Part shown: positions 1 through 4,786 of the stretch, piece after piece | Layout: the number at the start of each line of letters is the position of its first letter | Position numbering within the stretch: the first letter of the stretch is position 1 | From: a virus | Taxonomy: Duplodnaviria; Heunggongvirae; Uroviricota; Caudoviricetes | Length of the DNA: 4,786 bases | IMG/VR virus record: IMGVR_UViG_2565956721_000003 | Direction: 5' to 3' (one strand) | Position numbers and translations under genes: made by a program | The notes under the pieces: model-generated | Told to the model about the DNA's origin: nothing | The model's database searches: none | What the model saw: only the letters and a program-made list of their open reading frames with translations

Positions 1-555
1 AAGCAGAAAAAGCTTATTATGCTTCCATCGGAAACGATGATCTGGCAGCCTGAGTTCACAGATAAAACACTCTCCAGGAAACCCGGGGCGGTTCATTAGA
101 TGCTTTTTGCTGACTAGCATATTTACAGCATCACGAAGCGGAGTCCTGTCATCAACAGATGTTTTCTTCCGTGCATTTGCTGCCTCTCCCTTTGTCCAGT
201 AGTCATGCAGCACAGTAAAGCATTCTTCCTGGTACTGAATCAGTTTATCGCGGATGTCAGCACGAACTTTCTCAGGGTTGATGCTGAACAGCCATCCATT
301 TAACTTCTTCAAAGGAAGGCAGAGTAGCTTACGAAGCTTACCATCAGCGGCAACCATGTTCATATGAACACAGTTGAATTTGCTAATCTGCTTCATGAGT
401 TTTGTTTGCTGCGTTGACCAGCTCATTCCGAGGTTTTCAACGATTGGCTTCATCGCAACATATGCAACTCCGGCAGCCATGGCGGTGATAATTTGCTGAC
501 CGTTGAATGGCACGTAAGAGGTGTTCACTGCTTCTAAAATTGCTATACTATTCAT
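1..555 (-). CDS. ant: Phage antirepressor Ant (AntA-type N-terminal domain); 5' portion only, gene continues past the window start
   Basis: Minus-strand frame is open from the ATG at 555-553 to position 1 (185 codons, no stop), translated by hand as [60 protein letters not shown]...[20 protein letters not shown] lies about 10 nt upstream of the ATG. The N-terminus matches my recollection of P22 Ant and AntA-domain antirepressors, and the gene sits downstream of an arc-like gene as in P22 immI. Not in the ORF track because it runs off the window edge. Confidence 0.8.
541..549 (+). promoter_or_regulatory. Candidate extended -10 promoter (TGcTATACT) firing antisense to the ant start; possible Psar analogue
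   Basis: Plus strand 541-549 reads TGCTATACT, a TGn + TATAAT-like hexamer with one mismatch. No good -35 was found. A start about 7 nt downstream would fall at about 556, opposite the ant ribosome-binding site. Confidence 0.3.
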
Positions 556-637
556 GTTGGTTTTTCTCCACGGATTTACCGACAACCGAAGCCCTGACTG
601 TTCCAGCAGTTGGGGCTTCACTGTTTTGATTTCTTTG
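556..637 (+). ncRNA. Candidate small antisense RNA (sar-like) complementary to the ant ribosome-binding site
   Basis: A candidate promoter at 541-549 and a plus-strand hairpin with T-run at 588-637 bracket a roughly 70-80 nt transcript antisense to the ant Shine-Dalgarno and start codon. In phage P22 a 68-69 nt antisense sar RNA from the arc-ant intercistronic region is established. Inference from sequence signals only. Confidence 0.35.
588..637 (+). terminator. Plus-strand intrinsic terminator-like hairpin followed by a T-rich tract
   Basis: GAAGCCC (588-594) pairs with GGGCTTC (613-619), with possible inner CTG/CAG pairs, followed by ACTGTTTTGATTTCTTTG (620-637). On the minus strand the same hairpin is not followed by a T-run, so the signal is orientation-specific. 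Confidence 0.4.
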
Positions 638-787
638 CCGCATCAAGCATCACTTCTGAAAACGTGCGCTTGCCACTGAATACTCTTTCTCTTCTCAATT
701 TTTCGTTCGTGCCAAATGATTCGCCATGAACAAAATTTGGTCTTAAAATGGTAATCGCAATCTCTTTGACTACTGCATCCAAGCGAA

Positions 788-940
788 TCACACCGTTACC
801 CCCTCTCTCTTCAGGCTGTCTATCAGGCGCTTGATAACCTCTGAGTTAAACGACCTGCACTCTTCCTTTGCCCTGCTACCGATAGCATCCTTTAACGACT
901 GCGGCATCCTTACCAAAATCTTACTTATTTCTTTCTCCAT
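788..940 (-). CDS. arc: Arc-like ribbon-helix-helix repressor (50 aa)
   Basis: Within track ORF 788..976 the likely start is the internal ATG at 940-938, preceded by GGAGGG with 5-nt spacing. Product MEKEISKILVRMPQSLKDAIGSRAKEECRSFNSEVIKRLIDSLKREGVTV has the size and the 'xxRSxNSE' core of P22 Arc (NGRSVNSE in P22) and lies immediately upstream of ant. Confidence 0.8.
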   Translation of the reverse strand: MEKEISKILVRMPQSLKDAIGSRAKEECRSFNSEVIKRLIDSLKREGVTV

Positions 941-976
941 GTTACCCTCCACGCAAACAACTCTTTTCGAATACAA

Positions 977-1041
977 AAGATAGCAAAGTGAGTATATCTA
1001 GTCAAAATTTTTTTGCATACACTTTGCTATCAAATTGAATA
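977..1041. promoter_or_regulatory. Divergent arc/ant (Pant-like) and mnt (Pmnt-like) promoter region with a perfect 12-bp inverted repeat, candidate operators
   Basis: Minus strand: TTGACT (complement of 1000-1005), 17-bp spacer, TATCTT (complement of 977-982), a good sigma70 match about 35 nt upstream of arc. Plus strand: weaker TTTGCA/TTGCAT (1012-1018) and TTGAAT (1035-1040) upstream of mnt. GATAGCAAAGTG (979-990) and CACTTTGCTATC (1020-1031) are exact reverse complements 29 bp apart; one half overlaps the Pant -10 and the other lies in the Pmnt spacer. Confidence 0.5.
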
Positions 1042-1054
1042 CCAAAGGTGTTAT

Positions 1055-1303
1055 ATGGCAAAGGGTGTGTCAATTTCTCCAACTACGGTAAGAATCCCTG
1101 AATCTTTACGCGAGGCTCTTGCTGTCAGAGCATCAAAAAATGGTCGCTCTGTTAACTCCGAGATCGTCATGATTTTGCAAGCCGCGATTGATGAAGATAG
1201 GTCGCCAAAGTCAGTTGAGTCATTTGCTCAGCAAGAAGCTGATAAATTCAAAGAGGCGCTACTTGAGACGCTAAAGACCATGTATGCTAAGGATGAAAAA
1301 TAA
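1055..1303 (+). CDS. mnt: Mnt-like ribbon-helix-helix repressor (82 aa)
   Basis: Within track ORF 1013..1303 the likely start is the ATG at 1055, with AAGGTG 4-5 nt upstream. Product MAKGVSISPTTVRIPESLREALAVRASKNGRSVNSEIVMILQAAIDEDRSPKSVESFAQQEADKFKEALLETLKTMYAKDEK matches P22 Mnt in length (82 aa), in the NGRSxNSE motif and in the C-terminal TLKxxYxK segment. It is divergent from arc as in P22 immI. Confidence 0.8.
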   Translation: MAKGVSISPTTVRIPESLREALAVRASKNGRSVNSEIVMILQAAIDEDRSPKSVESFAQQEADKFKEALLETLKTMYAKDEK

Positions 1304-1837
1304 TGCTGCACACAATTCATTTCTTATGCCCTGTTAACACTGCCACTGTTGGGCAACTTCAGAACCACTGTCTCACCGCATTATCTCAAGGCGCAACTGA
1401 ATTAAATATCCATATATCAAGTCAGGGAGGGGAAACTGCTTGGCTTTACTGCGTATAACTTTCTTAAGTCACTCCCTGTTACCGTTAGAACTCACAACAT
1501 AAGCAATGTTGAATCCATAGCTAATATCGTTTTCCTGGCTGGCTCAGAACGTTTCGCAAACCCATTATCAAGATTCCTGTTACATCCTCTATTATGGTGC
1601 TTTGCCTCCCCAGCCGCCGACCATGCCAGATTGAGAGAGTACGGGAAATGCCTCGATAACGATCTTGATCGCTTCGTTGAGACGTTCAATATCGACATCG
1701 GAACCCATATTAGGTGGGCATCCCTGATAGCAGACTCGACCATTTTGGATGCTAACAAGGCTCTTGAGCATGGCATAATTAATTCCATAAAAACTGCAAG
1801 GCTGGCATCCAATCAGGCAAACTGGTGGGTTGTTTGA
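1303..1837 (+). pseudogene. ClpP-like (S14-type) serine protease gene, start overlapping the mnt stop (TAATG), interrupted by a single-nucleotide frameshift near 1440-1441
   Basis: Frame 1 (1303-1458) gives MLHTIHFLCPVNTATVGQLQNHCLTALSQGATELNIHISSQGGETAWLYCV*. Frame 2 (open 1406-1837, includes track ORF 1631..1837) gives ...GFTAYNFLKSLPVTVRTHNISNVESIANIVFLAGSERFANPLSRFLLHPLLW...DANKALEHGIINSIKT.... Joined, this aligns with remembered E. coli ClpP across [47 protein letters not shown] and APEAVEYGLVDSI, with Ser/His/Asp at the expected triad positions. Removing one T from GCTTGGC (about 1439-1443) restores ...GGETAGFTAY.... Confidence 0.6.
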
Positions 1838-1862
1838 TGGGTAAATCATGATTACTCCTTAT

Positions 1863-1887
1863 AAAAAACCCACCTGACGGTGGGTTT
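1863..1887. terminator. Bidirectional intrinsic terminator between the convergent protease gene and the toxin operon
   Basis: AAAAAA (1863-1868), CCCACC (1869-1874), loop TGAC, GGTGGG (1879-1884), TTT (1885-1887). On the minus strand the stem is followed by six T, so termination is strongest for the minus-strand operon ending at 1886; on the plus strand only three T follow. Confidence 0.6.
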
Positions 1888-2335
1888 AGTCAAACATAGT
1901 GTTTCTAAAGTCTCTCGCATACCCTGCTAACACTCTCATTCTATTATGATTGTTAGCAGACATGTGAGCTACAGGATGAAAAAGAGCAATCAATGAATAC
2001 CTGTTCTCATCAAAAAGATTTTGTGCATAAACGAGAGCGGTATTGGATGTTTTATGCCACTGCAACTTTTGCGGTGTGCTGATATCTGTGCCATTTTTTA
2101 TTGGCTCAAATTTATTTTCACCAATTGCTAAATGAAGGTGCATAAGGCCTGCATCTTCAATATCAGGAGGTCGATGATAAGAGGTGTCTCTGCCAAAATA
2201 GCTGGGCAACGTTCCCGTAGACTTGTAGATGATAAAATCATCTACAAGTGTTTGTTTTAAATCAGGAAACTCAACAAAAACCGGGGAGAAAAAATAGTCA
2301 AAACTATCCTGATTATATTCCACGGTTACTTGCAT
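1886..2335 (-). CDS. YafO-family toxin (ribosome-dependent mRNA interferase family), 149 aa
   Basis: Track ORF 1886..2335. FIIYKSTGTLPSYFGRDTSYHRP, LMHLHLAIGENKFEP and ALVYAQNLFDENRYSLIALFHPVAHMSANNHNRMRVLAGYARDFR align with E. coli YafO as I recall it (FISYKRDGVLPDIFGRDALYDDS, VAHIHLANENNPFP, HLVYCQGAFDEQAWLLIAILKPEPHKLARDNNQMHKIGKMAEAFR). The ATG at 2335 is 8 nt after the upstream gene's stop, with GAGG overlapping that stop. Confidence 0.8.
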   Translation of the reverse strand: MQVTVEYNQDSFDYFFSPVFVEFPDLKQTLVDDFIIYKSTGTLPSYFGRDTSYHRPPDIEDAGLMHLHLAIGENKFEPIKNGTDISTPQKLQWHKTSNTALVYAQNLFDENRYSLIALFHPVAHMSANNHNRMRVLAGYARDFRNTMFD

Positions 2336-2343
2336 GTTTTACC

Positions 2344-2910
2344 TCAGTGGAAGTTACCAGAGTGAAACACACGAGTCCCGTGCTCAGCAAGCGCACGCAA
2401 ACCAGCCATATCTACGGAACTATCAAAAACAACCGGAACACATGAGCGTTGTTTAATAAGACTATTCAGGTTGGTTACGGCAGATCTGGCATCAGCAACA
2501 ACGATATAGATATCTCTTGCGATCTCTTTAAAATCAGCAGAAGCTTCTTTGAATACCGATTTCATTGCCCCTTCAAGTCCTCTCAATTGATGCTCTATCA
2601 ATCGAGACTTTTCTGGTTCAATGATAGACAACACATTGTCTACATTCTCATCGGTAGCGTTTGCAAGAACACGATAAGCGTATTTCAGCATTCGAGACAA
2701 TTCTTTAATCGAAGACACCGCCTCATGAAGCTCATCATTAGCCCGTTCACTGCTGAATGAGGATTGATGGTAAGCGTGCTGAACGTTATCAGTAACAACC
2801 ACCTCACAACTGAACGCAGAAGCTTGCTGTAATAGCAAACCTATTGCGACTCCAGCTTTGGCAGCGTTCAAGCTAAACATTTCATCAATCCCATTAGTCT
2901 CATTGCTCAT
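2344..2910 (-). CDS. Hypothetical 188-aa protein encoded immediately upstream of, and coupled to, the YafO-like toxin gene; candidate atypical antitoxin or partner
   Basis: Track ORF 2344..2940; preferred start is the ATG at 2910-2908, preceded by AAGGAGG with 5-nt spacing (the track's Met at 2940 is a TTG with no RBS). Product MSNETNGIDEMFSLNAAKAGVAIGLLLQQ...GLRALAEHGTRVFHSGNFH has no recognisable RHH or HTH N-terminus and no family I can name. It is roughly twice the size of the known YafO partner YafN (97 aa). Confidence 0.7.
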   Translation of the reverse strand: MSNETNGIDEMFSLNAAKAGVAIGLLLQQASAFSCEVVVTDNVQHAYHQSSFSSERANDELHEAVSSIKELSRMLKYAYRVLANATDENVDNVLSIIEPEKSRLIEHQLRGLEGAMKSVFKEASADFKEIARDIYIVVADARSAVTNLNSLIKQRSCVPVVFDSSVDMAGLRALAEHGTRVFHSGNFH

Positions 2911-2977
2911 ACAAACCTCCTTCTTATCGGAGATTATCAATAGCTATGCATCCATTGAATACACGCTATGCGCAATA

Positions 2978-3006
2978 AGTTTACGTCACGTGATATCATT
3001 ATGCAA
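2978..3006 (-). promoter_or_regulatory. Candidate sigma70 promoter for the 188-aa/YafO-like operon, with palindromic candidate operator in the spacer
   Basis: Minus strand: TTGCAT (complement of 3001-3006), 17-bp spacer, TAAACT (complement of 2978-2983), about 60 nt upstream of the ATG at 2910. The spacer contains overlapping 8-bp palindromes TCACGTGA (2986-2993) and TGATATCA (2991-2998). Confidence 0.35.
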
Positions 3007-3085
3007 CCACCGTTCTATCACCGACTAACTTTACTCCCACTCCTATACATCATCTGGTATCCTGCGCAAAACTAAGGAGGTTGGT

Positions 3086-3436
3086 GTGAATGCTCAGTCT
3101 GTCATCATGGTTTTCCTTGGGCTGATTGTCGCAAAACTATATCCAGACTGGTGGAAAGGGGCATTAGCTACTGTCGCCATCTATTTGCTTTTATCCATCG
3201 TTAAGCGATCACTCGCTGAGACCGTAAATCAAGCAAAACGTTTCTCATTTAAGAGTTTAATAAACTATGTTACTGGGCTTATTTTTTGCCTTTCAATTCT
3301 GATCGCTTCGGCTTTTTTGCCCGTATCAATAGCTAATTTTTTTGGCGCACCATATGAGGTAGGTTATCTATTCTCTGTTTCCTGTCTTGCCATTGCTCTT
3401 CTTTACCTGTGGACGAGATCAAAGAATAAAAATTAG
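3086..3436 (+). CDS. Small integral membrane protein (116 aa, about four predicted TM helices); candidate superinfection-exclusion or abortive-infection effector
   Basis: Track ORF 3086..3436 with GTG start and AAGGAGG (3074-3080) at 5-nt spacing. Four hydrophobic stretches (SVIMVFLGLIVAKLY, GALATVAIYLLLSIV, LINYVTGLIFCLSILIASAFL, YLFSVSCLAIALLYLW) and a basic C-terminus RSKNKN. It occupies the position between mnt and gene 16 where P22 carries sieA; I could not confirm sequence similarity to SieA from memory. Confidence 0.65.
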   Translation: MNAQSVIMVFLGLIVAKLYPDWWKGALATVAIYLLLSIVKRSLAETVNQAKRFSFKSLINYVTGLIFCLSILIASAFLPVSIANFFGAPYEVGYLFSVSCLAIALLYLWTRSKNKN

Positions 3437-3453
3437 CCATCCGTGGCTGCCAG

Positions 3454-4691
3454 TTATTGAGCTTCTTTTTGTGATGCCTGTGCGACTCTGGTGAGCGATT
3501 GTGTGACCGTACTGATCGCTCTGTCATATGCTGTGCTACCTTTTGGCGTATTTGCCAGACGTAACAAGGCATTTCGTATAACAGGGCTTTCGTATGCCTT
3601 CGCAGCTCCTCCTACGACACCAGCAGCAGGAACAACAAACGCAGCCGTTTTTAGCATCCCCGCTAATACTGCTGCGTTTATGATGCCACCACCAACTAAC
3701 AATCCATAAAGCTGCTGACCATTTAAGTTTTGAACGTTCGCTTTTGCCGCGTGTCTTGTATCGTTGAGGTATTTAATAACGCCGTCCAGTTCCTTTCCAT
3801 GTACGCCTTTAAAGAAAGTTGCTGATTGCTTCCTGTTCCGGTGTAACGCATTAATAAACTTTTCAACACTAATATTTCCAGACGGATCAGTCGCCTTATC
3901 TACAGCATTCTGAACTATGGCTGCTCGTGCGTTTTGCCTACCATTGTCATCCAGAAGCCTGTAAAGCTGAGAACGTTCTGATGGGTTTTGGCTAAAAACG
4001 AGTTTTGTTACATCCTCAGGTGTAGCCTTGCCGCTGGCTATTGCCTTTTGAACGCGCGTTCTTCCCATCATGTCATTGAATCTAGCCCATGAGCGATCAA
4101 CCCTAGACATATTGGCAGCTTCTTCTGAGCCTAGTTTTTGGGATACTGCTTTTTTCATATCCGCTGTATATGCCTTGTAGACAATATCGCTGGCTTTCTG
4201 GAGCGTGTCTTTATCAACAGTCTCGTTTGAATTCATGAACCGCTTTCGAAGGTCAGTTCTGTTTTCTCTCGCCAGACGCAGGTCATTGGGTCCGCTGGTG
4301 ATATCGTCTTTAAATTGCTGCAAGACTTTTACCGCGGCTCTATCCTGAGATTTGCCCGGGCGGCTTAACACGGCAATCTGATTGTCGATAGCTTTTACCG
4401 TGTTTGAGAGATCGACAGGGGTATCCCCCATAGCGTCAATTATGCGGTTATATCGCTTTCCTGCTGCCTCAATGAATTTTTGTTGCCCTTTAGTCGCAGA
4501 TTCATAAAGCTGTTTATCAGAAATGCCACCCAGACCATCGCTAAATGTTCTGACTAAATTTTCTCGTGCTTGTTGTTGATTCAGCCGATTCTTACCGGTT
4601 CCAAAAAAAGGAACTCTTTCGCCTAATGTCTGAGCCTGACTCTGCATAAAGGTTTTATCTTTCAGCGTGTCACTGGTCATTAACGGCAGGT
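3454..4691 (-). CDS. Phage late protein, probable DNA ejection/injection protein (P22 gp16-like by position), 3' portion; 5' end interrupted by an IS element
   Basis: Track ORF 3454..4680 (408 aa). The frame stays open upstream of the ATG at 4680 through the IS boundary and stops only at 4717-4719 inside IS sequence, so the native N-terminus is missing. A glycine-rich hydrophobic segment (GLLVGGGIINAAVLAGMLKTAAFVVPAAGVVGGAAKA) sits near the C-terminus. Assignment to gp16 rests on synteny with P22 (gene 16 lies next to the sieA/mnt side of immI) and on the size deficit (about 410 of roughly 600 aa). Confidence 0.5.
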
Positions 4692-4786
4692 TGAACCGCC
4701 CCGGGAATCCTGGAGACTAAACTTCCTGAGAAAGAGGTAAACAGGATGACTAAAAATACTCGTTTTTCCCCCGAAGTCCGTCAACG
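4692..4786 (+). mobile_element. IS3-family insertion sequence (IS629/IS1203-like), left terminal inverted repeat and start of orfA; continues beyond window
   Basis: TGAACCGCCCCGGGAATCCTGGAGACTAAAC... from 4692 matches the IS3-family left end as I recall it (TGA terminus), followed by AGAGG and the ATG at 4746. Confidence 0.65.
4746..4786 (+). CDS. IS3-family transposase OrfA, N-terminal 13 codons only
   Basis: Translation MTKNTRFSPEVRQ(R) matches the OrfA N-terminus of IS629/IS1203-type elements from memory. AGAGG lies upstream of the ATG. Confidence 0.65.
   Translation, partial: MTKNTRFSPEVRQ

Follow-up and report, generated by a model that had tools for sequence, protein, structure and literature searches.

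The 4786-base window, meaning the whole stretch of DNA that was analysed, is the 'ant moron' or immI region of a P22-like (Lederbergvirus) prophage, and its positions 521-627 on the plus strand are assigned here to the sar gene of that prophage (probability about 0.95). The assignment draws on the identity to P22 sar, the match to a covariance model, the RNA fold, the complementarity to the ant leader, and the conservation of the promoter and the hairpins, all of which were computed at this locus. The find is correct and well localised, and sar here is an already known and ordinary element: its characterisation dates back to 1987, Rfam has a family for it, and the P22 and epsilon34 records show it at the homologous position, so that little discovery value is left. 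The primary literature on P22 sar (Liao et al. 1987; Wu et al. 1987; Schaefer & McClure 1997) is cited through PMC2629481 and PMC7968456. The features of the region are listed below with the evidence for each in brackets.

1-93, no strand assigned: right end of an IS3-family insertion sequence truncating ant (matches to IS3-family copies)
94-555, minus strand: ant', 5' half of the antirepressor gene with the P22_AR_N domain (PF10547, E 1.6e-45)
521-526, plus strand: Psar −35 region GTGTTC (homologous to the first hexamer of the annotated 29-nt Psar)
541-549, plus strand: Psar extended −10, TGcTATACT (TGCTATACT) (same in the window, P22 and epsilon34)
553-569, minus strand: ant translation initiation region, target of sar (sequence)
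556-627, plus strand: sar antisense RNA (RF00262 match and P22 identity; 3' end predicted)
556-583, plus strand: sar hairpin 1 (minimum free energy and centroid fold, Rfam structure line)
588-619, plus strand: sar hairpin 2, the intrinsic terminator stem-loop (terminator scan, fold)
620-637, plus strand: T-rich tail ACTGTTTTGATTTCTTTG (alignments A1 and A2)
618-791, minus strand: 57-codon ORF (ORF57) between arc and sar/ant (ORF list; phrog_17642)
788-940, minus strand: arc, an Arc-family ribbon-helix-helix repressor of 50 amino acids (Pfam PF03869, E 5.1e-12)
977-1005, minus strand: Pant-like promoter, TTGACT, 17-nt spacer, TATCTT, with TG (promoter scan)
1055-1303, plus strand: mnt, an Arc/Mnt-family repressor of 82 amino acids, divergent from arc (PF03869, E 9.5e-11)
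1886-2335 and 2344-2940, minus strand: YafO-like gene and phrog_8416 ORF

In a covariance-model search, the Rfam sar model RF00262 matched positions 556-622 of the plus strand with 83.9 bits (E 2.9e-17; gathering score 43 bits) over its full length (model positions 1-68 of 68). Alignments with P22 (X01916 and BK000583) and epsilon34 (NC_011976) showed that the promoter, the +1 site and the terminator of the window coincide with the annotated Psar, sar and sar terminator of both phages. From +1 to the end of the terminator stem, the RNA is identical to the experimentally characterised P22 sar at 61 of 64 positions. One of the 3 substitutions turns a G.U pair of stem 1 into a G-C pair, the one in loop 1 introduces the base also present in epsilon34, and the remaining differences all lie in the loop of hairpin 2; these few differences are benign. 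Every defining feature of the sar family that is testable here was found, namely the model score, the antisense orientation over the ant ribosome-binding site, the embedded promoter, the two hairpins including the terminator, and the immI context. The latter is given by mnt, arc, ant' and the divergent promoter region at 977-1005, with the extra 57-codon ORF lying between arc and sar. The first-pass annotation had spoken of a sar-like equivalent of the P22 regulator, an interpretation that RF00262 and the P22 alignment bear out, but the element is sar itself.

The promoter lies within the 5' end of ant and reads away from it. A 29-nt Psar is annotated in epsilon34 and P22. The −35 region of the window is a poor match (2/6), with the TG at 522-523 alone invariant among 12 phages, and the activity of Psar would therefore depend on the extended −10. 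This element, which had been noticed before on the strand opposite ant, was located as TGCTATACT at 541-549 of the plus strand; the interval then proposed for the whole regulator, 541-637, leaves out the weak −35 region (521-526) and covers all else. The extended −10 is exact in 9 of the 12 phages and carries one or two changes in the other 3, and the spacing is nearly invariant, the ant start codon lying 3 nt past the −10 and +1 following after 6 nt. On the opposite strand, the −10 overlaps ant codons 3-5 (AGT ATA GCA). Almost all phages use the same synonymous codons here, and Ile is encoded by the rare ATA in 11 of 11 cases, whereas codons 6-13 are completely different between phage types. 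According to this codon comparison, the conservation of the −10 goes beyond what coding constraint explains, and the fixed synonymous codons 3-5 speak for selection acting on the DNA sequence as such, which is what a promoter located within a gene would lead one to expect. Psar is reportedly stimulated by convergent transcription from Pant; a literature search for this activation gave nothing usable. The Emek sar matches the model with 61.7 bits (comparison locus L007, 733-857) yet has a degraded −10, TGCTAAGCT, and the Emek record marks ant as possibly defective; decay of the sar promoter may accompany the decay of ant in this phage.

The plus-strand RNA of 556-630 folds into two hairpins with −32.4 kcal/mol (z = −5.24), a stability reached by none of 200 shuffled sequences, and its minimum free energy fold equals the centroid fold. 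For the minus strand of this region, the fold is no more stable than those of shuffled sequences (z = −1.58). Hairpin 1 is closed by a 6-bp outer stem (GUUGGU/ACCGAC), and its large loop carries the anti-Shine-Dalgarno sequence CUCC at 566-569. Hairpin 2 comprises 14 pairs, 7 of them G-C, around a 4-nt loop, and the stretch homologous to it is annotated as the sar terminator in the P22 record BK000583. What had been described as a hairpin plus T-tract at 588-637 consists of this stem at 588-619 and the sequence ACTGTTTTGATTTCTTTG at 620-637. Its distance from the −10, estimated earlier at about 70-80 nt, amounts to 70 nt if measured between the last bases of the −10 (549) and of the stem (619), and the claim that it resembles a terminator in one orientation only agrees with the terminator scan, which flagged the plus strand alone. 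Since the alignment with the P22 sar region identifies the hairpin as the sar terminator, the possibility that it belongs to another element fails. On the minus-strand side the stem is followed by GGTTGTCGGTAAATCC, without a T run. A terminator serving the minus-strand operon was rejected because that side has no U tract and ant lies downstream in the same operon.

Transcription is predicted to start at G556, which lies 7 nt past the −10 and follows the complement of the ant AUG by one base, and the 3' end probably falls in the U run at 624-627, which would give an RNA of about 69-72 nt. The tail behind the stem is of a different type because the similarity to P22 stops right after the stem: the window has ACTGTTTTGATTTCTTTG, unlike the AACTTTACGCG of P22 and epsilon34, so that the RNA tail reads ACUGUUUU... 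versus AACUUUA in P22. A tail of the ACTGTTTT type is common to the window, 611R6 and Emek.

The target of the RNA is the ant leader. On the minus strand, the ant Shine-Dalgarno sequence GGAG (569-566) is separated by a 10-nt spacer from the ATG at 555-553, and the ribosome-binding site is annotated at the homologous four bases in the P22 record X01916. Complementarity between the RNA and the leader extends from position −1 through the GGAG at 566-569, in agreement with the antisense position claimed by the first-pass annotation, as the Shine-Dalgarno sequence lies within the proposed RNA. Because sar is encoded in cis, the complementarity is perfect and reaches about 50 nt upstream of the Shine-Dalgarno sequence. 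In P22, the ribosome-binding site of ant is blocked when the sar RNA of about 69 nt pairs with the leader, and no antirepressor is made (PMC7968456, PMC3134472, PMC2629481); in cells infected with P22, sar reads have been detected (PMC13397905). From this P22 work we infer that sar would be transcribed in the present E. coli host and would block ant translation here. An RNA of about 70 nt would start from Psar at G556, run antisense through the ant Shine-Dalgarno sequence and continue to the terminator. By analogy with P22, it would then pair with the leader of the ant mRNA and occlude the ribosome-binding site, and translation of the antirepressor would be repressed. Thereby, sar would form a post-transcriptional layer atop the repression of Pant by Mnt and Arc. 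The pairing of sar is said to have been studied by Schaefer and McClure (1997).

Ten further P22-like loci were taken from Salmonella, E. coli, Cronobacter and Edwardsiella phages, and the alignment comprised 12 sequences including the window. All 11 comparison loci match the sar model with 32-98 bits, 10 of them above the gathering score. Nearly invariant in the 12 phages are the extended −10, its spacing to the ant start and +1, and the 32-nt terminator hairpin, which is the most conserved stretch of the region. All 168 of 168 cells of hairpin 2 are paired across the alignment; the changes in it are one compensatory exchange (G-C to A-U in ES2) and four one-sided ones. Hairpin 1 was judged by folding each sequence separately, the MAFFT alignment shifting its 3' arm by one column between types. 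Its sequence varies, and the same hairpin is re-formed by other arms:

P22 type: GUUGGU/ACYGAC
CUS-3: GUCGU/ACGAU
Kapi1: GUCAAUA/UGUUGAU
Emek: AUCAAUAA/UUGUUGAU
ES2: GUUGGUU/GACUAAC

The surrounding genes depart from P22 to different degrees. The earlier statement that Arc, Mnt and Ant differ from P22 is accurate for Arc (39% identical to P22 Arc) and Mnt (36%) and less so for the 5' part of Ant, which is 79% identical to P22 and 98.7% identical to epsilon34 Ant over 154 amino acids; it is because this part of ant is not very different that sar, at about 95% identity, is so similar to P22. The placement of sar between arc and ant, as in P22, did not hold, since sar here lies between the 57-codon ORF and ant. 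ORF57 corresponds over its full length to phrog_17642 (unknown function; E 1.3e-43); the phiv205-1 and E. coli annotations list it as a hypothetical protein. Its start codon GTG and the arc stop share bases (GTGA), which couples its translation to arc, and the foot of the sar terminator stem contains its TGA stop (620-618). Neither Pfam nor PADLOC gave a match to ORF57, and a tblastn search of 50,697 phage records found it in phiv205-1 only. A relationship to the extra ORF of Emek and 611R6 (orf73) was ruled out, as the two show no similarity. In Emek, 611R6, EC.P3 and PhiR12_1, the slot of ORF57 is occupied by different, unrelated small ORFs.

The Pant-like promoter corresponds in position to the Pant/Pmnt region of P22 and epsilon34 and probably drives arc-ORF57-ant. 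A perfect 12-nt inverted repeat, GATAGCAAAGTG and CACTTTGCTATC, is located at 979-990 and 1020-1031 with 29 nt between the arms; the left arm overlaps the −10 end of this promoter and the right arm lies just upstream of mnt. The arms are candidate Arc/Mnt operator sites, although the P22 operators are unlike them in sequence. On the far side of mnt, an ORF of 188-198 codons belonging to phrog_8416 (unknown function) precedes a YafO-family toxin gene (PF13957, E 3.4e-22); this ORF far exceeds the usual size of a YafN antitoxin. PADLOC gave no convincing match to the pair, which may be an atypical toxin-antitoxin or defence pair within the ant moron. A G+C-rich hairpin followed by a T run (AAACCCACCGTCAGGTGGGTTTT, 1865-1894, minus strand) begins inside the 3' end of the YafO-like gene (stop 1888-1886) and is most simply explained as the intrinsic terminator of that gene. 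It resembles the 3' terminator part of sroH with 19.5 bits against a gathering score of 80; this sub-threshold hairpin was the sole further match to an Rfam family in the window and is unrelated to sar.

Exactly at the 3' foot of the terminator stem (620/621), the window ceases to resemble P22 and epsilon34: the ant-sar module is 98% identical to epsilon34, and the sequence past the stem is unrelated. Among phages with unrelated flanks, the 32-nt hairpin hardly varies, and at least four different upstream neighbours abut it, namely arc, ORF57, the Emek orf73 and the EC.P3 ORF. 611R6 and Emek share the tail type of the window and carry another unrelated ORF in that slot. The conserved N-terminal part of Ant versus the divergent Arc and Mnt, together with the break in similarity at the stem, thus marks the hairpin as a mosaic joint. 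This pattern suggests that the hairpin serves as a recombination linker, and the near-invariant 32 nt may, with low probability, be a preferred joint for swapping ant modules between different arc/mnt modules. In the CUS-3 record, a 'boundary sequence' (bsq2) is annotated that begins inside sar.

The ant gene, which was also identified by phrog_524, is incomplete. Beyond about codon 154 it no longer matches full-length Ant, so that an intact gene of about 300 codons with a C-terminal domain is absent from the window; the homologue in phiv205-1 has 300 codons. PGAP likewise annotates the same gene in E. coli SCU-116 as incomplete, with its C-terminus missing. Positions 1-89 have no match in phiv205-1 and match thousands of IS3-family copies in E. 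coli, and the sequence of positions 1-93 adjoins an IS3 transposase gene in SCU-116. Positions 4693-4786 represent the opposite end of the same kind of insertion sequence (IS), both copies having the same orientation. The left IS end terminates with ...CCGGGGCGGTTCA and the right one begins with TGAACCGCCCCGGGAATCCTGGAGAC, which looks IS629/IS1203-like. The right copy cuts a gene-16-like DNA transfer gene (3454-4680, minus strand), which aligns only to positions 243-667 of phrog_770 and therefore lacks about 240 N-terminal residues. The immI region is thus a decayed prophage remnant bracketed by two IS copies.

The first 3198 nt show no substitutions relative to E. coli SCU-116 (comparison locus L014) and two small deletions, one of 10 nt at the junction of IS and ant (93/94) and one of 2 nt (1440/1441) that frameshifts a ClpP-like gene beside mnt. 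The coding sequence of the latter is 537 nt long in SCU-116 and phiv205-1, and the window retains only a 51-codon ORF (1303-1458). As there are no mismatches to an E. coli strain with the same remnant, the intactness of sar is uninformative about selection in this host.

Due to the truncation of ant by the IS3-family element, sar is intact but the circuit is a remnant. The first-pass annotation had concluded that the phage keeps the regulator; this is valid for sar, but with ant truncated by an IS the wording suits the intact relatives better. In the window, sar guards a pseudogene whose product would no longer be a full antirepressor, and its regulatory function may be moot here.

Beyond the window, 93 of 5426 complete E. 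coli genomes, APEC O1 and S88 among them, have the arrangement of sar and ORF57, and about 340 have a related copy. Escherichia phage phiv205-1 shares 98.8% identity with positions 90-1887. At this locus, a sar feature is missing both from the annotation of phiv205-1 (comparison locus L002) and from the RefSeq/PGAP annotation of E. coli (L014), which is a systematic annotation gap, and the practical value of the present result lies in the annotation of sar in these genomes. The promoter embedded in ant codons 3-5 would also be missed by a gene finder. Of minor interest are the joint at the terminator foot, the extra ORF between arc and sar, and the intact sar beside an IS-truncated ant. The ant moron of the APEC O1 prophage ('APEC-1') has already been discussed by Villafane et al. 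(PMC2629481).

The identification of sar has to be weighed against readings of the same locus that concern its present function or its very existence. The strongest of these, to which we would give slightly less than even odds, regards the element as sar by descent that is biologically idle here and persists because too little time has passed for decay. The state of the region is in line with such a sequence relic: ant ends after about codon 154 at the IS3-family end, the tailspike gene and the gene-16 homologue are cut by IS copies as well, the latter without its N-terminal part, IS ends flank the window at 1-93 and 4693-4786, and 0 mismatches in 3198 nt to SCU-116 leave no time for decay or purifying selection to show. 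Since this reading concerns current function alone, it does not contradict the identification as sar. The promoter, the RNA and the target ribosome-binding site are all intact, so that the RNA is probably still made, and the N-terminal domain of the truncated Ant could still be translated and regulated. An unlikely extension is that P22-like phages entering the cell are affected in trans, the sar of the remnant acting on their ant leaders and damping their antirepressor; the ant leader of the window differs from those of epsilon34, N7, HZ41 and 611R6 by 2 mismatches in 80 nt. Such an action would alter the outcome of superinfection or shield resident prophages from induction, and sar would then be a domesticated anti-antirepressor RNA.

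It is also improbable that the hairpin functions mainly in the sense transcript or as DNA, for instance as an attenuator, a processing site or a module linker, with the antisense RNA being secondary. The sense transcripts in question would be the arc-ORF57-ant mRNA or late read-through towards the tailspike gene; that the ant moron modulates read-through into this gene is a proposal mentioned in the epsilon34 paper (PMC2629481). The extreme conservation of the 32-nt hairpin between unrelated flanks, the end of the P22/epsilon34 similarity at its 3' foot and its many upstream neighbours would all fit this idea. However, the minus-strand stem lacks a U tract and its fold is unremarkable (z = −1.58), and the conserved promoter at a fixed distance, together with the published P22 work, shows that the plus-strand RNA is a real product; roles of the hairpin in sense RNA or DNA could coexist with sar, not replace it. 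The reading that a −10-like nonamer and a hairpin lie together by chance, and that no RNA gene exists, would be somewhat in keeping with simple counts: the nonamer TGNTATACT occurs once in the window with 0.10 expected by chance, at least one copy arose in 20 of 200 shuffles of the window, and terminator-like sites are not enriched overall in positions 1-1400 (2 found by the scan versus 1.1 expected). This reading is already refuted by the Rfam match (E 2.9e-17), the near-identity to the experimentally characterised P22 RNA and the matches of the comparison loci, and its residual probability is negligible given a fold of z = −5.24 and an element conserved in 12 phages.

The sar gene of the window is closest in kind to that of P22 (Rfam RF00262). 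Both have the same promoter nonamer at the same distance to +1, the same two-hairpin fold, the antisense position over the ant Shine-Dalgarno sequence abutting the ant start codon, and the same immI context of mnt, divergent Pant, arc and ant. They differ in the tail behind the stem, which is unrelated (ACUGUUUUGAUUUCUUUG in the window versus AACUUUACGCG in P22), and in the gene whose stop overlaps the 3' end of sar, which is arc in P22 and the 57-codon ORF here. Furthermore, Arc and Mnt are just 36-39% identical and ant of the window is cut short by an IS element. The closest annotated relative of the ant-sar part is epsilon34 (NC_011976; PMC2629481), in which sar was annotated by similarity. 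It is 98.2% identical over window positions 400-620 and has Psar and sar annotated at homologous coordinates; in contrast to the window, arc directly follows sar there, and the similarity ends at the foot of the terminator stem. In phiv205-1 and the ExPEC/APEC prophages (APEC O1, S88 and others), the sar-ORF57-arc-mnt segment is 99.7-100% identical, but ant is of full length (903 nt) and sar is unannotated. SCU-116 resembles the window in that its ant is cut by an IS3-family element as well.

Other antisense RNAs covering a ribosome-binding site are RNA-OUT of IS10 and the c4 RNA of P1/P7. Neither is known to have a sequence or structural relationship to sar. The likeness lies in the principle, as a small, structured, constitutive RNA pairs with a translation initiation region and blocks the ribosome. 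Unlike a convergent cis-antisense transcript such as sar, c4 arises by processing of the same transcript and targets complementary sites upstream; the c4 RNA of P1 likewise controls an antirepressor gene, ant, in an immI region.

What the first reader, a model, noticed from the sequence alone, without database searches (positions are those of the whole stretch)
979..1031. Perfect 12-bp inverted repeat placed on both divergent immunity promoters
Seen in sequence: GATAGCAAAGTG (979-990) and CACTTTGCTATC (1020-1031) are exact reverse complements separated by 29 bp. One arm overlaps the -10 of the strong minus-strand promoter for arc-ant and the other lies in the spacer of the candidate mnt promoter. 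Established knowledge: in P22, Arc and Mnt each bind an operator in this interval to control Pant and Pmnt. Inference: these arms are the operator half-sites of this phage's Arc-like and/or Mnt-like repressors, with a sequence different from P22, which implies a different immunity specificity.
Basis: partly seen in the sequence, partly recalled or inferred. Interest (0 to 1): 0.4.

Follow-up and report, generated by a model that had tools for sequence, protein, structure and literature searches.

The report
Paired repressor sites in phage immI
The 12-base inverted repeat is real and lies in a strongly conserved control region between two divergent small repressor genes of a P22-like prophage, where it most likely provides two binding sites for one of those repressors; this is an ordinary kind of element laid out differently from the textbook phage P22.

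Summary
GATAGCAAAGTG (979-990) and CACTTTGCTATC (1020-1031) are exact reverse complements, 29 nt apart. No shuffle of the 114-bp intergenic region out of 5000 reached 12 nt.

The window is the immI ("ant moron") region of a P22-like E. coli prophage. It holds ant (cut by an IS), sar RNA, an Arc-like gene and a divergent Mnt-like gene.

The left arm covers the spacer and the first four bases of the -10 of the arc-ant promoter. It sits at the same offset as the promoter-proximal half of P22 Oarc. The right arm lies in about 27 bp that P22 lacks, upstream of the -35 and an A4T7 tract.

An 80-bp block holding both arms is 94% identical between E. coli and Serratia. The flanking arc and mnt genes are 65% and 72% identical. 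About 15 divergent immI classes keep an arm pair at the same offsets, and the arm sequences change together.

I conclude these are operator elements for a ribbon-helix-helix repressor, one per divergent promoter side, not two half-sites of one operator. Specific contrasts lean towards the Mnt-like protein, but the statistics do not separate Mnt from Arc. The mnt promoter is unresolved. Perfect 12/12 symmetry is incidental: 27 of 35 close relatives have 11/12. This is a new architectural variant of a known kind, of modest interest.

The parts
979..990 (.). Left arm, GATAGCAAAGTG. On the minus strand it reads CACTTTGC-TATC, which is the promoter-proximal part of the Pant spacer, the TG of an extended -10, and the first four bases of the -10 hexamer.
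   Evidence: It sits at the same offset from GTCAA as P22 TATAGTAGAGTG, the proximal half of Oarc, and is 9/12 identical to it. It is 12/12 identical in Serratia L004.
1020..1031 (.). Right arm, CACTTTGCTATC. It lies upstream of the Pant -35 and A/T tract, in about 27 bp absent from P22. With the common C1027A allele it forms the perfect palindrome TTTGATATCAAA (1023-1034).
   Evidence: It is 11/12 identical in Serratia.
991..1019 (.). Central 29 bp between the arms. It holds the Pant -35 (TTGACT, 1005-1000, minus strand) and an A4T7 tract (1004-1014) that could act as an UP element. It is the most conserved piece across immI classes.
   Evidence: It is 90% identical to phage 611R6 and 93% identical to Serratia. 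GTCAAAATTTTTTTG recurs across classes.
977..1005 (-). Homologue of the arc-ant promoter Pant: TTGACT, 17 nt, TATCTT, with TG upstream.
   Evidence: It aligns base by base to P22 TTGACAtgatagaagcactctacTATATT. Equivalent hits are found in 611R6 and PhiR12_1.
969..1048 (.). Footprint-conserved regulatory block, bounded by the direct repeats GAATACAAAAG (969-979) and GAATACCAAAG (1037-1047).
   Evidence: family D2; 75/80 identical between E. coli and Serratia, against 65% for the arc CDS, 54% for the arc leader and 72% for the mnt CDS.
1031..1050 (+). Two further degenerate core-like motifs, CAAATTG (1031-1037) and CAAAGGTG (1043-1050). They lie about 11 and 23 bp to the right of the right-arm core CACTTTG (1020-1026). 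Phage 611R6 has CACTGTG, CAATGTG and CACGGTG at 0, +11 and +23.
   Evidence: Read from the sequences. This is inference and was not tested statistically.
1055..1068 (+). Third, degenerate copy of the arm (ATGGCAAAGGGTGT) over the mnt start codon. It is 80% complementary to 1016-1030.
   Evidence: D1, I1. Bases 1055-1067 are 13/13 identical in Serratia although the rest of mnt is 72% identical. The predicted RNA hairpin has -20.1 kcal/mol, z = -3.3.
1055..1303 (+). Mnt-like ribbon-helix-helix repressor gene (82 aa). It includes a C-terminal region alignable to the C-terminal region of P22 Mnt, which I recall as its tetramerisation domain.
   Evidence: Pfam Arc, 9.5e-11. 36% identical to P22 Mnt over 74 aa. 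Best PDB match is 1mnt.
791..940 (-). Arc-like ribbon-helix-helix repressor gene (50 aa).
   Evidence: Pfam Arc, 5.1e-12. 39% identical to P22 Arc.
556..622 (+). sar antisense RNA gene, opposite the ant ribosome-binding region.
   Evidence: Rfam RF00262, 83.9 bits, E = 2.9e-17.
98..555 (-). 5' part of the antirepressor gene ant, interrupted by an IS3-family element end at about 1-97.
   Evidence: Pfam P22_AR_N, 9.1e-46. Translation. The intact 903-bp gene is present in E. coli MS7163.

Best explanation
The two arms are two copies of the recognition element of a ribbon-helix-helix repressor of this immI region. They are placed symmetrically on either side of the -35 hexamer and A/T tract of the arc-ant promoter.

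Shown:
- The repeat exists and is far beyond chance locally.
- The left arm occupies the spacer and extended -10 of the Pant homologue.
- The block is under strong purifying selection.
- The same two-site layout, at identical offsets, recurs in about 15 divergent immI classes, with arm sequences that change together.

Inferred:
- A repressor bound at the left arm excludes RNA polymerase from Pant and so shuts off arc and ant.
- The same protein bound at the right arm, and at weaker neighbouring copies reaching the mnt ribosome-binding site and start codon, controls mnt expression (autoregulation, or Arc-type shut-off of Pmnt).
- The arms are separate sites, not half-sites of one operator, because they are 41 bp apart.
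- I lean to the Mnt-like protein as the binder (about 50-55%), then both proteins (about 15-20%), then the Arc-like protein alone (about 15-20%).
- The arm sequence differs from P22 Omnt and Oarc, so the specificity differs from P22.
For: - Repeat and chance.
- Promoter overlap and P22 alignment.
- Phylogenetic footprint: block 969-1048 is 94% identical between E. coli and Serratia, against 65% and 72% for the flanking genes.
- Against 611R6, the central 29 bp are 90% identical but the arm regions about 60%, and both arms carry the same substitutions: position 5 G to T and position 8 A to C.
- Across 15 classes, within-class arm complementarity averages 8.7/12 against 7.1/12 between classes, permutation p = 1e-4.
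- The leaning to Mnt rests on four points. Classes B, C, E, F and K have five unrelated Arc N-terminal beta-strand regions but the same PY-type Mnt N-terminus, and all have GATATCA-type arms. In those classes the GTGATATCAC-type palindrome also occurs at the P22-Omnt position. L036-38 have the window's Mnt N-terminal half joined to a 611R6-type C-terminal half, and keep window-type arms. The core of P22 Omnt is itself CAC-G-GTG.
- Specificity of Arc and Mnt is set by N-terminal residues (Knight and Sauer 1989, as cited in PMC3413123).
Against: - No binding data exist for this or any non-P22 ant moron. Villafane et al. 2008 (PMC2629481) state that only the P22 version has been studied.
- Mantel tests do not favour Mnt. 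With all 15 classes, arms against the Arc N-terminus give r = 0.44 (p = 2e-4) and against the Mnt N-terminus r = 0.25 (p = 0.02). Restricted to the 7 classes where Arc and Mnt N-termini differ, the values are r = 0.355 (p = 0.08) for Mnt and r = 0.30 (p = 0.10) for Arc.
- The left arm is positionally homologous to half of P22 Oarc, 9/12 identical. By descent this favours Arc.
- Part of the arm is also a promoter element: TGnTATC of the extended -10. Some of its conservation, and the polymorphism at arm position 5 (the 'n'), may reflect promoter constraints and not protein contacts.
- The arm itself has no internal dyad symmetry.
- The mnt promoter could not be located, so the regulatory effect of the right arm is conjecture.
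Confidence: 0.8

Rival explanations
1. The arms are the operator of the Arc-like protein, duplicated in inverted orientation. In P22 one Oarc sits in the shared spacer of the overlapping promoters Pant and Pmnt. Here the promoters have been pushed apart by about 27 bp, so each gets its own copy. The Mnt-like protein binds elsewhere.
For: - The left arm is at the exact offset of the promoter-proximal half of P22 Oarc and is 9/12 identical to it.
- The global Mantel correlation of the arms is higher with the Arc N-terminus (r = 0.44) than with the Mnt N-terminus (r = 0.25).
- The logic matches P22, where, as I recall, Arc represses both promoters.
Against: - The TAGA boxes contacted by P22 Arc are not kept: CAAA and TATA stand in their places (sequences). 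Four of the 9 matches are -10 hexamer bases.
- The window and 611R6 have essentially the same Arc N-terminal beta-strand region (S[K/R]ILVRMPQSL), yet both arms differ at the same positions.
- Five classes with unrelated Arc N-terminal beta-strand regions share GATATCA-type arms.
- The candidate Omnt-like 17-mer at the Pant start (963-979) is not conserved in Serratia. That leaves no obvious separate Mnt site.
Confidence: 0.18
2. The symmetry mainly reflects two back-to-back promoter modules, each with an extended -10. These are TGcTATCTT for Pant on the minus strand and TGcTATCAA for a weak Pmnt on the plus strand. The repeat would then be a by-product of promoter duplication and not a repressor site.
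For: - Both arms end in TG-n-TATC, followed by TT or AA. The scan flags TG upstream of the Pant -10.
- The polymorphic arm position 5 (983 and 1027) is the unconstrained 'n' of TGn in both arms.
Against: - TATCAA lacks the conserved final T and fails the scan. In other classes the equivalent hexamers (TGCTAA, TGCCAA, TAGAAA) are poor -10 elements.
- The inner seven bases (CACTTTG / CAC-N-GTG) are conserved at fixed offsets in all classes, and promoter elements do not explain that.
- This reading is compatible with operator function and does not exclude it.
Confidence: 0.1
3. The repeat acts as an RNA hairpin. One version is a 12-bp stem with a 29-nt loop followed by UUUUGUAUU on the minus strand, acting on read-through late transcripts. 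The other is a pairing of the right arm with 1055-1069 in the mnt leader that hides the AUG.
For: - The minus-strand fold is -16.2 kcal/mol, z = -2.9.
- The plus-strand leader fold is -20.1 kcal/mol, z = -3.3, and pairs the AUG.
- 1055-1067 is 13/13 conserved in Serratia.
Against: - The left arm overlaps the -10 and spacer of Pant, upstream of its predicted start, so it would not be in arc mRNA. It would also lie upstream of any candidate mnt start.
- A 29-nt loop is not terminator-like, and the scan finds no terminator.
- A strong terminator-like hairpin at about 1866-1886 precedes this region for minus-strand transcripts.
- In other classes the arms are self-palindromic cores with 5-10 of 12 complementarity, and leader hairpins that hide the ribosome-binding site are not conserved.
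Confidence: 0.05
4. The match is a chance coincidence or a neutral duplication remnant with no function.
For: Perfect 12/12 symmetry is present in only 8 of 35 close relatives.
Against: None of 5000 local shuffles reaches 12 nt. The block is 94% conserved between E. coli and Serratia against 65-72% for the flanking genes. The positions are conserved in about 15 classes.
Confidence: 0.03

Closest known systems
Bacteriophage P22 immI region (mnt / Pmnt-Pant / arc / sar / ant) with operators Oarc and Omnt
   Same: - The gene order and orientation are the same, with homologous Arc, Mnt and Ant proteins and sar RNA.
- The Pant homologue aligns base by base, with a repressor-site-like element in its spacer.
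- It has the same place in the genome, between the DNA-ejection genes and the tailspike gene.
   Different: - About 27 extra bp (an A4T7 tract plus the right arm) lie between the Pant -35 and mnt.
- A second copy of the spacer element lies upstream of the -35. P22 has nothing there (0-1 of 12 complementarity).
- No P22-type overlapping Pmnt is detected.
- There is no conserved 17-bp Omnt-type palindrome at the Pant start.
- The TAGA boxes of Oarc are absent, and the N-terminal recognition residues of both proteins differ.
- An extra 57-aa ORF lies between arc and ant, and a ClpP-like gene follows mnt.
Ribbon-helix-helix repressors that bind arrays of short sites around their own promoters (MetJ met-boxes, ParG, CopG, omega)
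   Same: Short repeated motifs occur in direct and inverted orientation. Some are spaced about one helical turn apart: the motifs at 1020, 1031 and 1043 here, and 0, +11 and +23 in 611R6. They overlap promoter elements (the description of RHH site organisation is from PMC3413123).
   Different: The two best copies are 41 bp apart and flank a -35 hexamer; they are not contiguous. Cooperative array binding is conjecture here.
'Ant moron' variants of P22-like phages (Villafane et al. 2008, PMC2629481), such as epsilon34, CUS-3, Emek, 611R6 and phiv205-1
   Same: This locus is one of those variants. It is 98.6% identical to phage phiv205-1 across 560-1320.
   Different: In the papers found in the held library, operators are described for none of these variants except by similarity to P22. 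The two-site layout described here is not annotated in any record I fetched.

Membership tests
P22-type immI (ant moron) regulatory region | Arc-family RHH gene directly upstream of ant, on the same strand | tested here: met
   Pfam Arc 5.1e-12 for 940..791(-). ant matches P22_AR_N at 9.1e-46. 39% identical to P22 Arc.
P22-type immI (ant moron) regulatory region | Divergently transcribed Mnt homologue: an RHH domain plus a C-terminal oligomerisation region | tested here: met
   36% identical to P22 Mnt over residues 11-79, including the C-terminal part. Best PDB match is 1mnt. Tetramer formation itself was not tested.
P22-type immI (ant moron) regulatory region | sar antisense RNA opposite the ant ribosome-binding site | tested here: met
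   Rfam RF00262, 83.9 bits against a gathering score of 43, at 556-622(+).
P22-type immI (ant moron) regulatory region | Strong Pant promoter with a repressor operator between -35 and -10 | tested here: inconclusive
   The promoter-like site is found and aligns to P22 Pant. The left arm occupies the spacer and -10. Protein binding cannot be tested with these tools.
P22-type immI (ant moron) regulatory region | Pmnt overlapping Pant face to face, so that one Oarc controls both | tested here: not met
   The scan finds Pmnt in P22 but no plus-strand promoter in the window. The distance from the mnt ATG to the Pant -35 is 49 bp against 22 bp in P22.
P22-type immI (ant moron) regulatory region | 17-bp dyad-symmetric Omnt at the Pant start site | tested here: not met
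   The only candidate is CTTTTCGAATACAAAAG (963-979), with 6 of 8 symmetric pairs. Its left half is not conserved in Serratia.
   The arm centres are 41 bp apart, and the cores at 987 and 1023 are 36 bp apart. The reference spacing is from my recollection of the P22 Arc-operator structure.
Functional cis-regulatory element (phylogenetic footprint) | Higher conservation than the flanking coding DNA, and conserved position in diverged homologues | tested here: met
   94% against 65% and 72%. The offsets are the same in about 15 classes, and arm co-variation has p = 1e-4.
Intrinsic terminator or regulatory RNA hairpin | G+C-rich stem, short loop, U tract, and location within a transcript | tested here: not met
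   No terminator-like site is found. The loop is 29 nt. The left arm overlaps the -10 and spacer of Pant, upstream of its predicted start. The fold z-score is -2.9 only.

The most novel reading that the evidence does not exclude
This immI family may use a switch design unlike P22. One operator sequence would be placed on both sides of the Pant -35 and A-tract, and repeated towards mnt. It would be read by both RHH paralogues, since in many classes Arc and Mnt have near-identical N-termini. Alternatively, a Mnt tetramer or higher oligomer could bridge the two arms across the intrinsically bent A4T7 tract and trap the -35 in a small repression complex. Competition between a dimeric and a tetrameric reader of the same sites, not two distinct operators, would then set ant expression.
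Probability: 0.12. Interest if true: 0.55.

Novelty: new variant of a known kind. Interest (0 to 1): 0.3.

Why it matters
Arc and Mnt are textbook models for DNA recognition by beta-sheets, yet only the P22 operators have been studied (PMC2629481). This locus and its relatives offer a natural series of Arc/Mnt-type proteins with altered N-terminal recognition residues, matched to altered sites at fixed positions. That series could be used to relate ribbon sequence to DNA sequence.

In practice, the specificity of the Mnt-like repressor decides whether a resident prophage can silence the antirepressor of an incoming relative. Distinct operator classes therefore imply distinct secondary-immunity groups among E. 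coli, Salmonella and Serratia P22-like prophages.

The finding itself is unsurprising for a specialist: repressor sites between divergent repressor genes.

Tried and rejected
- Mantel and partial Mantel tests of arm similarity against Arc or Mnt N-terminal similarity. The aim was to assign the binding protein. The global test favoured Arc, but in 7 of 15 classes Arc and Mnt N-termini are near-identical. The restricted test (n = 7) was non-significant for both. The result is reported but not used as proof.
- Searching viral contigs for the 15-mer CACTTTGMTATCAAA, to find the site in other contexts. It returned more than 120 hits, about the number I estimate by chance in a collection that size, so it was uninformative.
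- Searching with the Arc-like protein for new Arc/Mnt combinations. This Arc type occurs only with the two Mnt types already seen, so no further contrast was gained.
- Phage Kapi1, whose mnt is reported as not expressed in lysogens (PMC12922286). Its arc-mnt gap is only 32 bp, a different layout, so it is not comparable.
- Locating Pmnt. None passes the scan. Only class C (L039) shows P22-like plus-strand hits.
- Terminator or RNA hairpin reading: rejected as the main explanation.
- Knight and Sauer 1989 (PMC286564) could not be read. The statements on Arc/Mnt N-terminal specificity rest on its citation in PMC3413123 and on my own knowledge.

Full report
**Observation**

GATAGCAAAGTG (979-990) and CACTTTGCTATC (1020-1031) are exact reverse complements separated by 29 nt. 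The repeat cannot be extended at either end. A perfect inverted repeat of at least 12 nt with a gap of at most 60 appears in 3 of 300 dinucleotide-preserving shuffles of the whole window. It appears in none of 5000 shuffles of the 114-bp intergenic region.

**Setting**

The window is the "ant moron" (immI) segment of a P22-like prophage of E. coli. 43 complete E. coli genomes hold at least 80% of it, and it is 98.6% identical to phage phiv205-1 over 560-1320.

On the minus strand it carries:
- a P22 gp16-family DNA-ejection (injection) gene (4680..3454; annotation);
- a 188-aa gene and a YafO-toxin-like gene;
- an Arc-like gene (940..791);
- a 57-aa ORF;
- the 5' part of ant (555..about 98).

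On the plus strand it carries a Mnt-like gene (1055-1303), a ClpP-like gene and sar RNA (556-622). IS3-family element ends cut the window at about 1-97 and from 4680 onwards.

The Mnt-like protein aligns to P22 Mnt over residues 11-79, including the C-terminal region (36% identity). Its best solved relative is 1mnt. The Arc-like protein is 39% identical to P22 Arc.

**Anatomy**

The only sigma-70-like site in 850-1150 is on the minus strand: TTGACT (1005-1000), 17 nt, TATCTT (982-977), preceded by TG. It aligns base for base with P22 Pant, TTGACAtgatagaagcactctacTATATT.

The left arm therefore covers the promoter-proximal eight bases of the spacer and the first four bases of the -10. At the same offset from GTCAA, P22 has TATAGTAGAGTG, the proximal half of Oarc, which is 9/12 identical. 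However, the TAGA boxes, which I recall as the bases P22 Arc contacts, are not kept, and four of the nine matches are -10 bases.

The right arm lies in DNA that P22 lacks. The mnt ATG is 49 bp from the Pant -35 here and 22 bp in P22. The extra DNA is an A4T7 tract followed by the right arm.

Both arms read CACTT-TG-c-TATC, followed by TT on the minus strand (the Pant -10) or AA on the plus strand. No plus-strand promoter passes the scan, although the same scan finds both promoters in P22. The mnt promoter is unresolved.

A third, degenerate copy (ATGGCAAAGGGTGT, 1055-1068) covers the mnt start codon. Two weaker core-like motifs follow the right arm at about 11 and 23 bp.

**Conservation**

Between the E. 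coli window and a Serratia marcescens contig (L004), the figures are:
- arc CDS: 65% identical;
- arc leader: 54%;
- mnt CDS: 72%;
- block 969-1048: 94% (75/80). Within it the left arm is 12/12, the central 29 bp are 27/29 and the right arm is 11/12;
- 1055-1067: 13/13.

The block is bounded by the direct repeats GAATACAAAAG and GAATACCAAAG. This is a clear phylogenetic footprint.

Among 35 close relatives, 8 have 12/12 arms and 27 have 11/12. The usual variable base is arm position 5 (983 or 1027, G or T), which is symmetry-related in the two arms. With C1027A the right site becomes the perfect palindrome TTTGATATCAAA.

**Wider family**

Searches with the Mnt-like and Arc-like proteins gave about 15 distinct classes of arc-mnt intergenic regions. 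All except the P22 type, the CUS-3 type and a few other outlying loci share one layout: a 12-nt arm, 10 nt, GTCAA (the Pant -35, reverse complement), 14 nt of mostly A/T, then a 12-nt arm.

The inner seven bases are usually CAC-N-GTG, which is also the centre of P22 Omnt. In the window class they are CAAAGTG and CACTTTG. Outer bases vary by class (GATATC, CTACAC and others).

Arm complementarity averages 8.7/12 within classes and 7.1/12 between classes (permutation p = 1e-4). Against phage 611R6, the central 29 bp are 90% identical but the arm regions about 60%. Both arms carry the same changes, position 5 G to T and position 8 A to C.

**Which protein?**

Contrasts that favour the Mnt-like protein:
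- The window and 611R6 have essentially the same Arc N-terminal beta-strand region (S[K/R]ILVRMPQSL) but different Mnt N-termini (MAKGVSISPTTVRIP against MTKVRDIAPYSVRMP). Their arms differ.
- Classes B, C, E, F and K have five unrelated Arc N-terminal beta-strand regions but the same PY-type Mnt N-terminus. All have GATATCA-type arms, and a GTGATATCAC-type palindrome also occurs at the position of P22 Omnt.
- L036-38 combine the window's Mnt N-terminal half with a 611R6-type C-terminal half and keep window-type arms.
- The window class lacks the N-terminal-arm arginine present in P22 Mnt and all other classes. It is also one of the few classes in which one GTG half of each core is changed.

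Points against:
- The left arm descends from the Oarc position.
- The global Mantel correlation is higher with the Arc N-terminus (r = 0.44) than with the Mnt N-terminus (r = 0.25). This is partly because seven classes have Arc and Mnt with near-identical N-termini.
- The restricted test is non-significant for both (p = 0.08 and 0.10).

I therefore commit to "operator elements of an RHH repressor" at about 0.8. I only lean to the Mnt-like protein as the binder.

**Mechanism proposed (inferred)**

Repressor bound at the left arm occludes the spacer and -10 of Pant and silences arc and ant. The same protein bound at the right arm, and at the weaker copies reaching the mnt ribosome-binding site and start codon, controls mnt.

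The arms are 41 bp apart, so they are separate sites, not half-sites of one operator. Whether they cooperate across the A-tract is unknown.

**Rivals**

- An Arc-specific duplicated operator (0.18).
- Symmetry of two extended -10 promoter modules (0.10; compatible with operator function).
- An RNA hairpin (0.05). The folds are only moderately better than shuffles, and the left arm, overlapping the -10 and spacer of Pant, would not be in either immI transcript.
- Chance (0.03).

**Literature**

Villafane et al. [quoted passage not shown] No paper found in the held library describes operators for this class.

**Verdict**

This is a new architectural variant of a known kind. Interest is modest (0.3).

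Noticed in passing
window 556-622 (+): A full-length sar antisense RNA gene (Rfam RF00262, 83.9 bits) lies opposite the start of ant. This layer of P22-type ant control is therefore retained.
   Followed up: yes
window 1-97 and 4680-4786: IS3-family (IS629-like) element ends flank the window. The left one truncates ant after about 152 codons and the right one abuts the start of the ejection-protein gene. The intact locus exists in E. coli MS7163 (L129).
   Followed up: partly
window ~1440 (within 1303-1840): A 2-bp deletion relative to MS7163 frameshifts the ClpP-like protease gene. That gene overlaps the mnt stop codon and appears to be co-transcribed with mnt. It is an intact 537-bp gene in MS7163 and phiv205-1.
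   Followed up: yes
window 2221-2249: A perfect 13-nt inverted repeat with a 3-nt loop (ACTTGTAGATGAT aaa ATCATCTACAAGT) lies inside the YafO-toxin-like coding sequence. It is longer than any inverted repeat in 300 shuffles of the window. Its function is unknown.
   Followed up: no
window 618-791 (-): A 57-aa ORF lies between arc and ant. P22 lacks it, but it is annotated in phiv205-1, 611R6 and Emek (orf73). It overlaps the arc stop codon.
   Followed up: no
window 1886-2940 (-): A YafO-family toxin gene (Pfam 3.4e-22) is preceded by a 188-aa gene with no family match. This may be a toxin-antitoxin pair carried in the ant moron.
   Followed up: no
window 1864-1890: A G+C-rich hairpin (CCCACC tgac GGTGGG) is flanked by an A run and a T run. 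It looks like a bidirectional intrinsic terminator between the ClpP-like and YafO-like genes. The only Rfam match there is a weak one to the sroH 3' end (19.5 bits).
   Followed up: partly
L040, L045, L094, L103, L104, L114 (arc-mnt regions): In several immI classes the Arc-like and Mnt-like proteins of one phage have near-identical N-terminal recognition segments (for example MKVRDIAPLGIRIP and MKGARDISPLGIRIP). Three or four copies of one palindrome (CTACAC-N-GTGTAG) span the region. This suggests both repressors read the same sites, unlike P22.
   Followed up: partly
window 969-979 and 1037-1047: The direct repeats GAATACAAAAG and GAATACCAAAG bound the footprint-conserved block and are conserved in Serratia. 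Together with GTATAT (992) and GCATAC (1015) they give an ATAC/GTAT-like motif every 22-23 bp. The role is unknown; they could be sites for the second repressor.
   Followed up: partly
L046 (CUS-3), L078, L079: Some phages carry two tandem mnt-like genes of different classes. The second, 611R6-type gene has no matching operator nearby, so it may act in trans against antirepressor genes of other phages.
   Followed up: no

Follow-up and report, generated by a model that had tools for sequence, protein, structure and literature searches.

Does the interval between mnt and gene 16 of this P22-like prophage hold one cassette of cooperating defence genes, as a first-pass annotation had proposed, or an assortment of separate cargo? 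The whole stretch of DNA analysed (the window) is 4,786 nt long. The interval, at 1303–3436, lies between mnt (1055–1303, plus strand) and the C-terminal part of an ejection gene of the P22 gp16 type (3454–4692, minus strand), and contains a ClpP-like open reading frame, a minus-strand bicistron of orf188 and a YafO-family toxin gene, and a plus-strand gene for a membrane protein. The earlier view that these are three transcription units with no tie to virion assembly was borne out by their Pfam and PHROG family matches. The interval is the known hypervariable "ant moron" of a P22-like prophage in K1-type E. coli. That this moron region is built from three independent modules is very probable. 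The fuller reading, in which three morons, each mobile on its own and each acting separately, make up the mosaic of variable cargo and carry the functions assigned below, is the one towards which we lean; the functional assignments of the three units, taken by themselves, are tentative.

The host prophage is of the CUS-3/APEC-1 type, P22-like and integrated at argW in K1/ST95-type E. coli. Prophages of strains S88 and APEC O1 match the window at 99.9% identity and include intS, a neuO-type acyltransferase gene and a tailspike gene, the FY26 copy of which is annotated as an endosialidase. The near-identical APEC O1 prophage was already diagrammed in 2008 (Villafane et al., PMC2629481), in a study that found the ant moron in rapid flux, with ten types in sixteen genomes, APEC-1 among them.

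The window contains all of the immI core genes sar, arc, mnt and ant. The truncated ant (94–555, minus strand) retains the N-terminal 154 codons of the antirepressor, is collinear with S88 ant (WP_001350929, 300 codons) and shares ~80% DNA identity with P22 ant. The sar antisense RNA of the immI region (556–622, plus strand) matched Rfam RF00262 with 83.9 bits (gathering score 43, E 2.9e-17). Between arc and ant, the open reading frame list contains orf57 (618–791, minus strand; phrog_17642, E 1.3e-43, function unknown), which is annotated as hypothetical in S88 and is missing from P22 and epsilon34. The ribbon-helix-helix repressor gene arc (788–940, minus strand) and the mnt-type ribbon-helix-helix maintenance repressor gene both matched Pfam PF03869 (Arc; E 5.1e-12 and 9.5e-11, respectively). 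Position and orientation of mnt are as in P22 and epsilon34, and it is the first gene of its operon, followed by the ClpP-like gene. In P22, mnt is expressed in lysogens. On the far side of the interval, the truncated gene 16 keeps the last 412 of its 670 codons together with the stop, is collinear with S88 WP_000868966 and belongs to the P22 gp16 family (phrog_770, DNA transfer protein, E 1.6e-124).

The architecture is that of the ant moron of P22, epsilon34, APEC-1 and CUS-3 (PMC2629481): a position flanked by gene 16 and the tailspike gene, an mnt/arc/sar/ant core, a sieA-slot gene that converges on gene 16, and variable content unrelated to virion assembly. By the Hendrix/Juhala definition of a moron, as used in PMC2629481, the interval holds genes outside morphogenesis and lysis at a variable junction, with a composition (41.8% GC) unlike that of the neighbouring phage genes of the late region (50.0%). 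The order in P22 is sieA-orf59a-mnt-arc-ant, and the epsilon34 counterpart comprises genes 14–18 (PMC2629481). What differs is the cargo: sieA and orf59a in P22, genes 14 and 15 in epsilon34, and in the window a ClpP-like gene joined to the mnt operon, the YafO-family toxin with its partner, a membrane protein unrelated to these and the extra orf57. Between gene 16 and mnt, P22, epsilon34, phiv205-1 and the IMG/VR locus L017 each carry different genes.

Alignment to P22-like prophages, which had been recommended for defining the boundaries, located two of them. The first is a GC-rich hairpin (1866–1887) between the convergent ClpP-like and yafO genes, with a folding energy of -14.9 kcal/mol on the minus strand and -14.5 kcal/mol on the plus strand (z ~ -4). 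It is both the intrinsic terminator of the yafO operon, with a U-run after it on the minus strand, and a module breakpoint: phiv205-1 shares 90–1887 and diverges exactly at the hairpin end, 1887, and the homology of EC.P3 and E212 ends there too. The second is a 40-bp junction (3049–3090), common to many P22-like phages with different genes behind it and 95–100% identical in Emek, phiv205-1, JEP4 and epsilon34. The junction contains the ribosome-binding site and start of the sieA-slot gene and belongs to the divergent intergenic control region (2911–3085), which is ~80% conserved in L017, where the downstream gene differs. The breakpoint, the shared junction and the occurrence of the units alone in unrelated phage types substantiate the proposal that the interval is horizontally acquired cargo.

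The modules are also distributed independently. Of 5,426 complete E. coli genomes, 128 have the ClpP-like gene, 51 the YafO pair and ~280 the membrane gene. As a stand-alone moron, the ClpP-like gene occurs in prophages of Klebsiella, Proteus and Chromobacterium, on the strand opposite to the flanking phage operons; in PhiR12_1 it accompanies mnt/arc/ant, and the group is placed between the lambda tail genes L and K. The YafO pair is found by itself at sites that include the HK639 tail cluster, and accompanies mnt/arc/ant in a siphovirus-type contig. These counts bear directly on the idea that the three units cooperate in one defence or exclusion cassette, for example through a protease that processes or activates the toxin system or the membrane protein. 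Such a cassette would account for the adjacency of the units, for at least 43 E. coli records that carry the whole window in this arrangement at 99.9% identity, and for L017, in which the YafO pair still has a remnant of the ClpP-like gene behind it. It is nevertheless very improbable, given that the distributions are discordant and every unit is found alone in other phages. Moreover, phiv205-1 carries mnt and the ClpP-like gene beside different neighbours; the ClpP-like gene is frameshifted in the window and broken by IS elements in FY26 and E10, with the other genes intact; and the units lie on different strands, opposite or divergent to the late operon, with the strong terminator at 1866–1887 between them. 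Cooperation among the three units, as first envisaged, is thus not supported.

Base composition gave a mixed answer to the suggestion that the island is richer in AT than its surroundings. Its GC content (41.8%) is marginally below that of the left and right flanks in the window (43.3% and 45.8%, a difference of 1.5–4 points) and clearly below that of the prophage late region or virion module (50.0%) and of host genes (50.3%). In the prophage part of the S88 locus analysed, only 8% of equal-sized segments are as AT-rich as the island. The AT bias is not specific to the island, since the entire ant-tailspike-neuO end has it.

The first unit is a gene for a short ClpP-like serine peptidase (1303–1837, plus strand), which had been annotated as a protease gene and proved to be a pseudogene in the window. 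Relative to S88, whose intact allele encodes 178 aa, 2 bp are missing after position 1440, so that the frame ends at a stop at 1456–1458 and the product is 51 aa long. The deletion is private to this sequence: none of the 128 complete genomes with the ClpP-like gene has it. The ATG of the gene overlaps the mnt stop (TAATG, 1301–1305), which makes the open reading frame a member of the mnt operon. The intact S88 protein matched PF00574 with 44.4 bits (cut-off 20.2), and in alignments its Ser72 (VESIAN) and His95 (LLHPL) fall on catalytic residues of both ClpP and PpClpP1. The protein begins ~37 residues into E. coli ClpP, and the N-terminal axial loop, at which ClpX and ClpA dock, is absent.

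The closest solved relative, over the full length, is PpClpP1 (PDB 9uxt, E 1.6e-35), an N-terminally truncated ClpP paralogue of Pseudomonas plecoglossicida. The two are similar in length (183 aa for PpClpP1, 178 aa for the window's family), both lack the N-terminal axial loop and both retain the conserved Ser and His. In the alignment, the window's family has an Asp adjoining the position of the unusual Pro of PpClpP1, and the third triad residue may therefore be canonical. Unlike PpClpP1, the gene studied here is prophage-borne, coupled to mnt and, in the window, inactivated. PpClpP1 does not bind ClpX; it assembles with the housekeeping ClpP into mixed tetradecamers and raises the activity of ClpXP (PMC12900304). 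By analogy, the intact ClpP-like peptidase would form tetradecamers and could mix with host ClpP. It would probably be made in the lysogen, because its gene is translationally coupled to mnt. The phage head maturation protease annotated in phiv205-1 (phrog_94) was considered as an identity for this gene and rejected: NCBIfam NF045542 scored 49 bits (cut-off 120), the gene belongs to the mnt operon, which is not part of the late operon and runs against it, and its homologues are single-gene morons on the strand opposite to their neighbours.

The second unit is the minus-strand pair. The toxin gene (1886–2335) encodes 149 aa and matched Pfam PF13957, YafO_toxin, over profile positions 3–101 of 101 (E 3.4e-22, 78.9 bits, cut-off 25), as well as phrog_1651 (E 1e-47). 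The NCBIfam equivalog model for E. coli YafO, PRK09885, gave 79 bits, under its cut-off of 153. Work by Zhang et al. (2009) describes YafO as a ribosome-dependent mRNA interferase of the E. coli type II system yafNO, and the window's toxin may have the same activity. The two loci share a PF13957 toxin and a bicistron in which the partner gene leads with a tight gap (8 nt here). They differ in setting, a phage moron here and the dinB operon for yafNO; in an N-terminal extension of ~35 aa on the window's toxin; and in the partner, which for E. coli is YafN, a Phd/YefM-type protein of ~97 aa, and in the window is a 188-aa protein with a predicted helical bundle and a signal-like N-terminus.

That partner, orf188 (2344–2910, minus strand; phrog_8416), is the most interesting part of the interval: a conserved companion of phage-type YafO toxins and the presumed antitoxin or immunity protein. 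Its family precedes a phage-type YafO gene by 8–16 nt in all 12 other contexts with a readable downstream gene (6 from phage records, the other 6 from metagenome, genome or IMG/VR lineages). The pairing is strict, and both members have diverged, with 38% identity to HK639 for orf188 and 59% for the toxin. The family is tiny and unannotated (24 cluster representatives in 1.84 billion), and orf188 itself had zero matches in Pfam, NCBIfam or PDB, by sequence or by fold. Within Pfam and NCBIfam it has no recognisable DNA-binding or YafN/Phd-like domain. A YafN-like antitoxin was rejected as its identity on the same lack of Pfam, NCBIfam and PDB matches and on the predicted helical-bundle fold. The AlphaFold2 model (mean pLDDT 70) has a helix at the N-terminus, followed by a disordered linker and then a separate, confidently modelled helical bundle; the C-terminal tail is conserved in the family. 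On the preferred reading, orf188 would be the cognate neutraliser of the toxin, probably acting through this tail, and the pair would most likely be a prophage abortive-infection or addiction module.

The N-terminus of orf188 raises a different account, in which the protein is exported or envelope-associated rather than an antitoxin, and the pair is non-classical (for example, a cytoplasmic RNase linked to a sensor in the envelope) or the "toxin" has another role. Of the 32 family members examined, nearly all have a hydrophobic segment at the N-terminus, 24 have a positively charged n-region and most have an AxA-like motif, as called by a home-made heuristic and not by SignalP. A cytoplasmic antitoxin role fits poorly with such a signal-peptide-like N-terminus in most members, and the domain layout of the model and the size of orf188, twice that of YafN and lacking a DNA-binding domain, point the same way. 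This account is nonetheless unlikely: in the subgroup to which the window's protein belongs, the n-region is net negative and the conserved core, GLL(L/M)QQ, is unusual for signal peptides, while the order of the genes, their close spacing and their strict co-occurrence classically mark a type II toxin–antitoxin system.

The third unit encodes a small, predicted inner-membrane protein (3086–3436, plus strand; 116 aa from the GTG, 109 aa from an ATG at 3107). It is convergent with gene 16 and occupies the site of P22 sieA, which the first-pass annotation had placed at this junction; the two genes also have the same orientation. Like sieA, it lies between the homologues of genes 16 and 9 in a P22-like prophage. 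The protein has four hydrophobic segments (Kyte-Doolittle), a K/R-rich loop at residues 40–58 and a K/R-rich C-terminus; its AlphaFold2 model (pLDDT 57) is too weak for use, and its family is narrow and enterobacterial. SieA proteins of types A–C are integral inner-membrane proteins with 3–4 transmembrane helices and a conserved cytoplasmic motif, FxRYPxEAxxFNK (Leavitt et al., 2024, PMC10883804). SieA is small and multi-pass, as the window's protein is predicted to be, both genes adjoin gene 16, and both are widespread in E. coli P22-like prophages; SieA is longer, at 162–164 aa. Homology to SieA was rejected (BLASTP E 0.29, hhalign probability 0.7%), the motif of P22 SieA is absent from the window's membrane protein, and that protein has no similarity to epsilon34 gp14, a homologue of HK620 hkcB. 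Judged by sequence, it is analogous to SieA in position but not homologous to it. It may serve an inner-membrane function in the lysogen, most likely a superinfection exclusion analogous to that of SieA. For this gene and the toxin pair, expression in the lysogen is assumed, since a promoter scan found no promoter-like site in 2911–3085 and its count over the scanned stretch was not above chance.

We infer all biochemical activities and any protective phenotype, and the cargo may plausibly protect the lysogen. Speaking for it are the translational coupling of the ClpP-like gene to mnt and, where mnt is lacking, its placement on the strand opposite to the flanking operons, together with the sieA-slot position of the membrane gene and the presence of a toxin in the pair. 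Against it, the defence-system search that had been advised returned nothing: no PADLOC-DB v2.0.0 model matched an island protein at E <= 0.001. The sole match below 0.01, of orf188 to ZorA (E 0.0039, 14 bits), was a spurious tail match and was discarded. Toxin–antitoxin pairs on mobile elements classically give post-segregational killing, which is one ground for a reading in which the cargo serves prophage maintenance or host physiology and not anti-phage defence: the YafO pair would be an addiction module by which the prophage, or the ant moron, is kept stable, the proteolysis carried out by host Clp would be retuned by the ClpP-like subunit, and the membrane protein would have a role unrelated to phage. 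The mixing of PpClpP1 with housekeeping ClpP and its boost to ClpXP suit this reading, as do the recurrence of the YafO pair beside mnt/arc/ant in an unrelated phage type and a host lineage of extraintestinal pathogens whose prophage already has the virulence-linked neuO. It is somewhat unlikely, because a place in the sieA slot and a moron architecture typify exclusion and defence functions (PMC10883804).

In the window, the genes named earlier as the flanks of the island, ant and the ejection gene, are not whole; both are cut by IS3-family ends. The left one (1–93, plus strand), a 3′ end with the end of the transposase open reading frame and the terminal inverted repeat, truncates ant and is 100% identical to annotated FY26 copies. 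The right one (4692–4786, plus strand) is the 5′ end of a second copy, oriented like the first and 100% identical to the left end of the FY26 element. Thousands of E. coli records match just these IS ends. A pattern scan also found a terminator-like hairpin 3′ of gene 16 (3435–3448, minus strand), which is weak evidence, as its folding energy is only -5.7 kcal/mol (z -1.15).

With insertions in ant and gene 16 and a frameshifted ClpP-like gene, the prophage of this strain is defective, and present-day selection on its cargo is therefore uncertain. The loss of an essential ejection gene, the private frameshift and the recurrence of IS insertions in the same region of other strains could mean that the island is decaying, functionless DNA of a dead prophage. 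This is quite improbable, given that the open reading frames of the YafO pair and the membrane gene are intact and that 1860–3460 is 100% identical in S88 and six further genomes among the matches listed; the membrane gene persists even in heavily decayed prophage remnants.

Between positions 90 and 4692 the window was 99.9% identical to a P22-like (Lederbergvirus-type) prophage of E. coli S88, APEC O1 and many related strains. In its S88-type form this prophage is integrated beside tRNA-Arg and intS, and its gene content includes a neuO-type acyltransferase and a tailspike, the latter annotated as an endosialidase in the FY26 copy. From the neuO-type and tailspike genes and a published comparison (PMC2629481), we infer a K1 prophage of the CUS-3/APEC-1 kind. 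Read along the minus strand, the direction of the late operon, the gene order was gene 16′ (assigned by phrog_770), a membrane protein gene (3086-3436, opposite strand), orf188 (2344-2910), the yafO-like gene (1886-2335), the ClpP-like gene and mnt (both opposite strand), and then arc, orf57, sar (antisense; 556-622, Rfam sar, 83.9 bits) and ant′, with arc and mnt identified by Pfam Arc matches. P22 and epsilon34 share this skeleton, the slot convergent with gene 16 being occupied by sieA in P22 and by gene 14 in epsilon34. Unlike the window, neither carries a gene at the position of a 57-codon ORF (618-791, minus strand; phrog_17642, function unknown), which separates arc from the sar/ant leader, with an overlap at the arc stop codon.

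The first-pass annotation had described the interval between mnt and gene 16 (1303-3436, the island) as AT-rich, horizontally acquired cargo that protects the lysogen. As an observation this was largely right and as an interpretation partly so, with three corrections to the former: one unit is a pseudogene, the flanking genes are truncated by IS ends, and the contrast in composition is modest. Horizontally exchanged, non-virion cargo at this junction was borne out and is already published: the interval between genes 16 and 9 was named the 'ant moron' by Villafane, Casjens and colleagues, who sorted sixteen genomes into ten types, judged the region to be changing rapidly and included diagrams of it for APEC-1 and CUS-3 (PMC2629481), and sieA is present in only 22 of 66 P22-like phages (Leavitt et al., PMC10883804). 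The island adds one more example, for which a diagram is already published, to a known class of phage accessory regions; as the cargo hot spot of P22-like phages is familiar, it is itself no surprise. The only element beyond the routine is an unannotated partner family of phage-type YafO toxins with an odd N-terminus. Horizontal acquisition as lysogen cargo is supported, and putative protection of the lysogen by that cargo is plausible. Scanning all island proteins with PADLOC HMMs for known defence systems gave no usable match.

GC content was 41.8% for the island, clearly below the 50.0% of the late region of the S88 prophage (adjacent host genes, 50.3%) but only slightly below the left (43.3%) and right (45.8%) flanks within the window; the yafO-like, membrane protein and ClpP-like genes had values of 37.8%, 39.9% and 44.9%, respectively. 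Windows of the same size from the prophage part of the fetched S88 locus were as AT-rich in only 8% of cases. Since ant, the tailspike gene and the neuO-like gene were likewise low (38-44%), the AT bias marks the whole accessory end and not the island in particular.

Alignment with P22-like relatives, proposed earlier as a way of defining the insertion boundaries, yielded two: a breakpoint at a hairpin (1866-1887) and a common 40-bp stretch (3049-3090). The related phage phiv205-1 was 98.8% identical across 90-1887 and carried other genes beyond this point, which coincides with the GC-rich hairpin (z about -4; dG -14.9 kcal/mol for the minus strand and -14.5 kcal/mol for the plus strand). The hairpin extends into the yafO stop codon, and a U-run follows it on the minus strand. 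The 40-bp stretch, which spans the sieA-slot gene's RBS and start codon, was 95-100% identical in many P22-like phages (Emek, JEP4, phiv205-1, epsilon34) with differing genes downstream of it, and from the alignments looks like a conserved recombination joint or a common expression signal. The whole divergent intergenic region was ~80% conserved in an IMG/VR locus (L017) whose slot holds another gene. This locus belongs to a related, P22-like element (UViG_2880350357_000005) in which the sieA-slot gene (5501-5800, minus strand) is small and different, with a signal-peptide-like N-terminus, VKRWVIGAFCFLISSLAQSQ..., and only a fragment of the ClpP-like gene is left, downstream of yafO. A promoter consensus scan gave no promoter-like site within the intergenic region 2911-3085, the count over the scanned stretch being not above chance, and an inverted-repeat search of 2900-3100 found no operator.

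The 149-aa toxin was assigned to the YafO family by Pfam (78.9 bits, cut-off 25) but fell short of the cut-off for equivalogs of E. coli YafO (79 against 153). The product of orf188, the 188-codon gene directly upstream, had no relative in Pfam, NCBIfam, PADLOC or PDB. When 1.84 billion cluster representatives were searched exhaustively with a profile, only 24 relatives emerged, nine of them below 1e-10; one-genome-per-species contigs contained no confirmed match, and an IMG/VR scan gave mostly identical copies and one informative locus, L017. In the AF2 model of orf188 (mean pLDDT 70), an N-terminal helix leads through a disordered linker to a helical bundle modelled with confidence (residues 54-155); the C-terminal tail, with the conserved sequence FDSSVDMxGLRxLAEHGTxVFHSGNFH, is floppy in the model. 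Conservation of this tail, which ends in HSGNFH, is strong. A fold search of the PDB with this model gave only generic helical-bundle noise (best E 0.06), and PDB sequence and profile searches with the YafO-like and orf188 proteins gave chance matches or none.

In every context with a readable downstream gene, the orf188-family gene was immediately followed by a PF13957 gene. This arrangement was seen in HK639 (genes 17 and 18, with identities to the window proteins of 38% for the partner and 59% for the toxin), in four divergent metagenome/genome lineages and in L017. Partners were also detected by family HMM (E 2e-40 to 6e-13) in five further phage records, those opened with a YafO-like match: PhiR40_1, vB_PaeS-D14L, YMC11/02/R656, phage-plasmid pJN2-26 and CMS-2020a. 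Published descriptions of phage and tailocin YafO-like genes name no partner and call the toxins antitoxin-less or 'orphans'; the P. aeruginosa prophage toxins of vB_PaeS-D14L and YMC11/02/R656 were published as lone toxins. Directly upstream of the toxin an orf188-family gene was found in both the Pseudomonas phage vB_PaeS-D14L (L040 989-1941; HMM E 8e-38) and YMC11/02/R656 (L036 950-1941; HMM E 2e-20). The 2025 PhiR40_1 record labels the partner 'YafM antitoxin', a name for which literature support was not found and which was not adopted.

As a rule the pair occurs as a moron within clusters of tail or ejection genes. In one siphovirus-type tail cluster (L022 3001-5704; ENA ERZ28588678 scaffold_118), an orf190/YafO pair is convergent with an mnt-like gene followed by arc and ant, matching the window in relative order and orientation (46-56% protein identity), the whole being inserted before the tape-measure gene. 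On the best reading, orf188 and the yafO-like gene are a type II-like pair of neutraliser and toxin that serves either abortive infection or prophage addiction, offering a compact two-gene module for the study of either; recognition of the conserved partner family would correct the phage records examined and rare related genes.

N-termini were inspected with a home-made heuristic, not a validated predictor, which scored most orf188-family members as signal-peptide-like with a short hydrophobic core; the n-region was positively charged in 24 of 32 members, and the same heuristic marked AxA-like motifs such as PAAMA↓QEF. The orf188 protein of the window reads AGVAIGLLLQQASA↓FSCE, yet its n-region is net negative. 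An exported protein could not serve as a classical cytoplasmic antitoxin. It is conceivable, and in our estimate rather improbable, that phage-type YafO and a dedicated partner of ~180 aa form a two-component, envelope-coupled abortive-infection module of their own. A signal-like N-terminus would direct the partner to export or to the membrane; the partner might, for example, sense envelope or export disturbance during DNA injection and then release a cytoplasmic ribosome-dependent RNase. Such a module would account for the description of phage-type YafO toxins as 'orphans' in prophages and tailocins and for the repeated location of the pair among tail or ejection genes and beside the mnt/arc/ant cassette.

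The protease unit named in the first-pass annotation is present as a ClpP-like gene but is not intact. Relative to S88 it carries a 2-bp deletion after 1440 (window 1438-1442: GCTGCTGG to GCTTGG), and the resulting frameshift leaves a 51-aa product. All 128 complete E. coli genomes with the gene have the undeleted form; the deletion, private to the window, may be genuine or may stem from a sequencing error. The intact allele (178 aa) matched Pfam CLP_protease at 44.4 bits, and its best solved relative was PDB 9UXT (E 1.6e-35), PpClpP1 of Pseudomonas plecoglossicida, a 183-aa ClpP without the N-terminal axial loop that assembles into tetradecamers, is a weak peptidase, fails to bind ClpX and yields mixed complexes of higher activity with the housekeeping ClpP (PMC12900304). 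In the alignment the catalytic Ser (VESIAN) and His (LLHPL) are retained and an Asp adjoins the position of the unusual Pro of PpClpP1. The 'head maturation protease' label given to the gene in phiv205-1 was rejected on its NF045542 score (49, cut-off 120) and gene context.

Homologues of about 180 aa were common in Enterobacterales, as single opposite-strand genes at differing prophage positions. Among the prophages compared (loci L026-L034), which belong to unrelated temperate phages, the opposite-strand gene separates lysis from terminase genes in Klebsiella and N from erf in Proteus; in Chromobacterium its neighbours are tail genes on one side and lysis genes on the other. In the lambda-like Escherichia phage PhiR12_1 (PV340549; L044 2106-4118), an ant-arc-mnt-ClpP-like cassette sits between tail genes L and K, its ClpP-like part and the last 80 nt of mnt being 97.6% identical to the window. 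Because homologues sit singly at different places in different prophages, the ClpP-like gene is, judged by gene context, a stand-alone moron. Short ClpP-like genes without the axial loop are widespread as single-gene prophage morons, which gives the recently solved PpClpP1-type proteins a mobile-element context; PpClpP1 itself may be of such origin. The ClpP-like ATG overlaps the mnt stop codon in the window, and in P22 mnt is expressed in lysogens; the intact allele is therefore predicted to be expressed in lysogens.

The membrane protein is 116 aa from a GTG located 5 nt after AAGGAGG, or 109 aa from the RefSeq start (ATG at 3107), with four hydrophobic segments and K/R-rich stretches at 40-58 and the C-terminus; its family is narrow and enterobacterial, and its AF2 model (pLDDT 57) was too poor for a fold search. 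It resembles a sieA-slot gene in position but is not a member of the SieA family: BLASTP and hhalign gave no similarity to P22 SieA, and the FxRYPxEAxxFNK motif is absent. Relationship to epsilon34 gp14 (HK620 hkcB homologue) was rejected because the same two methods gave no similarity. From position only, putative superinfection exclusion is a reasonable guess. The gene is retained in decayed prophages, beside gene 16 remnants or alone, and this persistence hints at selection in the host. In E. coli O111:NM 08-4377 (L043 3984-4373), a 130-aa version lies beside ykgL in a remnant without gene 16, alongside PerC-family regulator genes; many lineages contain remnants like it.

Among 5,426 complete E. 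coli genomes, the membrane protein gene was the most widespread of the three units (about 280), followed by the ClpP-like module (128, with an mnt-type gene adjacent in every record listed) and the YafO pair (51); the whole window was present in 43 records. These discordant distributions, with one unit dead beside intact others, argue against an obligate three-part system, and the suggested cooperation of the three units was not upheld. In ST95/K1 E. coli the cargo shares a prophage with the virulence-linked neuO, and any effect on phage resistance would be relevant to phage therapy.

Both ends of the window (1-~93 and ~4692-4786) are ends of IS3-family elements in the same orientation, with sequences identical to those annotated in FY26. 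Because they truncate ant after 154 codons and gene 16 to its C-terminal 412 of 670 codons, either the prophage is defective or the window is an assembly contig with IS repeats at its ends. Unless the window is such a contig, the 4.6-kb immI and cargo segment is bracketed by IS ends like a composite transposon; this pair of insertion sites was found in no complete E. coli genome of the collection. Thousands of E. coli records match the window because of these IS ends. Matches to Stx-converting phages were rejected as relatives of the island and are taken to reflect the IS ends, as they were absent when 1860-3460 alone was searched. Other strains, too, repeatedly have IS insertions in this region, FY26 and E10 between mnt and the ClpP-like gene and phiv205-1 within the tailspike gene.

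Follow-up and report, generated by a model that had tools for sequence, protein, structure and literature searches.

The window, that is, the whole stretch of 4,786 nt analysed here (IMG/VR virus record IMGVR_UViG_2565956721_000003, Caudoviricetes), is a fragment of a decaying prophage between two IS elements, and it carries a ClpP-like gene at 1303-1837 whose ATG overlaps the stop codon of a mnt-like repressor gene (TAATG). The features of the window are as follows:

1..95, + strand, right end of an IS3-family insertion sequence, which ends ...CCCGGGGCGGTTCA and truncates ant
96..555, - strand, antirepressor gene ant interrupted by the IS, 5' part with 153 of 300 codons
618..791, - strand, 57-aa ORF between arc and ant (PHROG 17642, E = 1.3e-43)
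788..940, - strand, arc-like repressor gene (Pfam Arc, PF03869, E = 5.1e-12)
979..1031, no strand assigned, divergent control region of arc and mnt, with an inverted repeat and a promoter-like site
1055..1303, + strand, mnt-like ribbon-helix-helix repressor gene, 82 aa (Pfam Arc, E = 9.5e-11)
1303..1440, + strand, 5' segment of the ClpP-like gene in the original frame (residues 1-46)
1440..1441, + strand, site of a 2-bp (GC) deletion, placed by alignment to intact relatives
1441..1837, + strand, 3' segment of the ClpP-like gene, out of frame (residues 48-178, with Ser72 and His95 among them)
1866..1887, no strand assigned, hairpin with a 9-bp stem and a 4-nt loop (AAACCCACC TGAC GGTGGGTTT), found with a repeat finder
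1886..2335, - strand, YafO-family toxin gene (Pfam YafO_toxin, E = 3.4e-22)
2344..2910, - strand, gene of 188 aa, co-oriented with yafO and upstream of it (PHROG 8416, E = 2.2e-96)
3454..4691, - strand, 3' part of a gene for a DNA-ejection protein of the P22 gp16 type, cut short by the second IS
4692..4786, + strand, left end of the second IS3-family element, beginning TGAACCGCCCCGGG..., with the transposase ATG at 4745

Homology to the prophage of E. coli APEC O1 begins only at position 90 of the window and stops at 4692. The terminal inverted repeat of the left-edge element was seen directly in the letters of the window, and 'IS3 family transposase' is annotated at this junction in the matching records. 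The two interrupted genes were identified as ant (Pfam P22_AR_N, E = 9.3e-46; PHROG 524 'anti-repressor Ant'), which measures 903 nt when intact in APEC O1, and as a gp16-like gene (PHROG 770 'DNA transfer protein', E = 1.6e-124), which measures 2013 nt there. In APEC O1, the 57-aa ORF carries the annotation hypothetical protein and the arc-like gene 'Arc family DNA-binding protein'. The start of the mnt-like gene was taken from PGAP and is the same as in APEC O1; the gene is divergent from arc-ant, which is the position of mnt in P22 immI (PMC2629481). The control region between arc and mnt contains a perfect 12-bp inverted repeat (GATAGCAAAGTG / CACTTTGCTATC, 29 nt apart), probably the operator pair by analogy with P22 immI, as well as a leftward promoter-like site at 1005-977. 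No Pmnt was detected by a simple promoter/terminator scan of the window. The hairpin at 1866-1887, which lies between the convergent clpP-like and yafO-like genes and was missed by the simple terminator scan, is probably a bidirectional terminator; in Salmonella phage Emek, 42 bp homologous to the hairpin region lie under 'terminator' and 'hypothetical protein' annotations. The YafO-family gene belongs to a neighbouring module that is unlinked to the ClpP-like gene. The 188-aa gene accompanies yafO in all six loci with the module, and its product matched no Pfam family.

The TAA of mnt (1301-1303) and the ATG of the ClpP-like gene at 1303 have one A in common, and the Shine-Dalgarno sequence of the ClpP-like gene is carried by the last mnt codons (AAGGATGAAAAATAA). 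This TAATG coupling, with mnt directly upstream, was present in 48 of 49 close relatives, in agreement with the co-expression with mnt suggested in the initial annotation, and it spans at least six different Mnt DNA-binding alleles, which have nothing but the C-terminal tail in common. Two antisense ORFs within the ClpP-like gene (1492-1812 and 1592-1849) were without support and were disregarded.

As had been noticed from the letters alone, the frame of the ClpP-like gene is broken and two frames can be joined into one protein: frame 1 (1303-1458) encodes 46 native residues followed by WLYCV and ends at the stop at 1456-1458, and frame 2 runs to the TGA at 1835-1837. The lesion is not the single extra T that was originally proposed. 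When the window was aligned to intact orthologs, it read ACTGCT--TGGC against ACTGCTGCTGGC, with 2 bp (GC) missing between 1440 and 1441; the window allele at the break thus reads ACTGCTTGGC. Intact relatives read ACTGCT-GC-TGGC at this point, the codons of Ala46-Ala47, which follow the SSxGG(E/D) loop directly. For the reading frame the two lesions are equivalent (+1 equals -2), but with the GC lost the protein as first repaired was one Ala short (177 versus 178 aa). The deletion was the sole difference from the APEC O1 prophage over 4,603 bases of homology, so that outside the lesion the DNA is identical to the intact 537-nt gene of that strain. With a stop after 51 codons, the coding sequence of the window copy is not intact. 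Translation, ended at residue 51 by the deletion after codon 46, cannot yield a protease, and the earliest codon at which the 3' frame could restart, a TTG at 1631, is located downstream of both catalytic residues. The DNA fold around the deletion site, checked for a hairpin that could account for a hotspot, was not significant (-3.4 kcal/mol, z = -0.42).

The frame-joined protein matched Pfam CLP_protease (PF00574) with E = 1.2e-9 and 38.7 bits, above the curated cut-off of 20.2 bits, and PF00574 was present in all homologs; the ClpP/S14-like identity proposed at the outset is therefore sound. Of the catalytic triad that had been read into the sequence, the Ser and His stand and the Asp does not. 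All 60 homologs have Ser72 and His95, the aligned counterparts of E. coli S97 and H122, whereas in the profile alignment to E. coli ClpP the canonical Asp (D171 of the mature protein, D185 of the precursor) falls on Ser146, a column occupied by Ala in 35/60 homologs and by Ser in 22/60; the adjacent Asp145 was found in just seven of the 60. With residue 28 opposite residue 67 of the E. coli precursor, the protein start corresponds, by extrapolation, to about precursor residue 40; the 39 residues before it in canonical ClpP (25 in the mature protein) have no counterpart. The PF00574 match starts at profile position 37. In the alignment, the N-terminal axial loops and the hydrophobic ClpX/ClpA docking pocket were not found in the ClpP-like protein, and the Tyr residues of this pocket in E. 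coli, Tyr60 and Tyr62, are replaced by Asn35 and His37. Since Ser72 and His95 are invariant and the Asp position is Ser or Ala, the protein is classed with Pseudomonas plecoglossicida ClpP1 (PpClpP1), as a ClpP of the Ser-His kind with a truncated N-terminus.

The AlphaFold2 monomer model (pLDDT 93.9) was searched with Foldseek. PDB 9UXT, the structure of PpClpP1, matched with TM 0.94 and rmsd 1.5 A (sequence match E = 1.6e-35), the canonical ClpP structures listed matched with TM 0.76-0.85, and the ClpP alpha/beta fold with its handle helix was recovered in the model; PDB 4RYF and 4U0G were among the fold matches. No defence model of PADLOC-DB 2.0 matched the protein or an E. coli relative 52% identical to it.

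The intact ortholog (WP_000903306.1, 178 aa) is not rare: the exact intact protein occurs on at least 1000 contigs, which does not fit the initial impression of an unusual standalone gene. The segment with the ClpP-like gene was found in 126 of 5426 complete E. coli genomes (∼2%), and none of these 126 carried the deletion allele. Intact spacing was seen in 44 of 45 IMG/VR copies, the deletion allele was not found elsewhere in IMG/VR or in the JGI metagenomes, and the truncated 51-aa and 68-aa products were absent from the gene index. The deletion allele of the window is a singleton in all collections searched. Across the family the ClpP-like gene is under purifying selection (dN/dS ∼0.08).

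A private lesion in a gene that is otherwise identical to that of APEC O1 accords with the initial proposal of either recent inactivation or a sequence error. The reading that we favour, at slightly better than an even chance, is that 1303-1837 is an inactivated copy of a moron gene for a truncated ClpP paralog, lost by recent genuine decay, and that the intact protein would modulate host ClpP. The deletion is read as recent genuine decay because IS3-family elements interrupt both ant and the gp16-like gene. The chief alternative, to which we assign a substantial probability on the lower side of even, is a sequencing or assembly error: the source genome would really have the intact 537-nt gene, and the loss of GC would be artefactual. 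This alternative has to be kept because the GC is the sole difference in 4.6 kb, the remainder being base-for-base the same as in APEC O1, and the uniqueness of the allele among the collections searched points the same way. One IMG/VR contig (L069) carries a singleton 1-nt deletion 3 nt from the break of the window, also in the Ala46-Ala47 codons and on a background allele that is intact in complete genomes, which could point to an error-prone motif. Systematic indel errors are typically found at Dam or Dcm motifs and homopolymers, but the site is not a homopolymer and contains neither a Dam (GATC) nor a Dcm (CCWGG) motif. Against an error stand also the demonstrable decay of the surrounding prophage, with its two IS insertions, and the independent disruption of the gene by other means in other strains: by an IS insertion in FY26, by ∼1.2 kb with a transposase-like ORF at one locus (L072) and by 5'-truncation at another (L084). 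The 1-nt deletion in L069 likewise counts, under the favoured reading, among the independent disruptions.

The genomic context of the relatives bears on the remaining explanations. The initial annotation had raised the possibility of a dedicated protease of the adjacent YafO-type toxin-antitoxin operon that controls antitoxin stability, and the two modules are indeed adjacent in the window and convergently transcribed. Yet yafO and the 188-aa gene lie downstream in just 6/49 close relatives, with unrelated genes at this place in the others, e.g., phiv205-1; the constant neighbour is mnt, and a hairpin terminator separates the modules. The distant relatives stand alone. In lambdoid prophages of Klebsiella, Leclercia and E. 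coli each is a solitary antisense gene placed between lysis and terminase modules, without a toxin-antitoxin neighbour, and the Chromobacterium relative is placed between tail-fibre and lysis genes. A role as the protease of this operon is thus very improbable.

Another proposal, a programmed +1 ribosomal frameshift within 1404-1458 that would give a full-length protein as in prfB, is excluded in practice. A Shine-Dalgarno-like GGGAGGGG upstream of the break and CTT-T (1446-1449) after it are the features that recall such a site. The ORF is uninterrupted in the relatives, as the genome and IMG/VR counts above show, and GGGAGGGG, which intact genes have too, is just the coding sequence of the conserved GG(E/D) loop. 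It lies 11 nt from the CTT codon, whereas the prfB stimulator requires a spacing of ∼3 nt; the codon after CTT is TAC, neither a stop nor rare, and no slippery or stall site was seen there.

That the gene is a displaced ClpP-related prohead (head maturation) protease has a negligible probability, as the initial annotation had also sensed: its best PHROG match is PHROG 94 'head maturation protease' (E = 4e-18), it matches NCBIfam Clp_rel_HeadMat (E = 5.2e-13) and it is so annotated in phage phiv205-1 (MN340231), but its score against NCBIfam NF045542 (49.3 bits) is far under the 120-bit cut-off, the gene occupies the ant moron or lysis-terminase gaps, runs antisense to the late operon and in no case stands between portal and capsid genes, its closest structure is a cellular ClpP paralog, and P22-type assembly, which uses a scaffold, is not known to involve a prohead protease.

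The positions of the family are throughout typical of lysogen-expressed cargo, and the context fits a lysogen-expressed accessory gene; neither a protease for proheads or antitoxins nor a programmed frameshift fits it. The 'ant moron' has been described as a highly variable, lysogen-expressed region (PMC2629481). Gally, a P22-like prophage of E. coli LF82, has a different, 139-aa gene directly behind mnt; in macrophages, its mnt was up 40-fold and the five genes at the prophage's right end were up 6- to 40-fold (PMC9928086). Because a different gene lies behind mnt in Gally, these RNA-seq data bear only on the mnt neighbourhood. Literature searches on prophage or moron ClpP, on P22-like phages with a Clp protease and on the WP accession returned nothing relevant.

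The prophage protein was compared with PpClpP1, its sole characterised relative, described in 2026. PpClpP1 forms a wide-pored 14-mer with weak peptidase activity, and with canonical ClpP it forms a more active mixed barrel that binds ClpX via the canonical ring (PMC12900304). Both proteins have ∼180 aa, lack the N-terminal axial loops and have, besides Ser-His, a residue that is not acidic where canonical ClpP has its Asp (Pro in PpClpP1, Ser here). Both have kept the GGE loop beside the active site, which holds the bortezomib-contact residues of PpClpP1 and in which the deletion of the window falls. Their identity is 38% only (structural alignment), and the 14-mer, the pairing with host ClpP and the weak peptidase activity have been demonstrated for PpClpP1 only, the prophage clade being known from sequence and model. 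The PpClpP1 gene was considered as prophage-borne and rejected as such: it is chromosomal, next to KGG and DUF6555 genes, whereas the genes of the prophage clade are prophage cargo.

Canonical ClpP (E. coli; MEROPS S14) shares with the prophage protein the fold with handle helix (TM ∼0.83) and the aligned catalytic Ser and His; it differs in the N-terminal residues, at the Asp171 position (Ser here, Ala in the family) and at Tyr60/Tyr62 (Asn/His), and the identity is ∼20%. In concept, the protein resembles the second ClpP isoforms that work only in mixed barrels, namely Listeria monocytogenes ClpP1 (Ser-His-Asn), P. aeruginosa ClpP2 and Mycobacterium tuberculosis ClpP1P2, which are divergent, have low activity and function via stacking on a canonical isoform (PMC12900304); these isoforms are host-encoded, unlike the prophage protein. 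The ClpP-related prohead proteases (PHROG 94; NCBIfam NF045542) belong to the same superfamily and are phage-encoded, but differ in family score, genomic position, orientation and expression class. By location, the gene belongs with the cargo of the P22-like 'ant moron' and of the slot downstream of mnt, namely sieA and orf59a in P22 and the 139-aa gene in Gally, a slot that is variable, lysogen-expressed and lies between gene 16 and the tailspike gene (PMC2629481; PMC9928086). The proteins themselves are unrelated, SieA being a membrane protein that blocks DNA injection.

Under the favoured reading, the window has an inactivated copy of a moron gene; in intact relatives this gene lies in the ant moron, the variable immI region of P22-like prophages. 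Since its start overlaps the mnt stop and its ribosome-binding site lies in the last mnt codons, expression is expected from the mnt transcript, the one produced in lysogens. Without the axial gating loops and the docking-pocket Tyr, we infer that the protein cannot be unfoldase-driven on its own. By analogy with PpClpP1 and the second isoforms, it would instead stack on host ClpP and shift the output of ClpXP/ClpAP in the lysogen; alternatively, it might act as a weak ungated peptidase.

A broader reading is put forward tentatively and considered rather unlikely as it stands: temperate phages of the Enterobacterales may carry a truncated, unfoldase-blind ClpP paralog as lysogen cargo, which would be located behind mnt in P22-like phages and as a lone antisense gene in lambdoid phages, and which would stack on host ClpP to retune ClpXP/ClpAP. 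If this were true, altered stress/RpoS physiology, prophage induction or exclusion of superinfecting phages would be possible consequences, prophage genes for host manipulation or defence would gain a new class, and the two singleton frameshifts in the same two codons (in the window and in L069) might mean selected inactivation or a hotspot.

Whether it is a private lesion of this decaying prophage or an error in the sequence, the frameshift itself is of little importance. What is worth recording is the conserved ClpP-paralog family, which is found in many other Enterobacterales prophages besides those of E. coli. If the prophage version pairs with housekeeping ClpP, it would give the phage a direct handle on the main degradation machine of its host.

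The 4,786-bp window covers part of the immI region, or 'ant moron', of a P22-like prophage and lies between two IS3-family ends. Positions 90-4692 formed a single alignment block with the prophage of E. coli APEC O1, which is located at a tRNA-Arg gene beside intS and carries genes for an acetyltransferase and a tailspike; its architecture is that of phage CUS-3 and the 'APEC-1' prophage. In APEC-1 and CUS-3, the 'ant moron' is a variable region of six genes (PMC2629481). The gene order in the window was as follows.

Features of the window (window coordinates)
1-95, IS3-family end, truncating ant
57-aa ORF
arc
control region containing a perfect inverted repeat of 12 bp, 979-990 / 1020-1031 (GATAGCAAAGTG ... 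CACTTTGCTATC, 29 nt apart)
1055-1303, mnt-like gene
1303-1837 (+), ClpP-like gene
1866-1887, hairpin
1886-2910 (-), module of a YafO-family toxin gene and its 188-aa partner
3086-3436 (+), small membrane-protein gene
4692-4786, start of a second IS3-family element, truncating a gp16-type ejection-protein gene

The two IS ends at the window edges, which we take to resemble IS629/IS1203, have an identical orientation. The antirepressor gene ant is cut after 153 of its 300 codons; as this gene and the gp16-like ejection-protein gene are both IS-truncated, the prophage is defective. The inverted repeat flanks the control region between the divergent arc and mnt genes, overlaps a promoter-like site that points leftward (1005-977), and probably represents the operators for Arc/Mnt-type repressors of this immunity type. 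In the YafO module, the preceding gene encodes the 188-aa protein (PHROG 8416, without a Pfam family); a small YafN-type antitoxin is absent from that position, so the pairing is atypical, and the two genes co-occurred in 6 of 6 loci. The predicted membrane protein (110 to 116 aa) had no family match. Its gene lies between the mnt side of the ant moron and gene 16, the position taken by sieA in P22, and is a candidate for superinfection exclusion or another lysogen-expressed function.

The initial annotation had described a ClpP-like gene overlapping mnt and broken by one extra T. The overlap of the mnt stop with the ClpP-like ATG (TAATG) is real, and a Shine-Dalgarno sequence, AAGGA, was found at 1289-1293, within the last mnt codons and 9 nt 5' of the ATG. 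The protein rebuilt from the two frames matched the Pfam CLP_protease profile above threshold (E = 1.2e-9), and together with the ortholog alignment this bears out the recognition of a broken ClpP-family gene. The lesion itself had been misread: the window is two bases short relative to the intact 537-nt genes, with ACTGCTGCTGGC in the intact APEC O1 and phage phiv205-1 genes aligned to ACTGCT--TGGC. This GC deletion is the sole difference from APEC O1 within prophage DNA, the only mismatch (window 93) being located inside the IS end. The window reads 46 native residues, then WLYCV, then a stop, and the earliest codon at which the downstream frame could restart, TTG at 1631, lies past both catalytic residues. 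Read as written, the window copy can yield no protease.

The intact ortholog (WP_000903306.1, 178 aa) was found on at least 1000 contigs, and 60 homologs could be aligned over the full length, from Escherichia, Salmonella, Pectobacterium, Leclercia, Serratia, Providencia, Pantoea, Klebsiella, Citrobacter, Proteus, Rahnella and Chromobacterium. Residues invariant among the 60 included Ser72, His95, Pro96, Asp107, His108, Glu113, Asp121 and Arg124. A complete Ser-His-Asp triad had been proposed; in the profile alignment, Ser72 and His95 fell on E. coli ClpP Ser97 and His122, but the Asp171 column held Ser146 (Ala or Ser in the family), and the adjacent Asp145, taken earlier for the triad Asp, was present in only 7 of the 60 sequences. 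The region aligned to E. coli ClpP starts at residue 28, opposite precursor residue 67; the start extrapolates to about precursor residue 40, and the axial loops are therefore absent. Docking-pocket residues Tyr60 and Tyr62 of E. coli ClpP correspond to Asn35 and His37. The protein thus has a ClpP fold with a Ser-His pair, and its Asp, axial loops and docking pocket have been lost. A dN/dS of ~0.08, where dS was unsaturated, indicates that the family is under purifying selection.

The top structural match of the confident AlphaFold2 model (pLDDT 93.9) was by far PDB 9UXT (TM 0.94, rmsd 1.5 A), followed by canonical ClpPs at TM about 0.83. 9UXT is ClpP1 of Pseudomonas plecoglossicida (PpClpP1), characterised in 2026; according to that paper, it is N-terminally truncated, carries a Ser-His-Pro 'triad' and forms a homotetradecamer whose pore measures 43 A, with peptidase activity ~13-fold below that of its canonical paralog. 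Alone it does not bind ClpX; with canonical ClpP2 it forms a more active mixed 14-mer, which binds ClpX via the ClpP2 ring (PMC12900304). The family found here forms a new branch, carried on prophages, of these known truncated ClpP paralogs, whereas the PpClpP1 clade of Pseudomonas is chromosomal. The window deletion falls in the GGE-x-x loop, which in PpClpP1 holds the bortezomib-contact residues E45, C46 and S47 (same source). In four Pseudomonas loci (L115-L118), the PpClpP1-type gene was consistently found beside KGG-repeat and DUF6555 domain genes, a neighbourhood for which term searches of the PpClpP1 paper found no discussion. Phage annotations of the ortholog are inconsistent and probably misleading: the intact gene is labelled 'head maturation protease' in phiv205-1 (MN340231, 3304-3840) and 'hypothetical protein' in the records of four further phages, and it is left without annotation in phage E212.

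Among 49 close-relative loci (encoded protein at least 79% identical), a Mnt homolog was immediately upstream in 48, and nearly all of these had the one-base overlap of stop and start codons. Upstream of the gene, the N-terminal (DNA-binding) part of Mnt came in at least six distinct alleles (L024-L065); all they share is the C-terminal tail ETLK(T/K)(M/I)Y(G/A)KD(E/D)K, within which the ClpP-like gene has its ribosome-binding site. A mosaic boundary lies inside mnt, as shown by BLAST joints at window 1222 and 1263; the Mnt tail and the ClpP-like gene therefore move as one unit. The YafO module lay downstream in only 6 of the 49 loci, and the downstream genes of phiv205-1 are unrelated to it, which argues against the suggested role as a protease for a neighbouring toxin-antitoxin operon. 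Among sequenced phage isolates, the gene is present in only six, each of them an E. coli P22-like phage.

The distant relatives (52-75% identity) are lone genes antisense to the late operon. In lambdoid prophages (Klebsiella, Leclercia, a contig from E. coli and two unassigned assemblies) they separate the lysis cassette from the terminase genes, and in Chromobacterium the gene lies between those for tail fibres and lysis. Such sites are classic for morons, with no mnt, arc or ant nearby, and the function is therefore not tied to immI regulation. In the E. coli lambdoid prophages L095-L102, a 182-aa protein is encoded at 5374-5922, upstream and on the same strand as the ClpP-like gene (6001-6558, 52% identical). 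Its match to Abi_2 was weak and below threshold (E = 0.042); it also has an RNKRSH motif (Rx4H, HEPN-like) and may be an abortive-infection gene in the same moron slot.

The initial annotation had offered recent inactivation or sequence error for the break, and both readings stand. The deletion allele occurred in none of 126 complete E. coli genomes carrying the segment; the 25 E. coli matches listed were all 97.6% identical, as expected for a 2-nt gap, and no record reached 99%. The lesion-spanning exact 37-mer was not found in IMG/VR or JGI metagenomes, nor were truncated products in the gene index, and of 45 IMG/VR copies retrieved by flank-anchored pattern, 44 had the intact 9-nt spacing and one was a base short. 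The allele is a singleton, which fits a very recent mutation or an error alike. A real pseudogene is, on balance, the probable reading. The deletion falls in no homopolymer and in no Dam/Dcm motif, the prophage already carries two IS insertions, and the same gene is broken independently elsewhere: by an IS of the kind at the window edges in strain FY26, by an interruption of some 1.2 kb that holds a transposase-like ORF in L072, and by 5' truncation in L084. A sequence error, to which the singleton status lends weight, has somewhat less than an even chance. One further frameshift allele was found, on IMG/VR contig L069 (about 1537-1545): a 1-nt deletion that also affects the Ala46-Ala47 codons, at a distance of just 3 nt, on a background allele intact in complete genomes. 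Two singleton indels within 4 nt of a 534-nt gene have a chance of roughly 2%, judged post hoc; the pair (-2 and -1) could reflect a hotspot, an error-prone or mutation-prone motif, or coincidence, and local DNA folding gave no explanation for the clustering. Programmed frameshifting is excluded in practice, since the orthologs are uninterrupted, the upstream GGGAGGGG merely encodes the conserved GG(E/D) loop and lies 11 nt from the nearest CTT-T, and the codon after CTT is an ordinary TAC.

The gene structure, the coupling to mnt and the moron-type contexts were observed. In macrophages, mnt of Gally, a P22-like prophage of E. coli LF82, rose 40-fold and the five rightmost prophage genes 6- to 40-fold (PMC9928086); by analogy with these RNA-seq data and with P22, the ClpP-like gene would be expressed in lysogens from the mnt transcript. 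Its product would assemble into ClpP-like rings, which might stack on the host ClpP heptamer and alter the output of ClpXP/ClpAP, in the manner of PpClpP1 with PpClpP2, or might act as a weak ungated peptidase. No PADLOC defence model matched, and a literature search found no paper on this prophage gene. The benefit could lie in lysogen fitness, induction control or phage exclusion; the window copy itself is an ordinary pseudogene or a sequence error, and the family is of moderate interest as an uncharacterised lysogen cargo gene.

Follow-up and report, generated by a model that had tools for sequence, protein, structure and literature searches.

YafO (PF13957) is the textbook toxin of yafNO, the type II toxin-antitoxin (TA) module of Escherichia coli K-12 (dinB-yafN-yafO-yafP), where it acts as a ribosome-dependent mRNA interferase and is paired with YafN, a 97-aa protein of the Phd/YefM type. 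TA modules carried by prophages can also act as abortive-infection defences (e.g., the fused CapRel-type toxin-antitoxin), and cargo genes, or morons, are known from the sieA/immI region of P22 and, with exported products, from lambdoid phages (cor, bor, lom). The combination of a known toxin family with an unrelated antitoxin domain, likewise on prophages, has been described for the Panacea (PanA/SocA-like) antitoxins of the NetFlax network (PMC10440598); YafO and PF13957 are absent from the main text and three supplementary files of that study. Here, we analyzed a 4,786-nt stretch of viral DNA (IMG/VR record IMGVR_UViG_2565956721_000003; hereafter the window), in which a YafO-family gene (T) is preceded by a gene (A) for a 188-aa protein. 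Whereas K-12 yafNO lies in the SOS dinB operon, A and T are carried as prophage cargo: the window corresponds to the sieA/immI slot in a P22-like prophage from pathogenic E. coli, and the cassette fills the interval from gene 16 to mnt, next to arc, sar RNA (the only match in an Rfam search) and ant. The features of the locus are collected in Table 1.

Table 1 Features of the A-T cassette and its flanks, in window coordinates.
Feature	Position	Strand	Description
Intrinsic terminator after T	1860-1887	(-)	Bidirectional, common to the convergent ClpP-like gene
T	1886-2335	(-)	149 aa, YafO-family ORF
A-T junction	2336-2346	(-)	Stop TGA overlaps SD GAGG; 8-nt gap, then ATG of T
A	2344-2910	(-)	188 aa from ATG at 2910
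A C-terminal segment, codons 158-188	2347-2439	(-)	Most conserved part, VFDSSVDMxGLRxLAxHGTxVFxSGxFH (alignments)
A hydrophobic segment, codons 11-32	2815-2880	(-)	Non-amphipathic, signal-peptide grammar; MFSLNAAKAGVAIGLLLQQASA followed by FSC
SD-occluding hairpin	2914-2935	(-)	Anti-SD AAUCUCC pairs with A SD GGAGGUU
Candidate sigma-70 promoter	2978-3006	(-)	TTGCAT (3006-3001), 17 nt, TAAACT (2983-2978); 7/12 matches, by eye

An earlier note made from the sequence of this stretch had described a coupled minus-strand pair with an 8-nt gap and a ribosome-binding site over the upstream stop, and the letters of the junction agree: in minus-strand reading (TGAGGTAAAACATG), the TGA stop of A (2346-2344) runs into the GAGG (2345-2342) that precedes the ATG of T (2335-2333). 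Since the 8-nt gap of this layout, TTYCAYTGAGGTRNNNN(A/T)TG, is kept at the DNA level in 39/48 homologous loci, the arrangement is not a product of chance, and it is consistent with translational coupling. Many T homologues start with TTG, and no RNA structure exceeding background was found at the junction. Upstream, the longest ORF in the A frame starts with TTG at 2940, and AAGGAGG sits 6 nt ahead of the ATG at 2910.

T matched PF13957 over profile positions 3-101 of 101 (E 3.4e-22; 78.9 bits, cut-off 25) and is 38% identical to K-12 YafO, which bears out the proposed membership of the downstream gene in the YafO family, with no failure against the family profile. Residues invariant between the two proteins include D33, F34, Y37, K38, G48, Y53 and H66 as well as L101-V102-Y103, P121 and H124, so that His, Lys and Tyr positions are conserved with the K-12 toxin. 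Aligned with K-12 YafO, T has extra residues in two places, a conserved stretch of ~9 at its N-terminus and an insertion further in, and its score against the NCBIfam equivalog NF007377 (79 bits) does not reach the cut-off of 153; T is therefore a member of the YafO family and not an orthologue. Judged by these alignments, T belongs to a long-form clade separate from K-12 YafO and is a putative ribosome-dependent mRNA endoribonuclease toxin. The HK639 gene 18 product and a P. aeruginosa D14L homologue likewise score above the PF13957 cut-off, and T is assigned to phrog_1651. Long forms made up 77 of the 120 YafO-family clusters retrieved with a query biased towards the long form, and seem to account for most of the diversity of the family. 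With pI values of 5.2-6.6, T is acidic, an uncommon property for a toxin that binds ribosomes or RNA and one counted against a TA reading. Charge complementarity between A and T, considered as a possible basis of interaction, is absent, both proteins being acidic in this window.

Like yafN, A lies directly upstream of its toxin gene at close spacing, but the protein it encodes is unrelated to YafN. Comparison of A with YafN by hhalign gave a probability of 0.3%, and phmmer searches for YafN homologues in 35 loci found none, in agreement with the earlier description of the partner as not YafN-like. Neither a DNA-binding nor any other domain was matched significantly by A in Pfam, NCBIfam or PADLOC profiles, and 26 members of the A family searched against Pfam gave no match, with no Phd/YefM signal and no Panacea domain. 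Among defence models (PADLOC-DB v2), T had no match and A had only a weak, non-significant match to ZorA (E 0.0039, 14 bits) in a coiled stretch. The family is represented in phrogs by phrog_8416 only (function not assigned) and by 23 representatives among 1.84 billion proteins, and the A profile found nothing under E 0.2 among PDB sequences. An AF2 model of A (mean pLDDT 75.6) contains helices only and had no Foldseek match in PDB or BFVD at E <=0.001. DNA-binding domains for autoregulation (HTH, RHH, AbrB, Phd) were looked for by both profiles and fold, and none was found, which counts against a conventional TA antitoxin. The two computational checks that had been suggested for the 188-aa protein thus returned no described antitoxin family and no specific fold match, and the statement that it has no recognisable DNA-binding N-terminus was correct, except that this N-terminus is not featureless but signal-peptide-like (see below). 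We regard A as an all-helical protein of a previously undescribed family and as a putative antitoxin. Its pI is 5.47, but acidity is not a family trait as pI values of the family span 4.9-9.3. The C-terminal segment was modeled as an extended stretch followed by a helix at residues 168-184 (AF2, pLDDT 77-88) and may represent a toxin-binding tail.

The pairing of A with T was strict. A was found directly upstream of T at 56/56 loci examined from Enterobacterales, Pseudomonas and Orbaceae, including phage HK639 and those P. aeruginosa prophages whose YafO had been described as lacking a partner, and in 48/48 of those that were scored together for gene order and gap. The same held when loci were seeded with the toxin, with A upstream in all cases retrieved by protein look-ups and a genome scan and for each of four further long-form YafO seeds (Citrobacter, Photorhabdus, P. 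aeruginosa and Gilliamella). An A-family partner accompanies each long-form YafO examined, and the pairing is one-to-one and not promiscuous, in contrast to the Panacea/NetFlax systems. Identities of A and T homologues to the window proteins correlate (r 0.95), with A diverging faster than T (e.g., 38-43% identity for A where T has 55-71%), which is the usual antitoxin/toxin asymmetry. Relative to a Salmonella copy (locus L019), A has a dN of 0.24 and T a dN of 0.08, at saturated dS; dN/dS of A was ~0.11, a sign of purifying selection. A homologues are kept in hosts as far apart as E. coli, Pseudomonas and Orbaceae. T is frameshifted and A intact in two near-identical copies (strain SF-088 and locus L009), where the frameshifts fall within homopolymers and may stem from sequencing errors; a copy with disrupted A and intact T was not seen among the loci examined. 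Co-divergence and the confinement of frameshifts to T are hints that A may neutralise T. About 1% of complete E. coli genomes carry the cassette, among them those of S88, APEC O1 and type strain ATCC 11775, and so does the cultured phage HK639. RefSeq names T a "type II toxin-antitoxin system YafO family toxin" and A a "hypothetical protein". YafO toxins of P. aeruginosa prophages have been reported as orphans without a partner (PMC10449497, PMC12066637). No paper mentions either of the two RefSeq accessions, and neither the literature on YafO in prophages or phage defence nor the NetFlax supplements nor the papers on HK639 said anything of an A partner.

The identification of the pair as prophage cargo was upheld by its surroundings. 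In phage phiv205-1, the very slot held here by A-T is filled by a Panacea-domain gene and a downstream gene (a Panacea-type pair), and both phiv205-1 and Emek have the same flanking terminator and ClpP-like gene, with other genes in the slot. At least five distinct phage settings hold the cassette, with terminators usually at its flanks; its sites include the P22-like sieA/immI slot, tail modules of siphoviruses, the Q-lysis region and positions close to integrases. It thus has the features of a moron: a variable slot, other cargo in related phages and terminator boundaries. In the window, IS elements cut ant and gp16 and the ClpP-like gene is frameshifted; even so, A and T of this decayed prophage match the S88 copy at 100% identity. 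An ORF for a 116-aa membrane protein (3086-3436, + strand) was considered as a third component and rejected as separate cargo, being found only in E. coli P22-like copies. The resemblance to P22 and lambdoid morons extends to the P22-like slot, the terminator-bounded cassette and one exported-looking product. The A-T proteins share no sequence similarity with cor, bor, lom or the sieA/immI morons, and differ also in that the putatively exported one is tied to a gene for a cytoplasmic RNase.

Expression signals were recovered with differing clarity. The strong terminator proposed earlier is borne out by a 9-bp hairpin (1887-1866) followed by UUUUUU (-14.9 kcal/mol, z -2.7), which was missed by a pattern scanner because pairing of A with U prolongs the stem into the U-run. 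The 38-nt terminator block recurs at 100% identity in two records of phage Emek and in phiv205-1, EC.P3 and E212; the Emek annotation calls it a "terminator". The promoter also proposed for the pair is the least well supported of the features described earlier: a consensus scan of the minus strand of 2911-3085 found no site with >=9/12 matches, and the candidate in Table 1 has weak hexamers, but their positions are kept in the Salmonella copy (TTGCAG-17-TAGACT). The candidate spacer holds the dyads TGATATCA and TCACGTGA. The MFE fold of the A leader (z -2.2) places the A SD in a hairpin, and an equivalent CUCC/GGAG stem is invariant in 17/17 leaders of the HK639-type subfamily; the leader of that type also holds a TTGCTCA-N4-TGAGCAA dyad and a putative attenuator hairpin.

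Taken as a whole, the locus consists of two adjacent, co-oriented small genes in an operon with conserved pairing, as is generic for type II systems, and its sequence makes a TA module with a new antitoxin family, genetically type II-like, the most likely reading. We propose that the pair would form a self-contained two-gene prophage cargo ("moron") cassette in which T, as a long-form YafO mRNA endoribonuclease, would arrest translation, as judged from its homology to K-12 YafO. A, encoded 8 nt upstream and translationally coupled to T, would be the obligate partner and most likely the protein antitoxin, keeping T inactive by direct binding, probably via its conserved C-terminal strand-plus-helix tail. 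The all-helical A family, with no recognisable DNA-binding domain, would then replace the Phd/YefM-type YafN, and expression would apparently be kept low by a weak promoter, the hairpin that occludes the SD of A, and the dependence of T initiation on coupling. Such a cassette would move between prophage cargo slots, and its probable benefit to the lysogen or prophage would be stabilisation, or abortive infection upon release of T. In its full form, as a mobile moron cassette with T as toxin, A as obligate partner or antitoxin and a benefit to lysogen or prophage, we consider this proposal evenly poised between right and wrong. The TA or abortive-infection module envisaged in the earlier note is accordingly supported in its YafO toxin, non-YafN partner, cargo setting and conserved pairing, but fits less well with the export-like N-termini of A. 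As in CapRel-type systems, a toxin that would stop translation is carried as prophage cargo and the unusually large, putatively neutralising part could double as a sensor, although this resemblance is conceptual only.

Other readings of the locus differ in what they make of A and of the timing of expression. An ordinary yafNO-type locus with a merely divergent antitoxin, or a 188-aa ORF that is not a real gene, would agree with the RefSeq names of the two products. Both versions are refuted by the hhalign result and by purifying selection on A across its wide host range, and are at odds with the length (twice that of YafN), all-helical fold and missing Phd/YefM signal of A, which together make this reading extremely improbable. 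A role in the phage lytic programme and not in the lysogen, e.g., as an RNase timed to turn over mRNA of host or phage and supplied with its inhibitor, is suggested by copies that lie co-oriented within late operons (tail genes or Q-lysis region; HK639 and loci L002, L004, L005, L006 and L055). The cassette of the window is similarly co-oriented with gene 16, so that late expression during infection would follow from read-through by antitermination-modified polymerase. Against this, the cassette is flanked by terminators and preceded by a conserved block of its own that includes a promoter-like element, also occurs outside late operons beside integrases or cI/Cro, stays intact in a decayed, IS-ridden prophage and is dispensable for related phages with other cargo in the same slot; we therefore hold a lytic role to be improbable.

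More weight has to be given to the possibility that A is Sec-exported or membrane-anchored and that the module is something other than a plain sequestering TA pair, which we consider doubtful but well short of negligible, as signal-peptide-like N-termini predict export and do not fit a simple cytoplasmic antitoxin. Codons 11-32 of A form a hydrophobic segment with low hydrophobic moment (0.05-0.15, with 0.12 in the window protein), for which an amphipathic bundle helix was rejected; AF2 placed it at low confidence (pLDDT ~66) with a disordered linker after it. The n/h/c layout of the segment is kept between subfamilies while its sequence is not, and N-termini such as MNPFNAITFAALCGPLACPAAMA followed by QE (Citrobacter), MANHSVINSAILAALFAFSSQA followed by DE (Gilliamella) and ...VLTQPAALA followed by EA look like textbook examples. 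A signal-peptide grammar rule, which is crude, home-made and not a dedicated predictor, was passed by 28/35 A-family members, 10/10 known E. coli signal peptides, 3/45 soluble cytoplasmic controls and 1/18 T proteins. The same phage slots also often carry exported moron proteins, and the adjacent gene 16 of HK639 encodes a lipoprotein. A itself was rejected as a lipoprotein, its conserved Cys35 being without a preceding lipobox, and a transmembrane helix was rejected as 19-residue hydropathy was mostly <1.6. Conversely, export is disfavoured by the n-region, which is acidic in the window protein if translation begins at M1, a start preceded by a strong SD, and has a net charge of -2 to -4 from M1 in this protein and its Salmonella relatives. 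The segment would rank low among signal peptides in hydrophobicity, and the GLLxQQ motif is conserved within enterobacterial subfamilies beyond the needs of a plain signal peptide. Tight translational coupling and co-divergence would argue for a physical A-T complex, and the phrases searched returned no papers on periplasmic, secreted, exported or membrane-anchored antitoxins. Export could take several forms: a cytoplasmic A precursor may be the antitoxin, made labile by export rather than proteolysis, so that toxin release would depend on how translation or export is proceeding; A may work in the envelope, e.g., in superinfection exclusion or sensing; or T may be controlled otherwise, e.g., by its own conserved N-terminal extension. 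It is unlikely, though worth stating, that the A family is truly Sec-exported or held by an uncleaved signal sequence and ties control of long-form YafO RNases to export or the envelope; in a variant, a periplasmic sensor may be coupled to T. Searches with the obvious phrases found no precedent for an export-removed antitoxin or for such a sensor.

Returning to the TA module with a new antitoxin family as the preferred reading, the A family is unnamed in databases, and long-form YafO proteins are consequently listed as "orphan" toxins by annotation pipelines and in papers. Recognising A corrects this annotation and would add an antitoxin family that has no DNA-binding domain. As the cassette is present in S88, APEC O1, ATCC 11775 and the cultured phage HK639, the proposal is directly testable, and if the signal-peptide-like N-terminus of A is functional, the pair would represent toxin control of a new kind.

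The cassette formed by T, the 149-aa putative toxin, and A, the 188-aa protein encoded directly upstream, is, as judged from its genes, a putative type II-like toxin-antitoxin that combines a known toxin family with a new partner family. Assignment of the downstream gene to the YafO type, as proposed in the earlier note, was borne out by a profile match (PF13957, E 3.4e-22) and 38% identity to K-12 YafO, with T falling below the NCBIfam equivalog threshold. The description of its partner as unrecognised also held: A (pI 5.47) had no match in Pfam, NCBIfam or PADLOC and matched only phrog_8416 (function unknown). Nor is the partner of YafN type, as A is unrelated to YafN and no YafN homologue was found in any of 35 loci searched. 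The tight coupling of both genes (coordinates, 8-nt gap and stop/SD overlap, TGAGGTAAAACATG) was legible directly in the sequence, and the strong terminator after T was recovered as a 9-bp stem followed by U6 (-14.9 kcal/mol, z -2.7), having been overlooked by the pattern scanner.

A is rare, forming 6 clusters when grouped at 90% identity. When all 1.84 billion representatives were searched with a profile, 23 proteins were recovered, each of about 170-190 aa, and "hypothetical" was the sole database name among A relatives. Pairing with T was strict whichever gene seeded the search, as A lay directly before T in 48/48 loci scored together (gap of 8 nt in 39 of these) and an A-family gene was located upstream in all loci found via the toxin alone. 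The remotest A members (20-28% identity) were also upstream of a YafO gene, and four more long-form YafO proteins (Citrobacter, Photorhabdus, P. aeruginosa and Gilliamella) were preceded by an A-family protein (HMM E 2e-14 to 4e-50). A and T co-diverge (r 0.95) with A evolving faster; compared to the Salmonella copy, dN amounted to 0.24 in A against 0.08 in T, and dS was saturated. The junction TTYCAYTGAGGTRNNNN(A/T)TG is kept at the DNA level and TTG is often the T start codon, which suggests that translation of both genes is coupled and that the toxin is initiated independently only at a low rate.

Among 5,426 complete E. coli genomes, 55 carried the pair, always on the chromosome and always with at least 99% identity. 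In two otherwise near-identical copies, T was frameshifted and A whole (E. coli SF-088, at the equivalent of window position 2281, and comparison locus L009, near 5622), owing to the gain or loss of one base within a homopolymer run near codon 17-18 of T. Such frameshifts could reflect toxin inactivation or sequencing error; with this reservation, T-only frameshifts and retention of a whole cassette in the decayed prophage of the window fit an addictive or beneficial module.

Alignment of T with K-12 YafO identified D33, F34, Y37, K38, P44, F47, G48, Y53, H66, F76, L101-V102-Y103, A117, P121, H124, M133 and F143 as invariant. As cited in PMC11980606, K-12 YafO acts on mRNA as a ribosome-dependent interferase, an activity that we infer T to share; T is acidic (pI 5.2-6.6), which is atypical of such toxins. 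Compared to K-12 YafO, long-form YafO has an insertion and is extended at the N-terminus by a conserved segment (M.V.VEYN..S..YFF.PVF..FP.L). The 120 YafO-family clusters included 77 long-form and 35 of the short yafNO type, as sampled by a profile that favoured the long form.

That A acts as the antitoxin of T stands, in our judgment, at about an even chance. The proposal in the earlier note that such an antitoxin also senses something was neither strengthened nor weakened. Two AF2 runs, using alignments of 7 and 26 sequences, agreed in predicting a low-confidence hydrophobic helix (residues 16-37), a disordered and hypervariable linker (34-53), a confident long-helix bundle (54-156) with conserved motifs E.QLRGLEGA.K and VA.ARSA...LN.LI.Q, and a final segment, extended at first and then helical (157-188), in which conservation across the family is highest (F.S.IDM.GLR.LA.HGT.VF.SG.FH). 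Antitoxins that wrap RelE-superfamily toxins typically possess a conserved C-terminal strand-plus-helix tail, and the predicted tail of A would resemble these.

A simple antitoxin that sequesters T in the cytoplasm is made less credible by the N-terminus of A, where signal-peptide grammar recurs across subfamilies with almost no shared sequence (e.g., MNPFNAITFAALCGPLACPAAMA|QE, MANHSVINSAILAALFAFSSQA|DE, MNLSLRSCLAVVLFGGVLSVPSFSA|GY and ...VLTQPAALA|EA), forming the basis of the main rival, an export-linked mechanism that we regard as unlikely. A simple, self-written rule (n/h/c layout plus a -3/-1 small-residue test), which the first transmembrane helix of transporters also passes, accepted 28/35 A-family and 1/18 T-family proteins, compared to 10/10 known E. 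coli signal peptides, 3/3 known exported proteins in control regions (YaaX, YaaI, MlaA) and 3/45 soluble cytoplasmic controls. The segment is not amphipathic (hydrophobic moment 0.05-0.15). Against export of the window's A, its n-region is acidic (net -2) from the M1 start, which has a strong SD, and its net charge rises to +1 only with initiation at the near-invariant M11; its hydrophobicity lies near the low end of the signal-peptide range, and GLLxQQ is conserved beyond plain signal-peptide needs. A single cysteine (Cys35, window 2806-2808), 2-3 residues past the predicted cut (FSC, LHC, IPC, MPC), is kept in most enterobacterial members and lies outside any lipobox.

The window derives from a P22-like prophage in extraintestinal pathogenic E. 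coli, of which it forms the immI/sieA end. Across positions 90-4692 it shares 99.9% identity with S88, APEC O1 and ST95 strains, and the S88 prophage adjoins tRNA-Arg and intS.

Features of the window and positions of the HK639-type leader in comparison loci
Feature	Position	Strand	Evidence or remark
IS3-family end	1-97
Truncated ant	to 555	-	P22_AR_N E 1.6e-45
sar RNA	556-622	+	Rfam RF00262, 83.9 bits
57-aa ORF and arc	arc 788-940	-
Arc-like gene	1055-1303	+
ClpP-like gene	1303-1840	+	frameshifted, 2-bp deletion vs S88
Bidirectional terminator	between ClpP-like gene and T
T	1886-2335	-
A	2344-2910	-
116-aa membrane ORF	3086-3436	+	divergent from A
gp16 ejection protein	3454-4680	-	C-terminal 408 codons
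Second IS3-family end	4681-4786
HK639-type leader, phage HK639 (L049)	about 3820-3962
HK639-type leader, L002	about 3285-3420
HK639-type leader, L005	about 3290-3420

Both window ends are ends of IS629/IS1203-like elements in direct orientation (terminal repeat TGAACCGCCCCGGG; orfA start MTKNTRFSPEVRQ at 4746). They cut short both ant and the gp16 gene, so that the 4.6-kb cassette segment is bracketed like a composite transposon. The sar RNA, which acts on ant as an antisense regulator within the P22 immI region, is whole despite the truncation of ant. The ClpP-like gene (PF00574; 178 aa in S88) overlaps translationally with the upstream Arc-like gene, is a pseudogene in this strain (deletion near 1441) and converges with T on one terminator. 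The membrane ORF, with three hydrophobic segments and no family match, was seen only in E. coli P22-like copies. An imperfect 16-nt inverted repeat (2907-2922 / 3074-3089; AAGGAGGTT(T/G)GT(A/G)TGA) covers the translation-initiation regions of this ORF and A.

The cassette's own promoter was the weak point of the earlier observation: TTGCAT-17-TAAACT was found by eye at 3006-2978, with hexamers kept in the Salmonella homologue, and a scan found none. In the predicted fold of the window's A leader, base-pairing joins the A SD to an anti-SD further upstream (AAUCUCC, 8-nt loop, GGAGGUU, 2935-2914). Cassettes of the larger HK639-type subfamily are accompanied by conserved non-coding DNA of about 135 nt, which comprises, in order, a TTGCTCA-N4-TGAGCAA dyad overlying a promoter-like element, then a small hairpin, then a GC-rich terminator-like hairpin with compensatory stem changes followed by a U-run, and lastly an invariant CUCC/GGAG stem occluding the SD. 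This leader matched no Rfam family and is possibly a cis-regulatory element not described before; we read it as keeping translation of A and, via coupling, of T under tight control in cis.

The cassette is carried as prophage cargo, as proposed earlier, and is exchangeable. It was found in the P22-like gene 16 to mnt slot (the window and L009-L019), in siphovirus tail modules (including genes 17 and 18 of cultured phage HK639), between Q and lysis genes, in a myovirus baseplate module, and beside integrases or cI/Cro (including Pseudomonas phage vB_PaeS-D14L), and is usually terminator-flanked. The published account of vB_PaeS-D14L gave its "YafO family toxin" no partner (PMC10449497). An A-family gene lies 8 nt upstream of this P. 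aeruginosa prophage toxin, which lacks a reported antitoxin (PMC10449497, PMC12066637), both in vB_PaeS-D14L (L050, 1507-2459) and in two P. aeruginosa chromosomes (L057, L058); the toxin sequence occurred in 649 blocks of the assembly collection. In Lederbergvirus phiv205-1, the slot of A and T, delimited by the terminator and ClpP-like gene that also delimit it in the window, holds other genes (L051, 3541-4407). The first encodes a 91-aa Panacea/SocA-domain protein and the next a 160-aa protein (phrog_8366, function unknown), and the two look like a PanA-type toxin-antitoxin pair. The slot thus exchanges toxin-antitoxin-like cassettes.

Follow-up and report, generated by a model that had tools for sequence, protein, structure and literature searches.

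The YafO-toxin operon of this prophage is preceded on the minus strand by what comparison of related loci supports as an evolutionarily conserved sigma-70 promoter, named here P_TA. The two overlapping palindromes lying in its spacer appear to be the spelling that a semi-conserved 13-nt stretch takes in the E. coli lineage, and this alignment revealed no conserved dyad operator. As a consequence of the work, a testable promoter, leader RNA and terminator are now placed around an uncharacterised YafO toxin operon.

Genomic context of the toxin operon

The window (the whole stretch of 4,786 nucleotides analysed here) was 99.9% identical to the prophages of APEC O1, S88 and FY26. The element hosting it is a P22-like prophage of E. 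coli, of the APEC-1/UTI-1 type, located at argW (tRNA-Arg site) in ExPEC/APEC strains. Its genes are ordered as ant (truncated), sar RNA, arc-like, mnt-like, ClpP-like (frameshifted by a 2-nt deletion), yafO with the gene of a 188-aa protein on the minus strand, an intergenic region, a 116-aa membrane gene on the plus strand, and gp16. Ends of IS3-family elements bracket the fragment (1–89 and 4693–4786). Searching the window against Rfam yielded only the sar RNA (556–622; 83.9 bits) and a sub-threshold match to the 3' end of sroH at the terminator.

The stretch that separates genes 16 and 9 in P22-like phages has been called the "ant moron", and that description mentions the APEC-1 and UTI-1 prophages (Villafane et al., 2008; PMC2629481). 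What was found in the window agrees with a phage moron: a variable slot, whose gene content differs among the P22-like loci compared, a predicted promoter of its own and a terminator read in the sequence. The intergenic region measures 175 bp and separates the 188-aa ORF, on the minus strand, from the 116-aa membrane ORF, on the plus strand, in agreement with the divergent regulatory region proposed by an earlier, sequence-only reading of this DNA. The toxin operon which that reading had placed downstream of the promoter was also borne out, both by the Pfam match of YafO (E = 3e-22) and by a partner gene whose linkage to yafO persists even at 25% identity. Among complete E. coli genomes, about 1% have the YafO operon in a prophage; APEC O1, S88, which is a neonatal-meningitis strain, and the type strain ATCC 11775 are among them. 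The coordinates of all features are listed in Table 1.

Table 1. Features of the toxin operon and of the divergent region, in order of position. Invariant columns were counted in the alignment of related loci, and p values refer to four-fold degenerate sites.
Feature	Position	Strand	Invariant columns	Basis and remarks
Intrinsic terminator ACCCACC-GUCA-GGUGGGU + U-run	1861..1885	minus		Read in sequence, directly past the yafO stop
YafO-family toxin gene	1886..2335	minus		Pfam PF13957, E = 3.4e-22, 78.9 bits
188-aa protein, putative antitoxin-like partner of YafO	2344..2910	minus		ATG at 2910; no DNA-binding domain detected
SD-sequestering hairpin AAUCUCC-loop-GGAGGUU	2914..2935	minus	15/22 (p = 3e-6)	Predicted in all loci; 7 invariant pairs, variable loops
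5'-proximal leader hairpin, AUAGC...GCUAU outer stem	2940..2969	minus		Predicted fold; outer stem invariant
Predicted transcription start	2969..2972	minus		Inferred, 6–9 nt past the -10; near 2971
-10 hexamer TAAACT of P_TA	2978..2983	minus	5/6	
P_TA spacer	2984..3000		7/17 (p = 0.053)	Marginal against the neutral baseline
Palindrome TCACGTGA, 8 bp	2986..2993			Read in sequence; E. coli-type variant only
Semi-conserved spacer element TGATATCACGTGA, 13 nt, consensus TGAYAYCAYRTSA	2986..2998	minus		Alignment
Palindrome TGATATCA, 8 bp	2991..2998			Read in sequence; 3/6 types, kept in L009 and L010
-35 hexamer TTGCAT of P_TA	3001..3006	minus		TTGC invariant in all loci
Two hexamers together			9/12 (p = 1e-4)	
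Upstream block GGTGATAGAACGGTGG	3007..3022	minus	10/15 (p = 2e-4)	About -37 to -52; most conserved non-hexamer part
33 nt between block and sieA-type leader			3/33	Unconstrained
sieA-type leader, SD and start codon TGGTATCCTGCGCAAAACTAAGGAGGTTGGTGTG	3055..3088	plus		97% identical (34 bp) to P22 upstream of sieA
116-aa membrane protein, variable sieA slot	3086..3436	plus		SD AAGGAGG 3074–3080, 5 nt before GTG 3086

The minus-strand promoter

The sequence-only reading had proposed TTGCAT and TAAACT, with 17-bp spacing, as a minus-strand promoter. Both hexamers can be read directly, and their conservation across related loci supports the proposal. P_TA matches the consensus at 7 of 12 positions and is not called by a consensus scan with a threshold of 9/12, and its position-weight score, 9.95 bits versus a shuffle mean of 8.8 (sd 1.9), is not significant for a single sequence. 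The support for P_TA comes from comparative data.

For this comparison six diverged loci, in which the 188-aa protein is 54–79% identical, were aligned, and the four-fold degenerate sites of two adjacent genes, 21% of them invariant across the six loci, were used as neutral yardstick. On this scale the two hexamers together stood clearly above the baseline (Table 1), and the promoter module was 67–77% identical versus 39–55% for third codon positions. The spacer between the hexamers is exactly 17 bp, without indels in all loci compared. Variants of the -10 hexamer were TAAACT, TAGACT, TACACT and TAGAAT, T-12, A-11 and T-7 being kept in all of them; the last one, closer to the -10 consensus, replaced TAAACT in two E. 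coli variants obtained from a scan of viral contigs. The positions of TTGCnn and TAnACT/TAGAAT were fixed in 7 diverged YafO loci and several HicA ones, as well as in two -10 variants; P_TA was the best-conserved promoter candidate in every related locus and, in 7 of 8 loci, also the highest-scoring one of the gene strand, its position being unchanged. P_TA thus shows what is expected of a sigma-70 promoter, namely hexamers resembling TTGACA/TATAAT at 16–18 bp, with their key bases conserved in the orthologous loci. Start sites may nevertheless differ between lineages, because L004-type loci carry a stronger overlapping promoter (TTGACA-16-TATTAT, 14.8 bits) and L009 and L010 an alternative (TAGAAC-16-TGnTATCAT) scoring nearly as high as P_TA.

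Palindromes, spacer and upstream block

The overlapping palindromes had been correctly located within the P_TA spacer, and they share 3 nt. The position of TCACGTGA is occupied in other loci by GCACATGA, CCATGTAT, TCACGTCA or TCATGTCA; loci lacking TGATATCA have TGATAGCA, TGACACCA or TGACATCA instead, and the Salmonella spacer reads TTGACACCATGTATCG. The window as a whole is not enriched in perfect 8-mer palindromes (21 versus 19.5 expected); a second overlapping pair is found within the gp16 coding sequence (4228–4239), and the probability of any such pair anywhere in a window of this kind is 0.39. When the count was limited to the 175-bp intergenic region, 3 palindromes were obtained versus 0.67 expected, with a probability of about 0.017 for an overlapping pair. 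The palindromes are only modestly unusual, and only when the test is confined to the intergenic region.

The consensus of the 13-nt spacer element gave one exact match in the Yokenella locus (chance expectation, 0.02 per 6.5 kb). Inverted in orientation, this match precedes by 9 nt the -35 of a strong promoter, TTGACC-18-TAGACT (12.9 bits), found ahead of a 36%-identical homologue. As the spacer is somewhat above neutral and its consensus recurs in Yokenella, the 13-nt stretch may still contain a binding site. Three copies of TCAT(G/A)TGATGTC in the same Yokenella locus were also considered as a possible regulon and discarded, two of them belonging to an acyltransferase gene whose 5' end is duplicated.

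Upstream of the -35, the block GGTGATAGAACGGTGG is built as a direct repeat, GGTGAT-N5-GGTGrT (6-5-6). Both this block and the spacer element are single-copy in the 48-kb prophage region. A resemblance of the block (TGATAGAACGGTG) to the operators of the prophage's own immI region (GATAGCAAAGTG) or to the P22 Arc half-site was studied and rejected, because the alignment did not exceed that of shuffles and the motif count was not enriched; local alignment with the own immI region gave p = 0.16–0.79. In addition, three different types of immI operator occur alongside one constant block. A LexA box (CTGT-N8-ACAG, allowing 1 mismatch) was absent from the intergenic region, and inspection by eye, which is a weak basis for rejection, gave no conserved match to the Fur, CRP or FNR motifs. 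Finally, a minus-strand upstream ORF of 11 codons (3051 to about 3016; 19–21 codons in other loci) was rejected on inspection of the alignments, since its substitutions are not codon-like and its frame is lost.

Leader RNA and terminator

From the predicted start the leader would have about 60 nt and fold into two hairpins. The predicted fold of the operon strand reached -19.7 kcal/mol (z = -2.7), versus -8.8 kcal/mol (z = -0.6) for the opposite strand; the z values of the gene-strand leader ranged from -1.5 to -2.6 in 7 loci, and the fold recurred in all variants. The inner stem and the loop of the 5' hairpin vary between lineages. In the Yokenella locus (36% identical) an analogous SD-sequestering hairpin of different sequence, CUCCU-CACGA-AGGAG, was predicted. 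RNAalifold counted 0 compensatory pairs in the leader stems, since the stems are invariant, and with no covariation the leader structures are backed by energy and conservation only. One G–C to A–U exchange was spotted by hand in the inner stem when the window was compared with L007.

The intrinsic terminator was read in the sequence, an automated terminator scan not having listed it; it is the place of the weak match to the sroH 3' end.

The YafO toxin and its 188-aa partner

The gene of the 188-aa protein lies upstream of yafO, with a gap of 8 nt. Its close relatives (54–79% identical) are all in the same P22-like slot, with yafO following every time, and more remote ones (25–36% identical), in Yokenella, Proteus and Providencia, have yafO 3–10 nt downstream. 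Since yafO still adjoins the gene at 25–36% identity, the partnership deduced from this gene order is robust. Clustered at 90% identity, the family falls into 6 clusters; at 50% identity it has only 24 representatives in a set of 1.84 billion proteins. It is a small orphan protein family, coupled to YafO throughout.

The sequence-only reading could see no DNA-binding domain in this protein, and Pfam, PDB sequence and PDB fold searches were likewise all negative. The protein gave no Pfam match and no PDB sequence match, and PHROGs returned only families of unknown function. Its AlphaFold model is an all-alpha bundle with no strand (pLDDT 70, with a low-confidence C-terminal helix), and a fold search with this model gave no match at E <= 0.001. 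Nor were Pfam domains found in the remote relatives (0 of 10 scanned); no relatives were found in GTDB representative genomes and the PADLOC defence library gave nothing meaningful. The most distant members of the family have signal-peptide-like N-termini. DNA binding by the 188-aa protein is unsupported; a novel DNA-binding fold is conceivable.

A promoter module common to unrelated toxin cassettes

In the Salmonella phage SEN22 and in several viral contigs, the same slot holds the HicA toxin together with a 217-aa DUF1902 protein, which is unrelated to the 188-aa protein. These SEN22-type HicA cassettes and the YafO loci have in common a module running from about -68 through the -10 (TAGACT), and they diverge immediately after it. 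This comparison delimits a portable promoter module of about 65 bp, the spacer being part of it in the HicA copies too. One prophage (L040/L026) has YafO and HicA cassettes in tandem, each behind its own copy of the module. From the sharing of the module and its tandem duplication it can be argued that whatever reads it is not a cassette-specific antitoxin. The sharing of one promoter module by unrelated toxin cassettes may be of interest to phage biologists, and so may the translation-initiation socket described below and the orphan family coupled to YafO.

The literature searched contained no description of an ant-moron promoter module, of its sharing by YafO and HicA cassettes or of the leader structures; the genes of the ant moron are listed as unknown in the description of that moron (PMC2629481). 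A further step would be to regard the module (about -68 to +1) as a portable socket of about 65 bp for unrelated toxin cassettes, read by one common regulator through GGTGAT-N5-GGTGAT and/or TGAYAYCAYRTSA. We think it unlikely that this holds. If it were true, a P22-like prophage would switch on several toxins of abortive-infection type together, for instance on superinfection, and the 188-aa protein would also represent a new DNA-binding-free family of partners for YafO. Neither the shared module, nor the translation-initiation socket described below, nor the orphan family changes any major concept.

The plus strand and the sieA slot

A match to the leader preceding the 116-aa membrane gene (97% identity) is also found in HK620 and epsilon34, ahead of their slot genes, and the proteins that it heads in different loci are unrelated (Rap1a, SieA, various membrane proteins). 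Its 34 bp make up a translation-initiation "socket" common to unrelated sieA-slot genes. No convincing plus-strand promoter had been identified in the region by the sequence-only reading, and the same result was obtained here, the best score in the window being 7.1 bits versus a shuffle mean of 8.8. Inside the leader, TGGTATCCT (3055–3063) is a candidate for an extended -10, and most loci keep it as TGnTAnnnT. For sieA of P22, an upstream stretch of 85 bp is enough for function (PMC10883804), and a promoter within those 85 bp points to this conserved leader sequence.

Proposed mechanism and alternative explanations

Taking all these data together, we hold it to be somewhat probable that in the lysogen the toxin operon is expressed from a constitutive, moderately weak promoter of the sigma-70 type, the palindromes being incidental and the upstream block and the leader modulating expression. 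P_TA would transcribe leftwards, inside the hyper-variable ant moron, a two-gene unit (188-aa partner and YafO) whose mRNA would begin with the leader of about 60 nt and end at the intrinsic terminator right past yafO. Control more likely acts at three levels: the intrinsic strength of the promoter, moderate at 7–8/12; the block GGTGATAGAACGGTGG, to which some factor could bind or which a divergent promoter overlapping it could constrain; and the cassette-specific leader, whose 3' hairpin would pair the anti-SD AAUCUCC with the Shine-Dalgarno sequence. The 5' hairpin could stabilise the transcript. The transcription start, the activity of the promoter and the roles of block and hairpins are what we infer from the sequences compared.

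The sequence-only reading had interpreted the overlapping palindromes as an autoregulatory operator, that is, the 188-aa antitoxin, with or without YafO, would repress its own promoter in the canonical type II style. It is true that a conserved promoter spacer is the classical position for an operator and that an overlapping pair is infrequent in the intergenic region (P about 0.017). Moreover, palindromes also occur at the predicted promoters of distant homologues; for example, the spacer of L045 contains one of 14 bp, TTAAGTTAACTTAA, and L041, in which the consensus element was found again, has dyads at its -35. However, out of the four testable properties of a canonical type II autoregulatory operator only one was seen here, inverted repeats overlapping the operon promoter, whereas the other three, a dyad conserved or co-varying in orthologues, a DNA-binding domain in the antitoxin and specificity for the cognate pair, were not found. 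The dyads are unconserved among orthologous loci and the spacer is marginal against neutral sites (p = 0.053). The identical module, spacer included, precedes a HicA cassette whose upstream protein has no similarity to the 188-aa one. Pfam, PHROGs and the PDB sequence and fold searches show no DNA-binding domain, and the signal-peptide-like N-termini of distant family members also speak against such a role. Unconserved dyads, a module placed on the HicA cassette and the lack of a DNA-binding domain make autoregulation via the palindromes unlikely; binding of the palindromes by the operon's own products is very unlikely, and we give the operator as a whole little credence. The default reading in which a promoter palindrome means antitoxin autoregulation thus fails here on comparative grounds.

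Rather doubtful too, although deserving more credit than the operator, is that a trans-acting regulator serving the different toxin cassettes binds the spacer element and/or GGTGATAGAACGGTGG; it could be a host factor or a phage protein whose gene lies outside the cassette, such as an RHH repressor of the kind known from three-component omega-epsilon-zeta-like systems. The conservation of the block (10/15, p = 2e-4) with its 6-5-6 direct repeat, and the presence of the module at two unrelated cassettes, are consistent with it, as are the Arc-family genes that are always nearby (one directly divergent in L045) and the Salmonella variants, in which 17 of 18 nt coincide with the P22 Pmnt/Pant core (p = 0.003–0.017). 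On the other hand, the same block coexists with the three types of immI operator, its likeness to the own ones is at chance level, neither element is repeated elsewhere in the 48-kb prophage region, and neither a LexA box nor the motif of any known E. coli factor was recognised. The conserved stretches could also belong to a back-to-back promoter of the plus strand, overlapping P_TA and serving the sieA-slot gene with a topology like that of P22 Pant/Pmnt. It could use TGATATCAT (2991–2999) as an extended -10, or nTrTCA-17-TATCAY (2993–2998 / 3016–3021) as -35 and -10. TGnTATCAT, read directly, is a 5/6 match to the -10 with TG extension, and the equivalent position is occupied by GTGTCA-17-TATCAT (10.0 bits) in the variants of L004 and SEN22. 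A promoter is needed for the membrane gene, as read-through from Pmnt would be blocked by a terminator-like plus-strand hairpin in yafO (2221–2249). This explanation seems unlikely to us, since the best score in the window is under the shuffle mean, the -10-like hexamers of several loci (TGTCAA, TATCAG, TATCAC) are devoid of A-11 or T-7, the module is kept before a HicA cassette lacking any divergent neighbour (second copy in L026/L040), and the P22 promoter has been put within 85 bp of sieA (PMC10883804).

Comparison with known systems

The YafN-YafO pair of E. coli K-12 is a type II toxin-antitoxin system encoded in the LexA-controlled dinB-yafNOP operon. The operon described here resembles it in having a YafO-family toxin and a small upstream gene 8 nt from the toxin gene, but its partner is not YafN (Phd/YefM), being all-alpha, 188 aa long and from a tiny family without known domains, its intergenic region has no LexA box and its setting is a prophage. 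With such a partner and without a LexA box, the system is not a member of the YafNO group. In the omega-epsilon-zeta system the antitoxin epsilon is helical and does not bind DNA, a separate RHH protein being the regulator. The putative antitoxin found here is also helical and without DNA-binding domain, and RHH (Arc-family) genes are nearby; however, the toxin belongs to another family and nothing ties the nearby Arc and Mnt to this promoter.

P22 immI, with its overlapping divergent Pant and Pmnt promoters and its Arc and Mnt operators (AF527608), lies in the same neighbourhood and is likewise a compact divergent control region. TATCATGTCAA(G)TACACT is common to the Salmonella-type variants and the Pmnt -10 / Pant -35 core, but the variant of the window has no significant similarity to the immI operators of P22 or to its own, and the toxin-operon promoter is constant across three immI types. 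Upstream of P22 sieA a putative promoter, PsieA, has been placed (Hofer, 1995, as cited in PMC10883804) and is annotated in AF527608. The stretch containing leader, SD and GTG is 97% identical to that of P22; in contrast, the gene behind it here encodes an unrelated 116-aa membrane protein, and the sequence farther upstream, including the part of 2941–3085 outside 3055–3088, is not in P22. Finally, the ant moron of P22-like phages (PMC2629481) has the same location, from gp16 to immI/tailspike, and the same character of a self-contained unit with variable genes, a promoter that would be its own and a terminator that can be read in the sequence.

Prophage fragment and its open reading frames

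The window begins and ends with termini of IS3-family elements in direct orientation: positions 1-89 correspond to the 3' end and positions 4693-4786 to the 5' end, including the transposase start. As these termini truncate ant and gp16, the 4.6-kb prophage fragment is IS-bracketed. In addition, the ClpP-like gene is frameshifted by a 2-nt deletion at 1441, taking S88 as the reference.

Directly past the yafO terminator begins an ORF of 85 aa, antisense to the annotated ClpP-like gene; in Salmonella relatives of the locus, a 61-aa gene follows yafO in the same direction. A terminator-like hairpin was identified within yafO, antisense to it; transcripts reading through from Pmnt and the ClpP-like gene could be halted there. 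In distant relatives of the 188-aa protein (P0015-P0018), the N-terminus is a signal-peptide-like segment, and their start codon aligns with M11 of the window protein (alignment A5). Such a start is odd in a cytoplasmic antitoxin against a ribosome-dependent RNase.

Features located in the window and in related loci
Feature	Location	Strand	Remarks
sar antisense RNA gene	window 556-622		Rfam RF00262, 83.9 bits, full length
Inverted 13-mers AGATAGCAAAGTG / CACTTTGCTATCA	window 979-991 and 1020-1032		immI control region
85-aa ORF	window 1592-1849	-	strong SD AAGGAG, 5 nt before ATG
Terminator-like hairpin	window 2221-2249	+	13-bp stem, then T-run
Leader, SD and start codon, 34 bp	window 3055-3088; L011 (P22) 1501-1534		97% identity
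ORF with HExxH motif (AHECAHMAF)	L011 (P22) ~1160-1502	-	no annotation in P22-pbi record
~65-bp promoter module	L040 (tandem-cassette prophage) 2369 and 3801		one ahead of each cassette
TCAT(G/A)TGATGTC, three copies	L041 (Yokenella) 2863-2875, 4311-4323, 4791-4803

Toxin cassettes in related loci

The 188-aa/YafO and DUF1902/HicA cassettes were found in tandem within one prophage (L040, IMGVR_UViG_2880350357_000005). In the Yokenella locus, one copy of TCAT(G/A)TGATGTC is placed upstream of the YafO-operon promoter and the other two at 5' ends of an acyltransferase gene, these ends being duplicated.

The leader of the variable slot

The 34-bp leader segment showed 97% identity across P22, HK620, epsilon34 and many P22-like phages, and the genes behind it, encoding SieA, a Rap1a immunity protein and assorted membrane proteins, are mutually unrelated. 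Because it is kept ahead of unrelated genes, this conserved segment serves as a translation-initiation "socket" with a variable cargo slot behind. The SD spacing also makes GTG 3086 a better start for the 116-aa membrane gene than ATG 3107, the choice of PGAP. In P22, the start ATG of the HExxH ORF overlaps the conserved sieA leader, in divergent orientation from sieA.

Comparison with the immI region of P22

In the immI control region of this prophage, a Pant-like promoter (TTGACT-17-TATCTT) is flanked or overlapped by the inverted 13-mers. These are probably Arc/Mnt-type operators, and they differ from those of P22; three operator types, all different, were observed among the related loci. 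As regards the toxin promoter, the Salmonella-type variants L007, L009 and L010 have TATCATGTCAA(G)TACACT in the promoter spacer/-10 in common with the Pmnt -10/Pant -35 core of P22 (L011 559-576; p = 0.003-0.017), whereas the window variant lacks it. This sequence likeness is a hint of shared ancestry between the toxin promoter and the immI promoters.

Follow-up and report, generated by a model that had tools for sequence, protein, structure and literature searches.

A predicted four-span membrane protein encoded by an exchangeable cassette at the sieA site of P22-like prophages

Genes and features of the locus

The window, that is the whole stretch of 4,786 nucleotides analysed here, is the immI region of a P22-like prophage (genus Lederbergvirus), the variable "ant moron" lying between genes 16 and 9 (Table 1). 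The match to the sar RNA family (RF00262) confirms its identity as P22 immI region. From position 90 to 4692, the sequence is identical to that of the tRNA-Arg prophage of E. coli S88, except for one substitution and a 2-bp deletion. Both window ends match an IS3-family transposase gene; we take these end sequences to resemble the ends of IS629, both copies being in the same orientation. The elements cut ant at one end and gene 16, at 4693, at the other, which makes the prophage a remnant. As one aligned piece, the whole window was not found in any complete E. coli genome of the collection. The 4.6-kb segment with its IS3-family ends has the appearance of a composite-transposon-like block.

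The gene 16 remnant is convergent with the 116-aa ORF, and its S88 counterpart is annotated in RefSeq as a P22-gp16 family phage DNA ejection protein of 670 aa. Among the other genes of the region, the ClpP-like protease gene overlaps the stop codon of the Mnt-like gene (ATGA, 1300-1303), and a 2-bp deletion at 1441 relative to S88 results in a frameshift in the window. This immI coupling of a ClpP-like gene with an Mnt-like repressor is itself unusual. In the divergent operon, the YafO-family toxin (PF13957 YafO_toxin, E 3.4e-22) is preceded by a 188-aa protein (phrog_8416, E 2.6e-96) and not by a YafN-type antitoxin.

Table 1. Position and strand of the features of the window
Feature	Position	Strand	Basis or remark
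IS3-family transposase gene matches	1-89 and 4693-4786		window ends
ant remnant			last in minus-strand order, beyond sar RNA
sar antisense RNA	556-622	+	Rfam RF00262, 83.9 bits
arc	940-788	-	order of region
ClpP-like gene and Mnt-like gene	1055-1837	+	order of region
ClpP-like protease gene	1303-1837	+	
Divergent two-gene operon, 188-aa protein then YafO-family toxin	1886-2910	-	profile matches
Variable part of 175-bp intergenic region	2911-3054		not conserved with the cassette
Conserved 5′ element TGGTATCCTGCGCAAAACTAAGGAGGTTGGTGTG	3055-3088	+	SD AAGGAGG 3074-3080; GTG 3086-3088; possible extended -10
Putative promoter sequence within 5′ element, TGGTATCCT			
116-aa ORF, family name TM4_116	3086-3436	+	GTG start
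3′ boundary motif CCATCCGTGG	3437-3446		directly after stop codon
Gene-16-type DNA-ejection protein, 3′ part	3454-4692	-	phrog_770 'DNA transfer protein', E 1.6e-124

The original prediction described a 116-codon ORF with a GTG start and a strong ribosome-binding site, and we found both as described, AAGGAGG standing five bases ahead of the GTG. The product is 100% identical to B7MGX2_ECO45, and also to WP_011703616.1 once the latter is extended to the GTG, this RefSeq entry being a 'hypothetical protein' of 109 aa that starts at ATG 3107. Comparative data favour GTG 3086 as the true start. Relatives with 37-38% identity display an MN[AGY]Q start at the aligned GTG position and have I or T as residue 8; Pluralibacter-type loci carry an ATG exactly at the position of the window GTG; and the GTG equivalent to 3086 opens at least 13 ORFs that are unrelated to one another. 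These three features argue for the GTG as the real start. The RefSeq start would also remove half of helix 1.

Comparison with the relatives likewise indicates that this ORF is a genuine coding gene. The dN/dS values of 0.32-0.53 obtained against the group with 88% identity point to purifying selection on the protein, and 15 columns remain invariant down to 37% identity, the most conserved stretch across the family being the N-terminus, helix 1 and the turn LIVAKLYPD(W)W. A chance ORF or a decaying remnant instead of a functional gene could be suspected, given the absence of a known domain and the 'hypothetical protein' of RefSeq with its other start, but is hardly credible in view of these values, of the length, four hydrophobic segments and charge pattern kept by the relatives, of the perfect SD, and of an ORF that exactly fills the interval between conserved 5′ and 3′ boundary elements.

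The four hydrophobic helices and short basic tail first noticed in the translation are borne out by the Hessa scale, by AlphaFold2 and by the charge pattern, and they are kept across the family; the membrane assignment rests on these three lines and not on a dedicated predictor such as TMHMM. Hydrophobic segments lie at residues 5-19, 25-39, 62/64-78 and 95-109. All full-length family members (9/9) exhibit four segments near or below zero on the Hessa scale, helix 1 of the window protein being borderline at +0.88. AlphaFold2 places helices at 3-18, 22-48, 55-85 and 90-115 in a weak model (pLDDT 66); the models built from 7 sequences (pLDDT 57.5) and from 11 sequences (66.2) are both too weak for fold inference. 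The loop 40-61 carries a charge of +3 to +6 and the tail TRSKNKN one of +2 to +4; loops 1 and 3 have almost no net charge, and the positive loop and tail are conserved throughout the family. According to the positive-inside rule, this conserved pattern suggests an N-in/C-in topology with very short periplasmic loops. By hydrophobicity and charge, the TM4_116 protein is thus predicted to be polytopic, with four membrane spans.

Scans of Pfam, PHROGs, NCBIfam and PADLOC with the 116-aa protein gave nothing above threshold, a profile search of PDB sequences gave no match at E <= 1, and Foldseek against BFVD none with E < 1. No homologue was found by tblastn in any isolated phage among 50,697 phage records, no relative by a pattern scan of one genome per species, and no paper citing the accession numbers of the protein in the literature. 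The 19 clusters returned by a word-based homologue search show at least 71% identity in every full-length case. Among 1.84 billion protein representatives, an exhaustive HMMER search found seven, all traced ones belonging to Enterobacterales, and added only four distant representatives to the word-based search; where a source is named for these, it is Serratia fonticola or Pluralibacter gergoviae. The Pluralibacter-type loci contain, immediately 5′ of the TM4_116 relative and in the same orientation, another small ORF that encodes a hydrophobic segment (locus coordinates L140 1729-2037 and L141 1687-1995, plus strand); it is listed with 102 aa and is probably shorter, starting at an internal ATG. 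The gene region is matched in about 280 of 5,426 complete E. coli genomes (~5%), mostly of extraintestinal pathogenic lineages, and APEC O1 carries the gene at 100% identity. TM4_116 is best filed as an orphan family, a non-homologous newcomer among the prophage membrane proteins at the sieA site.

Boundaries and cargo of the sieA site

The assignment of the gene to the sieA position proved right. The identical gene of E. coli S88 has the P22-gp16-family ejection gene, with which it is convergent, on one side and mnt/arc/ant/tailspike on the other. Homologues are also present in the equivalent position of other prophages: in 17/17 IMG/VR loci, as well as in a Serratia-type contig, they are located between the gene 16 and gene 9 homologues and are convergent with gene 16. 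Phage As3, which has the P22 arrangement, carries an annotated superinfection exclusion gene convergent with its gene 16 homologue, and the 34 bases ending in the GTG of this sieA are the same as window 3055-3088, one variable base aside. The type B sieA of E. coli HS has a diverged copy of the same element. No SieA homologue was found in the 18 loci examined that carry the 116-aa gene.

This 34-bp 5′ element is common to P22-type sieA, SEN22 gp15 and an unannotated 62-aa ORF of phiv205-1, again with one variable base. Exact matches occur in at least 120 IMG/VR viral contigs. The ORFs starting at its GTG fall into at least 13 unrelated families, and the flanks upstream of about -40 into at least 12 unrelated types; since conservation from -31 to +3 is imposed by the search pattern, the evidence is this diversity on both sides. 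The 116-aa ORF starts at the GTG of the element TGGTATCCTGCnCAAAACTAAGGAGGTTGGTGTG. Of the element, the 88%-identity variants keep only GG(A/G)GGTTGGTGTG, and the 37-39%-identity relatives have another upstream sequence and an ATG start.

At its other end, beside the end of gene 16, the stop codon of the ORF abuts the motif CCATCCnTGG. In the window this motif is part of a weak hairpin with the sequence AGCCA-TCCG-TGGCT (3435-3448), after which a T-rich stretch comes on the minus strand. Among the matches listed, it is found at most 30 nt from the stop in 66 of 116 cassettes, representing 9 of 13 families, mostly with zero spacing, and its 69 occurrences in 1.19 Mb compare with about 9 expected. 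The 88% group has it after the gene as well, and in the 39% relatives it is shifted downstream by two bases. The same 5′ element before at least 13 unrelated ORF families, together with the 3′ motif, indicates that the gene sits in an exchange site. At the level of sequence comparison, the sieA site is such an exchange site and the 116-aa gene one interchangeable cassette bounded by the two elements.

The cassette families comprise SieA type A, a 129-aa secreted protein, three families with an N-terminal helix and a coiled coil, two-helix proteins of 62 and 75 aa, anchored proteins of 149 and 106 aa, proteins of 99 and 68 aa with signal peptides, a soluble protein of 140 aa, and TM4_116. A membrane segment or signal peptide is present in 12 of the 13 families, among the matches listed. 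The 62-aa cassette was considered as orf62 of phage L and rejected, being absent from L and ST64T. ST64T itself displays, between gene 16 and mnt and on the strand of gene 16, an unannotated ORF with a lipoprotein-like signal (…FLAGCATATK…; locus coordinates L146 3428-3730, plus strand). Under the name "ant moron", this variability was reported by Villafane et al. (2008, PMC2629481), who regarded the cargo genes as unique and without known function; a figure of that work shows two prophages, APEC-1 and UTI-1, that belong to the carrier group of the 116-aa gene. The boundary elements and the catalogue of at least 13 families are absent from PMC2629481 and PMC8022706, and literature searches brought up no further work on them.

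The 5′ element may also include a promoter. It holds TGgTATCCT (3055-3063), a possible extended -10 with 4/6 hexamer matches plus the TG, 22 nt before the start codon; a scan for the sigma-70 promoter consensus on the plus strand from 2850 to 3520 gave no site. In phage BTP1, a small ORF at the corresponding place likewise has a perfect TATAAT 22 nt ahead of it. We suppose that the cassette would be transcribed in the lysogen from this extended -10, with an mRNA leader of about 15-20 nt. For sieA, the promoter PsieA was reportedly defined by Hofer et al. in 1995. In P22, 85 bp of upstream DNA are enough for single-copy sieA function (PMC10883804).

One gp16 C-terminal type (at least 80% identity) precedes five different cassettes, including SieA, in different genomes, so that cassettes are generally exchanged independently of gene 16. 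Beside TM4_116, a single gp16 C-terminal type was observed in all loci examined, and the two have diverged in step, with cassette/gp16 C-terminus identities of 100/100, 88/95-96, 39/64 and 37/63%. Cassettes other than TM4_116 were not seen with this gp16 type above 67% identity; a related type (63-67% identity) accompanies the 106-aa cassette, for example in phage N7. This linkage is compatible with functional coupling and also with simple physical linkage.

Possible roles of the TM4_116 protein

Kinship with P22 SieA, left open by the original prediction, finds BLASTP, hhalign and the motif check all against it. The best BLASTP match to SieA type A covered 32 residues at E 0.29, and when the family profile (11 sequences) was aligned by hhalign with a SieA set of nine type A proteins and one of type B, the probability was 0.2% (E 0.3). 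In the alignment of types A and B, FxRYPxEAxxFNK is invariant (F145, R147, Y148, P149, E151, A152, F155, N156, K157); this motif is absent from the 116-aa sequence and its relatives. The negative Pfam result says nothing on SieA, whose model PF26849 is not in the Pfam set scanned. On the strength of these comparisons, a SieA homologue of type A or B was rejected.

Our best guess, to which we would give a probability of about 40%, is that the TM4_116 protein blocks DNA entry by P22-like phages at the inner membrane, as an analogue and not a homologue of SieA. A block of DNA delivery appears the most likely role from the published functions of the site occupants, the predicted membrane location and the gp16 linkage. 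The protein would insert N-in/C-in, with the conserved YPDWW turn and the PYEVGY loop facing the periplasm, and would disturb, at the inner membrane, the gp20/gp16 conduit through which incoming P22-like phages deliver their DNA, so that this DNA would stay out as it does with the unrelated SieA. Both site occupants with a published function, SieA and STnc6030, exclude P22-like phages. The predominance of envelope-type families (12/13, among the matches listed), the sieA position, the 5′ element common with sieA type A and, in diverged form, type B, and the lack of co-occurrence with SieA go in the same direction. Against this proposal, comparisons of sequence, profile and fold detected nothing similar among exclusion proteins, SieA included, and position alone leaves the function unfixed, the cassettes being structurally very diverse and one of them (140 aa) soluble. 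Phages L and ST64T, long held to be sie-minus, also have small ORFs here (PMC8022706). Moreover, the gp16 linkage may only reflect physical hitch-hiking, the related gp16 of N7 having another cassette, and some of the supporting data are modest: the promoter is a 4/6 hexamer with TG, the consensus scan is null and the AlphaFold pLDDT is 66.

It is possible, if on the unlikely side, that the gene is an envelope 'moron' with another job, which would have no effect on P22-like DNA entry. As with HK97 gp15, its product could hide or modify an inner-membrane component of the host that unrelated phages exploit; alternatively, it could modify envelope physiology in a way that benefits the host. The secreted, lipoprotein-like, single-pass and polytopic proteins held by the site argue against one common target, the gene has stayed intact in a decayed prophage with broken gene 16, ant and clpP-like genes, and the family occurs in some 5% of complete E. 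coli genomes. However, it is found only beside ejection-protein genes of P22-like prophages and never with another gp16 clade, and the two occupants whose function has been published both act on superinfection by P22-like phages.

An improbable role is that of a holin-like or abortive-infection membrane effector, which would permeabilise the membrane upon an infection trigger. Small size and four helices would suit it, and the only weak matches obtained are to holin families (Phage_holin_3_6 at 13.7 bits; LydA holin as top BFVD match, E 1.2, TM 0.29). Yet these matches are far below threshold, as is typical of hydrophobic composition; for a pore former, constitutive start signals would be risky; and no sensor partner is consistently adjacent. 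With 13.7 bits against a cut-off of 28.4 and a gene located outside the lysis cassette, membership in Holin superfamily III (Phage_holin_3_6/LydA) was rejected. Prophage-encoded GtrA-like flippases, of about 120 aa with four helices, resemble the 116-aa protein in size and helix number; this assignment was rejected as well, Pfam at E <= 0.1 giving only two sub-threshold matches and gtr genes being absent nearby.

A function together with the divergent YafO operon, for instance as membrane partner or immunity factor under a common control region, was suggested by the gap of 175 bp in the window and in S88-type prophages. The gap itself is as first described (2911-3085, with the divergent ATG at 2910), but the tie to the operon did not stand: the YafO/188-aa operon accompanies the 116-aa gene in only 6/17 loci and is absent from 11/17, which makes the divergent arrangement incidental. 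As conservation is limited to the last ~40 bp before the start codon and the same 5′ element serves unrelated genes with other neighbours, we consider such a partnership to have a very slight probability and rejected it on co-occurrence. The 188-aa/YafO pair is a mobile module: of the prophages that carry this cassette, only some have it.

Comparison with other systems of the site and of DNA-entry block

The second occupant of the site with a published function, STnc6030 of BTP1, was described by Owen et al. (2020, PMC7067206) as a non-coding RNA, antisense to the gene 16 end. It is highly expressed in lysogens and ensures phage-specific exclusion of BTP1; all reported escape SNPs change residues of the gp16 C-terminal end, and only ORFs of more than 60 aa were ruled out (PMC7067206). 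STnc6030 has the same place and orientation as the 116-aa gene. Unlike the TM4_116 locus, the corresponding region of BTP1 is only a 155-bp gap, without long ORF and without 5′ element. Inside STnc6030, we observed a 23-codon hydrophobic ORF in the orientation of sieA, with its own SD, a TATAAT 22 nt upstream in BTP1, and an overlap with the gene 16 end. It reads MERDLLNFVFLIFGLVVGKLLFA in BTP1 (NC_042346; locus coordinates L144 3371-3442, minus strand) and MNRDLLNFAFLIFGIVVGRLLFA in ST64T (locus coordinates L146 ~3287-3358, minus strand), with 7 synonymous and 4 conservative codon differences between the two (78% nucleotide identity). Conservation of this ORF, escape SNPs that all change gp16, and the exclusion of only the longer ORFs make a peptide effector possible.

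On a broader and decidedly speculative view, which we hold to be rather unlikely in its full extent, the site would be a bounded exchange port: a 5′ element of about 34-40 bp, with its own promoter, RBS and GTG, and a 3′ motif of about 10 bp would allow at least 13 unrelated small envelope proteins to be swapped. TM4_116 would then stand among several inner-membrane proteins that block DNA entry without being homologous, each of them adapted to one gp16 C-terminal type, and STnc6030 might belong to the same class via its conserved 23-residue membrane peptide. What SieA requires to stop DNA entry has been stated as unexplained (Leavitt et al., PMC10883804); sieA is present in only 22 of 66 sequenced P22-like phages (Leavitt et al., PMC10883804). 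SieA is the sole characterised protein of this site. TM4_116 and the other cassette families constitute a ready set of candidates for exclusion or envelope modification, with one expression signal in common. If several unrelated membrane proteins block the gp16/gp20 conduit, their comparison would reveal the requirement for stopping DNA entry. The conserved boundaries are also of use for annotation: they correct the start of the present gene and support the 164-aa GTG start of P22 sieA.

Among phages of other groups, HK97 gp15 and T4 Imm are small inner-membrane proteins proposed to block DNA entry. This view is established background and is also covered by reference 8 in PMC10883804. The TM4_116 protein shares with these two its small size, its origin from a phage or prophage, its predicted membrane character and the proposed block of genome entry at the inner membrane. 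In contrast, similarity to them was not detected (Pfam, PHROG and PADLOC below threshold), and helix number and phage group differ.

The closest comparison is with SieA. This inner-membrane protein of 162-212 aa, with three helices in type A and four in types B and C, blocks DNA injection by P22-like phages, and escape mutations map to gp16 and gp20 (PMC10883804). For SieA of P22 and HS1, which excludes P22-like phages, escape changes were obtained in the gp16 C-terminal region, and FxRYPxEAxxFNK was singled out as conserved C-terminal cytoplasmic motif (Leavitt et al. 2024, PMC10883804). The start codon of P22 sieA was called uncertain, giving 162 or 164 aa (Leavitt et al., PMC10883804). In As3 (sieA at locus coordinate L002 2532) and in all type A loci, the GTG of the 164-aa version is also the first codon of 12 or more further, unrelated cassettes, a point in favour of the longer form in P22. 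The TM4_116 gene resembles sieA in its site in P22-like prophages, in being convergent with gene 16, and in its 5′ element and GTG start; both proteins are small and polytopic, SieA having been shown to be in the inner membrane and the 116-aa protein being predicted to lie in a membrane. Unlike SieA with its 162-212 aa, the new protein has only 116, and its four predicted helices are close-packed with very short periplasmic loops, whereas type A SieA has three and a loop of about 65 residues. Its top conserved motif, AKLYPDWW, lies at the predicted periplasmic turn between helices 1 and 2, while that of SieA is cytoplasmic. In the loci examined, the two genes are mutually exclusive.

Follow-up and report, generated by a model that had tools for sequence, protein, structure and literature searches.

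The product of P22 gene 16 is an essential protein. Length variation of the AAGACTC tract is expected for neuO, a phase-variable O-acetyltransferase gene, and the insertion sequence IS629 has IS1203 and IS3411 as close relatives. CUS-3 is a neuO-carrying, P22-like prophage that resides at argW-dsdC (PMC9659370; PMC3046976), and CUS-3-like phages are prone to decay (PMC9659370). The IS3 element is reported to create adjacent deletions of various lengths (PMC8860574). We analyzed a 4,786-nt stretch of viral DNA (the window), for which a preliminary description had proposed that an IS3-family insertion interrupts an ejection-protein gene and that the prophage is probably defective.

The window is the exact reverse complement of positions 9895-14680 of scaffold KI538783.1 (L005), with N gaps on both sides, and its 408-aa protein is recorded as ESP31706.1 from E. 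coli HVH 178 (4-3189163). It constitutes an entire short-read contig, each end of which runs 95 nt into an IS repeat. An exact-sequence look-up of the 408-aa product returned 24 contigs, three of them long: a 478-kb contig (L004), the scaffold itself (L005) and the complete chromosome OZ038983.1 (L006). We mapped these three against the prophage of E. coli S88 (locus L012), which is placed between tRNA-Arg/intS and torI/dsdC (argW-dsdC). The tailspike remnant carries the domains End_beta_propel, End_tail_spike and Peptidase_S74, and next to int lies an acyltransferase gene containing a long run of AAGACTC repeats. The number of AAGACTC units in this neuO tract is 14+13 with a 14-nt interruption in L005 (17370-17572), 20 in L004 (17288), 41 in L006 (17288) and 34 in S88, on the opposite strand (L012 4399). 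From the argW/intS...dsdC position, the endosialidase domains and the AAGACTC tract, we conclude that this is a CUS-3-like, P22-like prophage of K1 E. coli HVH 178; both the repeat unit and the integration site agree with published accounts of CUS-3 (PMC3046976; PMC9659370). The repressor gene also varies among the loci, its product having 216 aa with HTH and Peptidase_S24 domains in L005 (4806-5456) and only 119 aa, with Peptidase_S24 alone, in L004 (3698-4057) and L006 (5277-5636); the short calls suggest a further lesion in the L004 and L006 genomes.

The features of the window are as follows; gene coordinates within 96-3453 were transferred by alignment from the S88 RefSeq annotation, and Pfam labels for these genes were present in L004-L009.

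1-95, plus strand: right end of IS629 copy 2 (nt 1216-1310), an exact match to the IS at offset 1215
96-555, minus strand: ant remnant (S88 annotation)
618-791, minus strand: small ORF (S88 annotation)
788-940, minus strand: Arc-family gene (S88 annotation)
1055-1303, plus strand: Arc-family gene (S88 annotation)
1303-~1837, plus strand: ClpP-like gene with a 2-nt deletion (S88 annotation)
1886-2335, minus strand: YafO-family toxin (S88 annotation)
2344-2910, minus strand: upstream partner ORF of 188 aa, without family assignment
3107-3436, plus strand: small membrane-protein ORF (S88 annotation)
3454-4691, minus strand: 3' remnant of a P22 gene-16-family DNA ejection gene, codons 259-670 plus stop
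4689-4692: deletion junction between the gp16 remnant and the IS629 left end, with flank GGT and a shared T at 4692
4692-4786, plus strand: left end of IS629 copy 1 (nt 1-95 of 1310), an exact match to the L004 element

A complete 1310-bp IS extracted from the sister assembly L004 served as the reference element for IS comparisons. Two Stx-phage records, LC567824.1 and LC567828.1, carry features annotated 'insertion sequence: IS3 family IS629' to which it is 99.5% identical across its whole length (100% coverage), and its nt 1-95 are reproduced exactly at the window's right edge, where an IS629/IS1203-type left end of the IS3 family had been recognized in the preliminary description. We also considered whether the sequence beyond the ejection-gene remnant might not be an IS at all; it is IS629, a common insertion sequence. 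What had to be corrected is its start, which was put at 4681 and lies 11 nt later, at 4692, the first base of TGAACCGCCCCGGG, with which the left terminal inverted repeat of copy 1 begins. The preceding 11 nt, TAACGGCAGGT (4681-4691), still match the phage DNA of E. coli S88 exactly and represent ejection-gene codons 259-262. The T at 4692 is common to phage and IS, and the junction is therefore ambiguous by 1 nt.

Within copy 1, the orfA start codon lies at 4746, and MTKNTRFSPEVRQ is the plus-strand translation of 4746-4784; only the first 13 orfA codons fall inside the window, which stops within the element. Nucleotides 4692-4786 match 5,791 E. coli RefSeq records (≥80% coverage, E 1e-41), so that this is no chance match, and 100% identical copies in E. 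coli RefSeq carry 'IS3 family transposase' annotations. The terminal inverted repeats of the 1310-bp element follow the TG...CA pattern and are imperfect, TGAACCGCCCCGGGAATCCTGGAGAC and TGAACCGCCCCGGGTTTCCTGGAGAG (reverse complement) agreeing at 23 of the first 25 positions. In L004 and L006, orfA encodes a 108-aa product with HTH_Tnp_1, and orfB a 295-aa product with HTH_21/rve/rve_3. Translation of the 1310-bp IS placed orfB in a frame different from that of orfA and overlapping its end, and the RefSeq annotation of equivalent IS copies includes a 'programmed frameshift' and a pseudoknot feature.

The long assemblies extend past copy 1, and there the S88 late genes are missing. The gp16/IS junction is identical in L004, L005 and L006, and also in short contigs from ENA and Logan samples. 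The far IS end, by contrast with this fixed junction, abuts S88 L012 31561 (ninB) in L004, ~32784 (dnaB) in L005 and 33320 (dnaB) in L006, leaving missing intervals of 18.7 kb, 19.9 kb and 20.4 kb, respectively. Both flanks are colinear with S88 in all three, order and orientation being kept. A 3-bp target-site duplication at copy 1 was not found in L004, L005 or L006: the far-end flank triplets, read in the orientation of the loci, are CAG, ATG and AGC, respectively, and at the gp16 end, in that same orientation (opposite to the window's strand), the flank is ACC, corresponding to GGT in the window. Extending the sequence, as the preliminary description had advised, thus recovered the other IS end, and neither a target-site duplication nor the rest of the gene; the ejection gene is indeed cut, but the implied simple insertion gives way to ninB or dnaB beyond the IS, with 18.7-20.4 kb gone. 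These data indicate, with a probability of about 0.9, that the copy 1 junction is one edge of an IS629-associated deletion of ~20 kb and not a simple insertion.

The missing interval wholly contains 29 annotated S88 features; for HVH 178 it corresponds to S88 2503882-2523783 (L012 12883-32784). By the S88 annotation, the losses comprise the nin genes, Q, holin/lysozyme/Rz, both terminase subunits, portal, scaffold, coat, the gp4/gp10-type head-completion genes, the other two ejection genes and the first 258 codons of gene 16. The injection function, whose loss had been proposed, is accordingly only part of what is gone, with lysis, terminase, portal and coat lost alongside it. In L005 both IS copies contain assembly gaps, and the IS-dnaB link there rests on scaffolding. 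The late-gene loss in HVH 178 holds for the prophage locus, and the block could in principle have relocated elsewhere in the genome.

How might such an arrangement have arisen? We propose that an IS629 inserted into gene 16 of a CUS-3-like prophage and that DNA beside its right end would then have been lost stepwise, with the junction between its left end and gp16 staying fixed. The loss may have proceeded either by adjacent deletions driven by the transposase or through recombination with additional IS629 copies, and would have joined ejection-gene codon 258/259 to the early region (dnaB or ninB). Both the order of these events and the deletion mechanism are read back from just three end states.

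The second of these routes, taken in its pure form, is RecA-dependent recombination between the gp16 IS629 and a same-orientation IS629 independently inserted in ninB or dnaB, with no adjacent deletion involved, and we regard it as quite possible, if short of probable. IS629 is multicopy in these genomes and strikes the prophage repeatedly, and a single IS without a duplication is also what remains when two direct IS repeats recombine. Insertion of IS629 into IS629 is seen in L006, where a full IS629 is followed by an extra 87 bp (IS629 nt 1-87) and then by the gp16 remnant (9815-9989); this indicates that one IS629 was inserted into another and the rest then lost, and the 87-bp fragment implies a more complex history in at least one lineage. 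Recombination, however, would require every lineage to have acquired its own new insertion within the same 1.8 kb, whereas nested end points with the other side fixed (31561 < 32784 < 33320) are what IS-adjacent deletion, as described for IS3 (PMC8860574), classically produces. An inversion in place of a deletion was also considered, and was rejected, since the S88 arrangement is preserved on both flanks, in order as in orientation, and the two IS copies point the same way.

Far less credible is a simple IS629 insertion with the 5' part of gene 16 and a 3-bp duplication just past the IS, in which injection alone would have been lost. The window taken by itself, stopping 95 nt into the IS, is compatible with such an event, and a near-simple insertion does occur elsewhere in the gene 16 homolog of APEC E12053, with 6 bp lost. 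Yet ninB or dnaB lies beyond the IS, with no duplication, in 3/3 spanning assemblies, which in L004 and L006 contradicts the simple insertion outright, and the right-hand junction that it predicts is absent at this site from every complete RefSeq genome, which makes this reading very improbable. In 5,426 complete RefSeq E. coli genomes, megablast of the gp16/IS junction found none that carries it; the right-hand junction of copy 1 predicted under simple insertion was likewise present in 0/5,426 at this site, and the ancestral simple-insertion allele in 0/5,426, no genome having either junction here. The lineage with these junctions is therefore uncommon among finished genomes. An exact-match scan for the 41-nt junction in GTDB species-representative genomes also returned none, as is expected at one genome per species.

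A synthetic query for the simple-insertion junction gave a single match at ≥80%, H101, which proved to be the APEC E12053 insertion ~590 bp away. This genome (L013, NZ_CP126928.1) has an independent IS629 in the ejection gene at S88 L012 12288/12295. We had wanted a 3-bp duplication at this ejection-gene IS629 as a positive control, and there is none. The L013 locus contains three IS629 copies (3821-5130, 1-1050 and 8568-9877), the ejection-gene copy plus two more, of which one adjoins the ClpP-like gene and another joins a gp7-like ejection gene to a truncated dsdA. In strain 504239 (L003, NZ_CP025859.1; 4192-6623), an IS629 interrupts the middle ejection gene in another P22-like prophage, located in the same dsdX/dsdA chromosomal region, the prophage remnant abutting a truncated dsdX. 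This prophage family has been struck by IS629 repeatedly (the HVH 178 lineage, APEC E12053 and strain 504239).

An assembly artefact, in which the IS ends would be repeat-induced contig ends or chimeric joins and the prophage would really be intact, draws on the nature of the window, a short-read contig ending 95 nt into a multicopy repeat on both sides, and on L005, which joins the window to its neighbors across N gaps only. The switch between phage and IS nevertheless falls exactly at the IS terminal nucleotides, as a biological junction would, and the junctions recur in samples that were sequenced independently, a gap-free complete chromosome and a 478-kb contig among them. We consider an artefact extremely improbable, and retain the IS629-associated deletion as the reading of the copy 1 junction.

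What the deletion left of the ejection gene was compared with its intact S88 counterpart, a gene of 2013 nt (670 aa) annotated 'P22-gp16 family phage DNA ejection protein'. The remnant is without the 5' 774 nt (258 codons). The mechanical ORF at 3454-4680 (minus strand, 408 aa) begins at the internal Met263 of the S88 protein, and 408/408 of its residues are identical to S88 residues 263-670; nucleotide identity with S88 continues upstream of ATG 4680 to 4691 (codon 259) and ends at the IS. Beyond ATG 4680 the minus-strand frame stays open for 12 codons, crosses the junction and meets a stop inside the IS, and this 12-codon stretch contains no ATG, GTG or TTG. A search for a complete gene with its start near 4680 therefore found only an internal methionine.

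The ejection-gene call made at first from the window alone is borne out, and the P22 gene-16 type assigned, by profile, homology and orthology. The window ORF covers positions 243-667 of the 668-position PHROG 770 'DNA transfer protein' (E 1.6e-124), and the intact S88 protein covers it end to end (2-667 of 668). The S88 ortholog is 30% identical to P22 gene 16 (NC_002371.2; tblastn, E 5e-40) and aligns end to end with homologs of phages N7, SPN9CC and APSE. Pfam and NCBIfam scans (E ≤ 0.01) gave no match for either the window ORF or the intact S88 protein, PF26808 being listed as 'faint' in precomputed Pfam matches and absent from the scan at that threshold, and a PDB sequence search with the ejection protein matched no solved structure. 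The 90%-identity cluster of the 3454-4680 product contains many differently truncated or partial versions, 258-467 aa long, from both E. coli and Salmonella, a pattern that fits a gene often interrupted or broken at contig ends.

No Shine-Dalgarno-like motif is visible in CTGCCGTTA, just before ATG 4680, and a promoter/terminator scan of 4400-4786 found no site; from these two observations we would expect no product from the 408-aa ORF. That it could be a complete, naturally short ejection gene with the IS merely upstream is suggested by the ATG at 4680, by a frame intact to its stop and by gene callers, which annotate 3454-4680 as a 408-aa protein, but this is next to inconceivable given the 100% identity to S88 residues 263-670 and on upstream to 4691, the alignment of PHROG 770 and of the functional phages N7, SPN9CC and APSE over ~670 residues, and the absence of a Shine-Dalgarno-like motif in the preceding sequence and of a promoter-like site in 4400-4786. 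The ORF is the leftover of a 670-aa gene, without a start of its own: a remnant and not a functional member of the family.

The left edge of the window is also an IS629 end, one that had been absent from the preliminary description. In this second copy, positions 51-53 hold the orfB stop and the right inverted repeat runs to 95; the orientation is that of copy 1. In L004, L005 and L006 it sits between S88 L012 8284 (ant) and 6026 (tailspike gene), replacing 2.26 kb that comprised the 3' part of ant and the 5' part of the tailspike gene. The tailspike portion lost is the head-binding 5' part of the endosialidase tailspike, and what remains is a 405-aa endosialidase with its N-terminal part removed. 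There is no duplication at copy 2, its flanks being TAA and ATC. We conclude that this second, same-orientation IS629 deleted 3' ant and the 5' endosialidase tailspike gene.

Between the two IS copies lies a retained segment of 4.6 kb. Window 96-4691 equals S88 L012 8284-12881 with a sole difference, a 2-nt deletion at about window position 1441 (S88 L012 9629-9630; ACTGCT[GC]TGGC), which confirms that the ClpP-like protease gene is frameshifted, as had been noted from the window. The deletion is present in the window (L005) and in L008; it is absent from L004, L006, L007, L009 and L010, all of which have a called CLP_protease product of 178 aa, and on that distribution the frameshift is a later, lineage-specific lesion. 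The YafO-family toxin and the 188-aa ORF may be a toxin-antitoxin pair kept intact between the IS copies. The product of 3107-3436 is small and hydrophobic, with no family match on record, and its gene lies directly downstream of the ejection gene, the position at which P22 carries sieA.

The 4.6-kb module thus contains Arc-family regulators, a ClpP-like gene, a YafO-type toxin with its partner and a small membrane protein. Both of its junctions are identical in every assembly found, and the DNA beyond the right end of copy 1 is eroding. We found no signal of selection in the retained 4.6 kb, the 2-nt difference being the only one from S88, and the earlier proposal that the cargo may be retained to benefit the host is therefore conjectural. 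It is a speculative and improbable idea that IS-anchored deletion trims the prophage around selected modules (the 4.6-kb block and neuO), or that the block is composite-transposon-like. Any phenotype of the region would be expected to come from this retained cargo and not from phage production.

Together, these results show that the prophage was rightly called defective, and that the call was an understatement: a late-gene block of ~20 kb is missing at the locus, in addition to the 2.26-kb ant/tailspike deletion. Judged by the genes that remain, the prophage would be unable to make particles, to lyse or to inject. The CUS-3-like prophage of HVH 178 and its relatives can thus be described as a dead remnant that still has neuO and an immunity/toxin module. 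It shows cleanly, in a natural setting, how nested IS629-associated deletions anchored at one end erode a prophage, and it cautions that, where a short-read contig stops in an IS, what lies concealed there may be a deletion and not an insertion. Its practical value is limited. The IS, the type of prophage and the kind of decay are known, publications having already described both how CUS-3-like prophages decay and how IS629 acts in prophages.

Compared with its closest described relatives, the locus differs chiefly in what has been removed. Relative to named IS629, the element has the same size, ends and ORF layout and shows no difference in itself; relative to a fresh IS629 insertion, the copy at the window site is without the expected target-site duplication, and flanking deletion has occurred. 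The S88 gene, like P22 gene 16, is the last of three ejection genes and stands directly before an immI-like region, which in S88 consists of Arc-family genes and ant, with the tailspike gene beyond; unlike P22 gene 16, the window copy misses its first 258 codons. As in IS3-family adjacent deletions, one end is fixed, the other lies progressively farther away, the IS is kept and there is no duplication, although recombination between two IS copies would give an identical product here. The argW-dsdC site, the P22-like gene order, the endosialidase-type tailspike and the neuO AAGACTC tract are all shared with CUS-3; what sets the window lineage apart from published CUS-3-like prophages is its specific IS629-bounded deletions, of ~20 kb and 2.26 kb.
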